A DNA stretch of 64,000 nucleotides, taken from NCBI GenBank assembly GCA_050249415.1, contig JBFWQO010000003.1, positions 22,814 through 86,813 of the forward strand, given 5' to 3'. The translations under genes were made by a program, and so were the position numbers. Below the pieces are notes generated by a model. It was not told the origin of the DNA. It ran no database searches and worked only from the letters and a program-made list of their open reading frames with translations. How positions within the stretch are numbered: position 1 is the stretch's first letter; the number at the start of each line of letters is the position of its first letter. This DNA comes from Steroidobacteraceae bacterium (GTDB lineage: Bacteria; Pseudomonadota; Gammaproteobacteria; Steroidobacterales; Steroidobacteraceae). Shown here piece after piece: positions 1-64,000 of this stretch.

Positions 1-3000
1 CGCAAGGCCGCGGCGGAGATGCGCATGCGCGTGCTCGGCGCACTCGCCGGCGACATCGACCCGGCCCATCCGCAGGCCGCGATCATGAGGTCCCTCGTGG
101 CACGCGTGCACGAGCGCTCGCGGGCACGGGGCTGGCAGCTCGAAGCGCAGGCCTCGCGGCTGCGGATCCTCACGATCGACGCATTCAATTTCTCGCTCGC
201 CGCACAGCGGCCGCTCGCCGCGGGCGCGGGCCCCGTGCCGGCGATTGCGGATCGCCCCGACGAGCTCTACCTGCGCGCCGCTCGCCGCGCATTGATCGAC
301 GGCGAGACTGAACCTGCGCTGCGAGGCGCGCTCGATCTCCTCTTCGAGCGGCTCGACAACCAGTGGGGCCGCTTCGAGGGTCTCCTCGCCGGCATGCTCG
401 CCAGGCGCGCCCATTGGCTGCCCCATGTGCTCGGGAGCTCGGCCGGTGACCTGCGGGCTCGCATCTCGGCGGCACTCACCCGCATCGTCGCGGACCAGTT
501 GACGCACAACGTCGGCGCCTTGCCCGCGCCATGGCTCGCCGATGCCGCGCGGCTGCCAGGAGTAGGTGCGCTCGCCGCGGACGTGGCCACGTTCGAGTCA
601 TGGCAGGCGCTGGCCGACGCCATGCTCACGAAAGCCGGCACGCTGCGCAAGAAGGTGACCGCGCAGATCGGCGCTGCGTATCGCGATGCCTCGAACAAGG
701 CGCTGCTCGTCGAGCTGCTGGAGCGCCTGGCGGGGATTTCGGCCGCCGAACGCCTCTTTGCCGCCACGCGTGCGCTGCCGGCCCCGGACCTGCCGCCCGA
801 CGACGCGACGGCGATCGATGCACTCGCGCAAGTGCTCACCTGGGCGGCCCGTCACCTGCAGCTCGAGTTTGCGCAGGCCGGTCGCGTCGATCACGTGTAC
901 ATCGCCGGGGCGGCGCGCGCAGCGCTGACCGAGGATGGCGGCGCGAGCGATCTCGCGATCCGCACCGGCGTCACGCTGCGACACATCCTCGTCGATGAAT
1001 TCCAGGACACCTCGATCGCGCAGTTCGGGTTGCTCGCCACGCTCGTGCAGGACTGGTCGCCGGGCGATGGCCGCACGCTGTTCATCGTCGGCGATCCGAT
1101 GCAGTCGATCTATCAGTTTCGCGAGGCGGAGGTGGGGCTGTTCCTCCGGGCGCGCGACTTCGGCATCGGGCCGGTCCGGCTCGAAGCGCTGCGGCTGTCG
1201 CGCAACTTCCGCTCGCGCCCGGCGCTGGTCGGGTTCAGCAACCGGGTTTTTGCCGGCGTGTTCCCGGCGCACGACGACATGCGCGAAGGGGCGGTACGCT
1301 TCACGCCGAGCGTCGCGGCGCGGATTGCCGACGGCGACGCACCTTGTGTGTCGCTCCTCGCCATCGCAAACGGGCGAGCGGAGGACGAGGCAGCCGCGGT
1401 CGTCGAGCGCGTGCGGGCCCTGCGCGCGGCCGGCGGAGAGGGCCGTATCGCGGTGCTCGTGCTCGCGCGTTCGCATGCGGCGCCGATCCGTGCGCAGCTC
1501 GCGGCCGCGGGGTTTGCGGTGCGCGGTGTCGATCTCGTGCCGCTCGCCGAGACACCGATCGTGCGCGACCTCGGCTCGCTGCTGCGTGCGCTATCGCATC
1601 CCGGTGACCGTACCGCCTGGCTCAGCGTGCTGCGCGCGCCCTGGTGCGGCCTCACGCTGCGCAGTCTCGGCGTGCTGTCGCGCCCCGACGATCCACTCCT
1701 CGTCGCGGAAGCGATGCAGGCGCCCGAACGGCTGGCGCTGCTCGACGCGGACGAGCGCTCGAGGCTCGACCGGATACGCGCGGCACTCGCACCGGCGGTC
1801 GACGCGTTCGGGCGCACCGCGCCGGGCGCGGCACTCGAATCGACGTGGCTGCAACTCGGCGGCGCAGATTGTTACGACGCCGACGACCTCGAGGCCGCGC
1901 ACGAGTTCTTCGCCGCGCTCGGCGACGCCTGGGCGCGCGGCGAATGGCGTGGCAGTGCAGGGCTCGAGCCGCTGCTCGCCGACCTCTACGCACGCTCAGC
2001 CGGCGCCGACCCCGCCGCGATCGAAATCATGACGATCCATCGCGCGAAGGGACTCGAGTTCGACCACGTGATCCTGCCGGGCCTCGCGCGCCTGCCACGC
2101 CGGGGCGAGGAGCCGCTGCTCCGCTGGCTCGATCTGCCGCGCATCGCGGGCCCGTCCGATCTGCTGCTCTCGCCCATCGTCGCGCAGGACGAGCGTTCCG
2201 CGCACCGGCTCGGCGGGTGGATCAAGGGGCTCGAACGGCAGCGCGAGAGGCAGGAGCAACTGCGCCTGCTGTATGTCGCGGCGACGCGCGCGCGTGAATC
2301 GCTGCACTGGATTGCCGCTATCGCGGTGAAGGACGCAAGCGACCCGAGGCCACGCAGCGGCTCGCTGCTCGCCGCGGCATGGCCGGCGCTGGCGGCGGGG
2401 GTCACTTGGGCCGATGCGGACCCGGGCCACGCGACGCCGGGCGACGCGCCCATCGAAGCTGCCGTACCGGTCACCCCGCCACTGCTGCGACTGCCTGCGT
2501 CGTGGCGAGCCGCGACTGTCGAGGACCGTGTCGCGGCGAGCGACATCACGGTGGCGCGCGAGTCGGGCACGGCGCCCGAGTTCAGCTGGGTGCGCGAGAC
2601 GGCGCGCCATATCGGCACGGTCGTGCATCGCGCGCTGGAACAGTGGGGGCGCGGCCAGCCACCGACTGCGCAGGCCATCGAGGCGGCGCGCCCCGGACAT
2701 CGCGCGCTGCTCGCCCGCCTCGGTGTGCCGGAGGGTGAACTCGCCGCCGCCGTCGACACCGTGACGCGAGCGCTGCTGCGCACGCAGGCCGACGCGCACG
2801 GCCAATGGCTCTTCGCGCCGGGGCACCGGTCAGCGGCGAACGAGTGGGCGTTGACGGGCCTCGTCGATGGGCGTCTCGTCAACGTGAAGATCGACCGCAG
2901 CTTCGTGGACGGGGAGGGCACGCGCTGGGTGATCGACTACAAGACCGGCAGCCACGAGGGCGGCTCGCTCGAGGATTTTCTGCGCAACGAGGCAGAGCGC

Positions 3001-3153
3001 TATCGCCCGCAGCTCGAGCGCTACGCGCAGCTCGCGCGCTCGTTCGGACCGGAACCCGTGCGCGCGGCGCTCTACTTCCCGCTGCTCGGAACCCTGCGGG
3101 TCGTGGCCCTGCGCGAGGGCGCGGGAGACGCTGTCAGTACGTCCCCGCGATAG
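1..3153 (+). CDS. UvrD/AddA-type ATP-dependent helicase with C-terminal PD-(D/E)XK (RecB-like) nuclease domain; 5' end lies upstream of the window
   Basis: ORF 19..3153 stays open in frame back to base 1. Helicase motifs LVDEFQDTS, FIVGDPMQSIYQFREA, MTIHRAKGLEFDHVI, LLYVAATRARESL. C-terminal nuclease motif RWVIDYKTG. Confidence 0.8.
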   Translation, partial: RKAAAEMRMRVLGALAGDIDPAHPQAAIMRSLVARVHERSRARGWQLEAQASRLRILTIDAFNFSLAAQRPLAAGAGPVPAIADRPDELYLRAARRALIDGETEPALRGALDLLFERLDNQWGRFEGLLAGMLARRAHWLPHVLGSSAGDLRARISAALTRIVADQLTHNVGALPAPWLADAARLPGVGALAADVATFESWQALADAMLTKAGTLRKKVTAQIGAAYRDASNKALLVELLERLAGISAAERLFAATRALPAPDLPPDDATAIDALAQVLTWAARHLQLEFAQAGRVDHVYIAGAARAALTEDGGASDLAIRTGVTLRHILVDEFQDTSIAQFGLLATLVQDWSPGDGRTLFIVGDPMQSIYQFREAEVGLFLRARDFGIGPVRLEALRLSRNFRSRPALVGFSNRVFAGVFPAHDDMREGAVRFTPSVAARIADGDAPCVSLLAIANGRAEDEAAAVVERVRALRAAGGEGRIAVLVLARSHAAPIRAQLAAAGFAVRGVDLVPLAETPIVRDLGSLLRALSHPGDRTAWLSVLRAPWCGLTLRSLGVLSRPDDPLLVAEAMQAPERLALLDADERSRLDRIRAALAPAVDAFGRTAPGAALESTWLQLGGADCYDADDLEAAHEFFAALGDAWARGEWRGSAGLEPLLADLYARSAGADPAAIEIMTIHRAKGLEFDHVILPGLARLPRRGEEPLLRWLDLPRIAGPSDLLLSPIVAQDERSAHRLGGWIKGLERQRERQEQLRLLYVAATRARESLHWIAAIAVKDASDPRPRSGSLLAAAWPALAAGVTWADADPGHATPGDAPIEAAVPVTPPLLRLPASWRAATVEDRVAASDITVARESGTAPEFSWVRETARHIGTVVHRALEQWGRGQPPTAQAIEAARPGHRALLARLGVPEGELAAAVDTVTRALLRTQADAHGQWLFAPGHRSAANEWALTGLVDGRLVNVKIDRSFVDGEGTRWVIDYKTGSHEGGSLEDFLRNEAERYRPQLERYAQLARSFGPEPVRAALYFPLLGTLRVVALREGAGDAVSTSPR

Positions 3154-3889
3154 AGAACGGCCGCCGCCCGGCCGCATCCGGTGTGCCGAGGAACGTGATC
3201 TGGCGGGCGAGGACGGGTGGCGTGTCGGCGCGCAGCGTGACGAAGCCGTCGACCACATAGCCGGCATCGCGGGTGAGTGTGACGTGGCCTTCGATCCCGA
3301 GCGGCCCGCCGAGATCGCGGAGCGTGCCCCGGATGCCTTGCGAGGGCTCCGCATCGCCTTGCGGCTCGTCGAAGCGGACTTCGACGCTGCCGAGCGGCGT
3401 CGCGCCCTGCACGAGGTCGCGCACGGTGAATACGCCGACGAGGTCGATGAGCGCGCGATCGTCGAGCACCGCGCGCCCGACCTGGGCGCGCAGCCGGCCG
3501 CGCAGCCCGAGCGCAGTGTCCTGCAACAGTCCTGCGCCGAGGGTGAGGTCGCCCCGGGCCCGTTGCACGATGAGCCGGCCACCCGGCCGCAATTCGACTT
3601 CGCCCTGCAGGCGCTCAGTGCCCGTGCGCAGGTCCACCGTGCCCGCGAGCGTCGCGCGCAGCAGCGGCAGCGCACGCATGTGCCAGGTCACCGCGCCGAG
3701 TTGCGCGCCGCGGGCGGCCAGTTGCCCGCATCGCCCGTGCCATACGCTACCGGCGGGGCGCCCGCACGTGACGCCGTTCGGCAGCCAGTGCGTCGCCCAG
3801 GCGAGTGGCCAGCGCACGGCGAGGATTCCGAGGCCGACGAGCACGGCAACGACGATGAGTCGCCAGGAAGAGCGGGCGGGTGCAGCCAT
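3134..3889 (-). CDS. gspN: Type II secretion system protein N
   Basis: Last gene of the gsp operon. N-terminal membrane anchor (WRLIVVAVLVGLGILAV) then soluble domain. Start trimmed to MAAPARSSW so it no longer overlaps gspM. Call rests mostly on position and architecture. Confidence 0.6.
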   Translation of the reverse strand: MAAPARSSWRLIVVAVLVGLGILAVRWPLAWATHWLPNGVTCGRPAGSVWHGRCGQLAARGAQLGAVTWHMRALPLLRATLAGTVDLRTGTERLQGEVELRPGGRLIVQRARGDLTLGAGLLQDTALGLRGRLRAQVGRAVLDDRALIDLVGVFTVRDLVQGATPLGSVEVRFDEPQGDAEPSQGIRGTLRDLGGPLGIEGHVTLTRDAGYVVDGFVTLRADTPPVLARQITFLGTPDAAGRRPFSIAGTY

Positions 3890-3897
3890 CGCCGGGG

Positions 3898-4380
3898 TCA
3901 GCGTGCGCTCAATTCGATGCTCGCGGTCACGAGCCCGGGCTCGTCGGTGCGCTCGACGCTGGCCGACACGACGCGTATGCCGTGCTGCTGGCGCAGCCGC
4001 GCGAGCCACGCGAGCATCACGTCGAAACGGGCCTTGTCGAACTGCACGCGCTGGCCGCCGCTGCCGGACGGCTCGGAGCGCACGAGCGATTCACCGAGAT
4101 TCGCTTCGCGCGCGGTGCGATCGACGGTCACCACGAGGGATTCGGCATTCGCGCCCGCATCGGCCACCGGGCCCGCGCCCGCGAGCGCCGGTGCGACACT
4201 GCGCATCCACGCGAGGTCCGCACGCTTCTTCGCGACGCGCTGTTCGAGTGTGGCGGCGCCCCGCGTGAGCGGCAACAGCACCATCATCAGGATGATCGCG
4301 AGCGCAAGGCACCCGCCGATCACGACGAAACGCCGCTCACGCTCCGCGAGCCCGCGATACCACTGCATGAGCGCGCCCAT
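3898..4380 (-). CDS. gspM: Type II secretion system protein M
   Basis: 160 aa with a single TM segment (FVVIGGCLALAIILMMVLLPL). Lies between gspL and gspN. Its start overlaps the gspL stop by 1 nt. Confidence 0.7.
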   Translation of the reverse strand: MGALMQWYRGLAERERRFVVIGGCLALAIILMMVLLPLTRGAATLEQRVAKKRADLAWMRSVAPALAGAGPVADAGANAESLVVTVDRTAREANLGESLVRSEPSGSGGQRVQFDKARFDVMLAWLARLRQQHGIRVVSASVERTDEPGLVTASIELSAR

Positions 4381-5633
4381 CAGGCGCCCGCCAGCTTGAT
4401 CTGGATGCGGCCTTCATAGCCCGAATCGGCCGCCGTACCGCTCGTGATCTCCGATGCGAGCCCCTGCGCCCGAAGTTCCCGGTTGATCCGGTCGAGGCTC
4501 TGCGCATCCCCCGCGCGCACCCGCAGGTCGAGCGCGCCTTCGCGCAGCGAGAGGCTCTGCAGGGTCGCATCGGGCGAGGCGGATCGCGCCCTGGCAAAGG
4601 CGCCGAGCGCCGGCAGCAGCCCTGCCTGCCCGCCGTTGTCCTGCAGCGCGCGGTAGCGCTGTTGCATGCGCTCGCGCGCATCGCGCGCATCGAGTGAACC
4701 TGGCATCGCGGCGCGGAATGTCTGTTCGATCTCCACATCGAGCGCGCGCTCGGCGGCATTCAGGCGCCGGATCTCGAGGAATTTCGTGCCGACGAACAGC
4801 AGCACGAGCGCGGCCGCGAGCGCGGCGGGCAGGCGCCAGCGACGCAGGTCACGCGCGCCCGTCGTGCGCTGCGCATGCTCGCCCTGCAGGAGATTGACGG
4901 CACCGGCGAGTTCGATCTGGCTCGCGAGCCAGGGCAACGAGCCCTGCGGGAGAATCTGCACTTTCGCGGCGGCAAAGTGCTCCTGCAGGAAGCCGAGCTC
5001 GCCTGCGTGTCGCTGCCAGTCCGCAGCGGGTGCATGGAGGAGCAGCGACACACGGGCCGGGTCGACCCCTTCGCCGTATGCCCGCGTCGCCGCCAGGAAG
5101 CTGAACGTGTCCGGCAGCGTGGTGACCGGCGCCACGACCGGCGGGCGATCCGCGGTGCGCAGTACGAGCATGTCGTCTTCCAGCCAGGCCACGACCTGGC
5201 CGGGGTTCGCCGCAATGAGGCTCGCTTCGCTGTAGAGCGCCGCGGGCGCGAGCCCCGCTTCCGCGAGCTGCGCCGTCACCGCCTGCATCACCGGCTTGCC
5301 GACGACCGCGATCGCGGTGCGGCCCGACAGGGCATCCCGGCGCCCGACGGCGAAATGCAACGTATCGATGTCGTCGGCGACCTGTTCCTCGAGCGCGTAG
5401 GGCACGAGTTGCGCGAGCTTCGCGCCGGCCTTTGCCGGCAGCACCGCTTCGGTGAGCAGGACATCGCCGGCCGGCACGAGCACGGCGACCCTGCGCCCGG
5501 CGACGGCGCGGGCCGCTTCGGCGAGTGTGCCGCTGCCCGGAGCCGCCAGCAGATGGCCCTGGCCATCGACGGCCGCCCACGCGACCTGCTCGCTCCCGTG
5601 CCCCTGCAACCGCACTACCAACCAGTCAGCCAT
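4380..5633 (-). CDS. gspL: Type II secretion system protein L
   Basis: 417 aa with a cytoplasmic N-domain, a central TM (LPAALAAALVLLFVG) and a periplasmic C-domain. Sits between gspK and gspM. Confidence 0.75.
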   Translation of the reverse strand: MADWLVVRLQGHGSEQVAWAAVDGQGHLLAAPGSGTLAEAARAVAGRRVAVLVPAGDVLLTEAVLPAKAGAKLAQLVPYALEEQVADDIDTLHFAVGRRDALSGRTAIAVVGKPVMQAVTAQLAEAGLAPAALYSEASLIAANPGQVVAWLEDDMLVLRTADRPPVVAPVTTLPDTFSFLAATRAYGEGVDPARVSLLLHAPAADWQRHAGELGFLQEHFAAAKVQILPQGSLPWLASQIELAGAVNLLQGEHAQRTTGARDLRRWRLPAALAAALVLLFVGTKFLEIRRLNAAERALDVEIEQTFRAAMPGSLDARDARERMQQRYRALQDNGGQAGLLPALGAFARARSASPDATLQSLSLREGALDLRVRAGDAQSLDRINRELRAQGLASEITSGTAADSGYEGRIQIKLAGA

Positions 5634-5636
5634 GGA

Positions 5637-6569
5637 TCAATCCGTACCGTAGGTGCGCAGGATCGGGCGCACCCCCGTCGCTTCGCGCTTCAGGAGACTG
5701 TACAAGGCGAACTCCGTGGTGCCAATACTGACGAACGTGCGCAGGCGGAAGTATTCCGACTTGTCGGCCACCTGGTACTGCAGCGTCGCCCACTGGTCGG
5801 CGGGCACCTTGGCCTGCAGGTCGGACTTCAGCGGAAAGCAGCCCGATTCCCGCGTCTTCGCGAGGCGCTCTTCGTCGAGACCGTATTCGTGCTCCCGGGT
5901 CAGCGCGTCGATCACGACGCCCGGCGCCGTGCACACATTGAGCGGCGTGCCGGGGGGCAGGGCGCTGATGTACGGGGCGAGGCGCTGGTAGCGTTCGATC
6001 CCGAAACCCGGCAATGCGAGCAATTCGCTCACGCTCACGATCGGCGCGTTCGGCGCGCGATAGGCCGGGCTCTGCGCGAGATACAGCGTATCCTCGCCGC
6101 CCTCGAAGCCGTTTGGTTCCACGTCGGCGTCGATCCAGTCCGCGAGCAGCACCGCCCATTTGCGCTCGAGCTGCAGCGTCTCGAGCAGACGCGCGAACTG
6201 CTCGATGACGTCGGCACGCGCGACGCCGTCGCCATTGACGAGATTGTTCACGTTGAACCGGCCCTGCGCGTCGTCGAGCCGCGCCTCGAGCCAGATGTCG
6301 GACCCCGGGATCAGCTCGACCGGCCCGTAGGGACGCGCCCACGCCTCGCTGTAGTCGTCCCGCTGGTTGTTCTTGCGATCCTCACGCAGCGCCCAGGCGG
6401 CGATCGCTTCCGCCGCGCCCGCGAACTGCACGCCCTGGTCGAACAGGAACGCGCCGCTCGTGCGCCGCGCGGTCATGCCGCTCTTGAATGCGACGTTCGC
6501 CGCGACGATCGTCGCCAGACCCACGAGGATGATCGCGGTGAGGAGGGCGACGCCGCGCTCGCGCTTCAT
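5637..6569 (-). CDS. gspK: Type II secretion minor pseudopilin K
   Basis: N-terminus MKRERGVALLTAIILVGLATIV is typical of GspK (no Glu+5). About 310 aa. Overlaps the gspJ stop. Confidence 0.85.
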   Translation of the reverse strand: MKRERGVALLTAIILVGLATIVAANVAFKSGMTARRTSGAFLFDQGVQFAGAAEAIAAWALREDRKNNQRDDYSEAWARPYGPVELIPGSDIWLEARLDDAQGRFNVNNLVNGDGVARADVIEQFARLLETLQLERKWAVLLADWIDADVEPNGFEGGEDTLYLAQSPAYRAPNAPIVSVSELLALPGFGIERYQRLAPYISALPPGTPLNVCTAPGVVIDALTREHEYGLDEERLAKTRESGCFPLKSDLQAKVPADQWATLQYQVADKSEYFRLRTFVSIGTTEFALYSLLKREATGVRPILRTYGTD

Positions 6570-7180
6570 CCCGGCACCTCGATGAGGCGCGTCACGGTAC
6601 CGAAGTCCTCGAGTTCGAGCGTCACTTCGACTGCGATCGGGCGACGGCGCAGCAGCGGCTGGCGCACGTCACCGCCGGTGACGAGGCCCGGCCACTGTTC
6701 CGTCCAGCTGCGGCCGTTCTCCATGAAGCGCAAGCGCACGCTCTTCACGTGGTCGATCAGCTTGCGACGCACGGGCTCTGCACCGAGCACCGGATCGAGC
6801 ACGCGCCAGTGCTCGCGATAGAGCGTGCCGTCATCGAGCGCATAGCGGACACGCTGCAGCGCGGGCCGCTGGATGCCGGCCGGGTTCGCCCAGCCCATGC
6901 GCGTGAATGTCACGAGCACATCGGTGCGGCCATCGGCGAGGAGCGCCGGATCGGCGCCGTCGCCGACGAGGCTGCGTGTGGCGCGCGGGGCGAGTTGCCC
7001 GAAGTCCTGCGACACGATGCGCATCGTGTTGACGAGTGCGTGCAGGCGATCCTGGTTCTCCTGCACGGCGCTGCGATTGACGAGCGCCTGTTGCAGGGCG
7101 CCGTAGCCGATCGCGAAGATGACGGCGGAGATGAACAGCGCCACCAGCAGTTCGATCAGGGTGAAGCCGCGGCCGCGCAT
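6566..7180 (-). CDS. gspJ: Type II secretion minor pseudopilin J
   Basis: Prepilin-type N-terminus MRGRGFTLIELLVALFI. 204 aa. Operon position. Confidence 0.85.
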   Translation of the reverse strand: MRGRGFTLIELLVALFISAVIFAIGYGALQQALVNRSAVQENQDRLHALVNTMRIVSQDFGQLAPRATRSLVGDGADPALLADGRTDVLVTFTRMGWANPAGIQRPALQRVRYALDDGTLYREHWRVLDPVLGAEPVRRKLIDHVKSVRLRFMENGRSWTEQWPGLVTGGDVRQPLLRRRPIAVEVTLELEDFGTVTRLIEVPG

Positions 7181-7719
7181 CAGGTGGTCGGCAGAGTGCT
7201 GCCGGGCGGCGTGGGAGTCGGTGTCGGGGCCGGTGTCGCGCCGGGTGGGGTCGCCTCGCCGCCGGAGCCCGTCGGCTCGCCGGGGAACGGCCCGCCATTC
7301 CAGTCGGGGTCCGCACCGTTCGGCGGCGCGACCGCGTCTCCGACGACACCGCTCGCCGTCACGGTCCAGTCATTCTTCGACGTACCCTTGGCACCGGGGC
7401 GGGTCGCGGCGTCCGCGACGCGCACGTCGATGCGCAGCACCCCCTGCACGTCGGTCTCGACGACCTCCTGCTCGTAGCGCCACTTGCGCCCCGCGTAGTC
7501 GAGCTCGCCGGTCGCCTTGCCCTTCGACGGCCGCTTCGCCGCGAGCCGCAACTCGGAGATGCGATTGAGCGCAATCCATTCGGCGAAGGTCTTGTCGCGC
7601 AGGTAAATCGACGAATCGGCCGCCGAGGTCAGCGTGCCGAGCAGCGCCGCCATGCCGACCGCGACGATCACGAGCGCCACCAGCACCTCGATCAGCGTGA
7701 AGCCGCGCGCGCGCCTCAT
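7180..7719 (-). CDS. gspI: Type II secretion minor pseudopilin I with a Pro/Thr/Gly-rich C-terminal extension
   Basis: Prepilin N-terminus MRRARGFTLIEVLVALVIV and a GspI-like core. Unusual tail ...APPNGADPDWNGGPFPGEPTGSGGEATPPGATPAPTPTPTPPGSTLPTT. Confidence 0.85.
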   Translation of the reverse strand: MRRARGFTLIEVLVALVIVAVGMAALLGTLTSAADSSIYLRDKTFAEWIALNRISELRLAAKRPSKGKATGELDYAGRKWRYEQEVVETDVQGVLRIDVRVADAATRPGAKGTSKNDWTVTASGVVGDAVAPPNGADPDWNGGPFPGEPTGSGGEATPPGATPAPTPTPTPPGSTLPTT

Positions 7720-8252
7720 CGCCGTGCCGCCTCATCGGGCAAGGTCAACGTGACCTCGCCCGCATGCTCGCCCGTGTCCAGGCTCGCGACCGTGGCGGCG
7801 AGCGGGCTGCCCTCGCGGGCGAGGGTGAGCTCGAACGGCGTCACATCGCCGTTCGAGAACAGCATCACCTGCGGCAGCAGCGGCTCGTTGTCCCTGGGCG
7901 GGCGCAGCAGCACCTCGCGCCCCTCGACCCGCAGTCGCAGTCGCAACCCCACCGGCAGCGTACGCTCGCGCATCGAGTCGTCGGCGTCGGCGCCGACCCA
8001 GATACCGCGCCGCGGGTCGAAGATGAGGAAGCGGTACCGGTCCCCCTCGCAGCGCAGCCCGTACTCGCGGGTGGTGAGCTCGGCGTGCTCGCGAACGTAC
8101 CCGATGAGTGATTCGAGGCGTCGCGATTCCGTCTCGAGGGCGTCGTCGCGTTTCGCGGTACCGAGCGTGAGCACGGCGCCGACCGCGAGCACGCCGATGA
8201 TCACGACCACGACCAGGATTTCGATGAGTGTGAAGCCGCGAAGGTGCTTCAT
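7716..8252 (-). CDS. gspH: Type II secretion minor pseudopilin H
   Basis: Prepilin N-terminus MKHLRGFTLIEILVVVVIIGVLA. 178 aa. Operon position. Confidence 0.85.
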   Translation of the reverse strand: MKHLRGFTLIEILVVVVIIGVLAVGAVLTLGTAKRDDALETESRRLESLIGYVREHAELTTREYGLRCEGDRYRFLIFDPRRGIWVGADADDSMRERTLPVGLRLRLRVEGREVLLRPPRDNEPLLPQVMLFSNGDVTPFELTLAREGSPLAATVASLDTGEHAGEVTLTLPDEAARR

Positions 8253-8288
8253 GGGTGGCCGCCCACCGGCCCGCGGGTGACCGGCGCC

Positions 8289-8726
8289 CTAGCGATCCAG
8301 GTTCCAGTTACCGATGTCGGCGTTGATGCCTTCACCACCGGGCTCGCCGTCGGCTCCGAGCGAGAAGAGGTCGTAATCCCCGCCACGCGTGCCGGGGAAC
8401 ACATACTGGTAGTCGTTGCCCCACGGATCCTTGTTGACGCGCTTCAGGTATCCGCCCGCACGCCAGTTGCGCACGTTCGGGTCCGCGGGCTTCTGCACGA
8501 GGGCATTCAGGCCGAAGTCCGTATTCGGGAACTGGAAGGTGTCGAGCTTGTACATCGTGAGTGCCGTCTCGAGCGCCTGGATGTCCTGCTTCGCCTTCAC
8601 GATCTTGGCGTCATCGACACGCCCGAGGATCTGCGGCGCGATGAAGGCCGCGAGCAGGCCGATGATCACGACCACGACCATGATCTCGATCAGCGTGAAT
8701 CCGGCGGAGCGGGAAGGATGGCGCAT
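8289..8726 (-). CDS. gspG: Type II secretion major pseudopilin G
   Basis: MRHPSRSAG|FTLIEIMVVVVIIGLLAAFIAPQI, then the conserved GspG core (KAKQDIQALETAL...KDPWGNDYQY...SLGADGEPGG). ORF start trimmed from 8792 to the Met giving a 9-aa prepilin leader. Confidence 0.9.
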   Translation of the reverse strand: MRHPSRSAGFTLIEIMVVVVIIGLLAAFIAPQILGRVDDAKIVKAKQDIQALETALTMYKLDTFQFPNTDFGLNALVQKPADPNVRNWRAGGYLKRVNKDPWGNDYQYVFPGTRGGDYDLFSLGADGEPGGEGINADIGNWNLDR

Positions 8727-8746
8727 ATAGCGGATAATGATACCAA

Positions 8747-9370
8747 ATGGCCGGCAACGAAAAGCTCTCCCGCGCGCGCCGCGGCGTGGCACGCGCGATC
8801 GCGTCGCTGAACGGCGACGGGCGCTACGGGGCGGCGCTGCTCATCGCCGCGGCGTGCCTGCTGTTGCCGTCGGCCGGCGGTAGCGTGCTGCGCGACTCGC
8901 TGCGCTACGAGCGCACCGCGCTCGCGGCGGGCGAGTACTGGCGCCTCCTCACCGCGCATGTCGTACACCTCGACCTCTCGCACGCGGCGCTCAATACGCT
9001 CGGACTCGTGCTGATGTGGGCGCTGTTCGCACGCGACTACACGCCCCGGCGCTGGATCGTCATTGCGCTCGCATCGATCGCCGCCATCGACGCGGGGCTC
9101 TGGTGGCTCGCGCCGCAGGTCGAGTGGTATGTCGGCGCGTCCGGCGCCCTGCACGGGGCGATGGCAGCCGGCACGATAGCCCACTTGCGACGCCGCGACT
9201 TCGACGGATGGATCCTCGCGGCCTTCCTCGCCGGCAAACTCATCGTCGAACAGCGTATCGGGCTGCCGTTCGCGGGTGATGCCCCGGTGATCCACGCCGC
9301 GCATCTCTACGGTGCGATCGGCGGGCTCGGGGCGGCGCTCCTCCTGCCGTCCCGGCGCGAGCCGCTATAA
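8747..9370 (+). CDS. rrtA: Rhombosortase (rhomboid-family intramembrane serine protease of the GlyGly-CTERM sorting system)
   Basis: About 200 aa and polytopic. Motifs LRYERTALAAGEYWRLLTAHVVHLDLSHAALNTLGL, catalytic-type GASGALHG, and AAHLYGAIGG. These resemble the rhombosortase family (TIGR03902) as I remember it. Start uncertain. Confidence 0.7.
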   Translation: MAGNEKLSRARRGVARAIASLNGDGRYGAALLIAAACLLLPSAGGSVLRDSLRYERTALAAGEYWRLLTAHVVHLDLSHAALNTLGLVLMWALFARDYTPRRWIVIALASIAAIDAGLWWLAPQVEWYVGASGALHGAMAAGTIAHLRRRDFDGWILAAFLAGKLIVEQRIGLPFAGDAPVIHAAHLYGAIGGLGAALLLPSRREPL

Positions 9371-9398
9371 TCCGCGCGTCGCAGCGGCAGGAACTTGC

Positions 9399-10337
9399 AT
9401 GGGTATCGCATTCGTCTTTCCCGGCCAGGGCTCACAGTCCGTCGGCATGCTCGAGGCGCTCGCGGCGGCGAACCCTGTCGTGCGCGCCACCTTCGACGAC
9501 GCCTCCGGCGTACTCGGCTACGACCTCTGGGCGCTCGTGCAGCAAGGCCCCGCCGAGCGCCTGAACCAGACGGAATGCACGCAGCCCGCGATGCTCGCCG
9601 CCGGCTACGCGACGTACCGCGTCTGGCAGGCGCAAGGGGGGCGCACGCCCGACGCCGTATCGGGCCACAGCCTCGGGGAATTCACCGCGCTGGTGGTCGC
9701 CGGCGCGCTCGACTTCGCGACGGCCATCGAACTCGTGCAGGTCCGGGGCCGCGCGATGCAGGAATCGGTGCCCGTCGGCGTGGGAGCGATCGCCGCGGTG
9801 CTGGGCCTCGACGATGCCGCGATCGAAGCCGCCTGCCGCGAAGCCGCCCAGGGCGAGGTCGTCGAGCCGGTCAATTACAACTCGCCGGGGCAGATCGTGA
9901 TCGCGGGCCACGCCACCGCGGTCGCACGCGCCATCGAGGCGGCCAAGGCGCGCGGCGCCAAGCGCGCCGTGCCCCTGCCGATGAGCGTGCCGTCGCACAG
10001 CAGCCTCATGCGGCCCGCGGCCGCGCGCCTGGGTGAGCGCCTCGCGGGCGCGAGCATCGCGGCGCCGCGCATTCCTTACTACAGCGCGGTCGATGCGAAG
10101 GCTCACGACGAGCCGGATGACATTCGTGCCAATCTCGTCACGCAGGCGGCGAGCCCGGTCCGCTGGACCGCCACGGTCGTCGCGCTGCTCGACGCCGGCT
10201 ACACGACCATGGTCGAATGCGGCCCCGGCAAGGTGCTGACGAGCCTCAACCGCCGCATCGACAAGCGGCCGGGCACGTCGTTCCTCGCGCTCGAGGATCC
10301 GGCTTCGATCGATGCGGCCCGCGCCGCGATGCAGTGA
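9399..10337 (+). CDS. fabD: Malonyl-CoA:ACP transacylase
   Basis: MGIAFVFPGQGSQSVGML... and the GHSLGEF active-site motif. fab cluster synteny. Start trimmed to the ATG at 9399. Confidence 0.95.
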   Translation: MGIAFVFPGQGSQSVGMLEALAAANPVVRATFDDASGVLGYDLWALVQQGPAERLNQTECTQPAMLAAGYATYRVWQAQGGRTPDAVSGHSLGEFTALVVAGALDFATAIELVQVRGRAMQESVPVGVGAIAAVLGLDDAAIEAACREAAQGEVVEPVNYNSPGQIVIAGHATAVARAIEAAKARGAKRAVPLPMSVPSHSSLMRPAAARLGERLAGASIAAPRIPYYSAVDAKAHDEPDDIRANLVTQAASPVRWTATVVALLDAGYTTMVECGPGKVLTSLNRRIDKRPGTSFLALEDPASIDAARAAMQ

Positions 10338-10340
10338 GGA

Positions 10341-11087
10341 ATGGGCATGTTCGACAATGACCTTGCGCTCGTGACGGGCGCCTCGCGGGGCATCGGCCGC
10401 GCGATTGCCGCGGCCCTCGGTGCCGCGGGAGCGACCGTGATCGGCACTTCGACGAGCGCGGAAGGCGCCGCGAAGCTCGGGGCCGAGCTCGCTGCCGACG
10501 GCCAGCGGGGCCGCGGCGCCGTACTCGACGTGGGAGACGCGTCGTCGATCGACACGCTGCTCGCCGACCTCGAGGGCCGGGGCGAGTTGCCGACGATCCT
10601 CGTCAACAACGCCGCCATTACGCGCGACACCCTGCTGCTGCGCATGAAGCAGGACGATTGGGATCGCGTGATCGCGACCAATCTCACGTCGGTGTTCCGC
10701 CTGAGCAAGGCGTGCCTCAAGCGGATGATGAAGGAGCGCCGCGGCCGGATCGTGAACCTGACCTCGATCGTGGCGCTCACCGGCAACCCGGGGCAGGCGA
10801 ACTATTCGGCGGCCAAGGCGGGGTTGCTCGGCTTCACGAAGTCGCTCGCGAAAGAGGTGGCGAGCCGCGGCATCACCGTCAATGCGGTGGCACCGGGCTT
10901 CATCGACACGGACATGACCCGTGTGCTGAACGACGAGCAGCGTGGGGCGCTGCTGTCACAGATCCCGATGGCGCGCCTCGGCGCGCCCGCGGACATCGCC
11001 GCGGCCGTCGCGTTCCTGTGCTCTCCCGCAGCGGGCTATATCACCGGGGAAACCCTGCACGTCAACGGCGGCATGTACATGCCGTGA
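10341..11087 (+). CDS. fabG: 3-oxoacyl-ACP reductase
   Basis: SDR motifs: TGASRGIGRAIA, NNAAI, YSAAKAG. 248 aa. Lies between fabD and acpP. Confidence 0.95.
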   Translation: MGMFDNDLALVTGASRGIGRAIAAALGAAGATVIGTSTSAEGAAKLGAELAADGQRGRGAVLDVGDASSIDTLLADLEGRGELPTILVNNAAITRDTLLLRMKQDDWDRVIATNLTSVFRLSKACLKRMMKERRGRIVNLTSIVALTGNPGQANYSAAKAGLLGFTKSLAKEVASRGITVNAVAPGFIDTDMTRVLNDEQRGALLSQIPMARLGAPADIAAAVAFLCSPAAGYITGETLHVNGGMYMP

Positions 11088-11260
11088 CGCGCCGGCGCCA
11101 CCGGTAAATTGGCCGGGAAAACGGCTTTTGTGTGCAAAAACAGGGGGCTGGCAGGTAATGCAGGTGGCGACGTGAGGGGTGTTCCCCTACAATACCGCGC
11201 CCGCTACGGCCGGCTTTGCCACGGCCCATACCAAAGATAAGTCACGAGGACACTACACAG

Positions 11261-11500
11261 ATGAGTACTGTTGAACAGCAAGTGAAAGCCATTGTCGCCG
11301 AGCAACTGGGCGTCAAGGCGGAACAGGTGACGAGCGAGGCCTCGTTCGTCGACGACCTGGGCGCCGACTCGCTGGACACGGTCGAACTGGTCATGGCGCT
11401 CGAAGAGGAATTCGAGATCGAAATTCCGGACGAAGACGCCGAGAAGATCACCACGGTTCAGCAGGCCATCGACTACATCAACGAGCGCCGCAAAGCGTGA
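11261..11500 (+). CDS. acpP: Acyl carrier protein
   Basis: [18 protein letters not shown]...[20 protein letters not shown], including the phosphopantetheine Ser in DSLD. 79 aa after trimming. Confidence 0.97.
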
Positions 11501-11507
11501 GGCTCGC

Positions 11508-11527
11508 GGCGCCGGTACGCCGGCGCC
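11508..11527 (+). terminator. GC hairpin just downstream of acpP; possible attenuator or partial terminator before fabF
   Basis: GGCGCCGG-TACG-CCGGCGCC: an 8-bp perfect stem with a 4-nt loop, 8 nt after the acpP stop. No clear U-tract. Confidence 0.35.
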
Positions 11528-11551
11528 ATTCCTTCCCATTCGCCGCACGAG

Positions 11552-12814
11552 GTGCGAAAGGTCCGCGTGGGTAATCGGCGCGTCGTCGTAACCGGAATCG
11601 GCATCGTTTCCCCTGTCGGGAGCACCCTCGAGACCGCGTGGTCCGCCGTGACCGCCGGCGAGAGCGGCATCTCGCCGATCACGACATTCGACGTCTCGGC
11701 TTTCGCGACCCGTTTCGCGGGCGCCGTGCGCGGCTTCGAGGTCGCGCAGTATCTCGCGCCGAAAGAGGCGCGGCGCATGGATCCGTTCATGCACTACGGC
11801 GTCGCGGCCGGCGTACAGGCCGTCGGCGACGCCGGGATCGATTTCACGAAGGAAGACCCGACGCGCAGCGGCGTGATCATGGGCTCTGGCATCGGCGGTC
11901 TCGAAGGCATGGAGCGCGAGATCGGCACCTGGGCCACGACGAAGAATCCGCGCAAGATCTCGCCGTTCTACATCCCGGGCACGATCATCAACATGATCGC
12001 CGGGCACCTGTCGATCCGTTACGGCATCAACGGCCCCAACCTCGCGGTGGTGTCGGCCTGCACGAGTTCGACGCACGCGATCGGCCTTGCGATGCGGCTC
12101 ATCCAGCATGGGGACGCCGACATCATGATCGCAGGCGGCGCCGAGCACGCGAGCACGCCCACCGCGCTCGCCGGTTTCAGCCAGGCGAAGGCGCTGTCCG
12201 AGCGCAACGACGCCCCGGAGAAGGCGAGCCGCCCCTGGGACCGGGACCGCGACGGCTTCGTGATGGGCGACGGCGGCGGCGCGATGATCGTCGAAGAGCT
12301 CGGGCACGCGAAGGCGCGCGGTGCGCGGATCTACGCGGAACTCATCGGCTTCGGCATGAGCGGCGACGCCTTTCACATCACCGCGCCACCCGACGACGGC
12401 AACGGCGCGCGCATCGCGATGGTCAACGCGATGCGGGACGCGGGCGTCGCCCCCGAGGGCGTGCAATACCTGAATGCGCACGCCACCTCGACCCCGCTCG
12501 GCGATGTCGCCGAAACGATCGCGATCAAGAGCGCATTCGGCCCGGCGGCCGGCAAGCTCGCCGTGAGCTCGACCAAATCGATGACCGGCCATCTGCTCGG
12601 TGCCGCGGGCGTGGTCGAAGGCATTTTTTCGGTGCTCGCGATCCGCGACGGCATCGCCCCGCCGACGATCAACCTCGATAACCCGGACCCGACCTGCGAC
12701 CTCGATTACGTGCCGAACGCGGCACGCCGCATGCCGATCGAGGTCGCCATGTCCAATTCGTTCGGTTTTGGCGGCACGAACGGGACCGTCGTCTTCCGCC
12801 GCTTCCGGGACTGA
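11552..12814 (+). CDS. fabF: 3-oxoacyl-ACP synthase II
   Basis: GTG start. RRVVVTGIGIVSPVG, active-site ACTSS, HATSTPLGD, and GFGGTN near the C-terminus. Confidence 0.95.
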   Translation: MRKVRVGNRRVVVTGIGIVSPVGSTLETAWSAVTAGESGISPITTFDVSAFATRFAGAVRGFEVAQYLAPKEARRMDPFMHYGVAAGVQAVGDAGIDFTKEDPTRSGVIMGSGIGGLEGMEREIGTWATTKNPRKISPFYIPGTIINMIAGHLSIRYGINGPNLAVVSACTSSTHAIGLAMRLIQHGDADIMIAGGAEHASTPTALAGFSQAKALSERNDAPEKASRPWDRDRDGFVMGDGGGAMIVEELGHAKARGARIYAELIGFGMSGDAFHITAPPDDGNGARIAMVNAMRDAGVAPEGVQYLNAHATSTPLGDVAETIAIKSAFGPAAGKLAVSSTKSMTGHLLGAAGVVEGIFSVLAIRDGIAPPTINLDNPDPTCDLDYVPNAARRMPIEVAMSNSFGFGGTNGTVVFRRFRD

Positions 12815-12831
12815 GTCGCACCGCGGCCGCC

Positions 12832-14256
12832 ATGACCGCGCCCGGGTCGCATCGCCGGCTCGACCTGCCACCCGCCGCACTCCGCCATCTCGTCGCGGTT
12901 CGCCCCGACTTCTTTCCGGTGCTGTTCGACAGCGCGGCCTCGGCCGGCGGCGGGACCCGACGCACCCGTACGATGCTGGCGGCGGCACCACTCGGCCTGC
13001 TCGCGTTGACGCGCGACCGGCGACTCGTCACATCCGGCGAAGCGCCGACGCCGAAGCCGGTGCACGGGCGGGGCGAGACAGGCGGATTCTTCGGCGCGCT
13101 CGATGCCTGGTGGCGCGACGCACGTGCACGGGGACCGGCCACGCAGGGCCTGGCCGGTGGCTGGGTCGTCTACCTCGGGTACGAACTGGCGTGCGAAATC
13201 GAGCCTTCGCTGCGGCTGCCGCCGGGCCGGCTGCCCTGGCGCGCGCTCGCGCTGCGCGTGGCGGGCGCACTCGTGCACGATCACGCGGCCGGCACGGTCG
13301 ACCTCGAGGTCGCGCCCGGCGACGAGGCCCGCCTCGACGGGATCGAGCGGGAAGTCGCCGCATCACTCGCCGGGATGTCCACGGGAACGGCATCGATCGC
13401 AGCATCGCCGCGCATCGAGCCCCGAATCGATCCCCAGGTCGAAGAGGAGCCCGCCGGGCGCTTTCTCGAGCGTGTGGCACGCGCCCAGGACCATATCCGC
13501 GCGGGCGACATCTACCAGGCGAACCTGTCGCGCTGGTGGCGCGCCGCCTGCACGGCGCATGCGACCGCGCCGCTCTACGAGCGCCTGCGCGACGCCAATC
13601 CCGCGCCGTTCGCCGCCTATGCGCGCTTCGAGGGCATGGACCTGCTCAGTTCCTCGCCCGAGCGGCTGCTCGAGACCCGCGGGCGCGAGGCGAGCACGCG
13701 CCCGATCGCGGGCACCCGGCCAAGAAGCCTCCGGCCCGGCGAAGATGCACGCGAAACCGCAGGGCTCGCGGCGCATCCGAAGGAGCGCGCCGAACACGTG
13801 ATGCTGATCGATCTCGAGCGCAACGACCTCGGCCGCGTCTGCGAGGCCGGCAGCGTGCGGGTCGACGAGTACATGGCCGTCGAGACGTACGCGCACGTGC
13901 ATCACATCGTCTCGAACGTGCGCGGCACCTTGCGGCCCGGCGTGACGCCCATCGACGCATTGCGCGCCGTGTTTCCGGGCGGCACGATCACCGGCGTGCC
14001 CAAGGTGCGCTGCATGCAGATCATCGCGGAACTCGAAGGGGAGGGTCGCGACGCATACACGGGTTCACTCGGCTGGCTCTCGGTCGCCGGCGACGCCGAC
14101 TTCAATATCCTGATCCGCACGCTGACTGTCGCGGGCGGCCTGCTCGAGGTGCGGGCGGGCGCAGGCATCGTCGCGGATTCGAATCCCGCGCGCGAGCTCG
14201 AGGAAACGCGCGCCAAGGCGCGCGGCCTGCTCGCCGCGCTCGGTGCGCGCGCGTGA
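12832..14256 (+). CDS. pabB: Aminodeoxychorismate synthase component I (anthranilate synthase component I family)
   Basis: Chorismate-binding domain motifs: IRAGDIYQANLS, SSSPERLL, PIAGTRPR, AEHVMLIDLERNDLGRV, GGTITGVPK, YTGSLGW. Immediately precedes pabC. Confidence 0.85.
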   Translation: MTAPGSHRRLDLPPAALRHLVAVRPDFFPVLFDSAASAGGGTRRTRTMLAAAPLGLLALTRDRRLVTSGEAPTPKPVHGRGETGGFFGALDAWWRDARARGPATQGLAGGWVVYLGYELACEIEPSLRLPPGRLPWRALALRVAGALVHDHAAGTVDLEVAPGDEARLDGIEREVAASLAGMSTGTASIAASPRIEPRIDPQVEEEPAGRFLERVARAQDHIRAGDIYQANLSRWWRAACTAHATAPLYERLRDANPAPFAAYARFEGMDLLSSSPERLLETRGREASTRPIAGTRPRSLRPGEDARETAGLAAHPKERAEHVMLIDLERNDLGRVCEAGSVRVDEYMAVETYAHVHHIVSNVRGTLRPGVTPIDALRAVFPGGTITGVPKVRCMQIIAELEGEGRDAYTGSLGWLSVAGDADFNILIRTLTVAGGLLEVRAGAGIVADSNPARELEETRAKARGLLAALGARA

Positions 14257-15086
14257 TGCTCGCGTCATGGGTGCAGGGTGAACCGGCGCAGTCGATCCCG
14301 CTCGATGATCGCGGCCTGCAGTATGGCGACGGGCTCTTCGAGACGATCGGCGCGAGCGGCGGGCGGGTACGCTTTCTCGGCGCGCATCTCGCGCGACTCG
14401 CGAGGGGTTGCGCGGCGCTCGCCATTGCGGCGCCGGACGAGACGCTCCTGGCGCGCGAGATCGCGCGCGCGGCGGCGCTTGCGCCCCACGTGATCGTCAA
14501 GGTGATCGTGACACGCGGGCGGGCGATCGCGCGCGGCTATGCGTACACCGGCACCGAGACACCGACGCGCATCGTTGCGGCCTGGCCGTGGCCCGAAGGG
14601 CCGCACGCGGCGCGGGACCCGGCCACGATCGCGCTGGCAGGAGGCGCGGCCGGCCCGCCTCTCCTCGCCGGTGTCAAGCATCTCAACCGGCTCGGGCAGG
14701 TGCTGGCGCGCGAAGAGGCGCGGCAACGCGGGCTCGACGAAGTCATACTCGCGGACAGGGACGGCCGCATCATCGGAGGCGCCATGACCAACCTGTTCCT
14801 GTGCCGCGACGGGCAGCTCGCGACGCCGCCGGCGACACACTGTGCCGTCGTCGGCGTGATGCGTGGGCAGGTGCTCGGGGCGGCGGCACGTCTGGGCCTC
14901 GCGACGGGCGAGCGCCACGTGACCGTCCAGGAACTCGGCCGCGCCGACGCGATATGGCTGACGAACGTGCGTGTCGGGCTCTGGCCGGTCGGGATCTGCG
15001 AAGGGCAGGCGCTGGCCGCCCACGCCTGGACGCAGCCCTTGCGGCAGGCGATCGAAGCCGAGGCGCGCGAGGCGCGACTTGCGTAG
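14256..15086 (+). CDS. pabC: Aminodeoxychorismate lyase (class IV aminotransferase fold)
   Basis: ATG overlaps the pabB TGA (ATGA-type overlap). DRGLQYGDGLFETI..., GVKHLNR. This is the last 277 codons of the artefactual 828-aa ORF 12600..15086. Confidence 0.85.
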   Translation: MLASWVQGEPAQSIPLDDRGLQYGDGLFETIGASGGRVRFLGAHLARLARGCAALAIAAPDETLLAREIARAAALAPHVIVKVIVTRGRAIARGYAYTGTETPTRIVAAWPWPEGPHAARDPATIALAGGAAGPPLLAGVKHLNRLGQVLAREEARQRGLDEVILADRDGRIIGGAMTNLFLCRDGQLATPPATHCAVVGVMRGQVLGAAARLGLATGERHVTVQELGRADAIWLTNVRVGLWPVGICEGQALAAHAWTQPLRQAIEAEAREARLA

Positions 15087-16104
15087 TCGACGCACCGCCC
15101 TGGTCCTGCTCGTGATGCTCGCCGGCCTCGGCGTGGCGGCGGCCATCGGCGGCTATTGGTGGCTCGATCGCGCGATGGGCGAGCCCGGCCCGCACGCGTC
15201 GGTCGTGCGCATCCACGTCTACCCGGGGCGCAGCCTGCGGGCGACCTTGCACGCCATCGCGGCCGCCGGGGCGCTGCGCGAGCCTCGCGCGGTCGAATGG
15301 TACGTGCGGCTCACGGGTCAGCACATCGCCGCGAAGGCAGGCAACTACGACCTGCCGGCGCACGCGACGCCCCGGGAAATCCTCGGGCAGCTCGACGCCG
15401 GGCGCGTGGTGCTCGAGCAGCTGACGATCGTCGAGGGCTGGACATTCGCCGAGATGCGCGCGGCGGTCGACGCCCACCCGTACCTGAAGCACACGCTGAG
15501 GGGGGCCACCACCGGCGCGCTCATGAAAGCGATCGGCCACGACGGGGAGCACCCGGAAGGCCGCTTCTTTCCCGACACGTACCGCTTCGCCGACGGCACG
15601 ACCGATGCCGAGATCTACCGCCTCGCCCATGACACCCTCGCGCGCACGCTCGCCGCCGCATGGGCGGCGCGCAGCCCGGACCTGCCGCTGCGCACGGCCG
15701 ACGACGCGCTGATCCTCGCCTCGATCGTCGAGAAGGAAACGGCGCTCGCGAGCGAGCGCCGCATCATCGCCGGCGTGTTCACGACCCGCCTGCGCAGGGG
15801 CATGCGGCTGCAGACCGACCCGACCGTGATTTACGGGCTCGGTACCCGCTATGACGGCGACATTCGCCGTCGCGACCTGACCACCGATACGCCATATAAC
15901 ACGTATACGCGCGCGGGATTGCCGCCGACGCCGATCGCATTGCCGGGCCGCGAGTCGCTGTACGCGGCCGTGCAGCCCGACGAGACCGGGGCGCTGTTTT
16001 TCGTCGCGAGCGGCGAGGGCGACGGATCGCACGTGTTCTCGAAAACGCTCGAGGCGCACAACGCGGCCGTCGCGCGCTACCTCGCGCGGCTCAGGGCAAA
16101 ATGA
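15079..16104 (+). CDS. mltG: Endolytic murein transglycosylase MltG (YceG family)
   Basis: N-terminal TM (LVLLVMLAGLGVAAAIGGYWW) and YceG motifs (ILASIVEKET, QTDPTVIYG, YNTYTRAGLPPTPIALPG). A TTG at 15079 is the proposed start. The track ORF starts at 14971, inside pabC. Confidence 0.85.
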   Translation: MRSRRTALVLLVMLAGLGVAAAIGGYWWLDRAMGEPGPHASVVRIHVYPGRSLRATLHAIAAAGALREPRAVEWYVRLTGQHIAAKAGNYDLPAHATPREILGQLDAGRVVLEQLTIVEGWTFAEMRAAVDAHPYLKHTLRGATTGALMKAIGHDGEHPEGRFFPDTYRFADGTTDAEIYRLAHDTLARTLAAAWAARSPDLPLRTADDALILASIVEKETALASERRIIAGVFTTRLRRGMRLQTDPTVIYGLGTRYDGDIRRRDLTTDTPYNTYTRAGLPPTPIALPGRESLYAAVQPDETGALFFVASGEGDGSHVFSKTLEAHNAAVARYLARLRAK

Positions 16105-16108
16105 CCCG

Positions 16109-16732
16109 ATGACACGCGGACACTTCATTACGCTCGAAGGCATCGAGGGGGCGGGCAAATCGACCGTCGCGGCGCACTTGAGCGCGCACCTGCAGGCGCG
16201 CGGCGTGGTCGTGCACGCAACCCGCGAGCCCGGCGGCACGCCACTCGCCGAGCGGATCCGCGCGCTGGTGCTCGACCGCGGCGATGAGCACATCGCACCG
16301 GAGGCGGAAGTCCTGCTGATGTTTGCGGCGCGCCGCCTCCATGTCGACAACCTGATCCGTCCCGCGCTCGAACGCGGCGAATGGGTGCTTTGCGACCGCT
16401 TCACCGATGCGACCCGGGCCTACCAGGGCGCGGGCCGCGGCGTGGCACCCGCGCTGATCGACTTGCTGGCGCAGGCGGTCCATGCCGACTTCGAACCCGA
16501 CCTCACGCTCTACCTCGACGTCCCCGTCGCGCTCGGGCTGTCGCGCGCCGCGGCGCGACGCGGCACGACCGACCGCTTCGAGGCCGAGGGCGTGGCGTTC
16601 TTCGAGCGGGTGCGCAACCGGTACCTCGAGATCGCGCGCGAGGCGCGCGTCGTGCACATCGATGCCACCCGGCCGCTCGCCGCGGTGGTCTCGGCCGCCG
16701 TCGAGGCCGTCGAGTCGCGGTGGCCCGCGTGA
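16109..16732 (+). CDS. tmk: Thymidylate kinase
   Basis: FITLEGIEGAGKST P-loop, DRF, 207 aa. Synteny mltG-tmk-holB. Confidence 0.95.
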   Translation: MTRGHFITLEGIEGAGKSTVAAHLSAHLQARGVVVHATREPGGTPLAERIRALVLDRGDEHIAPEAEVLLMFAARRLHVDNLIRPALERGEWVLCDRFTDATRAYQGAGRGVAPALIDLLAQAVHADFEPDLTLYLDVPVALGLSRAAARRGTTDRFEAEGVAFFERVRNRYLEIAREARVVHIDATRPLAAVVSAAVEAVESRWPA

Positions 16733-17643
16733 TCGCGGCCCCCGCTTGCCCCTGGCTCGAGCCTGCCATGGAAGCGCTGCGCAAGGCGTACCAGGCCGAT
16801 CGCATGAGCCACGCACTGCTGATTCACGCGGACCCGGGCTGCGGTGGAGAGCTGCTCGCCACCTGGGTCGCACAGCTGCTGCTCTGCCACGGCGAGCCTG
16901 CGCCCTGCAACGCGTGTGTCGACTGTCGTCACTGTGCGGCGGGCCAGCACCCCGACCTTTTCATCGTGCAGCCGACCGGGGATTCGAAGCAGATCCGGGT
17001 CGACGACGTACGCGCATTCGTGGCGGACCTCGCGCTGACGAGCCATGGGGGCGGCTATCGCATCGGTATCGTCGCGCCCGCGGATGTCCTGAACGCCGCC
17101 GCCGCGAACGCACTGCTGAAGACCCTCGAAGAACCGCCACCCCGCACACTGATCGTGCTCGTGGGCGCCACGCCCTCACGCCTGCCGGCGACGATCCGCA
17201 GCCGCTGCCTGCGCCTCAGGGTCACGGCACCCGGCGCCGCCGCGACGCAGGCCTGGCTCGCGGGACAGGGCCGGACAGGCGACCTCGAGGCTGCCATCGA
17301 CGTGCTCGGTGATGCGCCGCTCAACCTGCTCGATGCCGATGTCGCGGCCGTCGCGCGCCTGCGCGCCGACACGGCGCGCGCGCTCCTGGAGGTGGAGCGC
17401 GGCGGCGCCGAGCCCGCCGCGCTCGCGGAGCGCTGGTCGCGCGAGGAGCATGCGCTGCGCCTCGCCTGCATCGAAGCGTGGATCAACGCGCGAATTCGCT
17501 TGTCAGCCAGTGCGGCAACCGGGAATATAGCGCGGCCGTTCGGGCTGCTCGACTCGGTGCGCGAGCTGCGGCGCGAGATCGATGCACCGCTCAACAAATC
17601 GGTGGCCCTCGAACGATGGCTCTGGCAGCTTGGAGGCGGCTGA
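16729..17643 (+). CDS. holB: DNA polymerase III delta-prime subunit
   Basis: A GTG overlapping the tmk stop is proposed as start (ATG alternative at 16768). HALLIHADPGCGG, CxxCxxC zinc module (CNACVDCRHC), NALLKTLEEPP, SRC. The upstream part of ORF 16381..17643 overlaps tmk and is discounted. Confidence 0.85.
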   Translation: MIAAPACPWLEPAMEALRKAYQADRMSHALLIHADPGCGGELLATWVAQLLLCHGEPAPCNACVDCRHCAAGQHPDLFIVQPTGDSKQIRVDDVRAFVADLALTSHGGGYRIGIVAPADVLNAAAANALLKTLEEPPPRTLIVLVGATPSRLPATIRSRCLRLRVTAPGAAATQAWLAGQGRTGDLEAAIDVLGDAPLNLLDADVAAVARLRADTARALLEVERGGAEPAALAERWSREEHALRLACIEAWINARIRLSASAATGNIARPFGLLDSVRELRREIDAPLNKSVALERWLWQLGGG

Positions 17644-17649
17644 GATTCG

Positions 17650-18012
17650 ATGAAGGACCCGACATCGCGCACCGGCAACAAGCCCGGTCTGCTCACCCTC
17701 ACGATCAAGGACAAGAGCGCGCTGTATCTCGCGTACATGCCGTTCGTGAAGAACGGCGGACTGTTCATTCCGACGAACAGCAACTATCGCCTCGGCGACG
17801 AAGTGTTCATGCTCCTCAACCTGATGGGTGAAGACGAGAAGCTGCCGGTGGCCGGCCGCGTGATCTGGGTGACCCCGAAAGGCGCGCAGGGCAAGCGCAC
17901 CGCGGGCATCGGCGTGCAGTTCAGCGACCAGGATCGCGGGCAGACCCAGAAAAAGATCGAGACCTATCTCGCCGGGGCGCTTTCCGGCGACAAGGCCACC
18001 CACACGATGTAG
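17650..18012 (+). CDS. pilZ: PilZ domain protein of the type IV pilus-assembly PilZ type
   Basis: 120 aa. LTLTIKDKSALYLAYMPFVKNGGLFIPT...GRVIWVTPKGAQGKRTAGIGVQF. tmk-holB-pilZ gene order as in Pseudomonas and Xanthomonas. Confidence 0.85.
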   Translation: MKDPTSRTGNKPGLLTLTIKDKSALYLAYMPFVKNGGLFIPTNSNYRLGDEVFMLLNLMGEDEKLPVAGRVIWVTPKGAQGKRTAGIGVQFSDQDRGQTQKKIETYLAGALSGDKATHTM

Positions 18013-18020
18013 CCCGGGTA

Positions 18021-19100
18021 TCAGCCTGTACGGCGCAGGCCGAGGTCGGTCGAAGTAAGGCCGTCTTTCAGTACGTAGGCGTCGAAGCCGCGCTCGACCA
18101 GGATGAACGCCGCGGCCGAGCTGCGCCGGCCCGTGTCGCAGCACACCACATATTTCGTGCCGCGATCGAGCGTGCCGAGCTTCATGCGGATGAAGTAGAG
18201 CGGGATGTTGATCGAATCCTCGATCTTGAGGTTCTGGTACTCGGACGGCAGGCGTACATCGAGCCACCGGCCGCCCTTGGCGACGATCTCGCGGGCCTGC
18301 TCGTCGGTGACCCACTGCAGCAGCGGCTCGTTCATCAGCTCGCGGAAGTCCTGCTTGTTGAGCCGCATCAGCACACCGTCGGTGAGCATCGTGACGGTCG
18401 CGTTGCGCTTCGCCTCGGCGATCAGCGCCTCCTCGCCGAAGGTGTCGCCGACGCCGAGTTCGGCCAGCTTGATGCCGTCCTTGTTGAGCGGCGTCTCGCG
18501 CGTGACCTGGCAGCGGCCCTTGACGATCGCGTAGAAGAAGTCGCCTTCCTCACCCTGCTTGATGACGACTTCGCCGGCCCGGTAGGCCTGGCGCTGCATC
18601 CGGATGAAGATCGCCTGGATGTTGGCAGGCGGAATGCGATGAAACGACTTGGTCGACAGCAGGGTCGTCATCCAGTCGTCCGCGTTGCCCCCGCCCTCGA
18701 GATCCGCCTGCAGCTCCGACACTTCGTAGCTGCCGGTCTGGTCCCACGTGATCATCACGTCGAGCAGTTCGCTGTCGATCGACAGGTACTCGATCTGGTC
18801 GACCGCGCGCGCCGTGTACTTGCGGGGCTGCCCCGGCGTGATCGGGTTGCGGGCTTCGGGCGTGCCGGCCTTGATCATCGCGGCGGTACGGTCGCCCGCA
18901 CGCAGCTCGACCATGCCCTTGACGAGCCAGAACGTGCGCTTGTCCGACTCGCCTTCCTTGAAGAGCACGCGCCCCGAGTCCATCGTGCGCACGGTGATCT
19001 TCTTCGCGAGCGCGTGCAGATTCTCGGCCTTCATGCCCTCGAGGGGTGCGAAGGTCTTGAGCAGTGGTACTGTGGCAGGGCGGCCCTGATCCTGAGACAT
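18021..19100 (-). CDS. Tandem cyclic-nucleotide-binding domains fused to a C-terminal rhodanese domain
   Basis: The second cNMP domain has FGEEALI...KRNATVT. The rhodanese part has WLDVRLPSEY and the active-site loop CCDTGRRSS. Confidence 0.75.
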   Translation of the reverse strand: MSQDQGRPATVPLLKTFAPLEGMKAENLHALAKKITVRTMDSGRVLFKEGESDKRTFWLVKGMVELRAGDRTAAMIKAGTPEARNPITPGQPRKYTARAVDQIEYLSIDSELLDVMITWDQTGSYEVSELQADLEGGGNADDWMTTLLSTKSFHRIPPANIQAIFIRMQRQAYRAGEVVIKQGEEGDFFYAIVKGRCQVTRETPLNKDGIKLAELGVGDTFGEEALIAEAKRNATVTMLTDGVLMRLNKQDFRELMNEPLLQWVTDEQAREIVAKGGRWLDVRLPSEYQNLKIEDSINIPLYFIRMKLGTLDRGTKYVVCCDTGRRSSAAAFILVERGFDAYVLKDGLTSTDLGLRRTG

Positions 19101-19199
19101 CGACCTCTCGTCCGCGGCACATTATGGTGCGTCGCAATCAGGAGAATCCTAGCACAGTGACTCCCGTGCACCGGTACGCAGTTCACGCCTTGCGGCCGG

Positions 19200-21236
19200 T
19201 CACGGCGCTGCGATGCGCGACCAGCCCGCGTCGGGCGAAAAACGTGAACCGTGACGTATCGCGAGATCCTCGAGTCGCTTGACCACCTCGCGCGGACCGC
19301 GCTGCCGGGCGTAGGCGATCGGGCCACCGCGAAAGGGCGCAAAGCCGGTGCCGAACATCACGCCGGCATCCAGCAGGTCTTCGTCCTCGACCGTGCCCTC
19401 GCGCAGCACGGCCGCGCATTCGTTGACGAGTGCGAGGATCAGGCGGTCGGCGAGATCCTCCGGCGCGCGCGCACCTCCCGGATCCGGCTTCACGGCTTTG
19501 CCGTCGCGCCACTCGTAATAGCCGCGGCCGCTCTTGCGCCCGAGTTCCTTCGCGGCGAGATGCCGTTCGAGTGCCGGCAGCTTTGGTGCGGCGCGGCCGA
19601 GTTCCTGCGCGATGATCACGCCGACGTGCTCGCCCACGTCGAGCCCGACCACGTCCACGAGTTCGAGCGGGCCCATCGGCATGCCGAAGTCGACGGCCAC
19701 TCGGTCGATCACGGCCGGCGCCACCCCTTCCTCGAACGCGAGCATCGCTTCCTGCAGATAGGGCATCAGCACGCGATTGACGACGAAGCCCGGCGCGCTG
19801 AGGCAGGGCAGTGGCAGCTTGTCGATGCGGCGCGTGAAGGCGAGCGCGGTCGCGGCGACCTCCGGGCGCGTCGCCGCGCTGCGCACGATCTCGACGAGCG
19901 GCATCTGCGCGACGGGATTGAAGAAGTGCAGGCCCACGAGCCGCGAGGGGTCCGCGAGTTTCTCCGCGAGCACCTCGAGCCGGATGCTCGACGTGTTGGT
20001 CGCGAGCAGCGCGCCGGGCGCGAGCCGCGGCTCGAGCCGGGCGTAGAGAGCGCGCTTGGCCTCCACATTCTCGTAAATGGCCTCGATCACGACGTCGGCC
20101 TTCGCGACACCGTCGCCCGCGACATCCGCGACGAGACGCGCCGCGGTGGCGGCGGCTTCGGCCGGATCCTTGATGCGCTTGCCGAAATACGCGCGTGCGC
20201 GCGCGAGCGCCGGCTCGATGTATTGCAGCTCGCGGTCCTGCAGCGTGACGTCAAGGCCGCGCAGTGCGCACCAGGCGGCGATGTCGCCACCCATGACGCC
20301 CGCGCCGATGACATGGACGCGCTGCAGGCTCGCGGGCGATCGGCCGCCCAGCGCCTTCAGGCGGTTCTGCAGGAAGAAAGCGCGCACGAGGTTGCGCGAC
20401 GTGTCGGTGAGAAAGAGCCGCGCGATCGAGCGCGCTTCGGCCTCGAAGGCCCTCGGCCCGCGTGCGCCATGCCGGACCCACAGGTCGATGATGGCGTAGG
20501 GCGCCGGATAGTGTTCGCGTCGGACACGCGCGGCGACCTGCTTCTCCAGCGCCGGCTTCACGAACAGCCGCACCAGGGGCCAGGACAGCGCGCGCGCGGC
20601 CCATGACGGCCGGTGCATCGCGGGCGGATGCAGCGCGAGTGCGCGCGCCGCCGCGTCGAGTTCGGCGCGCGGCACCACCCGATCGACGAGCCCGAGCGCG
20701 AGCGCCTTGCCGGCCCGCACGGGCTTGCCGGTCAGCATCAGGTCGAGGGCCGCCCTGGCGCCGATCAGGCGCACGGTGCGCACCGTACCCCCGAAGCCCG
20801 GATGGATGCCGAGCTGCACTTCAGGCAGGCCGAGCGACACCTTGTCGTCGTCCGCGGCGACGCGATAGCGGCACGCGAGCGCGAGCTCGAGGCCGCCGCC
20901 CAATGCAAAACCGTTGATCGCGGCGACGGTGGGGCAGGGCAGTGCCGCGAGCCGGTCGAGCACCTGCTCGCCGGAGCGGATCAGCTCGAACGCCTCATCC
21001 ACGTTGGTCAGCGTGGTGAACTCGTTGATATCGGCGCCGGCGATGAAGCCGCTCGCCTTGCCGGAGCGCACGACCAGCGCCTTCGGCGGATCGGCTTCGA
21101 GCTTCGCGAGGTGTTCGCTCAGCTCGAGCAGCACCGCCTTCGACAGCACATTGGTCGAGGCGCCCGGCTTGTCGAGCGTCAGGGTCGCGAGCCGTTCGGC
21201 GTCACGCTGCAGGTTCCAGGACGGGACGACGGGCAT
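19200..21236 (-). CDS. Bifunctional enoyl-CoA hydratase / 3-hydroxyacyl-CoA dehydrogenase (FadB/FadJ-like)
   Basis: N-terminal crotonase fold (GFIAGADINEF, GGGLELALAC). Central Rossmann motif VHVIGAGVMGGDIA. 3HCDH C-terminal domains. Confidence 0.85.
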   Translation of the reverse strand: MPVVPSWNLQRDAERLATLTLDKPGASTNVLSKAVLLELSEHLAKLEADPPKALVVRSGKASGFIAGADINEFTTLTNVDEAFELIRSGEQVLDRLAALPCPTVAAINGFALGGGLELALACRYRVAADDDKVSLGLPEVQLGIHPGFGGTVRTVRLIGARAALDLMLTGKPVRAGKALALGLVDRVVPRAELDAAARALALHPPAMHRPSWAARALSWPLVRLFVKPALEKQVAARVRREHYPAPYAIIDLWVRHGARGPRAFEAEARSIARLFLTDTSRNLVRAFFLQNRLKALGGRSPASLQRVHVIGAGVMGGDIAAWCALRGLDVTLQDRELQYIEPALARARAYFGKRIKDPAEAAATAARLVADVAGDGVAKADVVIEAIYENVEAKRALYARLEPRLAPGALLATNTSSIRLEVLAEKLADPSRLVGLHFFNPVAQMPLVEIVRSAATRPEVAATALAFTRRIDKLPLPCLSAPGFVVNRVLMPYLQEAMLAFEEGVAPAVIDRVAVDFGMPMGPLELVDVVGLDVGEHVGVIIAQELGRAAPKLPALERHLAAKELGRKSGRGYYEWRDGKAVKPDPGGARAPEDLADRLILALVNECAAVLREGTVEDEDLLDAGVMFGTGFAPFRGGPIAYARQRGPREVVKRLEDLAIRHGSRFSPDAGWSRIAAP

Positions 21237-22029
21237 CGCTTCGGCTCCTTACGGTGAAATCACAGACGATCGGCCGGTGGTCCGAGAAACGGACATCCGG
21301 CACGCGGAAATCGGTCACCTCGATATCCCGGGTCGCGAGGATGAAATCGAGTTCCACACGCGGATTGCGCGCCGGGAACGACGGCAGTCCCTGCCGGTTC
21401 GCGCTGACGAGCCCGGCCGCGCGCATGAACAGGTAAATCTCGTGGTTGCCCCAGAACGTATTGAAGTCGCCGGCCACGATCACCGGCTTGTGCGAGCGGA
21501 TGATCAGGTCGTGCAGCGAGCGCAGCTGGTACTGTCGATGGCGGAACTTGAGCGACAGGTGCACGAGGAACACGCACACCTCGTCGAGCTCGAGTTCGAT
21601 GATCAGCCGCTTGATGCCGGTGTCGAAGTAGTGGAAGCGCTCGCCCGTGACGCGCGGCGCGGCGAGGAACGCGTTCGCCTGCTTGCGCACGACCGGGACC
21701 AGCTGGTTCAGCGAGTTCACGCTGTACTTGCTCTGGTAGGTCGTGTAGTGGCCGAGTTCACCGGCGATGTACGCCGCCTGGTTCACCATGCCCGAGCGGA
21801 TCGACCCGGTGTCCACCTCGATCAGGCCGACGACGTCGGCATTCTCCGAGCGCACGAACTGCGTGATGCCGCGCAGCACCCGCCGGCTGCTGCGCAGGTA
21901 CCCCGCGCCGGGGAGCGGCAGGTGAAACGTGGGGCCGGTGCCGGTGGCGTAACGGATGTTGTAGACGAGCAGCCTCAAGACCGGGTCCGAAAGGGGGGCT
22001 GCGCACAGTGTATCGGTGCGGCGCGGCAT
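21202..22029 (-). CDS. Endonuclease/exonuclease/phosphatase (EEP) family protein
   Basis: LRLLVYNIRY..., ADVVGLIEVD, VIVAGDFN, and a C-terminal SDHRPIVCDF motif. Start trimmed to MPRRTDTL. Confidence 0.7.
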   Translation of the reverse strand: MPRRTDTLCAAPLSDPVLRLLVYNIRYATGTGPTFHLPLPGAGYLRSSRRVLRGITQFVRSENADVVGLIEVDTGSIRSGMVNQAAYIAGELGHYTTYQSKYSVNSLNQLVPVVRKQANAFLAAPRVTGERFHYFDTGIKRLIIELELDEVCVFLVHLSLKFRHRQYQLRSLHDLIIRSHKPVIVAGDFNTFWGNHEIYLFMRAAGLVSANRQGLPSFPARNPRVELDFILATRDIEVTDFRVPDVRFSDHRPIVCDFTVRSRSDARRPVLEPAA

Positions 22030-22070
22030 CGGCGAGCATCCGGCGCGGCGGCTCCTGTACACTCGCAGGC

Positions 22071-22523
22071 ATGTCGCAGGCCGACCCGATCCGCGTGTTC
22101 GTCTCCCACGTATGGCAGACCGACGACGATTACCTCCGCGTATTCGAGTACCTCGAGAGCGCGCGCAATTTCTTCTATCGGAACACGAGCACACCGGACA
22201 ATGTGCCGGCCGGCGACAAGGAGGCGCTGCGCGAAGACCTGCGCCGGCAGATCAAGGCCGCGGAGGTCGTGATCCTGCTGCCCACGCTCTACGCGAGGCA
22301 CCAGGATCTCGTGACGTTCCAGGCGCTCTATGCGCGCGCGAGCGACAAGCCGGTGGTGCTGCTCGAGTACTTCGGCAAAGACGGGAAATTGCCGAAGGAA
22401 CTCACCGATCTCGCGACCGTCGTGATCGGCTGGGACGAACGCGGGCTCGTCGATGCGATACGCAAGGAAGCGCGCCACGAGAACACGGCGCGCTGGGACG
22501 TGATCGAATTCAAGCCCGATTGA
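22071..22523 (+). CDS. Small stand-alone TIR-like (DUF1863/ThsB-like pattern) protein; function unknown
   Basis: 150 aa. IRVFVSHVWQTDDDY (beta-A-like), ...IKAAEVVILLPTLYARHQDLVTFQALYARASDKPVVLL. Pattern recognition only, no profile search done. Confidence 0.5.
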   Translation: MSQADPIRVFVSHVWQTDDDYLRVFEYLESARNFFYRNTSTPDNVPAGDKEALREDLRRQIKAAEVVILLPTLYARHQDLVTFQALYARASDKPVVLLEYFGKDGKLPKELTDLATVVIGWDERGLVDAIRKEARHENTARWDVIEFKPD

Positions 22524-22890
22524 TGTGCAGCACCGCCGCACCGGGCAGCGCCGCGTGCTTGTGATTCTGCTGCGCCTGACCGCACAAGGCCCCGAACAAC
22601 ATCACGACGCGGCTCGCGAGTTCCACGGCTTCATCGTTCGACATCTTGCGCACCGTCGCCTGCACCGCATCCTCCGCACGGCACAGCGGTCGTTCACGCA
22701 CCATCGCCCGGCGGACCGCGATCAGGTCGTCCGCCAGGTCGCGCGGCAGGTCGGCGCTCTCGATTGCAGCCAGATGATCGCGATAAGCACACGCGAGGCG
22801 GTCCTTGATCGAACCCGTACGTGCGAGGGTCAAAGCCGCACGCTGCATCTGCTCCATCACGCTTTCCATCGGGCCCCCGGTGCGTTGCAT
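22510..22890 (-). CDS. Hypothetical, predicted all-helical protein
   Basis: 126-aa ORF convergent with the TIR-like ORF and overlapping it by 14 nt. Preceded by an unusually AT-rich 160-bp region. No recognisable motif. Confidence 0.4.
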   Translation of the reverse strand: MQRTGGPMESVMEQMQRAALTLARTGSIKDRLACAYRDHLAAIESADLPRDLADDLIAVRRAMVRERPLCRAEDAVQATVRKMSNDEAVELASRVVMLFGALCGQAQQNHKHAALPGAAVLHINRA

Positions 22891-23050
22891 TAGATATCAA
22901 CGAGGTAGAGGGGAAATATAGCGCGCTGGATTTGAAAGGCAACGTAATCCGGGCGCCAATTTGCGGGCATGCGAGCAAAAGGCGGCGCGAATGCTCGATA
23001 ATTCACTCTAAATAATTGCTATAAGTAATTTAATTATCAGGGATGTTTAC

Positions 23051-23854
23051 TCAGAATCTCCACTGTACCATCAGGATCGCACCGCCCCTTTGCAATTGCA
23101 GGCCGGCAGTCGGCGTGAGGGTCTCACCGGCGCGCAAGAATGCATCGTCATAGAACTGCGCGAAAAAGGCGCCGAGGGAGGCGCTGACCAGCGTGTCGGA
23201 AGGGAAGTGCCACCCCGCCTCGATACGCGCCCAGGACGTGCCGACGGTGAGGGCATCGAGGCCGACACCGAGGGCACGCCGTGCAGGCGGCGGGATATCG
23301 ACCGACCGCAGGTTCAGTTGTGCGAGGCGACCGTGGACCGCCGCCACCGCCGTGTGCCCGGATGGAAAGCTCTCGTCGTCGGCGCCATTGGGTCGCACAC
23401 GGCCGGCTGCGCTCTTCAATCCCTGTGTGAGCGCGGTCGTCGTGCCGATCGCCGCGGCGTCGACCGCATAGCCGCGCAGCTTGTTCCCGAACCAGTCGCG
23501 GGCCGTATCGCCACCCGGGGTCGCGAGGGCCGTCACGTGAAAGGCGACGACCGACGCCGTGCGCAGATCGTCGCTCCATTCGCCGGCTCGCTCATTGCTG
23601 CCGAAAAGCGGCGTTTCCCGACGAGCCCAATCGGCGATATCGCGGTCCCAGTCGCTCACCTGCAGCAGCGCGGCACCCGCGAGCGGCACCCACACGCGCG
23701 GATTGCGCGCGGCCGACCAGGCGGCCTCCCGCACGCGTTGCCAACCGGGAGCGAGCGTCGCGTCTTCACCCCAGGCCCGTCCGCCCGGCAACGTGCCGCA
23801 TCCGGCCAGGAGTGCGGCCGTGACGAGTGGCACCAGGCACCGTGCGATTCCCAT
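23051..23854 (-). CDS. PAP2-family phosphatase, predicted lipoprotein
   Basis: Lipobox LLAGC. PAP2 motifs KSAAGRVRP, PSGHT, SWARIEAGWHFPSD. Only the last 267 codons of ORF 23051..25366 are supported. Confidence 0.8.
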   Translation of the reverse strand: MGIARCLVPLVTAALLAGCGTLPGGRAWGEDATLAPGWQRVREAAWSAARNPRVWVPLAGAALLQVSDWDRDIADWARRETPLFGSNERAGEWSDDLRTASVVAFHVTALATPGGDTARDWFGNKLRGYAVDAAAIGTTTALTQGLKSAAGRVRPNGADDESFPSGHTAVAAVHGRLAQLNLRSVDIPPPARRALGVGLDALTVGTSWARIEAGWHFPSDTLVSASLGAFFAQFYDDAFLRAGETLTPTAGLQLQRGGAILMVQWRF

Positions 23855-23880
23855 GGGATCACACGATACGCCGGCCCGGA

Positions 23881-25392
23881 TCAGTGGGCGACCGGGGCGA
23901 GGCGCACGGCGTTGCCGCCGGCCGCGCGCCCCGAAATCATCGCCTCGGTGAGATACGAACCGTTCTGGTACAGGTTCGAGAACATCGAGCCGAGCTCGCC
24001 GGCCTCGTAGAGCCGGGGAATCGCCTTGCCGTCGTGATCGAGCACTTCCGATTCGATGTTGCGCCGGGCACCACCGCCCGTGCACACGATCGCCGGCACT
24101 ACCTCGATCGCGTAGTAGGGCGGGGCGGCGAGGGGCTGCAGCGTGACGGGCCGGCGACCGAACTCCCCGTCGTGTCCCTGGGCGCAGGCGTCGTTGTAAC
24201 GGCGCACGGTGGCCTCGACGACCGCCGGATCTCGACCGATGGCCCGGGCGAGCTCGCCGATCGAGTCGGCCTTCACGATCCAGCCCTTGTCGATCTCCGC
24301 GCTGTTGTCCTCGCTCCAGTCGTAGTTGTGCACGACCGCGTTCCAGGTCATCACGTTCGTGATCAGCTTGTTGTAGCGGCGCGTGTTCTCGTCGAACAGC
24401 ATGTGCATGCGGCCGACGCGCTGGTGTGGCAGGTCGATCCATTCGCCCTGCACCTTCTGCTTGTAGTGCGTCAGCTGCCACTCGCCGGTCTCGTCGCAGA
24501 AGCGCTCGCCGGTGCCTCCGATATCGATCCAGCTGAAGGACTGGAAGAAGAACTGGCGCATGAAGGCGGTCGGATGGCCCGGGAAGGCGAAGCCGGGCCA
24601 CACGCCCCCCGACTGTCCGGCGTTGCGCAGGTGCCAGAGATCGGCACCGGCCTTCTGCAGGATCCTGATGCCGTCGCCGGTATTGCCCGGCGTACCGAAG
24701 GGATGGGCGCTCGCGAAGCCGTAGTAGTTGCGCTGCATGTCGAGGTTGTTCTCGAAGCCGCCCGTGGCCATGATGACCGCGCGACGCGCGCGGATCGCGA
24801 CCCGCCGGCCGCCACGGTCGGCGATCACGCCGAAGACCTCGAGCGTATCGGGATCCTGCACGAGATCGACGATCGGCGACTCGAAGACGCGGCGGATGCG
24901 CTTGCGCTGCTCCACGCAGGCCTTGAACGTGAGCCACACACCGCTCGGGACCGGCAGGATCGTCGCGGTGTGCGCGACGGCCTCGCGCGCACCGAGTTCG
25001 GGAAACTCGAGGATCGCCGCGCGCTCGCTCCAGCCCGCGCCGTGGATGTACTGCGCCCCGGCCTCCCGCGCGCGTTCCTGGATATAGGGTTCGAGTGCGC
25101 ACATGCGCTCGGCCCACGCGGCCAGCATGTCCTCCGGGACCGGATTCGGCTCGCTCATGCGCCGCTGGTAGTCCTTGAGCGCCTCGACGTCTTTCGAGAT
25201 CAGCAGCGACTGGCCCGAGGCGCGGCTGTTGCCGCCCTGCAGGGGCCCGGGCATTTTCTCGAGCACGAGGATGTCGGCCTGCGGATCGGCGTCGTGGGCC
25301 TCGATGGCCGCGGCGGCGCCGGCAATGCCGTACCCGGCAATCACGATATCCGCTTCGTCGTCCCAACCGGTTACGCTAGCGAGGCTTGCCAT
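23881..25392 (-). CDS. FAD-dependent oxidoreductase (fumarate reductase/succinate dehydrogenase flavoprotein-like, KstD-like)
   Basis: DIVIAGYGIAGAAAAIEA dinucleotide fold. VIMATGGFENN. C-terminal LYEAGELG. Start trimmed to MASLASV. Confidence 0.75.
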   Translation of the reverse strand: MASLASVTGWDDEADIVIAGYGIAGAAAAIEAHDADPQADILVLEKMPGPLQGGNSRASGQSLLISKDVEALKDYQRRMSEPNPVPEDMLAAWAERMCALEPYIQERAREAGAQYIHGAGWSERAAILEFPELGAREAVAHTATILPVPSGVWLTFKACVEQRKRIRRVFESPIVDLVQDPDTLEVFGVIADRGGRRVAIRARRAVIMATGGFENNLDMQRNYYGFASAHPFGTPGNTGDGIRILQKAGADLWHLRNAGQSGGVWPGFAFPGHPTAFMRQFFFQSFSWIDIGGTGERFCDETGEWQLTHYKQKVQGEWIDLPHQRVGRMHMLFDENTRRYNKLITNVMTWNAVVHNYDWSEDNSAEIDKGWIVKADSIGELARAIGRDPAVVEATVRRYNDACAQGHDGEFGRRPVTLQPLAAPPYYAIEVVPAIVCTGGGARRNIESEVLDHDGKAIPRLYEAGELGSMFSNLYQNGSYLTEAMISGRAAGGNAVRLAPVAH

Positions 25393-25493
25393 GTCCGTCT
25401 GCTCTCTGCTCGAACTGGGGGCACGAGCATGCACGCGCGGTCGCGGCGAGGCCAACAACCGCGCCGCGCACGGTACAACTGCGGGATGTAGGG

Positions 25494-26414
25494 ATGGAAC
25501 TGCGGCAACTTCGTCATTTTCTCGCCGTCGTCGAAGCGGGCAGCTTCTCGCGCGCCGCACAGACGCTCGGCCGGTCCCAGCAGGCATTGTCGAAGAGCCT
25601 GCAGGCACTCGAGGAATCTCTCGGCGTGCGCCTGCTCGACCGCAATCCGCGTGTCGCGACCCTGACGCCGTTCGGGGAGCTGCTGCTGCCATTCGCCCGC
25701 AACATCGAGCTCGAGGCGAGCGGCTTTCGCGAGCAGCTCGATGCGATGCGCCGATCGGAACGTGGCCGTGTACGACTCGGTGCGAGCCCGGCTTCCGCGA
25801 CGCAGCTCGTCACCGAGGCGGTCGTGCGCCTCACCGCCGAGCGCCCGGAACTGCAGATCGCGGTGCTGTCCGGCATCCGCCAGGGCATGTTGCGCGAGCT
25901 GCAAGCCGGCACCCTCGACCTGTTCGTGTGTGTCGACAATGACGAGGGCGTCGAGGACGGCCTCAGCCGCGAGGTGTTGCTGCACGACGAGTACCGGGTC
26001 GTCTGCGCGGTCACGCATCCGCTCGCGCGGGCGAAAGGCGTGACGGCCGCTCAACTCGCAAAGTGCGACTGGATCCTCGGTCGCAATCTCGGCGAGATCG
26101 AGATCGCCTGGCGGCGTGCATTCGAACAGGCGGACGTGCCGGCGCCCGAGCCGTCGATCGAGACCACCTCGGTCGAGTTCGGCCGGCACGCGCTACAGGC
26201 CGGCGCATTCCTGAGCGTACTGCCCTCGCAGCTGATCGCGACCGAACTCGATCAGGAAATCCTCTGTTTCGTGGATGCGCCGGAATTCTGCTGGCAGCGG
26301 CCGATCACGCTGCACTACCGTCGAGGCGGTACGCTGTCGACCGGTGTGCTCGCCGTGATCGACGCGCTGCACCGCTCAGCGGGCCGGTATCGCCGTTTCA
26401 GCGCCCGAGGCTGA
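25494..26414 (+). CDS. LysR-family transcriptional regulator
   Basis: [43 protein letters not shown]. Divergent from the flavoprotein gene. Confidence 0.85.
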   Translation: MELRQLRHFLAVVEAGSFSRAAQTLGRSQQALSKSLQALEESLGVRLLDRNPRVATLTPFGELLLPFARNIELEASGFREQLDAMRRSERGRVRLGASPASATQLVTEAVVRLTAERPELQIAVLSGIRQGMLRELQAGTLDLFVCVDNDEGVEDGLSREVLLHDEYRVVCAVTHPLARAKGVTAAQLAKCDWILGRNLGEIEIAWRRAFEQADVPAPEPSIETTSVEFGRHALQAGAFLSVLPSQLIATELDQEILCFVDAPEFCWQRPITLHYRRGGTLSTGVLAVIDALHRSAGRYRRFSARG

Positions 26415-26661
26415 TCGCCGGATCGAGCAGCGACAGCGCCTGGGCGAGGTCGCGGCCCCCGGTTCGGTCGATCTCGCCGCCGCTGTAGGCGCGGCCCGCG
26501 ACGGGGAGGCACTCCGCATCATCACGACGGATGTGCGAGCCGGTCGCCACGATGCAGGACCGATCCAGGGCTGCCAGGTCATTCCCGTGGAGCGTCGTGG
26601 GCGCGCCCGCGCAGCCGACGAGCCCGGCCGCCCCGAGAGTTGCGAGCAGGAATGTCTTCAT
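26398..26661 (-). CDS. Small putative lipoprotein
   Basis: MKTFLLATLGAAGLVGC lipobox. 87 aa. No known domain recognised. Confidence 0.4.
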   Translation of the reverse strand: MKTFLLATLGAAGLVGCAGAPTTLHGNDLAALDRSCIVATGSHIRRDDAECLPVAGRAYSGGEIDRTGGRDLAQALSLLDPAISLGR

Positions 26662-26700
26662 CGCCCGATCGTGCGCGCGTTGCAGTGCGCTGTGCAAGGG

Positions 26701-27684
26701 CTACCTGGGTTGCGACGACCAGTGGATGTGCACGATCCGCCAGGCCCCTGCGCGCTTCGCGAGGGTCATCGTCTCGCTGCTCGCGAGCGTGACCGGCTTC
26801 GCGCCATGCGCGTGGATGGTGCTCTCCGTCGCAACCCACGCCAGATCGCCGCTCGCGCGGGCCGTGCGGCGCGTACGCGTCACGTGGGCGCCTTTAAGGA
26901 AGGCGGCATCCGCGCCGGCGTGGTGGTCCATGTACTCGTCGCGGCTGCGCTCGGCGCCCCCACCCTCGAGCACGACCACGCCGGGATCGAGCAGTTCCTT
27001 CACTTTGGCGAGATCGCCCGCAACCAGCGCGGCGCCGAAGGCATCGACGACCGCAATGGCCGGCACGGCGCGGGCATCGACCGGCGAGCCGGCCTCGGCG
27101 GGTGCGACCGCATCGCCCGCGCCTTCGCCGTGGTCGTGGTCGTCGCCGCCGTCGTCGTGTGAATGTCCGCCGCTCTGCGCGACGAGCGCGCGATACTGCT
27201 CCGCATCGAGACCGGGCAGGACGCCGAGGAACGCGACCATGTTCCAGAGGTACTCGTCGCCCATGCTCCGGCCCCATGCCGGCATGCCGGACGCCTTGAT
27301 GCCGTGCTTCGCCACCCAGAAGGCCGCAGCCGGATCGACCTTGACCCGCGCCAGGGGCGGCGGGGCAGGGTACAAGCCGCGGCTCAACTCGCTCGACCCG
27401 ACACCGGGTGACAGATGGCAGGCCGCGCACATCGCGTCGTAATTGCCCGCACCCTGGCGGATGCGCGCCTCGCTCGACAGGTCCGGCGGCACCTCGACGC
27501 CCGCAGCACGCGCGCCCACCGCACGATCGCGGACGGTCGCCACGAGGGCCGACACGGGCCTGGTGTGCGGATCGTCCGCACCGATTCCATAGGCGCCCGA
27601 CCATGCATACAGGCAGGCGCCAGCGAGGGCGACCACGATCGTCGCAGCGAGGGTCAGGAGTGCGGTCTTGATGGTCGCGGTCAT
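26701..27684 (-). CDS. Membrane-anchored c-type cytochrome fused to a His/Asp-rich linker and an NTF2/SnoaL-like (DUF4440-like) domain
   Basis: N-terminal TM. CAACH haem motif. SGGHSHDDGGDDHDHGEG metal-binding-like stretch. The C-terminal domain ends ...WRIVHIHWSSQPR. Directly downstream of copB. Confidence 0.65.
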   Translation of the reverse strand: MTATIKTALLTLAATIVVALAGACLYAWSGAYGIGADDPHTRPVSALVATVRDRAVGARAAGVEVPPDLSSEARIRQGAGNYDAMCAACHLSPGVGSSELSRGLYPAPPPLARVKVDPAAAFWVAKHGIKASGMPAWGRSMGDEYLWNMVAFLGVLPGLDAEQYRALVAQSGGHSHDDGGDDHDHGEGAGDAVAPAEAGSPVDARAVPAIAVVDAFGAALVAGDLAKVKELLDPGVVVLEGGGAERSRDEYMDHHAGADAAFLKGAHVTRTRRTARASGDLAWVATESTIHAHGAKPVTLASSETMTLAKRAGAWRIVHIHWSSQPR

Positions 27685-27694
27685 GGCTCCTCCG

Positions 27695-28516
27695 TCAAAA
27701 CCAGGTTCGCAGCCCGACGACGGCGTTCACGTCGTCGTCATTGCCTGCAAAAGCGCGCTCATAGCTGACACCGAGGTACGGCGCGAAGCGACGGCGGATT
27801 TCGTAACGCAATCGCATGCCGGCCTCCGCGGTGGACACGCCCGATTCGACGCCGCGCGCGGCATCATCCTTGCCGTAGAGCGTGACCTCGACGAGCGGTT
27901 GCAGGATCAGCCGATTCGTCAACAGCAGTTCGTACTCGATCCCGAGTCGCGCGGCCGTGCGACCCGACTCGCCGACATAGGCGGTGGCCTGCACCTCGAA
28001 CTTGTACGGCGCGAGTCCCTGCAGGCCCACCGCCACCCACGTCTGCGCGTCGCCCGGTGCAAAATCGTGCCGCACACCCGCCACGACATCCCACCACGGC
28101 GCGATGCTGCGCCCGTACAGCAGCTCGGCGTCGGCCGCCTCGGTGTGCCCGTCGCGACGCTCGCCCTCCGTACGCAGCCACAATCGATCGAGATCCGACC
28201 CGAACCAGCCGCCGGCCTCCCACGCGAGCGCCGTGCCGGGGCCGGCGTCGAAGGCTTCGAGCCGGTCGACCAGGAAGTAGCTGTTGATCCCCGACGCGTG
28301 CTCCATCGGGTGTGTCAGCGCCGGAAACGCAGCTGCACGATCGGCGTCCGTCAGCGGCGGAATGGGTGTGCGCAGTTCACCGTGCCGCGGCGCGGGCGCC
28401 TCGTGATCCATCTGGCTGTGGTCCATCTGGCTGTGGTCGTGCTGCGCGGCGTGCGCGACACCTGTCAGCGCGAACACAAGGGCGAGAGCGCCGATGGGCC
28501 GCTGCCGCGCACTCAT
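27695..28516 (-). CDS. copB: Copper resistance protein B (outer membrane)
   Basis: Signal peptide, HDHSQMDHSQMDH repeats, C-terminal beta-barrel ending ...GLRTWF. Its ATG overlaps the copA stop. Confidence 0.85.
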   Translation of the reverse strand: MSARQRPIGALALVFALTGVAHAAQHDHSQMDHSQMDHEAPAPRHGELRTPIPPLTDADRAAAFPALTHPMEHASGINSYFLVDRLEAFDAGPGTALAWEAGGWFGSDLDRLWLRTEGERRDGHTEAADAELLYGRSIAPWWDVVAGVRHDFAPGDAQTWVAVGLQGLAPYKFEVQATAYVGESGRTAARLGIEYELLLTNRLILQPLVEVTLYGKDDAARGVESGVSTAEAGMRLRYEIRRRFAPYLGVSYERAFAGNDDDVNAVVGLRTWF

Positions 28517-30201
28517 TCGTCGACCCTCACTTCGCGCATCATGCCGGCCTCCATGTGGTAGAGGAGGTGGCAGTGGTAGGCCCAGCGCCCGAGTGCGTCG
28601 GCGCGCACACGATAGCTGCGGCGCGTGCCGGGCGGCATGTCGACCGTGTGCTTGCGCAGGTGGAACGCGCCGTGTGCATCCTCCACGTCGCTCCACATGC
28701 CGTGCAGGTGGATCGGGTGAGTCATCATCGTGTCGTTGACCAGCACGATGCGCAGGCGCTCGCCATACTTCAGCCGCACGGGATCCGCGCCCTCGAATTT
28801 CTGGCCGTTGAACGACCAGGCAAACTTTTCCATGTGGCCGGTCAGGTGCAGTTCGAGCTCGCGGCCCGGCTCGCGGCCGTCGGGATCCTCGAACAGGCTC
28901 CGCATCGCGGCATAGGTCAGCACGTTGCGCCCATTGCCGCGCAGGCCGATGCCCGGATCGTCGAGCCTTGGCGCGGGGCTCATCGTCTGCATGTCGACGA
29001 GCGGATTGCCACGTTCCGAGGCTGGATGCGTCACCATGCCCGGCATGTCGTGTCCGCTGTGATCCATCGCACCGTGGTCCATGGCGCCATGGCCCATGTC
29101 GTCCATCGAGAGGATGGGGCGTGGATCGGGCAACGGAACCGGCGCAACCAGACCTTCGCGCAGCGCGAGGGTGCCGCGGGCATAGCCGGTACGGGCCGAG
29201 TCCTGGGCAAAGATCGTCCACGCCTCCTGGCCCGCCGGTTCGACGATCACATCGAATGTCTCTGCCACCGCGATGCGAAACTCGTCGACCGTGACCGGAT
29301 GGATGTACTGTCCGTCGGCCGCCACCACGGTCATCTCGAGGCCCGGAATGCGCACGTCGAAATAGGTCATCGCCGAGCCGTTGATGAAACGCAGCAGCAC
29401 CTTCTCGCCGCGCCCGACGAGCCCCGTCCAGTTGCCGGAGGGCGGCGTGCCGTTCACGAGATACGTGTAGGTGTGCGCATTCACGTCCGACAGGTCGGTC
29501 GGTGTCATGCGCATGCGACCCCAGGCGCCACGATCCGCGAGCGCGCCGGACCACGTGAGCCGCCGCACGTCGGTCGCGAAATCGCCCACGGTGCGCTGGT
29601 AGTAATTGTCGTAGGACGAATCCTTTTTCATGCGCCGGAAGAGGGCGGCGGGATCGCTGTCCGTCCAGTCCGAGAGCAGCACGACATGCTCGCGATCGAA
29701 GCGGTAGGGCGCGCTCGCGCGCGGATCGACGATCAGCGCGCCGTAGAGCCCCGCCTGTTCCTGGAACATCGAGTGGCTGTGATACCAGTAGGTGCCCGCC
29801 TGGCGCACGTCGAAGCGATATACATAGGACTCGCCGGGCGCGATGCCGTCGAAGCTGAGGCCCGGGACGCCGTCCATGTTCGCGGGCAGCACGAGGCCGT
29901 GCCAGTGCAGCGAAGTGTGCGCGCGGGTGAGGGCATTCGAGACGCGCAGCGTGACGGTGTCACCTTCGCGGAAACGGAGCGTGGGCGCCGGCAGGTTGCC
30001 GTTCACCGTGATCGCCGTGCGCTCCCGGCCGGTGAAATTGACGGGCGCCTCGCCGATCGTGAGCCTGAAGTCGGTGCCGCGGAGAACGGGCGCCGGGCCG
30101 CCCGCGAGCGGACGCCCCGATGCGACACGATACGCACCGAGGCCCGCCAGGGCGCCGCCCGCGGCGAGCCCCTGCACAAACCGGCGGCGAAGGATCGACA
30201 T
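28513..30201 (-). CDS. copA: Copper resistance multicopper oxidase CopA (Tat-exported)
   Basis: Twin-arginine leader MSILRRRFVQGLAAGGALAG. Copper sites HWHG, WYHSH, HPIHLHG, HCHLLYHMEAGMM. Met/His-rich insert MDDMGHGAMDHGAMDHSGHDMPGM. Confidence 0.9.
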   Translation of the reverse strand: MSILRRRFVQGLAAGGALAGLGAYRVASGRPLAGGPAPVLRGTDFRLTIGEAPVNFTGRERTAITVNGNLPAPTLRFREGDTVTLRVSNALTRAHTSLHWHGLVLPANMDGVPGLSFDGIAPGESYVYRFDVRQAGTYWYHSHSMFQEQAGLYGALIVDPRASAPYRFDREHVVLLSDWTDSDPAALFRRMKKDSSYDNYYQRTVGDFATDVRRLTWSGALADRGAWGRMRMTPTDLSDVNAHTYTYLVNGTPPSGNWTGLVGRGEKVLLRFINGSAMTYFDVRIPGLEMTVVAADGQYIHPVTVDEFRIAVAETFDVIVEPAGQEAWTIFAQDSARTGYARGTLALREGLVAPVPLPDPRPILSMDDMGHGAMDHGAMDHSGHDMPGMVTHPASERGNPLVDMQTMSPAPRLDDPGIGLRGNGRNVLTYAAMRSLFEDPDGREPGRELELHLTGHMEKFAWSFNGQKFEGADPVRLKYGERLRIVLVNDTMMTHPIHLHGMWSDVEDAHGAFHLRKHTVDMPPGTRRSYRVRADALGRWAYHCHLLYHMEAGMMREVRVDE

Positions 30202-30319
30202 GCCAACTCCATGAAAGCGAGGCGGGACTTTATCACCCCGATGCGCAGCCCGAGGCGCGCACACCGCCGTCCGTCGCAGGCCACTGGCGGCCCGCGTGCA
30301 CCACGCGGATAGTGAGTCG

Positions 30320-31447
30320 ATGAAAACGCGATACAAGGTCCTGGGGGGAATCGTTGCGCTCACCGGTCTGGCAGCCGCGGCGCTCATGGTTTACCTGAGC
30401 CGCGACGCGCCGTGTGCGCCTGCACCCGCACTCGCGGCGGGCGCGACTCCCATGCGGGCGATCAGGTATCGCTGCTATGGCGGTCCCGAGGTGTTGCATG
30501 CGGAGTCGGTCGCGCGCCCGGTGCCCCCGGACGAGGGCGTGCTCGTGCGGGTCCGCGCCGCGTCCGCCAATCCGCTCGACTGGCACTACATGCGCGGCAA
30601 GCCCTACATCATGCGCTCGAGCAGCGGCGCCGGCGCACCGAAGGATCCTGCGTTCGGCGTGGATTTCGCGGGCACGGTAGTGGCCGTGGGGAGCGCGGTC
30701 ACGCGCTTCAAGCCGGGTGATGCAGTCTTCGGCGGGCGCACCGGCGCCTTCGGCGAATACGTGGTCGTGCGCGAGACCCGCGCGATCGTCGCGAAGCCGG
30801 CCAACGTGAGCTTCGAGCAGGCGGCGGCGGTGCCGGTCGCGGGTGTCACGGCGCTGCAGGCCCTGCGCGACAAGGGGGGATTGAAGCCCGGGCAGAAGGT
30901 GTTGATCAACGGTGCGTCGGGTGGCGTCGGCACGTTTGCCGTGCAGATCGCGAAGGTCCTGGGAGCGCGCGTGACCGGCGTCTGCAGTACCCGCAATGTC
31001 GAACTCGTGCGCTCACTCGGCGCCGACGAGGTGATCGACTACACGAAGGACGATTTCACGAAGCGCACCGGGCAATACGACCTCATCGTCGACATGGTGT
31101 CGAGCCACCCGCTGCGCGCGACGCTGAGTGCGCTGAAGCCCGACGGGGTACTCGTCATCGTCGGCTCCAATGACAAGGGGAACTTCCTCGGGCCGCTGAA
31201 GCGCAGCTTGCGGGCGATACTGCTCGCACCGTTCGTGAGCCGGCGCATTGAAAATCTGATGGCGGACCTCGACCCCGAAGACCTCGATTACCTCGCTGGA
31301 CTGATGCGCGCCGGAGCGCTCACCCCGGTCATCGATCGCCGGTTCACCCTCGAACAGGTTCCCGATGCGATGGCCTATCTCGAAACCGGGCGGGCGCGGG
31401 GGAAGGTTGTCGTCGGTATCGATGCAGGAGCGACCCCGGGCGGCTAG
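30320..31447 (+). CDS. Medium-chain dehydrogenase/reductase (quinone oxidoreductase / Zn-ADH superfamily) with N-terminal membrane anchor
   Basis: VLINGASGGVGTFAVQIAK nucleotide-binding motif. C-terminal GRARGKVVV. Start uncertain (30296 or 30320). Confidence 0.75.
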   Translation: MKTRYKVLGGIVALTGLAAAALMVYLSRDAPCAPAPALAAGATPMRAIRYRCYGGPEVLHAESVARPVPPDEGVLVRVRAASANPLDWHYMRGKPYIMRSSSGAGAPKDPAFGVDFAGTVVAVGSAVTRFKPGDAVFGGRTGAFGEYVVVRETRAIVAKPANVSFEQAAAVPVAGVTALQALRDKGGLKPGQKVLINGASGGVGTFAVQIAKVLGARVTGVCSTRNVELVRSLGADEVIDYTKDDFTKRTGQYDLIVDMVSSHPLRATLSALKPDGVLVIVGSNDKGNFLGPLKRSLRAILLAPFVSRRIENLMADLDPEDLDYLAGLMRAGALTPVIDRRFTLEQVPDAMAYLETGRARGKVVVGIDAGATPGG

Positions 31448-31480
31448 CGCGGCCTGCACCCGGTATGCTCTGATGGGGCG

Positions 31481-32293
31481 ATGACGGGAAGCGGAGCGGA
31501 CATCGAGTTGCACGGCGCGGTCTGGATGGCCGTCGGGGGCGAAAGCCTCGGCGGCGCCGGCCGCATGACACTGCTCGCGCAGATCGCCGAAAGCGGGTCC
31601 ATCACGCGCGCGGCCAAGGCGGTCGGCATGAGCTACAAGGCCGCCTGGGACGCGGTCGACAGCATGAACAATCTCGCCGGCGAACCTCTCGTCGAGCGCG
31701 TCGCCGGCGGGAAGGGCGGTGGTGGCACGCGATTGACTCCGAGGGGCGAGCGCTTGATCGCCAACTTCCGGCTCATCGAGCAGGAGCATCGACGTTACCT
31801 CGGCTCGCTCGGCCGCCAGTCCGCGGGCATCGCCGACGACTACCTCTTGATCAGGAGAATGGCGATGAAAACGAGTGCGCGAAACCAGTTCTTCGGCAAA
31901 GTCCGGCAGGTGACGCAGGGTGCCGTCAACGACGAGATCGAACTCGAAGTGGCCGGCGGGCAGCGCATCATCGCCGTGGTCACACGCGCGAGCTCGCAGG
32001 ACCTCGGCCTGCGCGTCGGCACCGAGGCCTGTGCGCTCATCAAGTCCTCATCGGTCATCCTCGTCGCGGACGATCACGACGCACGCTTCTCGGCCCGCAA
32101 CCGGCTCGCCGGCACGATCTCCCGTGTCCAGCCCGGTGCCGTCAACACCGAGGTCGTGGTGGACCTGCCGGGCGGCACGTCGATCGTCGCGGTCGTGACG
32201 AATGAGAGCAGCCGCACGCTCGGTCTCGCGGCGGGCGGGCAGGCGACGGCCATATTCAAGGCGTCGAGTGTCATCGTCGCGATTCCCGCGTAG
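31481..32293 (+). CDS. modE: Molybdate-dependent transcriptional regulator ModE (HTH plus two Mop/TOBE domains)
   Basis: LLAQIAESGSITRAAKAVGMSYKAAWDAVDSMNNLAGEPLVERVAGGKGGGGTRLTPRG. Two SARNQ/SARNR-containing TOBE repeats. Confidence 0.85.
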   Translation: MTGSGADIELHGAVWMAVGGESLGGAGRMTLLAQIAESGSITRAAKAVGMSYKAAWDAVDSMNNLAGEPLVERVAGGKGGGGTRLTPRGERLIANFRLIEQEHRRYLGSLGRQSAGIADDYLLIRRMAMKTSARNQFFGKVRQVTQGAVNDEIELEVAGGQRIIAVVTRASSQDLGLRVGTEACALIKSSSVILVADDHDARFSARNRLAGTISRVQPGAVNTEVVVDLPGGTSIVAVVTNESSRTLGLAAGGQATAIFKASSVIVAIPA

Positions 32294-32321
32294 GCGCGCC
32301 TGTCGCGCAGCTGCGCGCCGA

Positions 32322-32867
32322 TCAGTCGACGATCTTTCGCACCTCGACATTCCGCAGCCACTTGACGTGCCGCGGGCCGGTGCGGATATCCGCGGTGGAC
32401 ACGAGCGCGATGCGGCCTTCGTCGTCGGGGAGCGGCATGCCATTGCGCTCGAAGAATACGACCACGCCGTCGCCGACGGGTGAGTTGAACAGCTCGCTCC
32501 AGGAGAACACGACCTTGTAGCCGTCGCTCGCGGTCGCGATGATGGCCATCTTCTTCACGTCGTTGTGACCCGATGCGACGACCACTGCCGATTCCAGCAA
32601 ATCACGCAGGCGGACACCGCGGATATTCTCGAGCTTGTCCCTGCCCGCCCCGGACTGGCAGATCAGGGGAACCTCGTGAATCCGGTGTGACGGCAGGCGC
32701 GCGAGATCCGCAACCGTCAGGTCGAGCGGGTGCTCCACGGCACCGGTGACGCTGATCCTCGTGGTGACGAATTCATTTCCGTCAGCGCTCGCGTCTGCGA
32801 TAGCCGATGCGGCCGTGGTGCAGAGCGCGACCATTGCCAGGGCGATGCGTAGACCTGTCGATTTCAT
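32322..32867 (-). CDS. Secreted small protein resembling the molybdopterin-binding domain of sulfite-oxidase-family oxidoreductases
   Basis: Signal peptide MKSTGLRIALAMVALCTTAASAIA. HPLDLTVADLARLP, LICQSGAG, GYKVVFSWSEL, and RHVKWLRNVEV near the end. 35 nt downstream of the TonB receptor gene on the same strand. Confidence 0.6.
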   Translation of the reverse strand: MKSTGLRIALAMVALCTTAASAIADASADGNEFVTTRISVTGAVEHPLDLTVADLARLPSHRIHEVPLICQSGAGRDKLENIRGVRLRDLLESAVVVASGHNDVKKMAIIATASDGYKVVFSWSELFNSPVGDGVVVFFERNGMPLPDDEGRIALVSTADIRTGPRHVKWLRNVEVRKIVD

Positions 32868-32901
32868 GCCTCTCGACTCCTGTGTGGTGAGCGTGAATGC
32901 T

Positions 32902-34896
32902 TCAGAATTGCCAGCCGGCGTTGACGAACCAGCGGCGACCGGCGGCCGGAAAGCCGTCGGCCAGCGCGTAGTCCTTGTCGGCGAGATTGGCGACGCCGGC
33001 CTCGAACGACATGCCCTCGCGCGGCTTCGCCGACACCGTGAGGTCGAACGTCGTGAAGCCGGGTAGTTCGACGGTACTGGATGCCCAGCGCGCGCCGTCG
33101 TGCTCGACGAACAGCAGCACATCGAGGTATCGGGCCGCGTGCCACAGGGCGTGGGCCGTGAACTTGTGCTCCGGTACATCCGTCAGGCGAGTCGTCGGGT
33201 CGCTGCGGTTCTCGAGATCGGTGAACGTGTAGCGGCCGCCGACCTCGAGTTGCGCGGCCAGATCCGCACGCAGTCCCAGCTCGACGCCAGATGCGCGAAC
33301 CTGGCCGATGTTCTGTATCTGCGACAGGGTGCCGGACACATTGCGCACCGTCTGGATCCGGTCGGAAATATCACTGAAGAAGGCGGCGGCTTCGGCTTCA
33401 CCACCGGCCCAAGGCGTGCCTCGATAGCCGATCTCGTAGTTCACCGATCGCTCGGCGCGCAGGGCTGGGTTCTCGATGTACGTACCGAGGCGCTGTGAAT
33501 AGCGGTCCTTGAGTGTCGGCAGGCGCGACTTGCGCGCAATGGTCGCGTAGAAGCGCGTCACCGTGGATGCGTCATGGAAGAGCCCGACCTGGGCGTCGGT
33601 CGCGGTTTGCCTGCCGGGCAAGGAGTACGGATTGCCGAGGCTGAACACCGTGTCCGGGCGCAGTTCATGGCGCGCGACACCGAGCGACAGGGCCGTGTTC
33701 GCCGTAAAACGGATGTTGTCCTCCACGCCGACGGACAGCCACCGGTCGACGAAATTCGTGTTCTCGAGGCCGTTGGCGTCGAACTCCTCGTGTTCGTCGT
33801 CCTTGTAGTGGCCCACGATGCGCAATGCATGCGCGGCGAAACGCCGCGACTCGAGTGCGACCGAGCCGCCGGAGGTGCGATCCTTGTAGATACTGCGGCC
33901 GGTGCCGACGCTTCCCCGGCCACTCGTACGCAGCGTCGTGTACGTGTCGTTCGTGTAGGAATTCACTTCATTGTCGAAGCGGTCGTGGTACAGGCGCACG
34001 CTGAGCGATGCCGACTGGCCCAGCGTCGTTCGCGAAACGAAGTACAGGCTTTGCTTGTCCCAATAGGGCCAGCGCCAATAGCGGGCAACCGCGGGGTCGG
34101 TGGAGGGCGGTTGCCCCTTTTCTCCGTCCTGCCGGTAATAGCTGACGGCGTATTCGTCGCCCTCCCGGGGCGTGATACCGAGCTTGAGCGAAACCTTGCG
34201 GTCCTCGCGACAATCGTTGTTGCGCTGCCCGCCGTTCTCCGTGGCGGTCGGACGAAAACCCGACGACAACGACATGCCGTCGGCCTCGAGCCAGGACACG
34301 CCGCCTTGCAGGTACCACGGCCCCTGATTGCTGCCAAGATTGCCCGATGTCTTGCGCTCCTGCCCGGATCCGAACCCGACGGCCACATCGCCTTCGACGG
34401 CATCGACGGGCTTGCGCGAAACGAGATTGATCGCCCCGCCGAGCGTATTGGCGCCATAGGCGACGGAGCTGAAGCCCTTGGCGACCTGGATCGCGGCCAG
34501 ATCCGCGGTCGTGAAGCGGTTGAAGTCGACGTAGCCGTCGTAGGGGACGTACACGGGAATGCCGTCGATGAACAACGGCACCTGGCGGGCATCGAAGCCG
34601 CGAACCGAGATCATCGCCTCGTTGCGTGAATTGGTGGACAGCGTGACGCCGGACAGCAGGTTGAGTGCCGTGCCGATGTTGTCCCGGTTGAAGAGGCGAA
34701 TCTCGTCCTGGCCGATCCACGACGCGACCGGATCTTCGGCGAATTCACCCGCCCGAATGCGTTCGGCGACTACGGTGATCGTCCCGAGCGCGAACGGTTC
34801 CGCGCCGCTGGATTGCGCCTGCGCCACGAGCGGCATCGAACCCAGCGCCAGTGTGATGATTGTTCCCAAGCGCAGAGCGCCCCCCGCATGATTCAT
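32902..34896 (-). CDS. TonB-dependent outer-membrane receptor
   Basis: Signal peptide, plug domain (ISVRGFDARQVPLFIDGIPVY), long beta-barrel, C-terminal ...RRWFVNAGWQF. SD GGGAG 5 nt before the ATG at 34896. Confidence 0.9.
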   Translation of the reverse strand: MNHAGGALRLGTIITLALGSMPLVAQAQSSGAEPFALGTITVVAERIRAGEFAEDPVASWIGQDEIRLFNRDNIGTALNLLSGVTLSTNSRNEAMISVRGFDARQVPLFIDGIPVYVPYDGYVDFNRFTTADLAAIQVAKGFSSVAYGANTLGGAINLVSRKPVDAVEGDVAVGFGSGQERKTSGNLGSNQGPWYLQGGVSWLEADGMSLSSGFRPTATENGGQRNNDCREDRKVSLKLGITPREGDEYAVSYYRQDGEKGQPPSTDPAVARYWRWPYWDKQSLYFVSRTTLGQSASLSVRLYHDRFDNEVNSYTNDTYTTLRTSGRGSVGTGRSIYKDRTSGGSVALESRRFAAHALRIVGHYKDDEHEEFDANGLENTNFVDRWLSVGVEDNIRFTANTALSLGVARHELRPDTVFSLGNPYSLPGRQTATDAQVGLFHDASTVTRFYATIARKSRLPTLKDRYSQRLGTYIENPALRAERSVNYEIGYRGTPWAGGEAEAAAFFSDISDRIQTVRNVSGTLSQIQNIGQVRASGVELGLRADLAAQLEVGGRYTFTDLENRSDPTTRLTDVPEHKFTAHALWHAARYLDVLLFVEHDGARWASSTVELPGFTTFDLTVSAKPREGMSFEAGVANLADKDYALADGFPAAGRRWFVNAGWQF

Positions 34897-34940
34897 CGGC
34901 TCCCTTTCTTCGAATCGTTGAATGGCCCGTGAGGAGGGCT

Positions 34941-34964
34941 CGTAATATACAGTCGTATATAACG
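34941..34964 (-). promoter_or_regulatory. Candidate ModE operator upstream of the TonB-dependent receptor
   Basis: The minus strand reads CGTTATATA-CGACTG-TATATTACG, 45-68 nt upstream of the receptor ATG. One mismatch to the recalled ModE consensus CGnTATATA-N6-TATATAnCG. Confidence 0.6.
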
Positions 34965-35123
34965 ATAGTGGAGCCGGACTGCGGCGATATTGATCTGTGT
35001 CAGACCCGCCGGACCTCGACCCGCGTGCGCTGCCTGGCAGAGACCCCACACGATCGATGCGGCTGGCTCGGGACCAAGCCGTTCGCTCTACTTCGCATAA
35101 TGTATATTATGTTAAATTCCATT

Positions 35124-35163
35124 CATAAATAAGGGGCCGCCGACCGGAAATGGCCAGCGGCCC
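35124..35163 (-). terminator. Probable intrinsic terminator of yceI
   Basis: GGGCCGC...GCGGCCC stem with additional inner pairs. On the minus strand it is followed by the U-rich CTTATTTAT. 31 nt after the yceI stop. Confidence 0.5.
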
Positions 35164-35193
35164 TGAGAAGCAGCCGCACCTGTATCGCGTGCG

Positions 35194-35784
35194 TCAGTCC
35201 TGGCGGTTTGCCTCGACCTGGATCTGCAGCTCGACTTCCTGCTTGAAGCCGTAGGCGGCGCCATAGCTGATCCCGAAGTCGCTGCGATTGAACTCGGCCG
35301 ATGCATCCGCACCACACACTTCCTTTTTCGACGCCGGATGCGGCTTGCACAGGAACTCGTCGATCTCGAGCGTCAGCGGTCTGGTTACGCCGTGCAGCGT
35401 CAGCGTGCCGACCACCTTCCCCGGCTTGCCGTCCTCGAAATCGGCGAGCGTGCCCTTGTAGACCGCCGTCGGGTATTTCGCGACATCGAACATGTCGGGG
35501 CCCTTGGCATGCTCGTTGAGTTCGTCGTTGCCGAAGTCGATCGACGCGGCGTCGACCGTTATCTCCACGGTACCGGTCTTCGCTGCCTGGTCCATCACGA
35601 TCGTGCCGGAGGCCTTGTTGAACTTGCCGCGCCAGACCGACAGGCCACCCATGTGGTCCGCCTCGAAGCTCGGGTGCGTGTGGTTCGGGTCGATCTGGTA
35701 GGTCACCGGCCCGGCATAGGCCGTCGCCAGCAACAACGCGAACACACTGCCGCCCAGTGCGGCCTTCCGTGACGATACTTGCAT
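35194..35784 (-). CDS. yceI: YceI-family periplasmic (polyisoprenoid-binding) protein
   Basis: Signal peptide. [29 protein letters not shown]. About 196 aa after trimming to MQVSSRK. Confidence 0.85.
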
Positions 35785-35852
35785 GCAAACCTCCTCGTTT
35801 GACTTCGTTTCGCGCGGGCTGCCGCGCAGGCTACCGGAGATCACGGGCAACT

Positions 35853-36731
35853 TCACGTGAAGCGCCCGGAACTGTAGTCGTCGACGGCCTGCACGATCTG
35901 TGCCCGCGTGTTCATGACGAACGGCCCGTATTTCACCACCGGTTCACCGAGCGGCCTGCCTGCGACCAGGATGAAGCGCGCCGCTGCCACAGGCGTTGCA
36001 ACCCGTACGCGATCGCCAGGCGCGAGCACCGCGAGATCGCCTCGCACCACGTCCGCATCCCGGTCGCCAACCCGAGCCTGGCCTTCGAAGACGTAGAGGA
36101 ACGCATTGTGGTCCGCCGGCAGCGCGTGCTCGAAGCTCGCGCCCTTCGGCAGCGCAACGTCGAAGTACAACGGGTCGATCGCGATGCCGGAGACCGGGCC
36201 GCGTGTGACGGTGCCATCCGCGTCGATATGCTCGCCGGCGATCACGCGCACCTCGGCACCACCCGCCGCGCGCACGAGCGGGATACGCTCGGGCGCGATG
36301 TCCTGGTAGCGCGGCGCCGTCATCTTGTCCTTCGCGGGCAGGTTCACCCACAGCTGGAAGCCGCGCATGCGGCCCTCGTCCTGTTCGGGCATTTCCGAGT
36401 GGACGATGCCGCGGCCGGCCGTCATCCACTGCACGCTGCCCGCGACGAGCAGGCCCTCGTTGCCCTGGTTGTCGCGATGGCGCATGCGCCCCTCGAGCAT
36501 GTAGGTCACGGTCTCGAAGCCGCGATGCGGGTGGCTCGGAAAGCCGCCGATGTAGTCGGCCGACGAATCCGAACCGAACTCGTCGAGCAGCAGGAACGGA
36601 TCGAGATCGCCGAGCGCGCGCCCGCCGATCACGCGCGTCAGCTTGACGCCGTCGCCGTCGCTGGTCGCCTGGCCGCGCACGAGCTGCATGACTTCGCGCG
36701 TCCCCGAGACAGTCTGGTTGAGGTTTTTCAT
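35853..36731 (-). CDS. Pirin-family protein
   Basis: [19 protein letters not shown]...[15 protein letters not shown]. 292 aa. Only the 3' part of ORF 35853..37679 is supported. Confidence 0.9.
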
Positions 36732-36789
36732 GGGGCGCAATGTAGCGCCCGGCACCACGCCTGCCAGCCCCCTGCAACCGAAACCGCTG

Positions 36790-36804
36790 TTCGGTAGTAT
36801 CGAA
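36790..36804. promoter_or_regulatory. Possible LysR-type box (T-N11-A dyad) in the pirin/LysR divergent region
   Basis: TTCGGTAGTATCGAA (TTCG-N7-CGAA dyad). Lies between the pirin start (36731) and the LysR start (36807). Confidence 0.3.
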
Positions 36805-36806
36805 CG

Positions 36807-37742
36807 ATGGAGTACAGGCTGGAGGACATCGAGACGTTCCTTGCGGTCGTCGAGGCCGGCAGCGTCAGCGCCGGTGCGCTGCGCCTGAATCTCGCCAAGT
36901 CGGTAGTCAGCGAGCGTATTGCGCGCCTCGAGCGCGCGCTCGGCGCGACGCTCCTGCACCGGTCCGCGCAGGGGGTTTCGACCACCGATCGCGGCGTCGA
37001 GTTCTACCAGCGCGCCCGCGCGGTCCTCGAGCAGCTCGACGCAGCCGCCGAGGCCGTCACCGAAGACGAAGGCGCCCTCGCCGGCCTGCTGCGCATCGCG
37101 GCCCCGATGAGCTTCGGTGCGCGCTGGCTGGGACCCGCCCTCTTCCCGCTCCTGCGCGAACACCCGCAACTGTCGGTGGCACTCGATCTCGACGACCGGC
37201 GGGTCGACCTGCTCGCGGGCGGGTACGACCTCGGCATCCGCTCCGGGAGACTCGCCGACTCGAGCCTCGTCGCGAAGCGCCTGGGTCGTGCGCGCGCGAT
37301 CGTCTGCGCGAGTCCCGACTACGTCGCGGCGCACGGCACGCCGGCGACGCTGCAGGAGTTGTCTGCGCACTCGACGATCGGCTACTCGTTGCTGCCGGCC
37401 GATCAGGCCTGGCAGTTCGAGCCTGCGCACAAGGACGGCGAACCCCGGACCGTGAGTACGCGCTGCCGCATCGTGATCAACAACGGCGAGGCGATGCGCG
37501 AGGCGGCGATCGCGGGTCTCGGGCTCGTGCTGCTGCCGAGCTTCATCGTCCACGATGCATTGCGCGCCGGCCGGCTGGTCGATGCGGCGCCCGCGCTGCG
37601 CCCGCTCGGCGTGCAGGTGTGGGCGATGTACCCGCACTCGCGCCACCCTTCGCGCAAGGTGCGCGTGATCATCGAACACCTGCGCCGCGCGTTTCGCGAC
37701 GGCGCGGTGTGGGACGAGCTGTCGCCCCGCGAACCGCGCTAG
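36807..37742 (+). CDS. LysR-family transcriptional regulator
   Basis: [42 protein letters not shown]. Divergent from the pirin gene. Confidence 0.85.
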
Positions 37743-38770
37743 TTCCCGCCCCAGTCGAGGATCACCTTGCCCGACTGGCCCGATCCCATGATCTCGAAGC
37801 CGTCACGAAAATCCGCGATCGGCAGGCGGTGCGTGATGACGGGGCGGATATCGAGGCCGCTCTGCAGCATGCTCGCCATCTTGTACCATGTTTCGAACAT
37901 CTCGCGGCCGTAGACGCCCTTCAGCATGAGGCCCTTGAAGATCACCTGGTCCCAGTCGATACCGGTGCCTTCCGGCATGATGCCGAGCATCGCGATGCTG
38001 CCCCCATGGTGCATCGTGCGCAGCAGGTCGCGGAACGCCGCCGGATTGCCCGACATTTCCATGCCGACGTCGAATCCCTCCGCCATGCCGAGGGACTGCA
38101 TCGCCGTATCGAGCGGCTCGCGCGAGACGTTGACGATGCGCGACGCGCCGAGGCGCCTGGCGAGGTCGAGGCGGTAATCGTTGACGTCGGTGACGACGAC
38201 GTGGCGGGCGCCGGCGAAGCGGGCGATCGCGACCGCCATGATGCCGATCGGGCCGGCACCGGTGATCAGCACGTCCTCGCCCACGACGCCGAACGACAGC
38301 GCAGTGTGCGTCGCGTTGCCGAACGGATCGAGAACCGCAGCGATTTCGTCGTCGATCGCATCCGGCAACCTGAAGACGTTGCTCGCGGGCAGCGACATAT
38401 ACTCGGCGAAACACCCCTGCCGATTGACGCCGACCCCGACCGTGTTGCGGCACAGGTGACGGCGCCCGGCACGGCAATTGCGGCAATAGCCGCAAGTCAG
38501 GTGGCCTTCGCCGGAAACACGATCGCCGACGGTGAATCCGCGCACTTCGCTGCCCATCGCGACGATCTCGCCCGCATATTCATGGCCGACCGCCATCGGC
38601 ACGCGGATCGTGCGCCGCGCCCAATCGTCCCATTTGTAGATGTGCATGTCCGTGCCGCAGATCGCGGTCTTGCGCATGCGGATCAGCACGTCGTTGTGCC
38701 CGATCGTGGGCTCCGGAATATCCTGCATCCAGATGCCGGGCTCGGCCTTGGCCTTTACGAGCGCTCTCAT
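37739..38770 (-). CDS. tdh: L-threonine 3-dehydrogenase
   Basis: [45 protein letters not shown]..., [22 protein letters not shown]. 343 aa after trimming. Confidence 0.9.
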
Positions 38771-38783
38771 GCGATCATTATGC

Positions 38784-39959
38784 ATGGAGTTCGCCCTTTT
38801 CGCGCTGACGCTGGCCGGCGTCGCGATGTTCCATCGACACGCGCTCACGGTCGGACTCGTCGGCCTCGCGGCGATCACGCTGTACAAGCTCGCCGGCCCG
38901 GGGTTTCACGCCGGTCAGGGCCTCGCGGGCCTCGGCATGCACTTCGCGGCGGAATGGGTCGTGCTCGTCAATCTCTTCGCCTTGCTCACGGGGTTTGCGC
39001 TCCTCGCCCGTCACTTCGAGGACAGCCGCATCCCGCTCGCGTTGCCGGCCTTGCTGCCGGACGACTGGAAAGGCGGCGTTGCATTGCTCGCCATCGTCTT
39101 CGTGCTCTCGAGCTTCCTCGACAACATCGCGGCCGCGATCATCGGCGGGACGATGGCGGCGAGCGTCTACCGCTCGCGCGTGCACGTCGGCTATCTCGCG
39201 GCGATCGTCGCGGCCGCGAATGCCGGCGGCTCCGGCAGCGTGATCGGCGATACGACGACCACGATCATGTGGATCGAAGGGGTCAGGGCGACCGAAGTAC
39301 TGCATGCCTACGTCGCGGCTGCTTCCGCCTTTTTCATTTTCGCGATACCCGCGGCCCGCGCGCAGCAGCGCCACGCGCCGATCACGCGCGATGCGCCGAC
39401 CGCGCTGGCGATCGACTGGGGGCGGGCGACGATCGTCGGACTCATACTCCTGGCGGCGATCGCGACCAACCTGTACGTGAACCTGCTGCATCCCGGGGTC
39501 GCCGATCGATGGCCGTTCCTCGGCCTCGCGGTCTGGGCGGCGATCATCGCAACCGCCGCGTGGCGGCGCCCCGAGTGGTCGCTGCTCCCCGATTCCGTAC
39601 GCGGCAGCATCTTCCTCCTGTCTCTCGTCGGCTGCGCCTCGATGATGCCGGTCGAGAAACTCCCGGAGGCGAGCTGGCAGAGTGCGTTCGCGCTCGGGTT
39701 CGTATCATCGGTGTTCGACAATATCCCGCTCACGAAGCTCGCGCTCGAAGAGGGCGGCTATGACTGGGGCGTGCTCGCCTACGCCGTCGGCTTCGGCGGA
39801 TCGATGATATGGTTCGGCTCGTCCGCGGGCGTCGCGATCTCGAACCGCTTTCCGGAGGCGCGCTCGGTCGGCGCGTGGCTGCGGCACGGCTGGTTCGTCG
39901 CCGTCGCTTATCCTGTCGGCTTCTTCGTCCTGCTCGGAGTGCTCGGATGGCGCCCGTAA
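38784..39959 (+). CDS. Polytopic permease of the ArsB/NhaD (citrate-transporter-like) superfamily
   Basis: About 390 aa with roughly 10-12 hydrophobic segments. [14 protein letters not shown] and [10 protein letters not shown] repeat-like motifs. Assignment by general resemblance only. Confidence 0.6.
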
Positions 39960-40510
39960 CCCGCACGATCCTGATCGCCACGGTGGCGATCTACCTGCTG
40001 CAGACCGTCTCGCAGACGCAGCTGCTGCAGTTTGCGTTGTGGCCGCTCGGGCCCCTCTTCCGGCCCTGGCAGCTCGCGACCTACGCGTTCCTGCACGGCA
40101 GTCCGGCCCACCTCTTCTTCAACATGTTCGCCGTCTACATGTTCGGCAGCGAACTCGAGCGTTTCTGGGGTGCGCGTCGCTATCTTTTCCTGTACCTGTC
40201 GAGCGTCGTATTCGCCGGGCTCGCCCAGCTCGTCGTCGCGGCGCTCCGCGGCGGTGATTATCCGACCGTCGGCGCCTCCGGGGGCGTGTTCGGCTTGCTG
40301 CTCGTCTACGCCGTGCTGTTCCCCCGCCGCCGGCTGATGCTCATCTTCCCGCCGATCCCGATGCCGGCCTGGGTGTTCGTCACGCTCTACGGTGTCCTCG
40401 AGCTCACGCTCGGCCTCACCGGCCAGCAGCCGGGTGTCGCGCATTTCGCCCATCTCGGCGGCATGCTGGGCGGCTTCATCGCGTTGCTCGGCTTTCGCGC
40501 CCGAGGGTGA
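39947..40510 (+). CDS. Rhomboid-family intramembrane serine protease (GlpG-like)
   Basis: WQLATYAFLHGSPAHLFFNMFAVYMFG, catalytic GASGGVFGLL, HFAHLGGMLGG. Confidence 0.8.
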   Translation: MAPVTRTILIATVAIYLLQTVSQTQLLQFALWPLGPLFRPWQLATYAFLHGSPAHLFFNMFAVYMFGSELERFWGARRYLFLYLSSVVFAGLAQLVVAALRGGDYPTVGASGGVFGLLLVYAVLFPRRRLMLIFPPIPMPAWVFVTLYGVLELTLGLTGQQPGVAHFAHLGGMLGGFIALLGFRARG

Positions 40511-41954
40511 TGCCGCGCCATCGGCCCGTGCGCCAGCGCGTGACCATACTGAGCCCGAGCAGCATCGCGTAGCTCATCAGCGCGAGCCAGCCGCCGAGTG
40601 CGCCGAGGCCCGCCTGCGGCAACCCATTCACCCAGCCTTGGCCCGGCCGGAACACGAGCGTGTGGGACAGCGGCACGAAGAAGAACCACGACAGCAGCAG
40701 TGCCGCCGCGGCCGGCACGCGCGTGTCGCCTGCGCCGCGCAGCGCCGAGGCCGAGCCGAAGTAGAGTCCGTCGAAGGCCTGGTACGCCGCCGCGGGCCAC
40801 AGCACGAGCAGTGCGACGGCGATCGCCTCACGGGCCGCCGCGTCGATCGGCGGCACGAACAGCGGCAGGAGCCAGCGGCCGCCGACGAGTATCGCGACGG
40901 CCATGGTGGCCATGAACGCAACGCATATGACGATCACGGTGTTGCCGACGCGACGCGCCCAGTCGCGATCGCCCGCGCCGATCGCCTGGCCCACGAACGT
41001 GGTGCCCGCGGAGGCGATGCCGATCGCAGGCAGGTACGCGAGCGAGGTCAGCATGATCACGATCTGCGTCGCGGCGGCGGCGCTGTTACCCGTCTGCACG
41101 ATCATCAGCTGGAACAAAGCGACGCCCAGCACGTCGGCGCCGTACATCACGCCGATCGGGAGGCCGATTCTCAGCTGCCGTCCGATCAGCGCACGGTCGG
41201 GGCGCCACGTCAGGTGCGTGCGATAGGCGCGCGCGAGGCGCGGTGACAACACGATCGCGACCGCGAACGCGAGGCCCAGCGCCTGCGCGGCATTCGTGCC
41301 CCACGCGGCGCCGGCCATGCCGAGGTCGAGCCCGAACATGAAGAACTGGTTCGCCGGCACGTTCGCGAGCACCGTCGCTCCGGCCACCACGAAAGTCGTA
41401 CGCGTCGCGCCGATGCCGGTGAAGAAACCCGTCAGCGCCCAGGTCGCGAGCCCGAGGGGCGCGCCGCACATGCGCGGCGTCCAGTAGTCGAGCGCGAGTG
41501 CTTCGACCTTCGGTGCCAGGTCAAAGGGCGCGATCAATGCGGGCCCCGCCCAGGCGAGGAGCATGAAGATCGGCCAGGTGGCGAGCGACGTCCACATGCC
41601 GGCCCACGCCGCCTGCGAGGCCCGCGCACTACGCCGTGAGCCGTGCGCCTGCGCCACGAACGTCTGCACGGCAAAGCCTGCGCCGCCGAGGATCAGGATT
41701 GCGCACGTCATCACCCAGTAGATCGCGCTCATCGCCGCAAGCGCGTCGGTGGAAAGGCGGCCGATGAACCACGTGTCCGTCAGGTTGAGCAGGGCCTGGA
41801 TCGCATTGGTCGCCATCAACGGCGCGGCGAAGCGTGCGATCGCGCGCAGATCGACCTGCGGCCGGCCACGCCGGTCGATGCGCTGTGCGGGCAGGTTCAC
41901 CGGCGCGTGTCGGCCGAGGCCGCGCATCGTGCCCGCTCGCACGACGGCGCTCAT
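40476..41954 (-). CDS. MATE-family efflux transporter
   Basis: FAAPLMATNAIQALLNLTDTWFIGRLS and 12 TM-like segments. About 490 aa. Start uncertain. Confidence 0.8.
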   Translation of the reverse strand: MSAVVRAGTMRGLGRHAPVNLPAQRIDRRGRPQVDLRAIARFAAPLMATNAIQALLNLTDTWFIGRLSTDALAAMSAIYWVMTCAILILGGAGFAVQTFVAQAHGSRRSARASQAAWAGMWTSLATWPIFMLLAWAGPALIAPFDLAPKVEALALDYWTPRMCGAPLGLATWALTGFFTGIGATRTTFVVAGATVLANVPANQFFMFGLDLGMAGAAWGTNAAQALGLAFAVAIVLSPRLARAYRTHLTWRPDRALIGRQLRIGLPIGVMYGADVLGVALFQLMIVQTGNSAAAATQIVIMLTSLAYLPAIGIASAGTTFVGQAIGAGDRDWARRVGNTVIVICVAFMATMAVAILVGGRWLLPLFVPPIDAAAREAIAVALLVLWPAAAYQAFDGLYFGSASALRGAGDTRVPAAAALLLSWFFFVPLSHTLVFRPGQGWVNGLPQAGLGALGGWLALMSYAMLLGLSMVTRWRTGRWRGITLGRESRATR

Positions 41955-42838
41955 GCGCCGGCGGTCCGAAGGTCTCCGGTCAGGTAGGGTCGGTTGGCGG
42001 TGGAATCGCGGAGCGTAAACGCGATGCCGCCATCGGCATCGCAGCTTTCCAGGATGACCCAGGCGGGCAGGTATACGGGCAACCGGAAGGTCACGTCGAG
42101 CGATGTCCGGCCGCTCGCGTCGATTTCACCGAGCTCGGCCGCGCAGCGCGCGAGCGACCACATGCCGTGCGCAATCGCCTTGCGAAACCCGAACGGCCGC
42201 GCCGCGAGATCCGCGAGATGGATGGGGTTGTAGTCTCCCGACACGCTCGCGTACCGCCGCCCGAGCCCCGAGGGCGCCGCGAAACTGCTCGAACGAACCG
42301 GGCCTCCCCCATCGAGCTGCCGTGCCTTGTCGGTGGACGGTCGCGCGGCAGGCTTGCCGTGCCGCCGCGCGAGGAACGTGCAGGTCTCCCGCCAGACCAC
42401 CGCGCCCCCGATGCGCCCCTCGGTCTCGAGGTCGAATTCCTGCCCGCGATCGGTATCACGATGGCCCTCGATCCAGCTGCGCAGCGCCAGGCACTCCTCC
42501 GCATCGATGGCGCGCCCGCGCACGATCCGGTTGCCCACATGCACGAGTCCGAGCACGCTGATCGGGAAGGCGCTCGAGGAGAGCATCGCGAGATGCATGC
42601 CGCTCGCGAGCATGTGCGGATAGGCGATCGGAATGCGATCGGCGCGCGGCACTTCGCAGATCGCCGCGTAGCGCGCGAGGTGGCCCGGATCGGCGCGGGT
42701 CGCCGCGAGTGTCGCCTCGATGCGGGGGCTCGTCGCGCCCGCGCGCAGCGTGGCCGGCTTGCGCGACGCGACGACGCGCGAATAGCTGCCCCAGATGCCC
42801 GGGGTGTTCGCGAAATCGAGTCTCAGGCCTGCGCCCAT
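41951..42838 (-). CDS. MaoC-like (double hot-dog) dehydratase family protein
   Basis: YASVSGDYNPIHLAD...GFRKAIAHGM hydratase motif in the C-terminal half. 295 aa. Confidence 0.7.
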   Translation of the reverse strand: MGAGLRLDFANTPGIWGSYSRVVASRKPATLRAGATSPRIEATLAATRADPGHLARYAAICEVPRADRIPIAYPHMLASGMHLAMLSSSAFPISVLGLVHVGNRIVRGRAIDAEECLALRSWIEGHRDTDRGQEFDLETEGRIGGAVVWRETCTFLARRHGKPAARPSTDKARQLDGGGPVRSSSFAAPSGLGRRYASVSGDYNPIHLADLAARPFGFRKAIAHGMWSLARCAAELGEIDASGRTSLDVTFRLPVYLPAWVILESCDADGGIAFTLRDSTANRPYLTGDLRTAGA

Positions 42839-42864
42839 GCGCCTTTCCCGCGATGGCAGATCCG

Positions 42865-43842
42865 TCAGGGCGTCAGGCGATCGATGACGATCTCGCGCAT
42901 GGCGTCCCGGCCCACATCATAGCTGACTTCGCCGAACGGATCGCCGCTCGCGGCCTCAGGTCGACCGGTGCGCGAGATGCGCGCGACGACGAGCACGCGC
43001 TTGCCGGCCGTGATGACGCGACTCGGCATCATCGCATCGGCCGCGGTCAGCTCGATTTCCAGCGGAAACTTCGCCGGGACGCGCTTGGCGGCGAGCGGCG
43101 GGCCCTGCGTGGCGGGATCGCGTACGAACACGAAGAGCGGCGCGTCGCCCGCAGTCGCGGCCAGGTCGGGCGCGAGCCTTACGGTGACGCGCACGGCGGC
43201 GTCGCTGGTCGCAGGCCCAGCCGCGATCGCGCGATCGAGCGCGGCCACCTGTTGTTCGATCAACGGGCGCACTTCGGCGGGCGGGTCGAGCGCCAGGAGA
43301 GTCGCGAACCGTTCGCGAGCGACCGGTAACTCGCCACGGCGCATCGCGGATACGGCGCCGAAAAAGAGCGCCTTGCCGGCCTTCGGGTCGATCGCGAGCG
43401 CACGCTCGAAGAGCTCTCCGGCCGTGCCGGTGAGCGCACTGTCGTCCTGCACGGTCAGGATTTCGGCCATGCCGATCAGCGCCTCGGCATTCTTCCCGTC
43501 GGCGAGTCGATCCGCGCGCCCATACGCGCGCAGGGCGAGTGCGGGCTGGCCCATCACGACATACGAGCGCCCGAGTTGCAGCCAGCCGGCGAGGTCGTCT
43601 GGCTCGCGCTCGAGGCGACGCGCGAGTCTCGCGACCATCTCGGCCGGCGACTGCGCGGCGCGTTCCGTCGGCCAGGTCCAGTTGCTCCAGTTGGCATAGA
43701 GCGCCACGCTCCCCGGCAGGAGCACGACGACACTCGCAAGCGCGACCCAGGGCGCCGTCGTCTTGCCCCGCAGCAGCGGCACGGTGACGAGCAGGATGGC
43801 GGCGAGTGTCAGGGTCGCGGCGAACGTGACGAAGAGCAGCAT
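42865..43842 (-). CDS. ccmI: Cytochrome c maturation protein CcmI (CycH; TPR)
   Basis: Two N-terminal TMs, TPR region (LGRSYVVMGQPALALRAYGRA), last gene of the ccm operon. Its ATG overlaps the ccmH stop. Confidence 0.8.
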   Translation of the reverse strand: MLLFVTFAATLTLAAILLVTVPLLRGKTTAPWVALASVVVLLPGSVALYANWSNWTWPTERAAQSPAEMVARLARRLEREPDDLAGWLQLGRSYVVMGQPALALRAYGRADRLADGKNAEALIGMAEILTVQDDSALTGTAGELFERALAIDPKAGKALFFGAVSAMRRGELPVARERFATLLALDPPAEVRPLIEQQVAALDRAIAAGPATSDAAVRVTVRLAPDLAATAGDAPLFVFVRDPATQGPPLAAKRVPAKFPLEIELTAADAMMPSRVITAGKRVLVVARISRTGRPEAASGDPFGEVSYDVGRDAMREIVIDRLTP

Positions 43843-44276
43843 CAGGTATCCAGGTCTCCGGAGTCGGCATCGGGTTCGGTGGCCGCGAGTACCGAGCGCC
43901 GGCGCACGATGCGCCACGCGACGATCACCCCGCCGACGAGCAGCACGCCCGGTAACGCCCAGAGCCAGGCCGTGCGTCCCGAGACACGCGGGCGAAACAG
44001 GATGAAATCGCCGTAGCGGGCGGACATGTAGTCGCGCACCTGCTGGTCGGTACGGCCCGCCGTCAGTTGCTCGGCCACCTCGCGACGCAGGTCCGCGGCG
44101 AGTCCGACCGGCGAATCGGCGATCGACTGGTTCTGGCACTGCATGCACCGCAATTCGTGCGTCAGCGCCTCATAGCGGGCCTGCAATTGCGGATCCGGCA
44201 ATTGCGTCGTGTCGATCGCGAGCGCCGCGCCCGCACCCGCGAGGCCGAGGGCCCACAGCACGGTGCGCGCGATCAT
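43842..44276 (-). CDS. ccmH: Cytochrome c maturation protein CcmH
   Basis: LRCMQCQNQSIADS CXXC motif and a C-terminal TM. 144 aa. Confidence 0.9.
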   Translation of the reverse strand: MIARTVLWALGLAGAGAALAIDTTQLPDPQLQARYEALTHELRCMQCQNQSIADSPVGLAADLRREVAEQLTAGRTDQQVRDYMSARYGDFILFRPRVSGRTAWLWALPGVLLVGGVIVAWRIVRRRSVLAATEPDADSGDLDT

Positions 44277-44812
44277 GAGCCCGTCCTCGCCGCGCCCGTC
44301 GCCCGGCGCACGAAGTCGCGCTGCCAGATCGCGGCACTCAGCGGACCGATGTGCTTGTGCACGATCACGCCCTGCGGGTCGATCAGGAAGGTCTCGGGCG
44401 CTCCATAGACACCGTAATCGATCGCGATGCGTCCTTCGGCATCGACCGGTACGGCCACGTACGGATTGCCCAGGGCCTCGAGCCAGCGGCGCGCCTCCTC
44501 GTCGCTGTCTTTCCAGTTGAGACCGACGATCGGCAGCGATCCCGAGCGCTGCGCCTCGACGAGCACCGGGTGCTCCGCGCGGCACTCCACACACCACGTG
44601 CCCCACACGTTGAGTACATACCAGCGGCCCTTCATCGCGCGCGAATCGAACTGCGCGGCCGGCTCGAGCAGGTTGGGCAGCACGTAGTCGGGGGCCGGCC
44701 GGCCGATCAACGGCGAGGCGACGACACCCTTCGTCTTAGAGTTGCGGATCCCGACACCGAGGACGATCGCGAGCAGCACGAAGCCTGCCAGCGGCAGCAG
44801 GAAACGGTTCAC
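44273..44812 (-). CDS. ccmG: Thiol:disulfide interchange protein DsbE/CcmG
   Basis: A GTG start overlapping the ccmF stop. VWGTWCVECRAEHP, GVYGAPETFLID. Confidence 0.9.
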   Translation of the reverse strand: MNRFLLPLAGFVLLAIVLGVGIRNSKTKGVVASPLIGRPAPDYVLPNLLEPAAQFDSRAMKGRWYVLNVWGTWCVECRAEHPVLVEAQRSGSLPIVGLNWKDSDEEARRWLEALGNPYVAVPVDAEGRIAIDYGVYGAPETFLIDPQGVIVHKHIGPLSAAIWQRDFVRRATGAARTGS

Positions 44813-46764
44813 GCCGGACTGCCCTGCCCCGCATCCACCGGCGACGCCGCCGGCGCGCGCACGTTGCGATAACGCCGGTCGGACGCGGCGACGAACCCGC
44901 CGAGCGCCATCAGCGCAGCCGCGAGCCACACGTAGTTGATCAGCGGCCGGATCTGGATACGCAAGCTCCACCGGCCCGCACCCAGGTCTTCACCGAGCGC
45001 GACGAAGAGATCGCGGCCCGCCTGCGAGGCGATCGCGGCCTCGGTCATCACGGACTGCTGCACGAGATAGCGCCGCTTCTGGGGGTGGAGCGTGACTACG
45101 GGCACACCGTCGCGCGACACCTGCACGGTGCCTTGCACCCCATCGTAGTTCGGTCCGTCGAGCGCACCGACGCCGTCGAAGCGGAAGTCGAACCCGCCCA
45201 CGTGCGCGATCTCGCCCTGCGCCAGCGCGATGTCCTGCTCGGCCGTGTAGGTTTCGACCGCCGTGACCGCGATCACGAACACGCCGAGCGCCACGTGCGC
45301 GAGGGTCATGCCGACGATCGCGCGCGGCAGCGTCGGTCCGCGACGCAGCCGGTCGAGCGGATCGACGAGTGTGGACAGTACGAGCCACACGCCGAGCGCG
45401 AAACTCAGCAACGCGAGGCCCGGCCTGCCCGCGTAGTAGCCAAACACCAGCGCGAGCGCGATCACGAGCGCCGCGAGCCCCGTGCCGATCACCGCCCGGC
45501 GGCGTGCGGGCAGGCGCCCCCGCTTCCAGTTCGCGTGCACGGCAATGGCCGCGAGGGCGAGCAGCGGCAGCATCGGCAGCAGGAAGGTCGGATTGAAATA
45601 CTGCGGCCCCACCGAGAGCGTGCCGAGGCCGAGCGTGTCGGAGATGAGCGGCGCGAGCGTGCCGCCGAACACGGTCGCCGCGGCGATCACCAGCAGGATG
45701 TTGTTGAAGAGCAGGAAGGATTCACGCGACGCGAACTCGAAGCCGGCGTCCGACTTGAGACGCGGCGCGCGCCAGGCGTAGAGCGTGAGCGCCCCGCCGA
45801 TCATGACCACGAGAAATGCGAGGATGAACACGCCGCGCGCCGGGTCGGCCGCGAACGAATGCACCGACACGAGCACGCCCGAGCGCACGAGGAAGGTGCC
45901 GAGCAGGCTCAGCGAAAACGCGATGATCGCGAGCAGCAGGGTCCAGCTCTTGAACAGGCCCCGCTTGTCGGTGACTGCGAGCGAGTGGATCAGTGCCGTG
46001 CCCACGAGCCACGGCATGAACGACGCATTCTCCACCGGGTCCCAGAACCAGTAGCCGCCCCAGCCGAGCTCGTAATAGGCCCACCAGCTGCCGAGCGCGA
46101 TGCCGCAGGTGAGGAACGCCCAGGCCGCGAGTGTCCACGGGCGTGTCCAGCGCGCCCACGACTGGTCGAGCCGGCCCTCGAGCATCGCGGCGATTGCAAA
46201 GGCGAAGCCCACCGCAAAACCGACATAGCCCGTGTACAGGAGCGGCGGATGCATCGCGAGTGCCGGATCCTGCAGCAGCGGATTCAGGTCGCGTCCGTCG
46301 GGCACCGGCGGATCGAGGCGCAGGAAAGGATTGGAGGTCGCGAGAGTGAACAGCAGGAAACCGAAGCTCACGAGACCGAGCACGCCGAGCACGCGTGCGC
46401 CGATACGTCGTGGCAGGCGCGCCACGCCGAAGGCGACGGCCACGGTCCACGCGGCGAGCAGCGTGATCCAGAGGAGCAGCGACCCCTCGTGGGCGCCCCA
46501 GACCGCCGCGATGCGATAGACGAGCGGCAGCGCCGAGTTGGAATTCTCGGCCACGTAGGCGACCGAAAAATCGAAGCGCACGAAACTCGCGACGAGGCAC
46601 GCAAACGCGGTGCCCACCATCACGACCTGGCCCGCCGTGGCGGGAATGACCGCCGCGAGCCAGCGCTCGCGCCCGAGCGCCGGCGCGGCGAGACCGTAGA
46701 ACGCCTGCAGGCCCGCGAGCAGCAGTGCGAGGATCAGCGCGAAATGGCCCAGCTCCGGCAGCAT
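44809..46764 (-). CDS. ccmF: Cytochrome c haem lyase subunit CcmF
   Basis: 651 aa, polytopic. WGGYWFWDPVEN tryptophan-rich motif. Confidence 0.95.
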   Translation of the reverse strand: MLPELGHFALILALLLAGLQAFYGLAAPALGRERWLAAVIPATAGQVVMVGTAFACLVASFVRFDFSVAYVAENSNSALPLVYRIAAVWGAHEGSLLLWITLLAAWTVAVAFGVARLPRRIGARVLGVLGLVSFGFLLFTLATSNPFLRLDPPVPDGRDLNPLLQDPALAMHPPLLYTGYVGFAVGFAFAIAAMLEGRLDQSWARWTRPWTLAAWAFLTCGIALGSWWAYYELGWGGYWFWDPVENASFMPWLVGTALIHSLAVTDKRGLFKSWTLLLAIIAFSLSLLGTFLVRSGVLVSVHSFAADPARGVFILAFLVVMIGGALTLYAWRAPRLKSDAGFEFASRESFLLFNNILLVIAAATVFGGTLAPLISDTLGLGTLSVGPQYFNPTFLLPMLPLLALAAIAVHANWKRGRLPARRRAVIGTGLAALVIALALVFGYYAGRPGLALLSFALGVWLVLSTLVDPLDRLRRGPTLPRAIVGMTLAHVALGVFVIAVTAVETYTAEQDIALAQGEIAHVGGFDFRFDGVGALDGPNYDGVQGTVQVSRDGVPVVTLHPQKRRYLVQQSVMTEAAIASQAGRDLFVALGEDLGAGRWSLRIQIRPLINYVWLAAALMALGGFVAASDRRYRNVRAPAASPVDAGQGSPA

Positions 46765-46768
46765 CGGC

Positions 46769-47206
46769 TCAGCCCTGCGGCGCCGCGGCGGGCGGCTTCA
46801 GGGAGCGGTGCACTTCGGGCGGCATGTAGTTCTCGTCGTGCTTCGCGAGTACTTCGTCGGCCGTGAACACGCCATCGGCGCCGAGCCGCCCGTGCGCCAC
46901 GACACCCTGCCCCTCGCGAAAGAGGTCGGGCAGGACGCCGGTGTAGTGCACCGGGACCGTGCGCTGGAAGTCCGTCACGATGAATTGCACTTCGAGGCTG
47001 CCCGGCTTGCGTACGACGCTGCCGTTCTCGACCATGCCTCCGAGGCGGAACCGCTCGCCCGCGGGCGCCTCGCCCTTGGCGACCTGCGTGGGATCGAAGA
47101 AGAACATCACGTTCTCGCGGAAGGCCTGCAGTGCGAGCCCGCCGGCAACCGCCACACCCGCGAGGATGCCGGCGACCAGGATGAGACGGCGGCGGCGCGG
47201 GGTCAT
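46769..47206 (-). CDS. ccmE: Haem chaperone CcmE
   Basis: [13 protein letters not shown]..., [41 protein letters not shown]. Confidence 0.95.
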
Positions 47207-47364
47207 GGCGCCTCCTCCATCGCGATCCGGCGGCGCACTTCGGCGCGCGCCGCGGCGAGCGAGCGCCGCGCCGCGATCACATTCCACGCGATGATGCCGA
47301 ATGTCAGCGCCATGGCGGGCCATACGGAGCCCGCATAACCGCCCATCGAGAAAAACCCGCTCAT
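47203..47364 (-). CDS. ccmD: Haem exporter protein CcmD
   Basis: 53-aa single-TM ORF between ccmC and ccmE, with 4-nt overlaps on both sides. Confidence 0.7.
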
Positions 47365-48098
47365 TCCGCGACCACCTCCACGACCCATTGCGCCCGCCTT
47401 TCCCGGCGCAGGATCTCCCCGCGCAGGCGCACCAGCAGCAGCGCCACAAACAGTAGTGTAAACCCGGCGAACATGATCAGCAGGGGTGTCAGCATCGGCC
47501 AGCTGATCGACGGTTTGCCGAACTTCATCACCGACGGTGCCTGGTGGATCGAATTCCACCACTCGACCGAGTAGCGCACGATAGGTACATTCACGACGCC
47601 CACGATCGCGAGCACCGCGCTCGTGCGATCCGCGCGCTGCGGGTCCTCGATCGCCGAGCGCAGCCCGATATAGCCGAGATACAGGAACAGCAGCACGAGT
47701 TCGGCCGTGAGCCGCGGGTCCCACGCCCAGTAGGTGCCCCACATCGGCTTGCCCCACAGCATGCCGGTACCGAGCGCCGCCACGGTGAACCAGGCGCCGA
47801 TGGGCGCACAACTCGCGGCCGCCGCGTGCGCCGCCTTCATGCGCCAGATGAGCCCGATTGCGGCCGCGACCGCCATCCAGGTGTAGGCCATCAGCGACAA
47901 CCAGGCGCTCGGCGCATGCACGTAGATGATCCGGAAGCCGTCGCCCTGCTGGTAGTCGGGCGGCGCCAGCACGAGCCCGCCATAGAGCCCGAGCGCGATC
48001 AGGAACGCCGCAGGCCATGCGAACCACGGCGTGAGCCGGCCCGCGAGCCCGTACAAGTGCGGCGGCGAGGCGAAGCGGTGAAACCAGGTCCAATCCAT
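47361..48098 (-). CDS. ccmC: Haem exporter protein CcmC
   Basis: [12 protein letters not shown] tryptophan-rich motif. 245 aa. Confidence 0.95.
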
Positions 48099-48101
48099 GC
48101 C

Positions 48102-48791
48102 CTACTCCAGGCTGATCCGCACGGCCGCCGCCACCGCCAGCGGTGCCAGCGTGATACCGAGCACCGTGCAGGCGGCGAGAAAATACATCGGTGCTGCCAT
48201 GTCGCTGCCCTCGATCGCCCGCGCGGTGGCCTGTGCGCCGAAGATCAGCAGCGGCACGGCGAGCGGCAGCGTCAGCAGCGACAGGAGCGCCCCGCCCCGC
48301 TTGATACCGAGCGTGAGGCCGGCAGAGACCGCACCGAGCAGGCTGAGCGCCATCGTCCCGAGCGCGACCGACGCCACGATACCCGGCATCGCGGCCGGCG
48401 ACACGGCGAGCCCATACGCCACGATCGGGCTCGCGACCGCGAGCGGCAGGCCCGACAGCAGCCAGTGCGACACGGTCTTGGCAAACAGCAGCCAGGTGAG
48501 CGAGCGGCCCGACAGGGCGTATTGCTCGAGCGTGCCGTCCTGTGCGTCTTCGCGGAACAGGAACTCGATCGCGAGGAGCGAGGCGAGCAAGGCGCCGACC
48601 CACAGCACGCCGGGTGCGACGTCGCGCAAACGCGATGGTTCGGGCGTGAGGGCCAGGGGGAAAAGTGTCGTCACGATGCCAAAGAACAATAGGGGGTGCA
48701 GAAGTTGCGCCCGGTTCCTGAAAGCGAGACGCAAGTCTCGTCCGACGACCAGTTGCGCGGTATGCCAGGCGCCGCTCATGCCGTGCGTCAC
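48102..48791 (-). CDS. ccmB: Haem exporter permease CcmB
   Basis: 229 aa, six hydrophobic segments, sits between ccmA and ccmC. Confidence 0.9.
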   Translation of the reverse strand: MTHGMSGAWHTAQLVVGRDLRLAFRNRAQLLHPLLFFGIVTTLFPLALTPEPSRLRDVAPGVLWVGALLASLLAIEFLFREDAQDGTLEQYALSGRSLTWLLFAKTVSHWLLSGLPLAVASPIVAYGLAVSPAAMPGIVASVALGTMALSLLGAVSAGLTLGIKRGGALLSLLTLPLAVPLLIFGAQATARAIEGSDMAAPMYFLAACTVLGITLAPLAVAAAVRISLE

Positions 48792-49417
48792 TTGGACGTC
48801 AACCCGAGGCGTCGCGTTCCCGGTTCCGCCACGGGCAGCGGCGCGTGTACCGCTGCGATCACGATGCCGCCGCTCGCCCGCTGGCGCTCGACGAGTCGAC
48901 CGACGAGCGCGTGGCCGTCCGCATCGAGGTGCGTGGCCGGTTCATCGAGTACCCACAGCGGTGCTGCCGCGAGCACGACGCCCGCCAGCGCCACCCGGCG
49001 GCGCTGGCCCGCGGACAACGTGCGTACCGGCCGGTCGGCGAAGCCGTTCGCGCCCGTCTCGCCGAGTGCCCCGGCAATCTCCCCGGCGCCGATCGCCCGG
49101 CGTATGCCGATCGCGAAACGCAAATTCTCGGTCGCCGTGAGATCGGCCTTCAGCGGCGATTCGTGCCCGAGGAAAGCGAGCTGCGCGTGAAACGCGCGCG
49201 CATCGCGGTGGATGTCCTGCCCGTTCCACTCGATACGGCCCGACTCGGCATGCACGAGGCCGACGATCGTGCGCAGCAGGCTCGTCTTGCCCGCGCCGTT
49301 GCGCCCCGTCACCTCGAGGTACTCGCCGCCTTGCGCCATGAACGAGACACCGCGCAGCACGTGGCGTTCGCCACGGAAGACGTGCAGGGCCTCGCCGGCC
49401 AGCCGGTGAACGGACAT
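48788..49417 (-). CDS. ccmA: Haem exporter ATP-binding protein CcmA
   Basis: Walker A GRNGAGKTSLLR, signature LSAGQRRR, Walker B LWVLDEP. Confidence 0.9.
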   Translation of the reverse strand: MSVHRLAGEALHVFRGERHVLRGVSFMAQGGEYLEVTGRNGAGKTSLLRTIVGLVHAESGRIEWNGQDIHRDARAFHAQLAFLGHESPLKADLTATENLRFAIGIRRAIGAGEIAGALGETGANGFADRPVRTLSAGQRRRVALAGVVLAAAPLWVLDEPATHLDADGHALVGRLVERQRASGGIVIAAVHAPLPVAEPGTRRLGLTSK

Positions 49418-49442
49418 CCGGCCATTTTAGCATCCCGGGCGT

Positions 49443-50765
49443 TCAGGATTCCCGCAGAGCCGCGGTCACGGGCAGGCGTGCGGCGCGCACCGCGGGCAGG
49501 AGTCCCCCGATCAGCCCTATCGCGAGCGCCCAGCGCACGCCGGTCCCGAGCAGCTTCGGCGAGACATCGAAGCGAAAGACCACCTGGCTGAAATTCGCCC
49601 CCAGGGTCGATACCGCGTAATCGTTGAACAGGAACCACGCCACGGCCGCGCCGAGCACGCCGCCGAGCAACGCCAGCAGCATCGCCTCGAGCACGACGGA
49701 AACGAGCACCGGCGCCGCGCCGAAGCCGATGGCGCGCAAGGTCGCGACTTCACGTGCCCGTGCCGTGATCGCCGCATACATCGTGTTCAGCGCGCCGAAT
49801 ACCGCACCGATCGCCATGATCGAGGCGATCACGATGCCGACGATGCGGATGACCTTGCTCAGCTGTTCCGACTGGGCCGAGTAGTAATCGCGCGTGGTGC
49901 GCGCGTCGACCTTGAGCCGCGGATCGCTCGCGAGTGCCGCCTTGAACATGTCGAACGACCCGGGCGAGGCGAGCCGCACGGTCACCGACTGGAAGCCGTC
50001 GCGCCGGTAGGTGGAGGCGACCGTTTCCGCGTCCCCGACCAGCTCCGAGTCGTGCGCATCGCCCGATGCGAACACGCCGACTATCTGCCATTGCTGCGCA
50101 TTCAGGTTGATCGTCGCCCCGAGGTCGAGCCCGACGAACTGGCCGCGGGCGCCCTGGCCGACGACCAGTTCCCTGAGTCCCGGCTTGAACGCCCGGCCTG
50201 CGACGATGCGCAGGTTCGGGCGCAGTGCGAAGACCTGCGGGCCGACGCCACGGATCTCGACGTTCGCGTCCGTGCCGCTCGATTTCTTCGGGACATTGGC
50301 CACGACGACGATCTCGGCCGAGCCGATCGCGCTGCCTGCGGCGTCGCGCGCAATACCGGGTGCCTGCAGGATGAGCGTGGCGTCCTCGCGCGACAGTCCC
50401 GAGTCGAGTTCCGCGGTCGCTCCACCCCGCAGCACGATGGCCGTATCGCTGTTGCCCGTGCCGCGCAGCGTCTCCCTGAGCCCGCCCGCGAGAGCGAGGA
50501 GCGCGACCAGCACGCCTACGACACCGGCGATGCCGACCACGATCACGGATGAAGCGCCGATTCGCTGCGGCAGGGTCAGGAGACCCACCCAGGTCACGGC
50601 CGTCGCCTGCCGCCCGGTGCGCGTCACCGCCATCCACGCGATGAGCAGCGCGCCGCACGCGAGCAGCACGACAGCGGGCACCATCGTCCAGGCGATGATC
50701 GAAGCCGCGATCACGATGAACATTGCGAGGTAGCCGAGCCAGCGCCGGAGCGTCTGCATGCGCAT
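49443..50765 (-). CDS. ABC transporter permease, FtsX/MacB-like (permease 2 of the exporter)
   Basis: Large periplasmic domain between TM1 and TM2. C-terminal FtsX domain (ARAREVATLRAIGF...). About 60 aa of additional hydrophobic N-terminus if MRMQTL is the true start. Confidence 0.8.
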   Translation of the reverse strand: MRMQTLRRWLGYLAMFIVIAASIIAWTMVPAVVLLACGALLIAWMAVTRTGRQATAVTWVGLLTLPQRIGASSVIVVGIAGVVGVLVALLALAGGLRETLRGTGNSDTAIVLRGGATAELDSGLSREDATLILQAPGIARDAAGSAIGSAEIVVVANVPKKSSGTDANVEIRGVGPQVFALRPNLRIVAGRAFKPGLRELVVGQGARGQFVGLDLGATINLNAQQWQIVGVFASGDAHDSELVGDAETVASTYRRDGFQSVTVRLASPGSFDMFKAALASDPRLKVDARTTRDYYSAQSEQLSKVIRIVGIVIASIMAIGAVFGALNTMYAAITARAREVATLRAIGFGAAPVLVSVVLEAMLLALLGGVLGAAVAWFLFNDYAVSTLGANFSQVVFRFDVSPKLLGTGVRWALAIGLIGGLLPAVRAARLPVTAALRES

Positions 50766-50773
50766 CGCCTCCG

Positions 50774-51937
50774 TCAGCGCCCGGCGAGTGCGTCGACGAT
50801 CTTGAGGCGCATCGCGCGCAGCGCCGGCAGCACGCCGACGATCGCGCCGACCGCGACCATCAGCGCGAGGCCGAGCAGCCACGAACGCAAGCCGATCGGC
50901 GGCAGCTCGAGCATGCCGCCACTCGCGGCGCTCACGACGGGTATCAGGATCGAAGCGAGCGCGAGCCCGAGCACTCCGCCGATCACGGTGAGGAGCACCG
51001 ATTCCAGGAACACGAGCGCCAGCACGCTGCGGTCGGTGAACCCGAGCGTCTTCAGGATCGCGAGTTCCGGTATGCGCTCGCGCACCGCCTGTGCCATCGT
51101 ATTGCCGGTGAGCAGCATCAGCGTGAAGAACACCGCGCCGATGATCGCGGTGACGATGAGCCCGATGTCGCCGATCTGCTTCGCGTACGACAGGTTGAAC
51201 TCCTGTTCCGTCTGCGTCTTCGTCTCGTGGTCCGAGTTGGCGGACAGCGCGTCGATGCGCTGCGCGATTTCTGCCGAGCGCGCCGGATCCGCCACCCGCA
51301 CGACGATCCAGCCGACGCTGCCCTGGCCGTAGCCGTTCGCCTCGTCGAAGTACTGCCAGTGCAGCAGCACTTCCTGCTCGAGCGCGCGCGACTTCGCGTT
51401 CGGCGCCTCGTAGATACCCGCGATGTCGAATTGCCAGGTGGTCTCGCCGGTCGCCTTGTTCGGGAAGATCGACCCCATCACCGGCAGCTTGTCGCCGACC
51501 TTCCAGCCGAAGCGCCGGGCGAGCGCGGCGCCCACCAGCACATTCGTGCGTGCATCGTTGAACGCCGCCATCATGGGCGCCGAGACGCCGTAATCCGGGT
51601 AGACGTCGAAGTAGTCCGGTGCAATGGCGAGGATGATCAGCTGGTTCTTCGGCTCCCGGTAATAGCCGCCGAACCAGTTCGCCCACGTCGCCTCCTTCAC
51701 ACCGGGCACCGCCCGTACGCGTGCGACCAGGCTTTCCGGCAGCGGATGGATGATCGAGAAACGCGACGAGACGACCATGCGGTCGACGCCGGCGAGCGTG
51801 CCGCCGGCCTCGAAGGCGGCGCGCACGCCGTTCAGCAGGCCGAACAGCAGGAACGCCGCGAGTACCGAGAGGATCGTGAGCACGGTGCGCGTCTTGCGCC
51901 TCATCAGCGCCGCCCGGACGAGGTGCAGGTACTTCAT
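50774..51937 (-). CDS. ABC transporter permease, FtsX/MacB-like (permease 1)
   Basis: MKYLHLVRAALMRRKTRTVLTILSV..., then a periplasmic domain, then RIPELAILKTLGF and a C-terminal 3-TM bundle. Its ATG overlaps the ATPase stop. Confidence 0.8.
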   Translation of the reverse strand: MKYLHLVRAALMRRKTRTVLTILSVLAAFLLFGLLNGVRAAFEAGGTLAGVDRMVVSSRFSIIHPLPESLVARVRAVPGVKEATWANWFGGYYREPKNQLIILAIAPDYFDVYPDYGVSAPMMAAFNDARTNVLVGAALARRFGWKVGDKLPVMGSIFPNKATGETTWQFDIAGIYEAPNAKSRALEQEVLLHWQYFDEANGYGQGSVGWIVVRVADPARSAEIAQRIDALSANSDHETKTQTEQEFNLSYAKQIGDIGLIVTAIIGAVFFTLMLLTGNTMAQAVRERIPELAILKTLGFTDRSVLALVFLESVLLTVIGGVLGLALASILIPVVSAASGGMLELPPIGLRSWLLGLALMVAVGAIVGVLPALRAMRLKIVDALAGR

Positions 51938-52617
51938 GCGGCGGCCTCCACCAGCGTGCCTTTTTCGAGATGCAGCGTGTGGCTCGCGTGCTGCGCGGCC
52001 TTCGGGTCGTGCGTCACCATGATGATGGTCTTGCCGTGCTCGCGGTTCAGCACCTGCAGCAGCTGCAGCACGTCCTCGGCGGACTGGCGGTCGAGGTCGC
52101 CGGTCGGCTCGTCGCAGACGAGCAGCGCCGGATCGGAGATGATCGCGCGCGCGATCGCGACGCGCTGCTGCTGGCCGCCGGAGAGCTCGGTCGGCTTGTG
52201 CTGCGCGCGATCGGCGAGGTTCACGAGCTGCAGCGCGATGCCGGCATTGCGCTTGCGCTGCGCGGCCGTGAGCTTCGTGAGCAGCAGCGGCACCTCGACA
52301 TTCTTCTGTGCCGACAGCATCGGCAGCAGGTTGTAGAACTGGAAGACGAAGCCGACATGCGTCGCGCGCCATTTCGCGAGCGCCGCCCCGCGCAGCGTAT
52401 CGATGCGCTGCCCCGCGACGCTGATGCTGCCGCTCGTCGGCGAATCGAGGCCGCCGATCAGGTTGAGGAGCGTCGTCTTGCCCGACCCTGAAGGGCCCAT
52501 CAACGCGAGGAAATCGCCCGCCTGGATATCGAGGCTGACATGGTGCAGGACTTCGACCGACTGCCGCCCGCGCGAGTAGACCTTGCTCAGGTCGCGGATC
52601 TCCACCAATGCGCTCAT
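51934..52617 (-). CDS. ABC transporter ATP-binding protein (MacB/LolD-type)
   Basis: GPSGSGKTTLLN, LSGGQQQRVAIARA, LLVCDEPTGDLD. Confidence 0.9.
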   Translation of the reverse strand: MSALVEIRDLSKVYSRGRQSVEVLHHVSLDIQAGDFLALMGPSGSGKTTLLNLIGGLDSPTSGSISVAGQRIDTLRGAALAKWRATHVGFVFQFYNLLPMLSAQKNVEVPLLLTKLTAAQRKRNAGIALQLVNLADRAQHKPTELSGGQQQRVAIARAIISDPALLVCDEPTGDLDRQSAEDVLQLLQVLNREHGKTIIMVTHDPKAAQHASHTLHLEKGTLVEAAA

Positions 52618-53852
52618 GTGCCCGCCTCCACGATCCTTGCACCATCGGCCAGGTCTTTGCCCGGCTCACGCACGACCTTCGTGCCGGCTTCGATTCCTTC
52701 GACGAGGGTGAGATCGCCGAACGGCTGCCCCCGTTTCACCTTGCGTGCACGCACGCGCCCGCCCTCGACGACGAACACGACATTCGCGTCCCCGTGCGAC
52801 GTCACGGCACTGGCAGGCACGAGTACACCCGCCGGCGGCGCGACGGTGTCCTGCGGCGCCTCGCCCGCGAGGAACGACACGCGCACGCCCATGTCGGGCA
52901 GGATGCGCGGGTCTTTCCGGTCGAGGCCGATGCGCACTTTCACGGTCGCCTTGCCGCGATCGGCGGTCGGAATGATCGCGATCACGTGCGCCGGAATCGT
53001 CCAGTCCTGGTACGCGTCGAGCACGGCCTCCGCGGGCCCGCCGACGACGACGCGATTGATGTACGCCTCGTTCACGTCGACTTCGACTTCGAGCGAATCC
53101 ATGTCGACGAGCGTGCCGATGCCCGTGCGCGTGAAGCCGCCGCCCGCCGAGAGCGGCGAGACGATCTCGCCGACCTGGGCCGCCTTGGCGATCACGACAC
53201 CGGCGAACGGCGCACGCACCGTCGTGTAGTTCAGCTGCACCCCGGCACTTTCGCGTTGCGCGGCCGCGACGTGCACGGCCCCGCGCTGCGCGGCGAGTTG
53301 CGCCGCGAGCGATTCGACCTGCGTACGCGCACTCTCCACGGCCTGAGCGGCGACGAGCTGGCGCGCGACGAGATCCTGCTGCCGCACGTAGTCGCGCTGT
53401 GCCTGGTCGAGCTCGCTCGAGTATTGCCCCACCCGCGCGCGCGCTTCGGCGAGCTGTGCATCGGCCTGGGCGAGCGCCGCGCGCTGCGAGCGTGACTCGA
53501 GGCGTGCCAGCACCTGGCCGGCCGCGACATGCTCACCTTCCTCGATCAGCACCTCGGTCAGTTTGCCGGTGATCTGCGCAGACACCGTCGCCTGGCGTCG
53601 TGCGGTGACATAGCCGGTCGCCTGCAGCACGGCCGCGGCGCCGGAGCCCTGGGCGGCGGGAGCCGAGGCGACCGCGACCTGAACGGCGACGGGCGCATGG
53701 GCGCTGCGCCACCCCCAGAATGCGCCGGCGGACAGTACGACGACCGCGGCAAGGCCACCGACCAGCCAGTGGCGGCGCGCCGACCCGTCGTCTTCGCTGC
53801 GATCGATGCGCAACTGGCCGAGCAGCTGTCCCTTGTCGCTCGTATCGTTCAT
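52614..53852 (-). CDS. Periplasmic adaptor (HlyD/MacA membrane-fusion family)
   Basis: N-terminal TM, lipoyl/coiled-coil hairpin (long Ala/Gln-rich helices), beta-barrel C-terminal part. First gene of the exporter operon. Confidence 0.85.
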   Translation of the reverse strand: MNDTSDKGQLLGQLRIDRSEDDGSARRHWLVGGLAAVVVLSAGAFWGWRSAHAPVAVQVAVASAPAAQGSGAAAVLQATGYVTARRQATVSAQITGKLTEVLIEEGEHVAAGQVLARLESRSQRAALAQADAQLAEARARVGQYSSELDQAQRDYVRQQDLVARQLVAAQAVESARTQVESLAAQLAAQRGAVHVAAAQRESAGVQLNYTTVRAPFAGVVIAKAAQVGEIVSPLSAGGGFTRTGIGTLVDMDSLEVEVDVNEAYINRVVVGGPAEAVLDAYQDWTIPAHVIAIIPTADRGKATVKVRIGLDRKDPRILPDMGVRVSFLAGEAPQDTVAPPAGVLVPASAVTSHGDANVVFVVEGGRVRARKVKRGQPFGDLTLVEGIEAGTKVVREPGKDLADGARIVEAGT

Positions 53853-53903
53853 GTTAAATGTTATATATTAATGTCTTACGAACTATTATTCATGCTTTAC
53901 TTG

Positions 53904-53987
53904 TGCCCCAGGCCGGACTCGAACCGGCACGACCTCGCGGTCAACGGATTTTAAGTCCGTAGCGTCTACCGATTTCGCCACCGGGGC
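53904..53987 (-). tRNA. leuZ: tRNA-Leu (anticodon UAA)
   Basis: The reverse complement folds as a class II tRNA. Acceptor GCCCCGG/CTGGGGC, D-arm GCGAAATCGGTAGACGC, anticodon stem-loop ACGGA-CTTAAAA-TCCGT, long variable arm, T-arm GCCGGTTCGAGTCCGGC. CCA is not encoded. Confidence 0.9.
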
Positions 53988-54032
53988 ATGGATGCACCAA
54001 GGACGGGCCGCCGCACATTATGCCGACAGGCG

Positions 54033-54106
54033 TGGAGGCTAGGGTCGGAATCGAACCGGCGTACACGGCTTTGCAGGCCGCTGCATGACCACTCTGCCAC
54101 CTAGCC
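54033..54106 (-). tRNA. cysT: tRNA-Cys (anticodon GCA)
   Basis: The reverse complement is GGCTAGGTGGCAGAGTGGTCATGCAGCGGCCTGCAAAGCCGTGTACGCCGGTTCGATTCCGACCCTAGCCTCCA. Anticodon loop CTGCAAA. CCA is encoded. Confidence 0.92.
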
Positions 54107-54124
54107 GGCGGACCCGAACGAGAC

Positions 54125-54142
54125 TGGAGCGGGAAACGAGAC
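54125..54142 (-). repeat. Orphan 18-nt copy of the 3' end of tRNA-Gly(GCC); att-type boundary repeat of the ICE
   Basis: The minus strand reads GTCTCGTTTCCCGCTCCA, which equals the last 18 nt of E. coli-type tRNA-Gly(GCC) (...GAGTTCGAGTCTCGTTTCCCGCTCCA). The bases 5' of it (CCTAGTAAAC) do not continue a tRNA. It lies 18 nt upstream of the tRNA-Cys 5' end. Confidence 0.8.
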
Positions 54143-54210
54143 GTTTACTAGGCGCGTAAGTCGTTGTTTCCCAAACAATTTCTTCGCCGAGGTGACCAGC
54201 GAAGACCTCA

Positions 54211-54239
54211 ATTGTAGCCTTGTTTTTCGTCCCCGGCAA
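54211..54239 (-). promoter_or_regulatory. Candidate sigma70 promoter facing outward from the ICE end toward tRNA-Cys/tRNA-Leu
   Basis: The minus strand reads TTGCCG-N17-TACAAT (-35 at 54239-54234, -10 at 54216-54211). About 60 nt inside the att repeat and about 100 nt upstream of the tRNA-Cys 5' end. Confidence 0.4.
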
Positions 54240-54245
54240 CAAGTT

Positions 54246-54275
54246 CGTCCAAAGAAATCCATCGACGTCCAAAGA
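54246..54275. repeat. Two direct copies of CGTCCAAAGA spaced 20 bp, just upstream of the outward promoter
   Basis: Copies at 54246-54255 and 54266-54275. The spacing equals two helical turns. Confidence 0.5.
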
Positions 54276-54915
54276 CGCACACTCCGCGCACCAGACCCGC
54301 ACCCCGCACATCGCCATCCGCGTGGACTCGAACTAGCCCCCCATATCCCGTTCTCTGCTTCCGCATCTTCACCGCGATGCCGACTAGGCAGCAGGCTTCC
54401 GATGTCGGGGCGATTCGAATGCCACCGTGGAAAGGTGCGCACCGCGCATCGCGGCGCCCATCTGCGCAAGCCACGCCGGAAGAACGCACACCCTAGCCAT
54501 GGTGCGTGGACGCGATTCTTTATGGATATATCAGCATGCCAGGATGAGCATGACAGGCGCGGATTCGGTGCGTCCGGCTGGACGTTGGATGACGATTGCC
54601 CTCCCCTTCGCACCCCTTGAGACCGTTGGCATATCAGGCCATACCCAGACGGTTTTGCAGAGGCCGCAAATTCTTACGACCCTGATAGCGAGAGCGTCAC
54701 TGTCGAGCCTGCGTCCTGATGCTCGGTCTTCTAGTCGATGAATTTTTACACATCGAGCACACGACGGCTACCAGTAGCGCCGACTGGTAAGAGGTACTCA
54801 AGCCCAATGACGAAGCCGCCCTCGGGGCTCGCGTCCTGCACAGACAACACGCCGATCATGAGGTCGGCGGCAAAGGAGTCGGCCATGTAGTTCTTGTCCT
54901 GGAAGGAGACGGAGC

Positions 54916-55671
54916 ATGCACGAGAACAAGAATGATGCACCCACATCAAAGGTGTTCTATCGCCCGATCGAAGCGTCCATCCGCTGGGCCGGGCTGCTGC
55001 GGTACGAGCAGGCGATCCTGGCCTCGATTTCGTCGCCCCGGAACCTGCCACTTTCGCTGGACTGCCCACGCTGGGGCGAACTGCGGCTGTACACCGAACG
55101 CATCTATGACGGCATTCTCAATGGGGAACTGCCATTCGGGCGGGACGGCATCACGACGCACGACACCGAACTGATCGACTCTCTCGATCTCACCGTCCGC
55201 CATGTCGATCTGAAGCGCTGGATGCGCCAGCACTACCCCGAACAGCGTCCAGGCTTTCTCTTCTCCCGCAGCGAGCGCATCACCCATCCCTTCATCTCGC
55301 TGGAGACCGGGCAAGCCATGCTGGTTGAACAGCTCGCCCTGAAATCCGCCTTGGAGCAGTCCAAGCGCCAACTTCGCGAGCTGCAGGACAAGCACGACGC
55401 GCTGCTCAAGCAGTCCACGGTGATTCCCGCCTGCGCGCAGTGCCCAATCAGCGATCGGGCCGAGGCCACCTACCTGAACATCATCGGGGGCATGCTGGAG
55501 TTGATGCTCGGCCAGTCGCCCTCGGGTGCGCCGTACTCCAGCTTCGAGACGCAAGAGGCCGTAGTCAGCGCACTGGTCGCCCATCACCACGGCGTCATGG
55601 GGATCGCCGAGCGGACATTGAACGGCAAGTTCGCCACGGCCCGGCGCCGGCTGCATAGCGCCACCCTCTGA
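54916..55671 (+). CDS. Outermost ICE gene, 251-aa protein of unknown fold; positional equivalent of the ICEclc regulator BisR
   Basis: Clean ATG ORF with a central coiled-coil-like segment (QLALKSALEQSKRQLRELQDKHDALLKQ). First gene inside the ICE end, immediately upstream of alpA. BisR equivalence rests on position and size only. Confidence 0.5.
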   Translation: MHENKNDAPTSKVFYRPIEASIRWAGLLRYEQAILASISSPRNLPLSLDCPRWGELRLYTERIYDGILNGELPFGRDGITTHDTELIDSLDLTVRHVDLKRWMRQHYPEQRPGFLFSRSERITHPFISLETGQAMLVEQLALKSALEQSKRQLRELQDKHDALLKQSTVIPACAQCPISDRAEATYLNIIGGMLELMLGQSPSGAPYSSFETQEAVVSALVAHHHGVMGIAERTLNGKFATARRRLHSATL

Positions 55672-55702
55672 AGATTTCCAGCTTGTATGTGCAGTCGCGG
55701 AG

Positions 55703-55746
55703 ATTGCATTTGCAATGTCTTTTCGCAGTCATGTCTATTGAATAGA
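55703..55746 (+). promoter_or_regulatory. Two short palindromes in the alpA upstream region (candidate operators)
   Basis: ATTGCA-TT-TGCAAT (55703-55716) and TCTATT-G-AATAGA (55734-55746). These lie 44-87 nt upstream of the alpA ATG. Confidence 0.3.
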
Positions 55747-55789
55747 GGTCACGCCAACAAACGCCACTGAGCGTTCAGGAGTGACCGCC

Positions 55790-56002
55790 ATGTCGCAAAC
55801 ACCTGTACTGCAACCAAACGAGCGCCGCATCCTGCGCCTGGAAGAAGTGGAAGCGAAGTCCGGCTTCAAGCGTGCCCACATCTACAACCTGATGAAGAAG
55901 CGCCAGTTCCCGCAAGCGCTGCGCTTGGGTGTGCGCGCGGTCGGCTGGGATTCCATCGAGATCGATCAGTGGATCGCCGAGCGCGTCAACAACCGGGCCT
56001 GA
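55790..56002 (+). CDS. alpA: AlpA-family (phage/ICE) transcriptional regulator
   Basis: RILRLEEVEAKSGFKRAHIYNLMKKRQFPQALRLGVRAVGWDSIEIDQWI. AGGAG SD 8 nt upstream of the ATG at 55790. Confidence 0.85.
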   Translation: MSQTPVLQPNERRILRLEEVEAKSGFKRAHIYNLMKKRQFPQALRLGVRAVGWDSIEIDQWIAERVNNRA

Positions 56003-56044
56003 CCCGTTCTCCCGCGGACCTTCCATCCTCACACGGAGAACGCC

Positions 56045-56920
56045 ATGCAGGTTGTATCCATCATTTCCACGAAAGGTGGCGTCGGCAAGACCACCACGGC
56101 AGCGAACCTGGGCGGACTCATCGCCGACGCGGGGCTGCGCGTGCTGCTGCTCGATCTCGACGTGCAGCCCACCTTGTCGTCCTACTACGAGTTGGCTCAC
56201 CGCGCGCTTGGAGGCATCTATGAGCTGCTGGCCTTCAACGAGCGCGACCTCGGCCAGCTCGTGTCCCGCACGACCGTCGCCGGCCTGGACCTGGTGCTGT
56301 CCAACGACCACCGCGGCGAGCTGAACACCTTGCTGCTGCACGCGCCGGACGGGCGTCTGCGGCTGCGGCACCTGCTGCCCGTGCTGGCACCCATCTACGA
56401 CCTGGTGCTGATCGACACCCAGGGCGCGCGCTCGGTGATGTTGGAGATGGCGGTGCTCGCCTCCGATATCGCGCTGTCGCCCGTGACCCCGGAAATTCTC
56501 GCCGCCCGCGAACTGCGACGCGGCACCATGCAGTTGCTCGAAGACATCGCGCCGTACCGGCATCTCGGCATCGAGCCGCCACCGCTGCACCTGCTCATCA
56601 ACCGCGTCCACCCCGTGTCGGCGAACGCCCGGCTGATTCAGCAGGCCCTGCGCGACCTGTTCCAAGACCACGCCGGCATCCGCGTGCTGACCACCGACGT
56701 GCCGGCCATCGAAGCCTATCCGCGCGCCGCAACGCGCGGCCTGCCGGTACACCGCGTCGAGTATCGCCAGCCGCCGGGCAGAGTCGCCCCCGCTGCGATC
56801 GACACCATGCGCAGCCTCGCCAGCGAATTGTTCCCGCAGTGGCAGCACCGATTTGCCACGGTATCCGGCCGCCCGCCATTTCCTCTTGATACCGGGAGGC
56901 CTCATGGCGAACGCACATGA
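56045..56920 (+). CDS. parA: ParA-family partition ATPase
   Basis: Deviant Walker A: VVSIISTKGGVGKTTTAANLG. LLLDLDVQ, LIDTQG. Confidence 0.9.
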   Translation: MQVVSIISTKGGVGKTTTAANLGGLIADAGLRVLLLDLDVQPTLSSYYELAHRALGGIYELLAFNERDLGQLVSRTTVAGLDLVLSNDHRGELNTLLLHAPDGRLRLRHLLPVLAPIYDLVLIDTQGARSVMLEMAVLASDIALSPVTPEILAARELRRGTMQLLEDIAPYRHLGIEPPPLHLLINRVHPVSANARLIQQALRDLFQDHAGIRVLTTDVPAIEAYPRAATRGLPVHRVEYRQPPGRVAPAAIDTMRSLASELFPQWQHRFATVSGRPPFPLDTGRPHGERT

Positions 56921-57152
56921 ACTGGCCCGAGGCCACCAGCGGCTGCGCGCCCTGATCGAGTTCGCAGTCGGCGAGGGCTGGCACGTCAAGCGCACGCCAG
57001 GCGGCCACCTCAAATTCACCAAGGCAGGTTGCGCCGCGATCTACACCAGTTCGACGGCCAGCGACCACCGCGCGTCCCTCAACGCCCGTGCGCAGATCCG
57101 CCGCGCCGAACGCGAGACCCGCCCTCCTGCACAGGGACGCAGTCATGGCTGA
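56904..57152 (+). CDS. Small HicA-like-fold protein nested between parA and the parB-like gene (position of shi in ICEclc)
   Basis: 82 aa. EGWHVKRTPGGHLKFTKAGCAAIYTSSTASDHRA resembles the HicA G-x-x-x-x-R-x-x-GSH-x-x-F core. Overlaps the parA 3' end by 17 nt and the parB-like start by 8 nt. Confidence 0.5.
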   Translation: MANAHELARGHQRLRALIEFAVGEGWHVKRTPGGHLKFTKAGCAAIYTSSTASDHRASLNARAQIRRAERETRPPAQGRSHG

Positions 57153-58779
57153 GCTGACCTCCCAGCAGATGGCCGGCAAGCTGCTTGCGGCCGGGTTCGA
57201 GCGCAGCGGCTCGTCTGCCTCGACTCTGAGCGACCCCATCGCCGACACGCCCATGGTCGTGACCCTGGATCAGTTGCGTCCCTACGACCATGACCCGCGC
57301 AAGAAGCGAAATCCGACCTACGAGGACATCAAGGCTTCCATCCGCGAGCGCGGCCTGGACGCGGCACCGGCCATCACGCGTCGGCCGGGCGAGGACCACT
57401 ACATCATCCGCAACGGTGGCAACACGCGCCTGGCGATCCTGCGCGAACTGTGGTCGGAGACCAAGGACGAGCAGTTTTTCCGCCTCTCGTGCCTGTTCCG
57501 CCCGTGGCCCAGCCGCGGCGAAGTCGTCATGCTGACCGGCCATCTGGCCGAAAACGAATTGCGCGGCGGCCTCACGTTCATCGAACGCGCCCTTGGCGTC
57601 GAGAAAGCGCGCGAGTTCTACGAGCAGGAAAGCAGCACCACCCTGAGCCAATCCGAGTTGGCCCGACGCCTCGCCGCCGATGGTTTCCCGGTCCAGCAGT
57701 CGCACATCAGCCGCATGAACGATGCGGTGCGCTACCTCCTACCGGCGATCCCCGCCGTGCTCTATGGCGGCCTCGGCCGCCACCAGGTCGAACGCCTGTC
57801 GGTCATGCGCAAAGCCTGCCTGCTCGCGTGGGAGCGCTACGCCAAGGGCCGCACGCTGGTACAGGACTTCGACGACTTCTTTCAGGAGGTGCTGTCGCAG
57901 TTCGACGCGCAGGCCGGCGAGTTCGCCCCCCAGCGCGTGCAGGACGAGCTGATCGGCCAAATGTCCGAGTTGCTCGGCATCGACTACGACGTGCTGGCGC
58001 TCGACCTCACCGAATCCGAAAGCCGCCATCGCGCCCTGGTCAGCGACCCGACCCCGCCATCGGCACCGCCCGCGCTGCCCGAGCCGGGCGCCATGGCACG
58101 CCCGCCCGCCGCACCAGCCCCAGCGACCCCGACGCCGGCGGCCACGCATGGGGCGCGTGAGCGCAAGGGCGATTCGGAAACGGACGACTCGCCTGCAGTC
58201 AGCCCCGTGGCTGCTCCTGGTGATCTGCTGCAGGAGCACATCGTTTCGCCCGCACCGACGACGGAACGGCTGCAATCCATTCAGCGGATGGTCGCCGACG
58301 AGCTGGGGGATGCGCTGCCCGATTTTTCGGCCAACGTCTTGCAGTCCATTCCTGTCCAGGCAGGCGGGCTCTATCCGATTTCCGACGTTTGGCACATCGA
58401 CGCGGGCTTGGACACGCCCGACCGCCTGCGCATCCACATCGCGCAGTTTGCACGCGAGATCGCGGGCGAGGCAGGCCTCGATCAGTGCATCGAGGACCGC
58501 GCGGACGGTATTGGTTTCGCATGCCATGCCGGCGCCCGTGCCCCGGCGCCGCTGGGTCGTGCCGCCCTGGCGCTGCTGGCGTGCCTGGCTGGTCAGCAGC
58601 CCGCCGAAGTCGGCCTGAACAGCGGGCAAGTCGTCATCGACCTGCCGGCGCTGCTTCACGGACAGGGGGACGCAAGCCGGCGTCTAAGCGACACCGCATT
58701 GGTCAAGCTGTTCCGGCTGCTGCGCCTGGCCCGCCGTCTGCTCGACTTGGACGCCAGCGCTGTGGACCTTGGAACGTGA
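57145..58779 (+). CDS. ICE ParB-family protein (ParB/Srx N-terminal domain; BisD-position gene)
   Basis: VTLDQLRPYDHDPR, IIRNGGNTRLAILREL (ParB box GGxxR). Long Pro/Ala-rich linker and a C-terminal domain of unknown fold. Confidence 0.8.
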   Translation: MAELTSQQMAGKLLAAGFERSGSSASTLSDPIADTPMVVTLDQLRPYDHDPRKKRNPTYEDIKASIRERGLDAAPAITRRPGEDHYIIRNGGNTRLAILRELWSETKDEQFFRLSCLFRPWPSRGEVVMLTGHLAENELRGGLTFIERALGVEKAREFYEQESSTTLSQSELARRLAADGFPVQQSHISRMNDAVRYLLPAIPAVLYGGLGRHQVERLSVMRKACLLAWERYAKGRTLVQDFDDFFQEVLSQFDAQAGEFAPQRVQDELIGQMSELLGIDYDVLALDLTESESRHRALVSDPTPPSAPPALPEPGAMARPPAAPAPATPTPAATHGARERKGDSETDDSPAVSPVAAPGDLLQEHIVSPAPTTERLQSIQRMVADELGDALPDFSANVLQSIPVQAGGLYPISDVWHIDAGLDTPDRLRIHIAQFAREIAGEAGLDQCIEDRADGIGFACHAGARAPAPLGRAALALLACLAGQQPAEVGLNSGQVVIDLPALLHGQGDASRRLSDTALVKLFRLLRLARRLLDLDASAVDLGT

Positions 58780-58794
58780 CTGAGGGAGACCAGC

Positions 58795-59355
58795 ATGTCC
58801 ACACCACACCCACTCAACCAGGCTGTCATCGCCCAAGCTCTCTATGACCTGCGCAATGGGCAACTGCGCCGCTGCAAGCTGATGGGGTTTGGCGAGGAAG
58901 AGCTGGGCGCCCTCAAGCATCCCGCGCTGATCAGCGTGCTGGCTAACGCCAGCGTCTCGTGGTGCTCCGTGACGGTCAACCGCGAAGTACTCCGGCGTCT
59001 GCTCAGGCAGGCGCAGGACGTGGAAAAGGAAATCGCCACGGTCGATCGCATGCTTAGGCTGGGCGCGAGCACCGAAATGGTGAGCCGTTTCTACGGCCTG
59101 ACCCACCAGGAAGTGGCGCTTCGCCGCGAAATCCTCGGCCTGCCCAAGCGCAAGGGCCGCCATCCCGTGCTGGACGAGAAGCAGGACACGGAGCTGTGGC
59201 AGCAATGGAAGGCCGTGACCAGCAGCAGGAACGTCGATCTCGAAGACGAGACCTCCATCCTCGATGCCGCCATGGACTTGGCTGAAGGCATGTCGCTGCC
59301 TTTATCGGTGGTCTGGGCCTCGATCAAGAGCTGGGTCGATCAGGGATTGGGTTGA
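58795..59355 (+). CDS. DUF2857-like ICE protein (BisC-position gene)
   Basis: 186 aa. Matches my memory of the DUF2857 family that follows ICE parB genes (LYDLRNGQLRRCKLMGFGEEELGAL...RFYGLTHQEVALRREILGL). Confidence 0.65.
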   Translation: MSTPHPLNQAVIAQALYDLRNGQLRRCKLMGFGEEELGALKHPALISVLANASVSWCSVTVNREVLRRLLRQAQDVEKEIATVDRMLRLGASTEMVSRFYGLTHQEVALRREILGLPKRKGRHPVLDEKQDTELWQQWKAVTSSRNVDLEDETSILDAAMDLAEGMSLPLSVVWASIKSWVDQGLG

Positions 59356-59357
59356 CC

Positions 59358-60605
59358 ATGGCCGTGGACGACACCGCACCACGTCGTGGCCCCATCGCAC
59401 TCGCAGACCTGTTCGACGCTGCGCTGAAAAACCTTGTGCCCAAGCCCAACGCCGACGCGCCCCCGCCCACACCCACGCCTGTCGCGATGCCCACGGGCCC
59501 GGCGTCTGGCGATGCCTTCCTGTTCAGCGGCAACCGGCACGAGTCCGTACCGCGGCGGCTGTTCCTCGACCGTCGCCTGACGCCGTTGGAGCGCAACGCC
59601 TGGCAGGTCTTCCGGCTGATGCAGGGCGACGATGGCGTGACGGCGTTCCCGACGTATGAACAGCTTCGGCCCTGGCTGGCCTCGATGCCCTGCGCCGGAC
59701 AGGCCTCGCACGAAACCGTGGCGCGAGCGCTGACGCTGCTGCGCCTGACCCGCTGGCTGAGCCTCGTGCGGCGGCGACGCGACCCCAAGAGTGGCCGCAT
59801 CCTCGGCAATCTGTACGTGCTACACGACGAACCACTGACCCCGTTCGAGGCCATGCAGCTCGACCCGGACTACCTGCAACTCGTCAGCCAGGCGCTCGGC
59901 CATTCCGCCAAGGCCGTGCAGATCGTGGGCCTGCACACCCTCAAGGAAATCGGCCAAGACCCGATGCTGGCCGGGCGCACCCTGCCGTCGAGGCTGCAAG
60001 TCCTGGCCGAACGCCTCGCCAGCCAGGGCGTCGGGGCGCACGAAAGTTATCCACAGGAGGACGCCACGCACGATTCCGAAGAAGGGGCGACGAGCCTTCT
60101 TTGGAATCCCGATGACCCCACTTCGGAATCCGAAGCAGGGCCGAAACCCGCGCCAGACGCCTCTCTTCGGAATCCGAAGCAGGCCCGTACAGTACGTAGT
60201 AGTCGTATTGATGAAGTACGTACTACCGCGCAGGCGCGCGTGCTGGACGACCTGCAATGGCCCAAGCGCTTCGCGGAACTGAAGGCAGAGCAGCAAACAG
60301 GTGCCAGAGTGGCATTGCAGCAAGTCGATGTTTCGCTCAGGCAGGCCGTGCTGGACGAATGGGCCACGCGATGCAGCAACCACGGCATCCGCAATCCTGC
60401 GGGGTATCTGTTCGGCATCATCCAGCGGGCCATCCATGGCGAGTTCAACGCCTGGGCCAAGAAAGACGCACCCTCGGCACCTGTCCCGCCAAACGAGCGG
60501 CCACCACCAGCGGCACCACCACCTCAACCGCAGGGCAAGCCTGTGCCGCCAGAAGTCGCCAGGCAGCACATCGAGCGGCTACGCAAGCTGCTCGCCAGCA
60601 AGTGA
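59358..60605 (+). CDS. STY4528-family pathogenicity-island/ICE putative replication protein
   Basis: PRRLFLDRRLTPLERNAWQVFRLM... winged-helix-like N-domain. Low-complexity middle. Pro-rich C-terminus. Family assignment from memory and synteny. Confidence 0.6.
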   Translation: MAVDDTAPRRGPIALADLFDAALKNLVPKPNADAPPPTPTPVAMPTGPASGDAFLFSGNRHESVPRRLFLDRRLTPLERNAWQVFRLMQGDDGVTAFPTYEQLRPWLASMPCAGQASHETVARALTLLRLTRWLSLVRRRRDPKSGRILGNLYVLHDEPLTPFEAMQLDPDYLQLVSQALGHSAKAVQIVGLHTLKEIGQDPMLAGRTLPSRLQVLAERLASQGVGAHESYPQEDATHDSEEGATSLLWNPDDPTSESEAGPKPAPDASLRNPKQARTVRSSRIDEVRTTAQARVLDDLQWPKRFAELKAEQQTGARVALQQVDVSLRQAVLDEWATRCSNHGIRNPAGYLFGIIQRAIHGEFNAWAKKDAPSAPVPPNERPPPAAPPPQPQGKPVPPEVARQHIERLRKLLASK

Positions 60606-60649
60606 GCAGGCGTGCAAGACGGTGAAGTGGCTGCCGGTGGCTTTCAGTA

Positions 60650-60672
60650 GAGCTATCCCCTGGGGATAGTTC
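60650..60672. repeat. 23-bp palindrome, copy 1 (one arm mismatch)
   Basis: GAGCTATCCCCTGGGGATAGTTC. Starts 44 nt after the stop of the STY4528-like gene. Confidence 0.9.
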
Positions 60673-60780
60673 CACTGACGGCTACGACGTCGAACCGCTG
60701 CACGCCGGGCCTGGATCGCCTGCCGCGGATCGGCCTTGTCCGCGCTGATCCGGGTGTGCAGCGTTCCTTGGCGCTCCATG

Positions 60781-60803
60781 GAGCTATCCCCAGGGGATAG
60801 CTC
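60781..60803. repeat. 23-bp perfect palindrome, copy 2
   Basis: GAGCTATCCCCAGGGGATAGCTC. Ends 117 nt upstream of the TIGR03761-like gene start. Confidence 0.9.
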
Positions 60804-60920
60804 GCGCCACATGCAACCACCGCGCCCTGAACCGGGGACGGGCGGGTTTCGGTTTGTTGACTGACTGCCTTCCGCTTCTTGCCGAAGCTGGCCGCTCTTT
60901 TCCAACAACGAGCGGACACC

Positions 60921-61703
60921 ATGGCAACGACCAATGAACCCTTGCAACTGAATCTCGGCTCCTTGCGCAGCGCGATGTCGCTGACGCTGCACACGCATCA
61001 CGCCTCGCGCATCTGGCACGGCCGCGCCGCTGCCGAGGGGCGACCCGGCATCGTCGGCTTGAACGGCTACATCGCCCAGATGAACAAGATGCGGCGCGGC
61101 TCGGAGCAGGATGACCCGTACAGCGATTTCTGGACGCTGCGCATCGAGGACAAGCTCGACCAGACCAAGGCCACGCTGCAATCGCTGCGCGAACAGGTGG
61201 ACCAGGCACTCGCGAGCGTTCCGCCGGCACTGACCCTGGGCGAAAACCTTAACGTGCAACCCGTCAAGCTGCCGCTGTTCGTCAATGCGCAGTTGGGCTT
61301 TGCCGCCGTCTATCTGTTGGCCGACTACGACGACATTGCCCGCAAGCTGATCCTCGCGCATCACACCGCACTCATCGACCGCAGCACTTTGGAGCGTTGG
61401 CTCAACGAGGGCGCGCACGCACTGCGCAGTCTTTTCAGCCTGGCGCAGCAGTACCGCTACTCGGGCTGCACCCGCGACGACTTCGCGGCGAAGAACGCTG
61501 CAGCTCGGGCCGCACTGGAAAAATTCGGCGAACTGCCGCAGGACGTGCTGGAAGGCACGCGCCGCTCGAAGTTCGCGCCGCCCACCGTGCGCCGTGGCCT
61601 GCAGCTGCGCAGTGACGGTCCTGCCGCGGCACCTTCCCCCAGCGACGAGGCCGCCACCACGGAGGCCCCCGAAGCGACGGGCGGCGAGGACGCGCAGGCA
61701 TGA
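60921..61703 (+). CDS. PFL_4669/TIGR03761-like ICE protein (InrR-position gene)
   Basis: MATTNEPLQLNLGSLRSAMSLTLHTHHASRIWHGR... Family recalled from ICE synteny, upstream of DUF3158-ssb-topB. Confidence 0.6.
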   Translation: MATTNEPLQLNLGSLRSAMSLTLHTHHASRIWHGRAAAEGRPGIVGLNGYIAQMNKMRRGSEQDDPYSDFWTLRIEDKLDQTKATLQSLREQVDQALASVPPALTLGENLNVQPVKLPLFVNAQLGFAAVYLLADYDDIARKLILAHHTALIDRSTLERWLNEGAHALRSLFSLAQQYRYSGCTRDDFAAKNAAARAALEKFGELPQDVLEGTRRSKFAPPTVRRGLQLRSDGPAAAPSPSDEAATTEAPEATGGEDAQA

Positions 61704-62227
61704 GCGATCCGAACCGCGACACCCGCTACTTCCACCCCCTGCAACAGACAGCTTTCATGAAGCTGGAACATGCCGCCTCTCTAAAAGGCCTTTTGAAGCC
61801 TTTTAAGGGTAAGGGGGATCTTGAGGCTTGGGCCAGCCAGTGCTTCGGCATGCGCGACGAGTTGATTGCCCTGGCGCAGCGTCAGGTGCTGCAACAGGCC
61901 CTCGGGCATCCCTTCCACCTGCTGCCCATCGAACTGGCCCAGCAGACCACTGGCGCAGGCACGGCGTTTCTGCGCTGGCGCAAGCACGACCGCTCGGCCA
62001 TGGGCGTCACCTTGTGGCAAGAGCTGATGGCGAGCACCAGCACGCCGGTCAACCTGCTGGCCGACCTGCACGCCATCGAGCTTCAGCGCATTACGCTGAA
62101 CATGCAGATCAGCCTGTTGCACACCTTGGGCAGGCAGGCCCAGGAGTGCGCCAGCAAGGCCGCCGAGGCGGAAGACGCCTACCTGCGCCGGCTCAAGTCC
62201 ACGCCAGCCGCCATGCGTGATCGGTGA
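61700..62227 (+). CDS. DUF3158-like ICE protein
   Basis: 175 aa. Its ATG overlaps the preceding stop. Synteny between the TIGR03761-like gene and ssb. Confidence 0.55.
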   Translation: MSDPNRDTRYFHPLQQTAFMKLEHAASLKGLLKPFKGKGDLEAWASQCFGMRDELIALAQRQVLQQALGHPFHLLPIELAQQTTGAGTAFLRWRKHDRSAMGVTLWQELMASTSTPVNLLADLHAIELQRITLNMQISLLHTLGRQAQECASKAAEAEDAYLRRLKSTPAAMRDR

Positions 62228-62300
62228 TCGCGCCGGGCAACCCAGCACGCGCCCGCCACCGACCAGGTGCGGGTATTTCAACCACCACGGAGATTGCAAC

Positions 62301-62753
62301 ATGAGCACGCATTTTTCTGGCGAGGGCAACATCGGTTCGCCCCCCGAGTACCGGGAGTTCCCCAACGGCAACGACGAGCCCAGCCGCCTTTTGCGCCTGA
62401 ACGTCTATTTCGACAACCCCATTCCCAAGAAGGATGGCAGCTTCGAGGACCGCGGCGGCTTCTGGGCGCCGGTGGAAGTCTGGCACCGCGACGCCGCGCA
62501 CTGGAAGGACCTGTACCAGAAAGGCATGCGTGTCCTGGTCGTCGGCCGCATGGAGCGCGAACCCTGGACGGACAACGAGGATCAGCCGCGCGAGACCTGG
62601 CAGATCAACGCGCGCAGCGTCGGCATCCTGCCGTTCCGCATCGAGTCCGTGACCCTCAGCCCCAGGCAGCAGGAGACCACGCAGGACACGCAGCCGAATC
62701 CCCAGGCCGCCCAGGAACCGGCAGCGCCGAAGGAGCCGAAGCGCAGGAAGTGA
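62301..62753 (+). CDS. ssb: ICE single-stranded DNA-binding protein (OB fold) lacking the acidic C-terminal tip
   Basis: FSGEGNIGSPPEYREFPNG...FWAPVEVWHRDAAHWKDLYQKGMRVLVVGRMEREPWTD...TWQINARSVG. The tail is Gln/Pro-rich and ends KEPKRRK. Confidence 0.8.
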   Translation: MSTHFSGEGNIGSPPEYREFPNGNDEPSRLLRLNVYFDNPIPKKDGSFEDRGGFWAPVEVWHRDAAHWKDLYQKGMRVLVVGRMEREPWTDNEDQPRETWQINARSVGILPFRIESVTLSPRQQETTQDTQPNPQAAQEPAAPKEPKRRK

Positions 62754-62799
62754 GCCGGCATGGGGCGGCGGCAGTTGTCCGTCGCCCCAATGCCTTCGC

Positions 62800-62822
62800 G
62801 AGCTATCCCCAGGGGATAGCTC
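62800..62822. repeat. 23-bp perfect palindrome, copy 3
   Basis: GAGCTATCCCCAGGGGATAGCTC. Starts 46 nt after the ssb stop and ends 205 nt upstream of topB. Its 3-nt flanks (cgc/cat) are the inverse of those of copy 2 (atg/gcg). Confidence 0.9.
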
Positions 62823-63027
62823 CATCAACGTCCACCGGCTTCCACGCACTCCCGAAAATCGCGGCTCCCGGCCCGCACACCTCCGGCCGCACGCCACTCC
62901 CGTCCCCGCCATTCCATCCCGTGAAAGTGGTCGCCACCGCATGCGGCTTGTTTGCTGCTGCCCCTGGTGGTGCTCGGCATCCTCGATTCCAGCAACTCAA
63001 TGAACCACGGAATTCGGATGGACGGAC

Positions 63028-64000
63028 ATGCGGCTGTTCTTGTGCGAGAAGCCCTCCCAGGGCAAAGACATTGGTCGAATCCTCGGCGCGACGCAGCGCG
63101 GTGAAGGCTGTCTCAGCGGCTCCGGCGTCACCGTTACCTGGTGCATCGGCCATCTCGTAGAAGCGGCAGCTCCCGAGGTCTATGACGCAGCGCTCAAGCG
63201 CTGGTCGCTGGAGCAGTTGCCCATCGTTCCCCAGCAGTGGCGGGTCGAGGTCAAACCGAAGACCGCCACGCAATTCAAGGTCGTCAAGGCGCTTCTGGCG
63301 AAGGCGACCCATCTGGTCATCGCCACCGATGCCGACCGCGAGGGCGAGCTGATCGCCCGCGAGATCATCGACCTGTGCGGCTACCGCGGCCCCATCGAGC
63401 GGCTATGGCTGTCGGCGCTCAACGATGCCTCGATCCGTACCGCGCTCGGCAAGCTGCGGCCGTCGTCCGACACGCTGCCGATGTACTACTCGGCACTGGC
63501 GCGCTCACGGGCGGACTGGCTCGTGGGCATGAACCTCAGCCGGTTGTTCACCGTGCTGGGCCGGCAGGCAGGCTACGACGGCGTGCTGTCGGTCGGGCGC
63601 GTCCAGACGCCGACGCTCAAACTCGTCGTGGACCGCGACCGCGAGATCGCGGCCTTCAAGTCGGTGCCGTTCTGGGCCATCGACGTGTCCCTTTCCGCAG
63701 GCGGACAGACTTTCAGCGCGCAGTGGGTTCCGCCCGATGGCTGCACCGACGACGCCGGCCGCTGCCTGCAGCAGCCCATCGCCCAGCAGGCCGCGCAGCA
63801 GATCCGCACTGCGGGTAGCGCCCAGGTGGTATCGGTCGAGACCGAACGCGTGCGCGAAGGCCCACCGCTGCTGTTCGATCTGGGCACCTTGCAGGAGGTT
63901 TGTTCCAAGCAGCTTGGGCTGGACGTGCAGGAGACCCTGGAGATCGCCCAGGCCCTGTACGAGACGCACAAGGCCACCACATACCCACGCTCAGATTCCG
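63028..64000 (+). CDS. topB: DNA topoisomerase III (3' end beyond the window)
   Basis: Own translation of frame 1 from the ATG at 63028. It is absent from the ORF track because no stop occurs in the window. MRLFLCEKPSQGKDI (TOPRIM), IATDADREGELIA, GRVQTPTLKLVVDRDREI. Confidence 0.9.
   Translation, partial: MRLFLCEKPSQGKDIGRILGATQRGEGCLSGSGVTVTWCIGHLVEAAAPEVYDAALKRWSLEQLPIVPQQWRVEVKPKTATQFKVVKALLAKATHLVIATDADREGELIAREIIDLCGYRGPIERLWLSALNDASIRTALGKLRPSSDTLPMYYSALARSRADWLVGMNLSRLFTVLGRQAGYDGVLSVGRVQTPTLKLVVDRDREIAAFKSVPFWAIDVSLSAGGQTFSAQWVPPDGCTDDAGRCLQQPIAQQAAQQIRTAGSAQVVSVETERVREGPPLLFDLGTLQEVCSKQLGLDVQETLEIAQALYETHKATTYPRSDS

Follow-up and report, generated by a model that had tools for sequence, protein, structure and literature searches.

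The textbook pathway of molybdate uptake starts at periplasmic ModA, and to our knowledge the preceding step, the passage through the outer membrane at the nanomolar or picomolar concentrations of soil and fresh water, is essentially uncharacterised. A locus in a Steroidobacteraceae bacterium raises the question of whether a TonB-dependent receptor could take part in this step: in the window (the whole 64-kb stretch of DNA that was analysed), a receptor gene and the gene of a small secreted protein lie beside modE, and an inverted repeat resembling a ModE operator stands in front of them. The features considered are collected in Table 1.

Table 1. Coordinates of the features at the receptor locus of the window.
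Feature	Position	Strand	Remarks
modE, full-length molybdate-responsive regulator	31481..32293	+	HTH_1 and two TOBE/Mop domains, two SARN motifs
Small secreted protein, 181 aa, minimal SUOX fold	32322..32867	-	PF00174 Oxidored_molyb, signal peptide
TonB-dependent receptor, 664 aa	32902..34896	-	Signal peptide, then Plug, then barrel
Predicted ModE operator CGTTATATACGACTGTATATTACG	34941..34964	-	CGTTATATA-CGACTG-TATATTACG
Predicted -10 element TATATT	34944..34949	-	Right half-site of the operator; predicted from relatives
Weak -35 candidate TCCACT	34967..34972	-	3/6 positions match; 17 nt 5' of TATATT; predicted
Intrinsic terminator of upstream yceI	35134..35163	-	12-bp GC-rich stem, then T-run

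Read directly from the sequence, the box lies 45-68 nt 5' of the receptor ATG at 34896 and is an inverted repeat with a 6-nt spacer, exactly as the preliminary description had placed it. The E. coli-type ModE consensus is ATCGNTATATA-N6-TATATANCGAT, i.e. atCGnTATATA-N6-TATATAnCGat (PMC545781). When compared with CGNTATATA-N6-TATATANCG, the box shows one mismatch, and its left CG is preceded by AT, as in the extended consensus (atCG...). No other E. coli-type match was present in the window, even at <=3 mismatches; none of 100 shuffled controls contained any consensus match, and the analytic chance expectation for a site with <=1 mismatch was 1.6e-5 per window, all of which agrees with the earlier designation of the repeat as a near-consensus ModE operator. 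The leader had also been called otherwise GC-rich, which holds for the immediate flanks (33% GC in the box, 59% in the 44 nt down to the ATG and 66% in the 120 nt upstream) but not for a 49-nt AT-rich patch of 26% GC at 35085-35133, just past the yceI terminator. On its upstream side, the transcription unit of the receptor is bounded by this terminator.

Conservation of the box was assessed in 80 related loci (1.16 Mb), 61 of which were informative, in that the receptor gene lay directly upstream of the small gene and the upstream DNA was readable. A box with <=3 mismatches preceded the receptor gene in 56 of these 61 loci, which carry about 24 taxon labels from the Beta- and Gammaproteobacteria; since about 20 of the supporting loci come from the single genus Janthinobacterium, the counts overstate independence. 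At <=2 mismatches, 105 boxes were found in the 1.16 Mb, and 98 of them were located at the 5' ends of genes (receptor, 78; modA, 12; small gene, 5; modE, 3). Among Steroidobacteraceae relatives, whose flanking DNA is otherwise unrelated (a tRNA gene lies upstream in L003 and L007, for example), alignment left the box as the sole conserved block upstream of the receptor gene. The window contains no modABC; the modA operators of related genomes share the consensus CGyTATATA-N6-TATATTrCG, and the T by which the window box departs from the E. coli consensus is part of this local consensus (TATATT right half). Pairs of boxes, spaced about 70-90 nt, are frequent in relatives. Absence of the palindrome before orthologous receptor genes, or modABC operators of a different kind, had been set beforehand as grounds for abandoning the idea, and in the relatives neither occurred. 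In the more distant family contexts (L083-L090), no E. coli-type boxes were found.

The predicted -10 element is directly preceded by TG (34951-34950). Relatives from 8 or more genera have a TTGnnn hexamer exactly 17 nt 5' of the TATATT right half-site, at the position of the -35 candidate of the window; examples are TTGGAT (L001), TTGGCT (L002), TTGAGC (Janthinobacterium) and a perfect TTGACA (L034). A strict sigma-70 scan of the window detected no promoter. Across the loci, the box is separated from the start codon by 13-50 nt (13 nt before the ATG in L058, about 20-50 nt elsewhere), and the modA boxes of the same loci have the same geometry. The 17-nt spacing and the short distance to the start codon suggest that the operator covers the core promoter, an arrangement which implies repression by ModE-molybdate; operator geometry thus argues for repression rather than activation as the probable direction of regulation.

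The regulator gene is convergent with the operon, with a gap of 28 nt to the small gene, and its HTH and two Mop/TOBE domains were recovered by Pfam; on each of these points the preliminary description was confirmed. Its product passed the NCBIfam models TIGR00637 (ModE_repress; score 104, cutoff 98.5) and TIGR00638 (Mop; 146, cutoff 55), and the score against the enterobacterial equivalog PRK10676 (199) fell under the cutoff of 369, indicating that the window ModE is distinct from the enteric orthologue. It has the T/S/K positions to which molybdate binding is ascribed in E. coli ModE. ModE has been described as a repressor of Mo uptake (PMC11672702), and modE adjoins the small gene in 34 of the 80 related loci. 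The recurrent layout in relatives is a box followed by modA-modB-modC, then a second box followed by the receptor gene, the small gene, a NifQ-like gene and modE. It is common for the receptor and small genes to lie within, or be translationally coupled to, modABC, with modE alongside; modC and the receptor gene overlap or abut in L012, L016, L018 and L039. Two loci (L054 and L067) have modABC followed by the small gene and modE, without the receptor gene. The modA genes of relatives pass TIGR01256, and no conserved inner-membrane partner other than ModBC was found in the related loci.

Both receptor domains scored above cutoff (Plug PF07715, 66 bits; TonB_dep_Rec_b-barrel PF00593, 117 bits). 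A Shine-Dalgarno sequence, AAGGGAG at 34906-34900, precedes the ATG; a public gene call gives an alternative start, TTG at 34869. Searches against the substrate-defined subfamilies of NCBIfam returned 31 hits for the receptor, all far under cutoff (the best, TonB-hemin, scored 127 vs 317), and the nearest solved structures, CirA and BtuB, matched at no better than E~1e-14, chiefly in the plug. Orthologues of the receptor gene immediately precede the small gene in 67 of 80 loci; in the window, the receptor stop and the start of the small gene are 34 nt apart, one fewer than the 35 nt first given.

The likeness of the small protein to the Mo domain of the sulfite-oxidase family, proposed at first from sequence, was borne out by a PF00174 match of 44 bits (cutoff 24) and by an AF2 model (pLDDT 78), the fold of which matches SoxC, YedY, SorA, SO and PruR; Foldseek comparisons with SoxC/YedY/SorA/SO gave E~1e-6 at a probability of 1.0, and the closest solved enzyme by sequence reached just 24 bits. 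The single Cys reported in LICQSG is present as Cys70 and is kept, at PL(I/V)CQSG, in 118 of 120 homologues. In an HMM alignment to 1ogp this residue falls 2 residues off Cys98, a one-gap shift superposes the two, and the pLDDT of the model is <50 at positions 71-74. Further along, GPRHVKWL aligns with GARSVKWL of plant sulfite oxidase. The N-terminus of the window protein (MKSTGLRIALAMVAL...) contains no RR, and a twin-arginine RR is missing in 112/120 homologues, the other 8 having an SRRxxLA Tat-like motif. N-terminal cytochrome c fusions occur in 22/120. In P0259 and P0272, an arrangement seen on several contigs, a ModA-family binding protein is fused to the SUOX-like domain, and Ser replaces the Cys; P0272 is encoded at the end of a Mod/Tup-type ABC operon that neighbours a tungsten-type aldehyde:ferredoxin oxidoreductase. 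A distant family member adjoins a TonB-dependent receptor and MoeB/MobA-like genes. Periplasmic Moco enzymes need Tat export, as the cofactor is inserted in the cytoplasm, whereas fusion to c-type cytochromes or to Sec-exported ModA points to export in an unfolded state by Sec, which is a misfit with cytoplasmic Moco insertion.

The small protein might nonetheless be an enzyme. If Mo availability led ModE-molybdate to activate the operon, as happens at E. coli dmsA, napF and moaA, its product would be a Moco-containing periplasmic oxidoreductase of a minimal YedY/SorA type with a cytochrome c partner, and the receptor would import the substrate of that enzyme. The passing of the PF00174 cutoff, the near-invariant Cys at the putative Mo-ligand hairpin, the motif aligned with plant sulfite oxidase, the cytochrome c fusions, which resemble SorAB or animal SO, and the occasional Tat-like motif are all compatible with this; the Cys, the fusions and the Tat-like motif of 8/120 also count against the uptake reading, as do the weak -35 of the window (TCCACT), the negative promoter scan, the want of a conserved inner-membrane partner beyond ModBC and the missing boxes of the distant contexts. 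An activated operon is, however, difficult to reconcile with an operator over the predicted -10 and spacer, so close to the start codon that no room is left for a downstream promoter; several genomes, moreover, have these genes in one operon with modABC, which as far as is known is Mo-repressed in every studied system. The lack of a twin-arginine motif in most homologues, the window protein included, and the unfolded export implied by the fusions also argue against a Moco enzyme, and we consider one unlikely. A molybdoenzyme induced under Mo starvation would be odd.

We judge it quite unlikely that the receptor instead takes up Moco, molybdopterin or a degradation product of Mo-pterin from other cells, which the apo SUOX-fold protein would capture, and from which Mo would be released (possibly oxidised via the fused cytochrome c in some lineages) to enter via ModABC. 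Such a scheme is purely conjectural; free Moco is very labile, the ModA-fused members have exchanged the Cys for Ser, and the loci contain no conserved inner-membrane transporter for pterin or Moco. What lends it some appeal is a possible analogy to BtuB (B12), haem receptors and PqqU (PQQ), a Moco-binding fold with the putative Mo-ligand Cys retained in a protein that, exported without a Tat motif, would arrive apo, predicted control by Mo starvation together with linkage to ModABC, and the precedent of PruR, a small periplasmic SUOX-fold protein that binds free pterins (PMC11194511). That the palindrome arose by chance as an AT-rich promoter element or serves another regulator, its closeness to modE being coincidental, is extremely improbable: with no sigma-70 promoter in the strict scan an AT-rich box could simply be the promoter, and adjacency to modE alone is weak evidence because that gene is convergent and not divergent, yet the chance expectation is about 1e-5 per window, and the CG...CG flanks and 6-nt spacer are kept in two proteobacterial classes and recur in the modA operators. 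The comparative data effectively refute this reading.

The locus probably encodes an outer-membrane module for Mo/W acquisition that is induced by Mo starvation and feeds ModABC, with the box as a ModE operator over the core promoter. Conservation of the box, the consensus it has in common with modA, linkage to modABC and modE, and a geometry of the repression type support, at the level of sequence, the molybdate-repressed outer-membrane uptake envisaged in the preliminary description. When molybdate is plentiful, ModE-molybdate from the convergent neighbour gene would bind the inverted repeat and, as the repeat occupies the predicted promoter spacer and -10, would exclude RNA polymerase in the manner known from modABC; under molybdate scarcity, ModE would be off the DNA and the operon expressed. 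The TonB-energised receptor would then bring a Mo (or W) species across the outer membrane, and the small Cys protein would receive or process this species in the periplasm, with molybdate passing to ModA/ModBC. Within the module, the role of the small protein and the transported species are candidate assignments; the metallophore-bound Mo/W given as an example in the preliminary description is one candidate cargo among others, and the small protein may be tied to Mo through Moco, through molybdate itself or through another ligand. We put forward, tentatively, that the receptor may be the first dedicated TonB-dependent outer-membrane gate for Mo/W and the small protein a new functional class of SUOX-fold protein, exported without cofactor, whose ancestral Mo site (Cys plus basic pocket) captures or redox-processes a Mo species (molybdate, a Mo-chelate, thiomolybdate or scavenged Moco) and hands molybdate directly to ModA. 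If this is true, a fold whose usual task is to keep Mo in place for catalysis would have been recruited to traffic it. In the literature, no prior description of such a Mo uptake module was found.

Like the E. coli ModE-modABCD system, the locus combines a regulator of HTH and two Mop domains with the corresponding operator consensus (PMC545781) and an operator predicted to overlap the core promoter, and in many relatives the locus or operon contains modABC itself. The genes controlled here, however, are a TonB-dependent receptor and a SUOX-fold protein and not an ABC importer; the preference for TATATT in the right half-site and the frequent pairing of boxes in relatives are further differences. 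Zur-ZnuD (zinc), NikR-FrpB4 (nickel) and OprC/NosA (copper) are examples of TonB-dependent transport repressed by a metal that is not iron. In these, as proposed here, an outer-membrane gate stands under repression by a cytoplasmic sensor of the metal and, under metal scarcity, supplies a periplasmic binding protein and an ABC importer; in our case the sensor would be ModE and the cargo an oxyanion (molybdate/tungstate) or a Mo complex, the receptor is remote from any solved TBDT, and there is an obligatory-looking SUOX-fold partner, which the other systems lack.

PruR of Agrobacterium and Vibrio (PDB 7kom, 7kp2), a periplasmic pterin-binding SUOX-fold protein, has Trp, within a PW motif, at the position of the Mo-ligand Cys, a truncated hairpin and, as operon partner, the diguanylate cyclase/phosphodiesterase DcpA (GGDEF/EAL) (PMC11194511). 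Both it and the small protein are small (about 130-180 aa), secreted and almost wholly SUOX fold; PruR (7kom) was the top structural match once size was normalised (Foldseek; TM 0.72 by PruR length, rmsd 3.4 A) and sets a precedent for Moco-free ligand binding in the periplasm. No sequence-level match of the small protein to PruR was found; unlike PruR, its family keeps a Cys and is found with a TonB-dependent receptor, modABC, modE and a NifQ-like gene, not with a DcpA-type gene. With SorAB, SoxCD, YedY-MsrP and plant and animal SO, the small protein has in common the fold, probably the Cys of the ligand hairpin, the C-terminal G-x-R-x-V-K-W-L and, in some members, cytochrome c, but it has no dimerisation domain and usually no Tat signal, and its context is Mo uptake and regulation, not sulfur/sulfoxide metabolism.

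Azotobacter has catecholate 'molybdophores', and since we know of no dedicated receptor for Mo-catecholates, the present receptor family is a candidate and not a match. In P. aeruginosa, a T6SS-secreted ModA docks on IcmP, according to work cited in PMC11734730. These two systems and the proposed module answer one need, that of bringing nanomolar Mo through the outer membrane when Mo is limiting; the module differs in being a conserved locus without a T6SS and without genes for metallophore biosynthesis. The conserved receptor/partner pair with its ModE box, which in many Beta- and Gammaproteobacteria is joined physically to modABC, is a concrete candidate for outer-membrane Mo entry, and because culturable, genetically tractable genera are included (Janthinobacterium, Massilia, Duganella, Undibacterium, Herminiimonas), the outer-membrane question is directly testable. 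If the assignment is correct, Mo or W would join the substrates of TonB-dependent transport, with a bearing on nitrate reduction and nitrogen fixation where Mo is limiting in the environment, and the small protein would be the second example, after PruR, of a sulfite-oxidase fold outside classical Moco catalysis. The NifQ-like gene, which occurs in non-diazotrophs, hints at a further, cytoplasmic step of Mo handling.

The ModE-type box precedes an operon of two genes, for a TonB-dependent receptor and a small secreted protein. The gene order proposed in the preliminary description (receptor, secreted 181-aa protein and, after a 28-nt gap, a convergent modE) was recovered, except that receptor and small gene are separated by 34 nt, not 35. 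Because an intrinsic terminator follows the upstream yceI gene, the receptor is assigned to a transcription unit of its own; no divergent gene shares its upstream intergenic region. The neighbours on one side (LysR, pirin and YceI) and on the other (a Zn-dependent dehydrogenase, a multicopper oxidase and a cytochrome c) are unrelated to molybdenum, and no modABC genes were found within the 64-kb window, whose closest relatives are Steroidobacteraceae MAGs. GC content is 0.63-0.66 in 31000-36000 versus 0.69-0.72 in the flanks, and GC3 is 0.76-0.80 for the receptor, small and yceI genes, 0.87 for modE and 0.85-0.90 for most window genes; from these lower values, the receptor-small-yceI segment may have been horizontally acquired.

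Features of the receptor operon in the window, and related loci with a NifQ-like gene
Feature	Position or loci	Strand	Basis
ModE operator CGTTATATA-CGACTG-TATATTACG	34964..34941	-	sequence reading
TonB-dependent receptor, 664 aa, Plug and barrel domains	32902-34896	-	domain search
Shine-Dalgarno sequence of the receptor, AAGGGAG	34906-34900	-	sequence reading
Secreted small protein, 181 aa	32322-32867	-	sole Pfam match Oxidored_molyb PF00174, 44 bits
modE, full-length, HTH and two Mop/TOBE domains, SARN motifs	31481-32293	+	domain search
Intrinsic terminator after upstream yceI	35163..35134	-	sequence scan
NifQ-like gene in related loci	L010, L011, L013, L019, L021, L023, L025-L027, L029, L030, L034-L038, L040, L042, L044, L045, L067, L073, L077

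The claimed palindrome was confirmed as the sole match to CGNTATATA-N6-TATATANCG in the 64-kb window, no other being found even with three mismatches allowed; it ends 45 nt upstream of the receptor ATG at 34896. The consensus used for that claim is the published E. coli-type one, ATCGNTATATA-N6-TATATANCGAT, as given in the passage of PMC545781 that quotes Studholme & Pau 2003, and the AT preceding its left CG is also present in the window box. Base composition predicts 1.6e-5 sites with at most one mismatch per window, and none of 100 dinucleotide-preserving shuffles of the window matched the ModE pattern. The box is a predicted operator that we regard as very probably real. Directly past the yceI terminator lies an AT-rich patch (26% GC; 35085-35133, minus strand) with the palindrome CATAAT-ATAC-ATTATG (~35090-35110), which was considered as a second regulatory site and rejected, being unconserved in the closest relatives.

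Relatives were collected by a contig profile search with the small-protein family alignment, which gave 80 loci, taken with flanks of 8 kb. In 67 of them an orthologue of the receptor, at about 50-86% identity, stands immediately 5' of the small gene, and the palindrome, which the preliminary description had allowed might be missing before orthologous receptors, is found (≤3 mismatches) in 56 of the 61 loci in which the receptor lies upstream of the small gene and the upstream DNA is readable. These 56 loci carry about 24 taxon labels, including Steroidobacteraceae, Chromatiaceae, Pseudomonadales, Nitrotoga, Sulfuricella, Sterolibacterium, Rhodocyclaceae, Aquabacterium, Herminiimonas, Undibacterium, Massilia, Duganella, Pseudoduganella, Rugamonas and Janthinobacterium; raw counts overstate independence, as some 20 loci are from Janthinobacterium, but the spread of the box over two proteobacterial classes does not hinge on these. 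In two of the five exceptions (L012 and L039) the receptor comes right after modC, within the mod operon, and in four receptor-less loci (L047, L051, L074 and L080) the box directly precedes the small gene. Aligned upstream of the receptor, the window and four Steroidobacteraceae-type relatives have just two conserved blocks, the ribosome-binding site and the box; their flanks are unrelated. Of the 105 boxes with at most two mismatches in the 1.16 Mb of these loci, 98 mark the 5' ends of genes (receptor 78, modA 12, small gene 5, modE 3). A tRNA gene ends ~70 nt upstream of the box in L003 and in L007 (~5705-5780 in both), which implies that the receptor operon was inserted in differing chromosomal contexts and that the box alone travels along with it.

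All ORFs of the loci were clustered all-vs-all and representatives annotated. The layout that recurs is box, modA-modB-modC, box, receptor, small protein, NifQ-like protein and modE; the modA genes exceed the TIGR01256 cutoff (192 bits), modC and the receptor gene overlap or abut in L012, L016, L018 and L039, and modE adjoins in 34 of the 80 loci. Two loci without the receptor (L054 and L067) retain modABC, the small gene, in part the NifQ-like gene, and modE. Nor do the modABC operators of relatives look different, the other finding that had been named as adverse: their modA consensus is CGyTATATA-N6-TATATTrCG, of the same TATATT type as the window site. The single mismatch described for the window box thus holds against the E. 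coli-type consensus, whereas the mismatched T is the base favoured at modA in relatives (91%), as is a TG preceding TATATT; because modA boxes favour its TATATT, the window site, judged by its relatives, is an operator of the modA type. The NifQ-like gene (PF04891, 45 bits), absent from the window, lies between the small gene and modE in 23 loci (e.g. L027:8414-9049), among them loci of Massilia, Undibacterium and Pseudoduganella, genera that are not known to be diazotrophic. Its products lack the canonical Cx4Cx2Cx5C motif of NifQ, keeping a Cx2Cx5C-like remnant, and have no NCBIfam match; we therefore use the Pfam-derived label "NifQ-like" only, for a protein that may provide a cytoplasmic Mo-handling step. 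Two further clusters of apparently conserved downstream genes (29 and 36) were rejected as Arg-rich antisense artefacts without a Pfam match.

In E. coli, ModE represses modA and activates dmsA, napF and moaA. In the related loci the proximal box ends 104-185 nt before receptor residue 40, about 13-50 nt before the start codon (only AAAGGTAGCGGGA separates a perfect box from the ATG in L058), so that no promoter fits downstream of it. Where boxes are of the TATATT type, TTGnnn occurs exactly 17 nt upstream of TATATT in at least eight genera (TTGACA in L034, TTGACC in L013, TTGAGC in Janthinobacterium, TTGGAT and TTGGCT in the closest relatives of the window) and, as TTGCAA, at two modA genes; by this spacing, the right half-site would serve as the -10 element, with the left one filling the spacer. 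The -35 candidate of the window, TCCACT, is weak, and a strict sigma-70 scan of 34800-35250 returned no promoter; the window promoter is assigned from the spacing in relatives, with transcription predicted to start near 34937. The modA boxes of related loci are placed likewise, and the receptor gene sometimes lies inside the modABC operon. The distance, the promoter overlap and the like geometry at modA speak for an operon that ModE-molybdate represses and Mo limitation induces, and we hold with good confidence that the operator would most likely act in this way. Janthinobacterium loci (e.g. L064:5755-5847) carry two ModE boxes ~69-90 nt apart. The distal one resembles the modA type (TGTATATT) and overlaps with the predicted -10; the proximal one, placed in the leader ~20-45 nt upstream of the start codon, is perfectly palindromic. 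Such a pair suggests repression that is cooperative or doubled. The window, in contrast, has the distal, modA-like type only, no tandem second box being found there with up to three mismatches.

The small-protein family is strongly constrained, with ~60% identity between classes and 48 invariant positions in 26 sequences. An exhaustive profile search yielded about 100 cluster representatives at E≤1e-30, nearly all of 160-220 aa. Natural fusions that join the SUOX-like domain to a ModA-family binding protein (P0259 and P0272, 421-422 aa; also P0209) are encoded on several independent contigs; their ModA part scores up to the TIGR01256 cutoff and nearly up to that of NF002917, and Ser replaces the Cys of the presumed ligand hairpin. 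P0272 (L083:6001-7269) closes a Mod/Tup-type ABC operon with an HTH_1 plus SBP_bac_11 regulator, adjoining a cluster for aldehyde:ferredoxin oxidoreductase, a tungsten-type enzyme. At the locus of a distant member, P0160 (L088:5001-7519), the order is reversed, the small gene coming first with a 4-nt overlap into a TonB-dependent receptor gene, and the neighbours encode ThiF/MoeB-rhodanese, MobA-like (NTP_transf_3) and molybdopterin oxidoreductase proteins. The fusions, the P0272 operon and the P0160 context are independent lines tying this SUOX-fold clade to Mo/W acquisition.

We consider it most likely, with moderate confidence, that the operon serves Mo/W acquisition upstream of ModABC. That the palindrome arose by chance or serves another regulator is extremely improbable beside the shuffles and the recurrence of the box. 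[quoted passage not shown] Its AlphaFold2 model (pLDDT 78) finds structural matches (E~1e-6) in the Moco domains of SoxC, YedY, SorA, nitrate reductase and sulfite oxidases, and the family motif GPRHVKWL aligns with GARSVKWL of plant sulfite oxidase. Periplasmic Moco enzymes are exported folded via Tat, and unlike classical SUOX enzymes the family mostly lacks a twin-arginine motif (missing in 112/120 homologues, the window protein included; SRRxxLA in 8/120). The lack of a Tat motif, together with fusion to ModA or to a c-type cytochrome (an N-terminal CxxCH domain in 22/120 homologues, suggesting redox chemistry in some lineages), argues that the domain would enter the periplasm cofactor-free. 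A minimal molybdoenzyme activated by ModE is an unlikely alternative.

Salvage of Moco or pterin, which we judge rather improbable, would draw on the best target-size-normalised structural match, the periplasmic pterin-binding protein PruR (TM 0.72). This relation is structural only, since a PDB sequence search with the family profile gave weak matches to plant and Thermus sulfite oxidase and did not find PruR. PruR has Trp instead of the Mo-ligand cysteine and is paired with DcpA (PMC11194511), whereas 118/120 homologues of the small protein keep a cysteine at the presumed ligand hairpin. The small protein probably binds something in the periplasm, the candidates being molybdate/tungstate, a receptor-delivered Mo complex, or Moco/pterin. 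As for the receptor, no substrate-defined NCBIfam family fits, the nearest solved structures (CirA and BtuB, at E~1e-14 and mostly in the plug) are remote, and the related loci share no conserved genes for metallophore biosynthesis. TonB-dependent uptake repressed by a metal sensor is known; new here would be the metal and the periplasmic partner. Full-text literature searches yielded no description of the receptor and SUOX-fold module, although the receptor may already figure among the predicted ModE targets in curated regulon databases such as RegPrecise, and a Nitrotoga genome preprint counts such TBDTs as siderophore receptors. The module makes the passage of Mo across the outer membrane directly testable in culturable bacteria.

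At up to three mismatches, the remoter contexts of the family (L083-L090) contain no ModE box of the E. coli type; in Variovorax sp. PAMC 28711 (CP014517; L090:2720-2835) the modE-modA spacer holds a variant palindrome, TCGCTATTCC-ATCAAT-GAATAGCGA, not of the TATATA type. A SUOX-like::TOBE fusion at the end of the mod operon in this Variovorax locus, without a signal peptide and beside a transposase, was set aside and may be a rearrangement remnant. In a Sterolibacterium MAG (L021:3754-5166), two small genes, one plain and one cytochrome c-fused, stand in tandem between the receptor and the NifQ-like gene.

Follow-up and report, generated by a model that had tools for sequence, protein, structure and literature searches.

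An ICEclc-family element inserted in tRNA-Gly of a Steroidobacteraceae tRNA operon probably brings tRNA-Cys and tRNA-Leu(UAA) under its outward-facing promoter

Results

The tRNA genes and the att core at the junction

The window, a stretch of 64,000 nucleotides from a Steroidobacteraceae genome, carries on its minus strand a tRNA-Cys(GCA) gene (54033..54106) and, after a gap of 45 nt, a tRNA-Leu(UAA) gene (53903..53987), the second and third genes of a native gly-cys-leu operon. Both were called by ARAGORN and matched the Rfam tRNA model with 58.4 and 58.1 bits, respectively; the 3' end of tRNA-Leu falls at 53903 according to ARAGORN and at 53904 according to Rfam. Upstream of tRNA-Cys on the same strand lies an 18-nt spacer of chromosomal DNA, GTCTCGTTCGGGTCCGCC (54107..54124), preceded by GTCTCGTTTCCCGCTCCA (54125..54142), an 18-bp copy of the 3' end of tRNA-Gly that constitutes the attL-type core at the junction between an ICE and the chromosome. 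This succession, read from the letters in the first-pass annotation, was confirmed by the sequence and by ARAGORN. The 18-mer has a single exact match in the window, and shuffled sequences gave on average 0.08 matches with up to three mismatches. The first-pass annotation took it for the att core of ICEclc, and the direct repeat of that element is indeed quoted as GTCTCGTTTCCCGCTCCA, letter for letter (PMC10732049).

Only 50 AT-rich nucleotides (53853-53902) separate tRNA-Leu from the start codon of macA. As this gap is short and contains no obvious hairpin, transcription of the tRNA operon may extend into the efflux genes past the macA start.

Gene content of the element in the window

Below 53900 the window is ordinary chromosome with a G+C content of 68-72%, encoding a MacA-type adaptor, ABC/FtsX permeases and ccm genes. 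Above 54142 the G+C content is 60-67% and all genes lie on the plus strand, pointing away from the junction; this DNA is the integrase-distal (ParA) end of an element of the ICEclc/PFGI-1 class. Its first gene (54916..55671) encodes a 251-aa protein of no known family, with no Pfam or NCBIfam match, which has an exact copy in Alcaligenes sp. SMD-FA and whose 90%-identity cluster includes P. aeruginosa, Xylella, Bordetella, Achromobacter and Thauera. It is followed by a gene for an AlpA-type small regulator of 70 aa (55790..56002), recognised by Pfam PF05930 on the gene call in loci L086 and L001, which show 0 mismatches to the window. Next come parA (291 aa), an overlapping 82-aa gene and a PFGI-1-type parB (56045..58779), identified by NCBIfam ParA and by TIGR03764 (395 bits), an order that we take to be the parA-shi-parB of ICEclc. 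At 58795..62753, NCBIfam and Pfam models revealed genes for a DUF2857 protein, an STY4528-family replication protein (NF040582, 401 bits), a PFL_4669/AcaB ICE protein (TIGR03761, 288 bits), a DUF3158 protein and an SSB, with a score of 257 bits for PRK08182. The last gene (63028..64000) is the start of one for a 670-aa TopB-type topoisomerase with Toprim and Topoisom_bac domains, as judged from the gene call in L001, and the ICE extends through it past the end of the window. The core genes of the ICEclc family, namely the parA/parB module and those for the PFL_4669-type and STY4528-type proteins, SSB and TopB, are all present and, together with the DUF3158 gene, bear out the proposal that an ICEclc-type element abuts the 18-mer.

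The far end of the element

The intact tRNA-Gly(GCC) gene, its promoter and the integrase had been predicted to lie at the far end of the ICE, outside the window, and they were found there, on the same contig and 91.5 kb away. This end was traced from the UvrC protein of an ICE-free relative (L005), a member of whose cluster is encoded on the window's own record, JBFXBL010000004.1 (330,960 bp). Window positions (w) convert to record positions (r) as r = 308,148 - w, with 0 mismatches across 12.7 kb, and the far-end DNA, L095, covers record positions 150,011-171,834. It contains, in this order, uvrC, pgsA, a TTGACT-16-TACAAT promoter, tRNA-Gly(GCC), two strong hairpins, the integrase gene and cargo. 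The intact tRNA-Gly(GCC) has the same orientation as the tRNAs of the window and ends with GCCTCGTTTCCCGCTCCA at L095 12510-12527. Counted from the first base beyond tRNA-Gly through the last base of the window core, the ICE measures 91,486 bp.

The integrase gene lies on the strand of tRNA-Gly and begins 227 nt beyond it. It encodes a tyrosine recombinase of 647 aa in which Arm-DNA-bind_3, Phage_int_M and Phage_integrase domains were recognised and whose 90%-identity cluster is made up mostly of P. aeruginosa integrases. The cargo beside it (L095 14749-21665) comprises two LysR regulators, an HTH protein, an IS200-type Y1 transposase, Usp, SulP and NhaA; no clc/amn catabolic genes were seen in this cargo region or in the window.

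The second copy of the 18-mer expected by the first-pass annotation was therefore present at the 3' end of a tRNA-Gly(GCC) gene beside a tyrosine recombinase gene, but with 17/18 rather than 18/18 identity: position 2 is T in GTCTCGTTTCCCGCTCCA and C in GCCTCGTTTCCCGCTCCA. This position is T in every copy of this ICE end and C in tRNA-Gly of the ICE-free relatives. Position 2 of the window core is thus ICE-derived, and from position 8 onward the core is chromosome-derived in other hosts; together these place the strand exchange between core positions 2 and 8. This agrees with the single mismatch, confined to the tRNA-side repeat, that has been reported for 50 P. aeruginosa elements (PMC10732049).

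An inverted repeat, TACAGAC..GTCTGTA, and the hairpin AAAAAAGGAGCTTCGGCTCCTTTTTT occupy the region between the core and the integrase gene (L095 12528-12600). The second of the two hairpins (L095 12568-12597) is GC-rich, is followed by a U-run and gave a fold z-score of -5.3 against shuffles; the terminator scan found no match at the integrase end because the A-run and the U-run pair with each other. The inverted repeat and the hairpin recur in attP-like or tandem junctions of related elements (L144, L175, L124, L098 and L101). In the window's element, the attP predicted for the excised circle would consist of the end of the sX8 sequence described below, the core and ATATATGATCTACAG.

The unoccupied site in ICE-free relatives

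The closest genomes were Steroidobacteraceae MAGs, in which the MacA homologue is 73-86% identical. Five ICE-free relatives carry tRNA-Gly(GCC), a spacer of 18-19 nt, tRNA-Cys, tRNA-Leu(UAA) and macA in order, and their tRNA-Gly is preceded by uvrC, pgsA and a conserved TTGACT/TACAAT promoter; they thus have the glyW-cysT-leuZ-type order behind pgsA, with one promoter upstream of Gly. The order pgsA-glyW(GCC)-cysT(GCA)-leuZ(UAA), which the first-pass annotation had invoked for E. coli, was seen in the annotated record of strain K-12. Among the five relatives tRNA-Cys(GCA) is invariant and the tRNA-Leu(UAA) of the window has near-identical copies, and in L005, the closest of them, the Gly-Cys spacer is letter-identical to that of the window. 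The claim that tRNA-Gly stands directly upstream of this tRNA-Cys where the ICE is absent is therefore well founded. Judging by the length of the spacers, the three tRNAs are probably co-transcribed as one operon.

Other arrangements were seen in some ICE-free relatives, where tRNA-Cys and tRNA-Leu are separated by an insertion of 1.9 or 0.56 kb or the three tRNAs are rearranged (L006 4013-5885, L009 3280-3839 and L011 4735-5959); the operon is therefore broken at further points within the Steroidobacteraceae.

Other copies of this ICE end

Copies of the ICE end were located through further contigs that encode the exact 251-aa protein, among them the complete genome CP110108.1 (Alcaligenes sp. 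SMD-FA). The copies and the window share about 780 bp of identical sequence; the identity ends precisely at the 18-mer, and at least five unrelated flanks follow. Positions 54143-61671 of the window align to 5228-12756 of L085, the locus of Alcaligenes sp. SMD-FA, a betaproteobacterium; this copy is 99.987% identical across 7,547 nt, the sole differing base lying inside the core, and such near-identity points to a very recent transfer between classes. The core of L085 reads GTCTCGTCTCCCGCTCCA, and the bases at which cores vary are those towards the chromosome. In L087 (1-202) a 16/18 core, GTCTCGTTTCCACCTCCA, connects this ICE end to a coding region, and this insertion is therefore at a secondary, non-tRNA site. 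Neither megablast nor blastn gave a match to the ICE end among the complete E. coli genomes searched. One metagenomic host flank (L189 237-546) contains group II intron domains (RF02001 and RF01998) about 1.2 kb past the att core.

Two assemblies, represented by two protein accessions, carry the occupied site. In a third assembly of the same species, GCA_050174795.1, the contigs on either chromosomal side both end precisely at the 16 nt of the core that are shared (L002 1-16 and L096 12510-12527), which fits a mixture of occupied and empty sites in the sample, or an ICE binned elsewhere.

An outward-facing promoter and an sX8-family RNA at the ICE end

A promoter scan identified a sigma-70-type promoter, TTGCCG-17-TACAAT, at 54211..54239 on the minus strand (-10 at 54216-54211). 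It lies 68 nt inside the ICE and faces outwards, 98 nt upstream of tRNA-Cys, and 114 bp separate the start of its -35 element from the outer end of the core. In the scanned region (53700-56100) this was one site against 0.6 expected, a count that is not significant alone. Conservation was assessed in 48 core-bearing ICE ends, the window and 47 loci taken from contigs of viral and metagenome origin, in which the adjacent protein is 72-100% identical and which amount to 35 distinct sequences over the 125 nt inside the core. The elements TTG(C/G/T)CG and TA(C/T)AAT, with their 17-nt spacing, are kept in all inspected ends of the 35 variants, and the sequence of the spacer and the flanks varies. 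This conservation could partly reflect integrase arm sites instead of promoter function. Just upstream of the -35, two direct repeats of TCTTTGGACG lie 20 nt apart (54246..54255 and 54266..54275, minus strand), and TTGGAC(G) occurs twice in diverged ICE ends as well; the repeats could be candidate arm-type sites for the integrase or sites for a regulator.

The DNA 5' of the 18-mer had been described as not tRNA-like. ARAGORN called no tRNA there, in agreement with that description, but the same DNA is a full-length match to an Rfam small RNA, sX8 (RF02227; 54123..54204, minus strand), covering model positions 1-82 of 82 and scoring 89.9 bits where the gathering score is 50 (E = 7e-17, calculated over the whole window). 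The model starts about 6-7 nt past the -10, and its last 20 nt cover the att core and end 2 nt beyond it. The Rfam covariance model matched at the same place in each of 20 other ICE ends examined. For sX8 of Xanthomonas campestris pv. vesicatoria, dRNA-seq gave a start site and Northern blots showed forms of 82 and 118 nt (PMC3300014). The 82-nt form stops just past the CCA, whereas the 118-nt form extends 36 nt beyond the core region, approximately the length of the terminator hairpins that follow the core in several host flanks. Homologues of sX8 were reported in B. xenovorans LB400, Acidovorax JS42 and B. petrii (PMC3300014).

From its position and extent, sX8 appears to be the leader transcript of the ICE outward promoter, with the att core contained in it. 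B. petrii carries clc-like islands (PMC2717098). Such islands are present in B. xenovorans LB400 and Acidovorax JS42 as well. The identity of sX8 with the leader would explain the distribution of sX8 that has been called erratic, and would give the promoter of ICEclc-type elements an independently mapped start site. Our literature search found no publication linking sX8 to Pcirc, the outward promoter of ICEclc, or to conjugative elements. The single-sequence fold of the leader was no better than that of shuffles (z = -0.84), and in the alignment fold one pair only showed a compensatory change; given these weak fold statistics, we make no structural claim past the Rfam match. The scan flagged a hairpin at 54205-54181 as terminator-like, but its U-tract is not conserved in relatives, and there appears to be no convincing terminator between the start site and tRNA-Cys.

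Genes downstream of related ICE ends

Among the ICE ends with a flank of at least 60 nt, 18 of 42 (the window counted, and not all of them independent) have downstream tRNA genes: in 16 the next gene is tRNA-Cys(GCA), in many cases with tRNA-Leu(UAA) after it, and the remaining two have tRNA-Glu. In many of these hosts the core is separated from tRNA-Cys by a terminator-like hairpin, at times together with a recognisable promoter. There, tRNA-Gly and tRNA-Cys are probably separate transcription units, which leaves the bare 18-nt spacer of the window as the clearest case of a truly split operon.

Discussion

An ICEclc-family element has inserted into the tRNA-Gly of this operon and, in our judgement, tRNA-Cys and tRNA-Leu are probably now transcribed from its outward promoter. 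The first-pass annotation had the two tRNAs stranded tens of kilobases from their promoter; this is correct for the native promoter, 91.5 kb away, but not for the ICE promoter, which faces them from a distance of 98 nt. Remote as the native promoter is, the two tRNAs are probably not orphaned.

The succession of events begins with the ICE, which integrated in tRNA-Gly, the first gene of the pgsA-linked tRNA-Gly/tRNA-Cys/tRNA-Leu(UAA) operon of a Steroidobacteraceae genome, restoring tRNA-Gly at the integrase end and leaving an 18-bp copy of the tRNA 3' end at the ParA end. The 18-nt spacer before tRNA-Cys leaves no room for another promoter. Transcription starting at the ICE promoter, at about 54204, would run through the sX8 leader and the core into tRNA-Cys and then tRNA-Leu, meeting no terminator; that it enters the tRNA genes in this organism is what we infer from the arrangement of the locus. 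RNase P and the enzymes that trim 3' ends would release both tRNAs as usual. Such a transcript would include the native spacer and the authentic 3' end of tRNA-Gly, so that tRNA-Cys should be processed in an unaltered context. What would change is regulation: the native promoter, with 10/12 consensus matches and a GC-rich stretch after the -10, would be replaced by one with a weaker -35 and a different discriminator. In hosts with a terminator after tRNA-Gly, the promoter would yield the short sX8 alone. We found no publication on ICE-borne promoters driving downstream tRNAs in our literature search.

In the excised circle the promoter would point across attP to the integrase gene, as described for Pcirc. 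However, the hairpin between core and integrase gene should terminate tRNA-Gly transcripts and most of the transcription from the outward promoter in the circle, which sits awkwardly with the published role of Pcirc in driving the integrase. This conflict keeps open the reading in which the effect of the outward promoter on host genes in the integrated state is what matters. It is possible, although we hold the idea only tentatively, that the promoter and sX8 module acts as a stand-in operon head: with its promoter and an RNA whose end is the authentic tRNA-Gly 3' end, it would keep downstream tRNA genes, in most cases tRNA-Cys alone or with tRNA-Leu, transcribed and correctly processed. If so, this ICE family would be able to land in the first gene of an essential tRNA operon, and the tRNAs would be under ICE-borne control while the element stays integrated. 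Such a rescue may matter solely in lineages with a tight spacer.

An alternative that accepts the insertion holds that tRNA-Cys and tRNA-Leu(UAA) are silent or weakly expressed here, that other copies supply the cell and that the promoter yields only the short sX8. The terminator-like flag on the hairpin right after the start site and the 82-nt form of sX8, which ends just past the CCA, speak for it, and the recency of the insertion, apparent from the near-identical Alcaligenes copy, makes the intactness of the tRNAs uninformative about their use. Yet the U-tract behind that hairpin is not conserved, the 118-nt form in Xanthomonas passes the core, Pcirc of ICEclc drives a reporter past attB, and the occupied site is carried by two assemblies, so that this state is viable. 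A further argument against this explanation is that E. coli possesses only one tRNA-Cys gene, a copy number that is common, and we consider the explanation unlikely.

Other explanations question the junction itself. A metagenomic chimera, in which a foreign, Alcaligenes-like ICE was joined to the contig through the shared tRNA-Gly sequence, would suit a source that is a metagenome-assembled genome, an ICE 99.99% identical to a betaproteobacterial copy and a third assembly of the same species that breaks exactly at the core on both sides. We rejected it as very improbable, because only 16 nt are common to the ICE-borne and native sequences at the window junction, too short a stretch for an assembly error to bridge, because both junctions are exact and form complementary halves of one conserved locus, and because the occupied arrangement recurs in a second assembly. 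The notion that the 18-mer is what remains of a degenerate tRNA-Gly gene, or matches by chance, with no site-specific integration, agrees with the lack of a detectable tRNA 5' of it but is hardly credible: the 18-mer is exact, as compared with 0.08 shuffle matches even with three mismatches, ICE sequence begins exactly there in several hosts, and the intact partner copy and the integrase stand 91.5 kb away. A tRNA-Gly pseudogene was rejected on these grounds.

Regarding the preferred reading, of insertion followed by transcription from the ICE promoter, the insertion itself is ordinary, since an ICE at this att site is textbook ICEclc biology, and a tRNA-Cys beside a clc-like insertion is not new either, as it appears in the legend to Fig. 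6 of a B. petrii study (PMC2717098). The locus adds to the ICEclc family a new member in an unusual host, nearly identical to the Alcaligenes copy, and represents a clean case showing that this family can split a tightly packed, probably essential tRNA operon. It also raises the idea that, upon integration, tRNA-Cys and tRNA-Leu(UAA) exchange a native promoter tuned to growth rate for that of the ICE; such a swap could burden carriers of the element with a fitness cost or a dependency.

Comparison with known systems

ICEclc of Pseudomonas knackmussii B13 and the PAGI-2 family of P. aeruginosa share with the element described here the same 18-bp att repeat at the 3' end of tRNA-Gly, a long P4-type integrase beside the tRNA that reads inward (judged here by length, domains and place), an outward promoter, here a predicted one, about 114 bp from the far end, and the ParA, ParB, PFL_4669, SSB and TopB core genes. 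ICEclc differs in size (103 kb vs 91.5 kb here), in host, which here is a Steroidobacteraceae MAG, and in cargo, which here consists of LysR, SulP, NhaA, Usp and IS200-type transposase genes by the integrase gene. ICEclc is 102,843 bp long and its Pcirc is listed at 102,729; presumably, given this length, Pcirc lies as far from the ICE end as the -35 of the window (114 bp). Likened by position and through reviews, the window promoter would sit in the place of Pcirc: TTGCCG-17-TACAAT stands where Pcirc would be expected, and the start of a homologous transcript has been mapped in Xanthomonas. Pcirc is described as attL-proximal and outward-facing (PMC5812530), and integration of ICEclc turns on a promoterless reporter downstream of attB (PMC6561031).

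The clc-like elements GI1-GI3/ICE-GI3 of Bordetella petrii have likewise integrated at tRNA-Gly, with an 18-bp duplication and a tRNA-Cys adjoining the site, but there the repeat is followed by an inverted repeat before tRNA-Cys, in contrast to the bare 18 nt here, and transcription of tRNA-Cys is not discussed in that article (PMC2717098). B. petrii is also among the few genomes with an sX8 homologue (PMC3300014). The sX8 RNA of Xanthomonas campestris pv. vesicatoria 85-10 (RF02227) is matched here by the full-length model with the same promoter-to-start geometry; it was described as an orphan, HrpX-induced RNA of erratic distribution, with no link to an ICE att site or Pcirc (PMC3300014), and the transcript proposed here would differ from it by entering tRNA genes instead of stopping at a terminator. 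Finally, the pgsA-glyW-cysT-leuZ locus of E. coli has the same gene order and anticodons, with uvrC-pgsA upstream, as the operon split here, although its spacers measure 54 and 12 nt, compared with 18 and 45 nt in this operon.

Follow-up and report, generated by a model that had tools for sequence, protein, structure and literature searches.

The outward Pcirc-type promoter of an ICEclc-family element as the probable promoter of two stranded single-copy tRNA genes

Insertion of mobile DNA into a tRNA gene is usually called harmless, since the tRNA is rebuilt, a view that overlooks the genes standing behind the tRNA in the same operon. The E. coli-type glyW-cysT-leuZ tRNA operon lies downstream of pgsA, and the genus of the host described here shares this order, with pgsA, tRNA-Gly(GCC), tRNA-Cys and tRNA-Leu(UAA) and a single promoter in front of the three tRNA genes. 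Unlike the E. coli-type operon, however, the operon of the present host is interrupted behind tRNA-Gly by a 91.5-kb stretch of mobile DNA, an integrative and conjugative element (ICE) of the ICEclc family. What, then, transcribes the tRNA genes on the far side of the element? An earlier note on this DNA proposed that a promoter resembling Pcirc of ICEclc points out of the ICE end and reads into them. Here, we describe a computational analysis of this locus in a 64-kb window (G000:C3:22814-86813; "the window" denotes this whole stretch of DNA). We present evidence that the promoter corresponds to ICEclc Pcirc and that, from a start at about 54204, it probably replaces the native promoter for tRNA-Cys and tRNA-Leu(UAA).

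A tRNA operon divided by an integrative element

The insertion target of the 91.5-kb element is the only tRNA-Gly(GCC) gene of the genome. The integrase-distal end of the ICE is marked by an 18-bp att repeat, TGGAGCGGGAAACGAGAC (54125-54142), which is an orphan copy of the tRNA-Gly(GCC) 3' end. The same sequence recurs 91.5 kb away, with one mismatch, as the tRNA-Gly(GCC) gene's own 3' end; base 2 of the repeat is the ICE-type T at 54125-54142 and the host-type C inside the live tRNA-Gly. At that far end, a gene for a 647-aa integrase lies next to tRNA-Gly, starting at L002:1274 on the minus strand and reading inward, its start 226 nt from the att repeat. At the near end the gene order is a 251-aa gene homologous to bisR, ParA, a long ParB-like gene, a DUF2857 protein, ssb and topB, all reading inward. 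Throughout the last 9 kb of the ICE (bisR to topB) every gene with an assigned function has this direction, a statement that covers the function-assigned ICE genes and leaves aside long overlapping minus-strand open reading frames. When the two host flanks are joined, they reproduce almost base for base the uninterrupted site of a same-genus relative, in which pgsA, a promoter, tRNA-Gly, an 18-nt gap, tRNA-Cys and tRNA-Leu follow one another; the close relatives of the host, checked for carriage of the element, lack it.

Both arms of the element also hold an 11-mer, GTAAGTCGTTG, at 54156-54166 of the window (plus strand) and at L002:1459-1469 (minus strand). The two copies are inverted relative to the att core, 13 nt from it in the distal arm and 31 nt in the integrase arm. 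Relatives retain the 11-mer, a possible site for a recombination protein.

The first host gene outside the element is tRNA-Cys(GCA) (54033-54106, minus strand), and the last gene of the split operon is tRNA-Leu(UAA) (53903-53987, minus strand), both called by ARAGORN and by the Rfam tRNA model. The gap between the ICE and tRNA-Cys is 36 nt and that between tRNA-Cys and tRNA-Leu 45 nt, all on the same strand. Directly upstream of tRNA-Cys is the native 18-nt spacer between tRNA-Gly and tRNA-Cys (54107-54124, minus strand), identical in the uninterrupted site of relatives and, as the earlier note had held, too short to contain a promoter. Single genes for tRNA-Cys and tRNA-Leu(UAA), and a single genuine one for tRNA-Gly(GCC), are present in the 98.5%-complete assembly; an assembly gap might conceal another tRNA-Cys. 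Three additional ARAGORN calls of tRNA-Gly(GCC), each 90-94 nt long (G000:C2:109745-109834, C4:126648-126741 and C14:88156-88248), are GC-rich, lack the att 18-mer and were rejected as false positives.

In same-genus relatives, tRNA-Gly is followed after a gap of 18-19 nt by tRNA-Cys, mostly with tRNA-Leu close behind, and a conserved TTGACT-16-TACAAT promoter is present upstream of tRNA-Gly only. In the present host this native promoter now lies 91.5 kb from tRNA-Cys and tRNA-Leu, with a terminator behind tRNA-Gly. As the occupied tRNA-Gly(GCC) gene is the sole one and heads the gly-cys-leu operon, a promoter at its outer end would replace the native one for two single-copy tRNA genes.

The terminator, an intrinsic one, is the hairpin GGAGC-UUCG-GCUCC followed by six U residues (G000:C3:168356-168375, equivalent to L002:1433-1452, minus strand; outside the window). 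It stands about 45 nt beyond the regenerated tRNA-Gly, just within the integrase end, and has a fold z-score of -7.45. All 50 of 50 distinct relatives keep it, in three stem versions that are always complementary and always followed by T6. Transcription from the native promoter through tRNA-Gly is expected to stop there, short of the integrase gene. The inserted DNA thus carries its own terminator for the first part of the split operon and its own promoter for the second, which together would make the insertion transcriptionally self-contained.

The outward promoter and its kinship with ICEclc Pcirc

A consensus scan of 53600-55200 yields exactly one sigma-70-like site, TTGCCG-17-TACAAT (54239-54211, minus strand), the same outward-facing site that the earlier note had picked out. 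Its -35 hexamer, TTGCCG, occupies 54234-54239 and its -10 hexamer, TACAAT, 54211-54216, both on the minus strand, so placing the promoter 69-97 nt inside the integrase-distal end. From the predicted start at about 54204 we measured 61 nt to the att repeat (54142-54125) and 97 nt to tRNA-Cys (54106), close to the original estimates of about 60 and 100 nt. With 9 of 12 consensus matches the site is not significant alone, 0.5 sites being obtained from shuffled sequences. When the scan was relaxed, 54107-54960 yielded just two weaker candidates on the minus strand, and no strong promoter near the tRNAs other than the outward site.

The surrounding DNA has a GC content of 0.56-0.62 over 53850-54900, against 0.65-0.73 on both flanks. 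Open reading frames of 50-170 aa are present, in GC-rich DNA, within the first ~770 bp of the ICE; a Pfam search of them gave zero matches, and they were consequently treated as spurious. The description of this stretch as non-coding and less GC-rich is thus borne out. Immediately upstream of the promoter there are, as previously noticed, two direct repeats, CGTCCAAAGA, which are exact copies spaced 20 bp apart (54246-54255 and 54266-54275) and cover about -42 to -71 relative to the start site. A search with GTCCANAGA found no further sites in the 64-kb window beyond these two. Of the two GTCCAAAGA repeats, the proximal one hardly varies among relatives and the distal one is degenerate. The repeats are a candidate integrase arm site or promoter-upstream element.

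Two side observations concern the host side of the junction. A -10-like hexamer, CATAAT (54022-54017, minus strand), lies in the spacer between tRNA-Cys and tRNA-Leu without a good -35 partner; it is kept in the uninterrupted operon of a relative and could act as a weak promoter of tRNA-Leu's own. Beyond tRNA-Leu, an AT-rich gap of 50 nt (53853-53902) precedes a gene for an HlyD-family adaptor (52614-53852, minus strand). No terminator was detected in 53853-53902, and transcripts of the tRNA operon, now from the ICE promoter, may run on into the efflux operon.

Sentchilo et al. (2003), as cited in PMC5812530, PMC2892462 and PMC6561031, described Pcirc in ICEclc of Pseudomonas knackmussii B13. 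Published work on it presents a constitutive, outward-facing promoter whose role is to express the integrase gene in the excised circle; a promoterless reporter placed after attB is switched on by Pcirc, in ICEclc and in P. aeruginosa relatives, and in RNA-seq its transcription does not depend on growth phase. To relate the present site to Pcirc, we used the locus of P. xenovorans LB400 (L054), a known ICEclc host, in which ICEclc position 102,843 was set on the outermost repeat base. This locus is colinear with the ICEclc (AJ617740) numbering, and the published bisR promoter hexamers land in it exactly (TTGCAG at 102,305-102,300 and TATTAC at 102,288-102,283). The published Pcirc position, 102,729, is then the first base of the outward -35 hexamer in LB400 and aligns with position 54239 of the window. 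By this match the TTGCCG-17-TACAAT site is, as judged from position and sequence, the orthologue of ICEclc Pcirc, and the label "Pcirc-like" was right by orthology.

The two promoters share the element family, the integrase-distal location, the distance to the att repeat and orthologous hexamers (TTGGCG-17-TACAAT in the LB400 copy), and both point outward when the element is integrated and toward the integrase gene after circularization. In the excised circle of the present element, the geometry would place the promoter opposite the integrase gene across attP, on the same strand. The terminator described above also stands between Pcirc and int in that circle, a position that fits awkwardly with the published boost of the integrase by Pcirc. 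By analogy with its orthologues, for which the literature documents a start site, constitutive outward activity and expression beyond attB, the site described here would be expected to behave in the same way.

The promoter is well conserved among related elements. In species-representative genomes, 199 relatives of the 251-aa protein were found, and 80 loci were fetched; in 52 of the 80 an att repeat lies 720-1060 bp upstream of the bisR-like gene. Alignment of these ends shows that intergenic conservation peaks in the first ~160 nt and is poor in the middle part (54345-54500, identity 0.52-0.70). Across 51 distinct ends the -10 hexamer, the TTG of the -35 hexamer and the 17-nt spacer are kept, with a mean conservation of 0.97 for the hexamers: 49 of the 51 ends have TACAAT and two have TAGAAT, and the -35 hexamer of relatives is TTGGCG, TTGTCG or TTGACG. 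Two divergent ends (L230 and L239) carry TTGACG-17-TAGAAT within diverged flanks, together with an equivalently placed hairpin that has another sequence. A separate sub-group of twelve loci (L025, L027, L029, L030, L044, L046, L047, L050, L052, L053, L056 and L058) has bisR-like genes about 2.7 kb from a same-strand tRNA-Gly(CCC), and neither a GCC-type att repeat nor the ATTGTAGCC promoter box; its end architecture appears unlike that of the element studied here.

The same intergenic region was also expected to hold the inward promoter of the 251-aa gene, and a site was found at 54655-54677 (plus strand), composed of TTGCAG (54655-54660) and TCTTAC (54672-54677), which aligns with the RACE-mapped ICEclc bisR promoter TTGCAG/TATTAC. 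Transcription of the bisR homologue (54916-55671, plus strand), the first gene of the ICE, would then start at about 54690. No Pfam domain was found in the 251-aa protein, and BisR is likewise published as having none. A strongly conserved block, GATTCTTTATGGATATATCAGCATGCC (54510-54540 of the window), stands within the otherwise variable middle part, with about 120 nt between it and the bisR -35 hexamer downstream, and may be a regulator site; in ICEclc, TciR activates bisR.

The sX8-type leader and the predicted path of transcription

The stretch between the promoter and the host DNA matches a known RNA. The Rfam sX8 model (RF02227) aligns over its full length (1-82 of 82) with 54123-54204 on the minus strand, scoring 89.9 bits against a gathering threshold of 50 (E 1.3e-18). 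From the predicted start, 7 nt beyond the -10 box, the match runs to 2 nt past the att repeat, and the model also matches the ICEclc end of LB400. The model derives from a transcript mapped by dRNA-seq, and its beginning at 54204 supplies a predicted minus-strand start within 54150-54260, the interval on which the earlier note had staked its proposal.

The RNA, sX8, is known from Xanthomonas campestris pv. vesicatoria (Xcv) 85-10, where dRNA-seq revealed it; the library of primary transcripts showed enrichment of its 5' end, and its start site was classed as "orphan" (PMC3300014). The same study reports a "full-length" form of 118 nt and an 82-nt form, with northern bands of 110 and 85 nt, and induction by HrpX (PMC3300014). 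The only homologues noted were those of LB400, Acidovorax JS42, B. petrii and one further genome, and a gene cluster upstream of sX8 was said to share its "erratic" distribution (PMC3300014). These sX8-bearing genomes are hosts of ICEclc-family elements, a link that was not made in PMC3300014, and our literature search for any paper tying sX8 to ICEclc or Pcirc found none. That sX8 is an ICE junction transcript is thus a modestly new point. If sX8 is the Pcirc transcript, the report of HrpX induction would imply that a host virulence regulator acts either on the ICE junction promoter or on the stability of the leader.

The RNA predicted here resembles Xcv sX8 in its full-length match, in the position of its 5' end relative to the -10 box and in its 3' boundary (tRNA-Gly CCA plus 2 nt). 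Unlike Xcv sX8, described as an orphan small RNA, it reads here as the 5' leader of a tRNA precursor. The northern bands of Xcv reach beyond the att repeat, and the 118-nt form extends 36 nt past the 82-nt end, which shows that transcripts of that organism run into host DNA for 36 nt or more. The 82-nt 3' end has neither a U-tract nor terminator features.

Folding predicts two stable hairpins for the sX8-type RNA, and 87% of alignment cells are paired; two-sided changes occur in just 2 pairs and are often matched by shuffled alignments, the 3' strand being the invariant att repeat. The predicted transcript opens with a hairpin, TCTTCGC...GCGAAGA (54181-54205, minus strand), whose stem is conserved and whose loop varies; in divergent relatives the stem is swapped for TTCACTG/CAGTGAA. 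This hairpin (54205-54181) was flagged as terminator-like; it begins at +1 and its tail, AAUUGUUUGG, is a poor U-tract. We rejected it as a terminator or attenuator, given the missing U-tract and the read-through of the orthologous Pcirc into reporters.

These features suggest the following sequence of events. In the integrated state, sigma-70 RNA polymerase would fire outward from Pcirc at about 54204, and the transcript would cross the 5' hairpin, the orphan 3' fragment of tRNA-Gly that forms the att repeat and the native 18-nt spacer, and continue into tRNA-Cys(GCA) and then tRNA-Leu(UAA). RNase P would free a leader of about 98 nt, and trimming would leave a stable sX8-type RNA of about 82 nt. 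In the excised state, the same promoter would face the integrase gene across attP. We infer read-through into these tRNA genes, release of the leader by RNase P and dependence of the host on the promoter from this arrangement. Genome context, together with the published reporter traps, strongly supports the proposal that the promoter transcribes tRNA-Cys and tRNA-Leu(UAA), and compensation for the splitting of the operon is a reasonable reading. The further idea that the ICE ties host tRNA supply to itself holds while the element is integrated and lapses after excision, which restores the operon.

Neighbouring genes in other hosts, alternative readings and consequences

The genes found beyond this type of end were counted in 58 species genomes that have it, identified by a scan for the att-end pattern. 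The first outside gene is a tRNA-Cys in 21 of the 58, co-oriented and at gaps down to 19 nt; tRNA-Glu and tRNA-Gly each occupy this place in four, tRNA-Leu in two, and tRNA-Asp and tRNA-Met in one each, and the remaining ends (25/58) have no tRNA within reach. Wherever a tRNA lies outside, it is co-oriented with the outward promoter. The element-adjacent tRNA-Cys was the sole BLAST-detectable copy in four of five hosts checked. In the Pseudomonas model hosts of ICEclc, multi-copy tRNA-Glu/Gly genes or an artificial reporter lie downstream of Pcirc; here, by contrast, the only tRNA-Cys and then the only tRNA-Leu(UAA) of the host stand just outside. The promoters at the ends of insertion sequences and other islands likewise read from a mobile element into flanking host DNA. 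They differ from the present case in that the ICE has a fixed target, the tRNA-Gly 3' end, making the flanking genes predictable, and in that these genes are in many hosts essential tRNAs instead of accidental neighbours. The islands of B. petrii have been drawn with tRNA-Cys beside their end, its transcription being passed over. Our search of the literature on Pcirc or an island promoter rescuing stranded tRNA genes returned nothing, and the papers open to search do not raise dependence of the host on Pcirc as a question. The ICE promoter would appear, from the sequence context, to be the only plausible promoter for the single-copy, essential tRNA-Cys and tRNA-Leu(UAA) genes, and such a sole-promoter role, here and in many other hosts, is likewise modestly new.

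The promoter might nevertheless serve only the element, boosting the integrase in the circle and/or producing sX8, with transcripts stopped or cut at the att junction and the tRNAs made from some other, unrecognised start. Such a reading accords with the published role of Pcirc, with the short, discrete sX8 RNAs of Xcv (85 and 110 nt, with no long precursor seen), with the terminator-like hairpin flagged at 54205-54181 and with the finding that the promoter is equally conserved at the roughly 25 of 58 ends that have no downstream tRNA. It has to contend, however, with an sX8 3' end devoid of a U-tract and a 118-nt form reaching 36 nt beyond it, with the expression from Pcirc of reporters placed beyond attB, and with the 36 nt between the ICE and tRNA-Cys, which hold no promoter-like site. 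Being single-copy and indispensable, tRNA-Cys must be transcribed from within the ICE end. We consider purely internal use of the promoter unlikely. Equal conservation in the absence of tRNAs does mean that the integrase role or the attP architecture alone can explain why the promoter is conserved, and its role in tRNA transcription may be a by-product or consequence and not a selected function.

That same attP architecture forms the core of a second alternative, in which the conserved block consists of integrase arm sites, bending-protein sites and inverted repeats, the hexamers being incidental and of little promoter activity in this host. An orthologous site that is used experimentally as a constitutive promoter and has a mapped primary 5' end is hard to accommodate here, as are the divergent lineages, which switch to other promoter-like hexamers while their flanks diverge. 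These points outweigh the conservation of the whole first 160 nt beyond the hexamers, the direct and inverted repeats typical of att arms, the weak covariation support for RNA structure and a consensus match that by itself is not above chance, and we hold this alternative to be very improbable. It is scarcely credible, in turn, that the promoter exists mainly to make sX8 as a regulatory small RNA acting in trans for the element or the host, the kind of role first proposed in Xanthomonas. The RNA was catalogued as a small RNA, was reported as HrpX-induced in Xcv (PMC3300014) and forms two stable hairpins, but it has no known target, its 3' half is a tRNA-Gly fragment paired with element sequence and cannot vary, and its distribution follows the ICE and not any host pathway. 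Outward transcription by Pcirc into tRNA-Cys and tRNA-Leu(UAA) is the reading that we favour.

A broader proposal, to which we assign an even chance, is that the terminator after the regenerated tRNA-Gly and the constitutive promoter with its tRNA-like leader (sX8) form a two-part "operon patch". This patch would let ICEclc-family elements occupy the only tRNA-Gly(GCC) gene at the head of the essential gly-cys-leu operon, place the sole tRNA-Cys supply under an ICE promoter (21/58), and make sX8 a released leader as opposed to a regulatory small RNA. If this is true, tRNA-Cys supply could escape the growth-rate and stringent control of the native tRNA promoter; such control may differ between the native promoter and the ICE promoter, whose discriminators are TCCGCCC and TGAGGT, respectively.

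In about a third of the sampled related elements, the genes behind the occupied tRNA include tRNA-Cys, as they do here. If the promoter sustains these tRNAs, it would be a determinant of host range and fitness for a very widespread family whose cargo includes degradation, metal-resistance and antibiotic-resistance functions. Carriage of such an element may then alter the levels of tRNA-Cys and tRNA-Leu(UAA) and their growth-rate control, promoter mutations should be counter-selected during integration, and Rfam sX8 would need to be reinterpreted as the junction transcript of ICEclc-family elements.

Follow-up and report, generated by a model that had tools for sequence, protein, structure and literature searches.

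The closest described counterpart of the locus analysed here is ICEclc (Pseudomonas knackmussii B13 / P. putida), for which Antar et al. (Nucleic Acids Res 2025, PMC12409273) defined bisS, GAGCTATCCCCnGGGGATAGCTC, an 11-bp inverted repeat with a 1-nt centre. ICEclc contains two bisS copies, one at inrR and one at ssb with 2 kb between them, which load the ParB-like CTPase clamp BisD; once loaded, BisD slides over approximately 50 kb and, together with BisC (a DUF2857 protein), activates the transfer-competence promoters (PMC12409273). The same study demonstrated a ChIP-seq maximum of BisD at both sites, the formation of mCherry-BisD foci on either cloned site (bisS-1 or bisS-2) in a host lacking the ICE, the stimulation of CTP hydrolysis by BisD with 40-bp bisS-1 DNA, and the binding of BisC to a different, 15-nt motif at promoters (PMC12409273). 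BisD-bisS constitutes the master step committing ICEclc-type elements to conjugative transfer, and these elements spread genes for catabolism, metal resistance and drug efflux among Beta- and Gammaproteobacteria.

We showed that the window (the whole stretch of 64,000 nucleotides analysed) contains three copies of a 23-bp palindrome whose perfect form, GAGCTATCCCCAGGGGATAGCTC, is equal letter for letter to the published bisS. They are very probably parS-like loading sites of the BisD protein, whose gene lies 2-4 kb upstream within the same ICEclc-family element. The palindromes are thus real and already explained by the publication of bisS, and they introduce no new principle. The features of the region are as follows:

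54125 to 54140, no strand assigned: att repeat TGGAGCGGGAAACGAG, the integrase-distal end of the ICE
55781 to 56002, plus strand: AlpA-family regulator (PF05930, E 3e-22)
56045 to 56920, plus strand: ParA-like ATPase, upstream of bisD (domain and family profile matches)
57142 to 58779, plus strand: BisD orthologue, ParB-like CTPase clamp and co-activator (TIGR03764, 395 bits)
58795 to 59355, plus strand: BisC orthologue, DUF2857 (PF11198, E 1.3e-62)
59352 to 60605, plus strand: STY4528-family protein, homologue of orf96323 (NF040582, 401 bits)
60650 to 60672, no strand assigned: bisS-like site A (copy 1), GAGCTATCCCCTGGGGATAGTTC, slightly degenerate, 17-bp core intact
60781 to 60803, no strand assigned: bisS-1 equivalent (copy 2), perfect palindrome GAGCTATCCCCAGGGGATAGCTC, 118 nt upstream of the inrR-like ATG
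60922 to 61703, plus strand: InrR-like protein (TIGR03761 / Pfam AcaB), first gene 3' of bisS-1
61700 to 62227, plus strand: DUF3158 protein (domain profile match)
62302 to 62753, plus strand: ICE single-strand DNA-binding protein, ssb (domain and family profile matches)
62761 to 62789, plus strand: GC-rich hairpin between the ssb stop and bisS-2, an element separate from bisS
62800 to 62822, no strand assigned: bisS-2 equivalent (copy 3), perfect palindrome GAGCTATCCCCAGGGGATAGCTC, 205 nt upstream of topB
63028 to 64000, plus strand: 5' part of the topoisomerase III gene topB, first gene 3' of bisS-2, in the position of ICEclc orf91884

The resulting gene order is alpA-parA-(shi)-TIGR03764 ParB-DUF2857-STY4528-[A,B]-TIGR03761-DUF3158-ssb-[C]-topB, with the palindromes in brackets. 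The probable start of bisD is the ATG at 57142, within a longest ORF beginning at 57088, and the ATG of the inrR-like gene is backed by alignment conservation. The second copy of the att repeat is formed by the 3' end of a tRNA-Gly gene (C3:168424).

Every detail observed in the initial annotation was borne out when the sequence was read again. Copies 2 and 3 are identical perfect palindromes, whereas copy 1 has T as the centre base and a single arm mismatch (T instead of C at position 21). All three are intergenic: copy 1 starts 44 nt past the stop codon of the STY4528-family gene (60605) and 131 nt, start to start, from copy 2, while copy 3 starts 46 nt past the ssb stop codon (62753). The bisS-1 and bisS-2 equivalents, separated by 2019 bp, flank the inrR-DUF3158-ssb block, and their 3-nt flanks are mutually inverted (atg...gcg versus cgc...cat), a relation which also holds family-wide. 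A long hairpin is present between copies 1 and 2; it is kept only by the closest subfamily and is missing from ICEclc-LB400.

A search of the 3.58-Mb genome (17 contigs), with up to 3 mismatches allowed, returned three palindromes in total, all within 2.2 kb, and the 11-mer half-sites were likewise confined to them; in 100 dinucleotide-preserving shuffles the number of matches was zero. All three (3/3) lie in the regulatory end of the 91.5-kb ICEclc-family element and none on the host chromosome. The pattern search proposed in the initial annotation therefore revealed an ICE-restricted motif, and not the genome-wide scatter at REP-like frequency which would have disconnected it from the ICE.

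The cognate protein is encoded in the same window. BisD is 81% identical to its counterpart from ICEclc-LB400 (550 aa), and both motifs of the CTP pocket are intact: GNTR corresponds to GxxR, with the equivalent of R95, and ENELR to ENxxR. The Pfam ParBc model gave no match to this protein, and NCBIfam TIGR03764 calls BisD a ParB family protein. AlphaFold (AF2) produced a poor model of the N-terminal half (pLDDT 60.5, with an alignment of 17 low-diversity sequences); Foldseek comparison of this poor model gave Noc 7nfu_A as the best match (prob 0.99, E 0.02), along with the ParB structures 5k5d and 7bnr, none of them at E <= 0.001. A PDB sequence search with BisD returned only spurious low-complexity matches to Crk. 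Since Pfam is silent and all structure matches have E > 0.001, the ParB likeness of BisD rests on TIGR03764, the two motifs and the published work.

The conservation of the sites was examined in two comparative sets, comprising 80 loci picked by BisD homology alone and 119 loci picked by the motif alone. At least two sites were found in the STY4528-inrR interval of 70/71 BisD-selected loci, and one site in the ssb-topB interval of 59/63; no site was detected outside these two intervals in the 1.1 Mb scanned for this set. Conversely, the ICE module genes were present in all 119 motif-selected loci. Across approximately 200 sites, the 17-bp core CTATCCCCNGGGGATAG is 100% invariant, and this extends to loci in which the identity of BisD drops to 45%. 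Changes in the outer 3 bp are not compensated, and the pattern as a whole fits a protein-recognition site. The bisS-1 and bisS-2 sites form a conserved inverted pair extending over 29 bp (ATG[23]GCG versus CGC[23]CAT).

A counterpart of site A was identified 130-133 or 141-143 bp upstream of bisS-1 in 70/71 BisD-selected loci. In ICEclc-LB400, described as nearly identical to ICEclc (PMC6050381), it has the sequence GAGCTATCCCCAGGGGATAGATG and is located 142 bp upstream of bisS-1. Site A is a family-conserved third bisS-like site which is unmentioned in the bisS paper (PMC12409273), and is a small addition to the published picture. For ICEclc this claim rests on ICEclc-LB400, because a 42-nt query with the LB400 site A matched LB400 only. 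Some relatives have arrays of 3-5 sites; in loci L023 and L031 the array, of up to 5 sites within about 400 bp, follows directly on the STY4528 gene. It is conceivable, albeit on balance doubtful, that these extra intact-core sites 131-143 bp upstream, the 3-5-site arrays and the 29-bp inverted pair together represent a conserved multi-site bisS architecture. Copy 1 may be a working site in the window as well. Should the additional site and the asymmetric flanks have a function, they could serve to tune the amount of BisD loaded or bias the direction in which BisD exits.

The mechanism that we propose for this element is transferred from the experiments on ICEclc, by analogy with which BisD would bind the palindromes, load on them and activate transcription. 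In a few cells, a bistable switch would activate the alpA-parA-shi-bisD-bisC operon; the palindrome (core CTATCCCCNGGGGATAG) would then be recognised by dimers of BisD, which would bind CTP, form closed clamps and slide into the element, mainly in the direction of transcription. BisC would be pre-bound at promoters, where the arriving BisD clamps would permit transcription of the transfer-competence genes, and the nearest targets would be the promoters of inrR and topB, directly 3' of bisS-1 and bisS-2. A BisC box or late-promoter motif was sought in the 91.5-kb ICE with k-mers like the conserved block 3' of bisS-1, and no clear recurrence was seen; the motif TTGTT..CTG.CTGCC, common to the inrR and topB upstream regions, gave about 23 loose matches in the ICE where about 7.6 would be expected, an unconvincing excess. 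The idea that the palindromes serve the ParB-domain/DUF2857 activator at late promoters agrees with the published mechanism in that BisD co-activates BisC-bound promoters, but BisC has its own, different motif, which makes the palindromes loading sites and not operators in the classical sense. Combined with the other early proposal, of parS-like sites for the ICE ParB-like protein, this idea is essentially right as a description of the published mechanism.

The parS proposal holds as far as parS-like BisD loading sites are concerned (PMC12409273); a ParA-driven centromere would be a further, hypothetical role. In such a partition system, BisD on the palindromes would be moved by ParA to segregate the excised, replicating ICE, and activation would be secondary. 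The parA gene is indeed placed directly 5' of bisD, the clustered palindromes resemble parS arrays (with the clusters of up to five sites mentioned above), and the bisS authors propose a second, “ICE-DNA clamping” purpose. However, ParA and Shi of ICEclc are linked to cell-division arrest rather than to partition, the BisD-R95A variant loses promoter activation and transfer, and ParA-dependent segregation is unreported in the literature. The sequence itself has no features separating a partition role from activation, and we consider partition unlikely as the main role.

A role of the palindromes in RNA is far less probable still. As hairpins in the STY4528 and ssb operon transcripts they could stabilise 3' ends, serve as processing sites or terminate transcription, which would suit the location of copies 1 and 3 shortly after stop codons and the predicted 10-bp stem (copy 1: -31.7 kcal/mol, z = -4.3). 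Against this, copy 2 precedes a gene instead of trailing one, and the absence of a U-tract, already recorded in the initial annotation, was confirmed by a terminator scan, which was blank at all three copies, and by reading of the flanks, which have no T-run. In addition, the changes at the outer pairs of the otherwise invariant palindrome are mostly mismatches, whereas the GC-rich hairpin at 62761-62789, which already fills the post-ssb position, changes in sequence yet keeps its pairing, as expected of a structural RNA element. The lack of a U-tract and of covariation, together with the covarying hairpin next to the palindrome, led us to reject a reading as terminators or RNA stabilisers, so that the early proposal of RNA hairpins is not supported.

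Equally improbable is a function as iteron-like origin sites to which the STY4528-family protein, a “pathogenicity island replication protein” according to the NCBIfam family name, would bind. The sites start directly after the STY4528 gene in every subfamily, reaching five copies in L023 and L031, but they are palindromes at irregular 87-143-bp spacing, unlike close direct iterons, and one of them lies 2 kb away, after ssb. Moreover, in the published experiments BisD alone makes foci on cloned bisS in the ICE-free host, and it is the CTPase activity of purified BisD that is stimulated by bisS DNA (PMC12409273). A dispersed REP- or MITE-like palindrome unrelated to the ICE, for which the palindromic form alone would speak, hardly deserves consideration and was ruled out, because the whole-genome and half-site searches give only the three ICE copies, and because the motif is placed beside the same ICE genes in all 199 loci of other genomes.

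The recognition of bisS sites at this locus leads to the correct annotation of the switch of this element. Beyond the published two-site picture, our analysis adds the invariant 17-bp core, a third conserved site and the inverted 29-bp pair, and the comparative data provide a simple sequence signature for locating the regulatory end of such ICEs.

Compared with known systems, the locus is closest to ICEclc, which has the identical 23 bp in the same places, before inrR and after ssb at a distance of about 2 kb, and shares the upstream genes (parA-shi-bisD-bisC-orf96323) and the restriction of the sites to the ICE; the differences concern the host, the ICE cargo and the BisD protein, which is 81% rather than 100% identical. 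ICEclc-LB400 (L152) has the same gene order, with sites 2009 bp apart versus 2019 bp in the window. The ParB-CTP clamps of chromosomes and plasmids (for example ParB-parS of Bacillus subtilis and Noc-NBS) share the palindromic loading site, the sliding of a CTP-binding, ParB-like dimer, the adjacent parA and clustering. However, parS is a 16-bp sequence, TGTTNCACGTGAAACA, unrelated to the 23-bp bisS with its 11-bp arms; unlike ParB, BisD has an extra C-terminal activator domain, requires BisC and escapes the Pfam ParBc model, and its reported output is the activation of transcription over approximately 50 kb and not segregation. The bisS authors themselves drew a comparison with KorB-OB and KorA of plasmid RK2 (PMC12409273), in which a ParB-family CTPase loading at palindromic operators also controls distant promoters together with a partner; in contrast to KorAB, which represses over hundreds of bp, BisDC activates over tens of kb.

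Re-reading of the sequence bore out the three 23-bp palindromes of the initial annotation at the coordinates listed below, together with their surroundings: copy 1 begins 44 nt past the stop codon of the STY4528-family gene, copy 2 lies 131 nt from copy 1, copy 3 begins 46 nt past the ssb stop codon, and copy 2 is flanked by atg/gcg, copy 3 by cgc/cat.

Gene order from Pfam and NCBIfam profile matches, with the palindromes from a pattern search (window coordinates)
55781-56002, + strand, AlpA
56045-56920, + strand, ParA-like ATPase
57088/57142-58779, + strand, TIGR03764 "ICE ParB family" protein (BisD-like)
58795-59355, + strand, DUF2857 protein (BisC)
59352-60605, + strand, STY4528 family
60650-60672, copy 1 (site A), GAGCTATCCCCTGGGGATAGTTC, T at the centre and a single arm change
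60781-60803, copy 2 (site B, bisS-1), GAGCTATCCCCAGGGGATAGCTC, perfect palindrome
60922-61703, + strand, TIGR03761/Pfam AcaB, InrR position
61700-62227, + strand, DUF3158
62302-62753, + strand, SSB
62800-62822, copy 3 (site C, bisS-2), GAGCTATCCCCAGGGGATAGCTC, perfect and identical to copy 2
from 63028, + strand, topoisomerase III (topB)

The limits of the element, about 91.5 kb apart, are given by a 16-nt repeat, TGGAGCGGGAAACGAG, found at 54125 of the window and again at the 3' end of a tRNA-Gly gene (position 168424 of the contig). Only the integrase-distal 9.9 kb of the element falls inside the window, and the palindromes are located 6.5-8.7 kb from that end.

A full-text literature search with the palindrome sequence matched only one study (Antar, Carraro, Budny, Gruber and van der Meer, Nucleic Acids Res 2025; PMC12409273) and its preprint. 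The palindrome is the same, letter for letter, as the site named there bisS-1 and bisS-2, and on this sequence identity it is bisS, the parS-like loading site of the CTPase clamp BisD; a 2026 paper already treats "bisS boxes" as established. According to PMC12409273, either cloned site was enough for mCherry-BisD foci in ICE-free P. putida, and BisD ChIP-seq had maxima at both sites with signal extending about 50 kb into ICEclc. Purified BisD bound CTP, whose hydrolysis was stimulated by 40-bp bisS-1 DNA, and with the GxxR mutant R95A, nucleotide binding, activation of promoters and transfer were all abolished. Sharp ChIP peaks of BisC (DUF2857) marked 11 transfer-competence promoters, where the motif is a different one, of 15 nt. 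The initial annotation had proposed parS-like sites and, separately, operators for a ParB-domain/DUF2857 activator; both ideas hold in substance, merged into this one published mechanism.

The protein partner is present as well. A search of the BisD-like protein against one genome per species gave 301 relatives, including the Paraburkholderia xenovorans LB400 locus (L152), whose ICEclc-LB400 is described as nearly identical to ICEclc-B13 (PMC6050381). Several features of this locus agree with PMC12409273: the frame read from its ATG encodes 550 aa, the ICEclc BisD length reported there, bisS-1 and bisS-2 are separated by 2009 bp, and the "bisS-3" candidate discussed below is present. The window protein shares 81% identity with this BisD. 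Its GxxR motif is IIRNGGNTRLAIL, with the arginine corresponding to R95, and its ENxxR motif is HLAENELRGG. Likeness to ParB rests on TIGR03764, these two motifs and the published work, because direct membership tests were weak: Pfam ParBc did not match, and modelling the N-terminal 313 residues with AlphaFold gave a poor structure (pLDDT 60.5), with Noc 7nfu_A, a ParB-family CTPase, as best Foldseek match (prob 0.99, E 0.02), ParB 5k5d and 7bnr also among the best and none at E <= 0.001. The longest open reading frame begins with a GTG codon at 57088; judged from an alignment with the 550-aa LB400 protein, the more likely start is ATG 57142 (545 aa). An 82-aa frame at the shi position (56904-57152) overlaps the 57088-57142 stretch.

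RNA hairpins, the third proposal of the initial annotation, were rejected. Each palindrome is predicted to fold as RNA, but no terminator-like site was called at the three copies, none is followed by a U-tract, and the core does not vary, as would suit a protein-recognition sequence. A GC-rich hairpin at 62761-62789 (TGGGGCGGCGG...CCGTCGCCCCA), between the ssb stop codon and bisS-2, is a more plausible 3' structural element: its letters differ among related ICEs with pairing kept (GGGGCGGCGG/CCGTCGCCCC versus GGAGGGCGGC/GCCGCCCTCC versus GCAGGGTGGCGG/CCGCTCTGC), and it is probably a structure at the 3' end of a transcript, or a terminator-like element, separate from bisS. REP-like dispersal, which by the initial annotation's own criterion would have spoken against a link with the ICE, was also rejected: the pattern (up to three mismatches) matched exactly three times in the window, in 0 of 100 dinucleotide-preserving shuffles and nowhere else in the 3.58-Mb genome (17 contigs), where the 11-mer half-site has no further occurrence either.

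Two independent samples define the family-wide pattern. The exact 23-mer, scanned over a genome collection with no part played by BisD homology, occurred in at least 119 stretches, belonging to over 45 beta- and gammaproteobacterial genera, with ICE-type module genes adjoining it in 119/119 of the matches listed. Two short contigs with exact bisS and ICE genes, from bins labelled Verrucomicrobia and Chloroflexota, are probably mis-binned proteobacterial ICE DNA. In the best 80 of the 301 loci, picked by BisD homology only, any 17-bp core with no more than one mismatch counted as a site. At least two sites, spaced 130-133 or 141-143 bp, separate STY4528 and inrR in 70 of the 71 loci having both genes (two in 63, three in 7), one separates ssb and topB in 59/63, and no site was found at other locations in 1.1 Mb. 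All three positions share an invariant core, CTATCCCCNGGGGATAG; the three base pairs outside it do vary, mostly with loss of complementarity.

Copy 1 is, from this comparison, a conserved third site at a fixed position and no chance degenerate copy. Its ICEclc-LB400 counterpart, GAGCTATCCCCAGGGGATAGATG, lies 142 bp upstream of bisS-1; PMC12409273 reported two sites only, with 1-kb ChIP bins, too coarse to split sites 142 bp apart. Among more distant relatives the core is also kept in a subfamily whose BisD is about 64% identical, where an insert of about 1 kb separates sites A and B, and in two Pseudomonas loci with BisD about 45% identical (L023 and L031), where five sites fall within about 400 bp directly after STY4528. 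These bisS-like arrays (L023 3606-4005, L031 4961-5360) have a spacing of 87-105 bp, and inrR and ssb homologues were not detected within the 8-kb block. In the three-site loci (7/71 ICEs; L123, L126, L127, L135 and others), spaced at 132 bp, the spacers are near-copies of one another: the arrays expand through tandem duplication of a spacer-plus-site unit of 132 bp. The STY4528-family gene contains two copies of a 15-bp palindrome, CTTCGGAATCCGAAG, at a spacing of 44 bp (60121-60135 and 60165-60179), and the orf96323 homologue of ICEclc-LB400 contains the two copies at unchanged spacing (L152 10059 and 10103); this is the "bisS-3" candidate, which BisD did not bind (PMC12409273).

Taken with their 3-nt flanks, bisS-1 (60778-60806) and bisS-2 (62797-62825) are inverted relative to each other across 29 bp, ATG[23]GCG versus CGC[23]CAT. 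The inverted flanks noticed in the initial annotation recur family-wide: bisS-1 matches the reverse complement of bisS-2 at 5-6 of 6 flanking bases in 30 of 37 distinct site triplets, against 0/6 in direct orientation in 33 of 37, counts that are not independent events because the sequences share descent. The centre base is inverted too, bisS-1 preferring T and bisS-2 A.

We infer the mechanism for this element from ICEclc. Activation of the alpA-parA-shi-bisD-bisC operon would lead to loading of BisD at the bisS sites; the loaded protein would clamp with CTP, slide along the core genes in their + strand direction and co-activate promoters bound by BisC. The inrR ATG is 118 nt downstream of bisS-1, and topB, at the position of ICEclc P91884, the first promoter reached (PMC12409273), is 205 nt downstream of bisS-2; both downstream regions are strongly conserved. 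A BisC motif was sought in this element, and none could be defined. Two similar sequences, TTGTTGACTGACTGCC (60854-60869) and TTGTTTGCTGCTGCC (62948-62962), lie in strongly conserved blocks, 60-80 nt ahead of the start codons of inrR and topB, and may represent a shared late-promoter element; the remainder of the ICE showed no convincing enrichment of such a motif.

To conclude, the palindromes represent a known feature. What the comparison adds on bisS is worth a line to specialists: the third site, the invariant 17-bp core, the inverted 29-bp pair and the arrays are minor extensions of the published picture, and no new kind of system.
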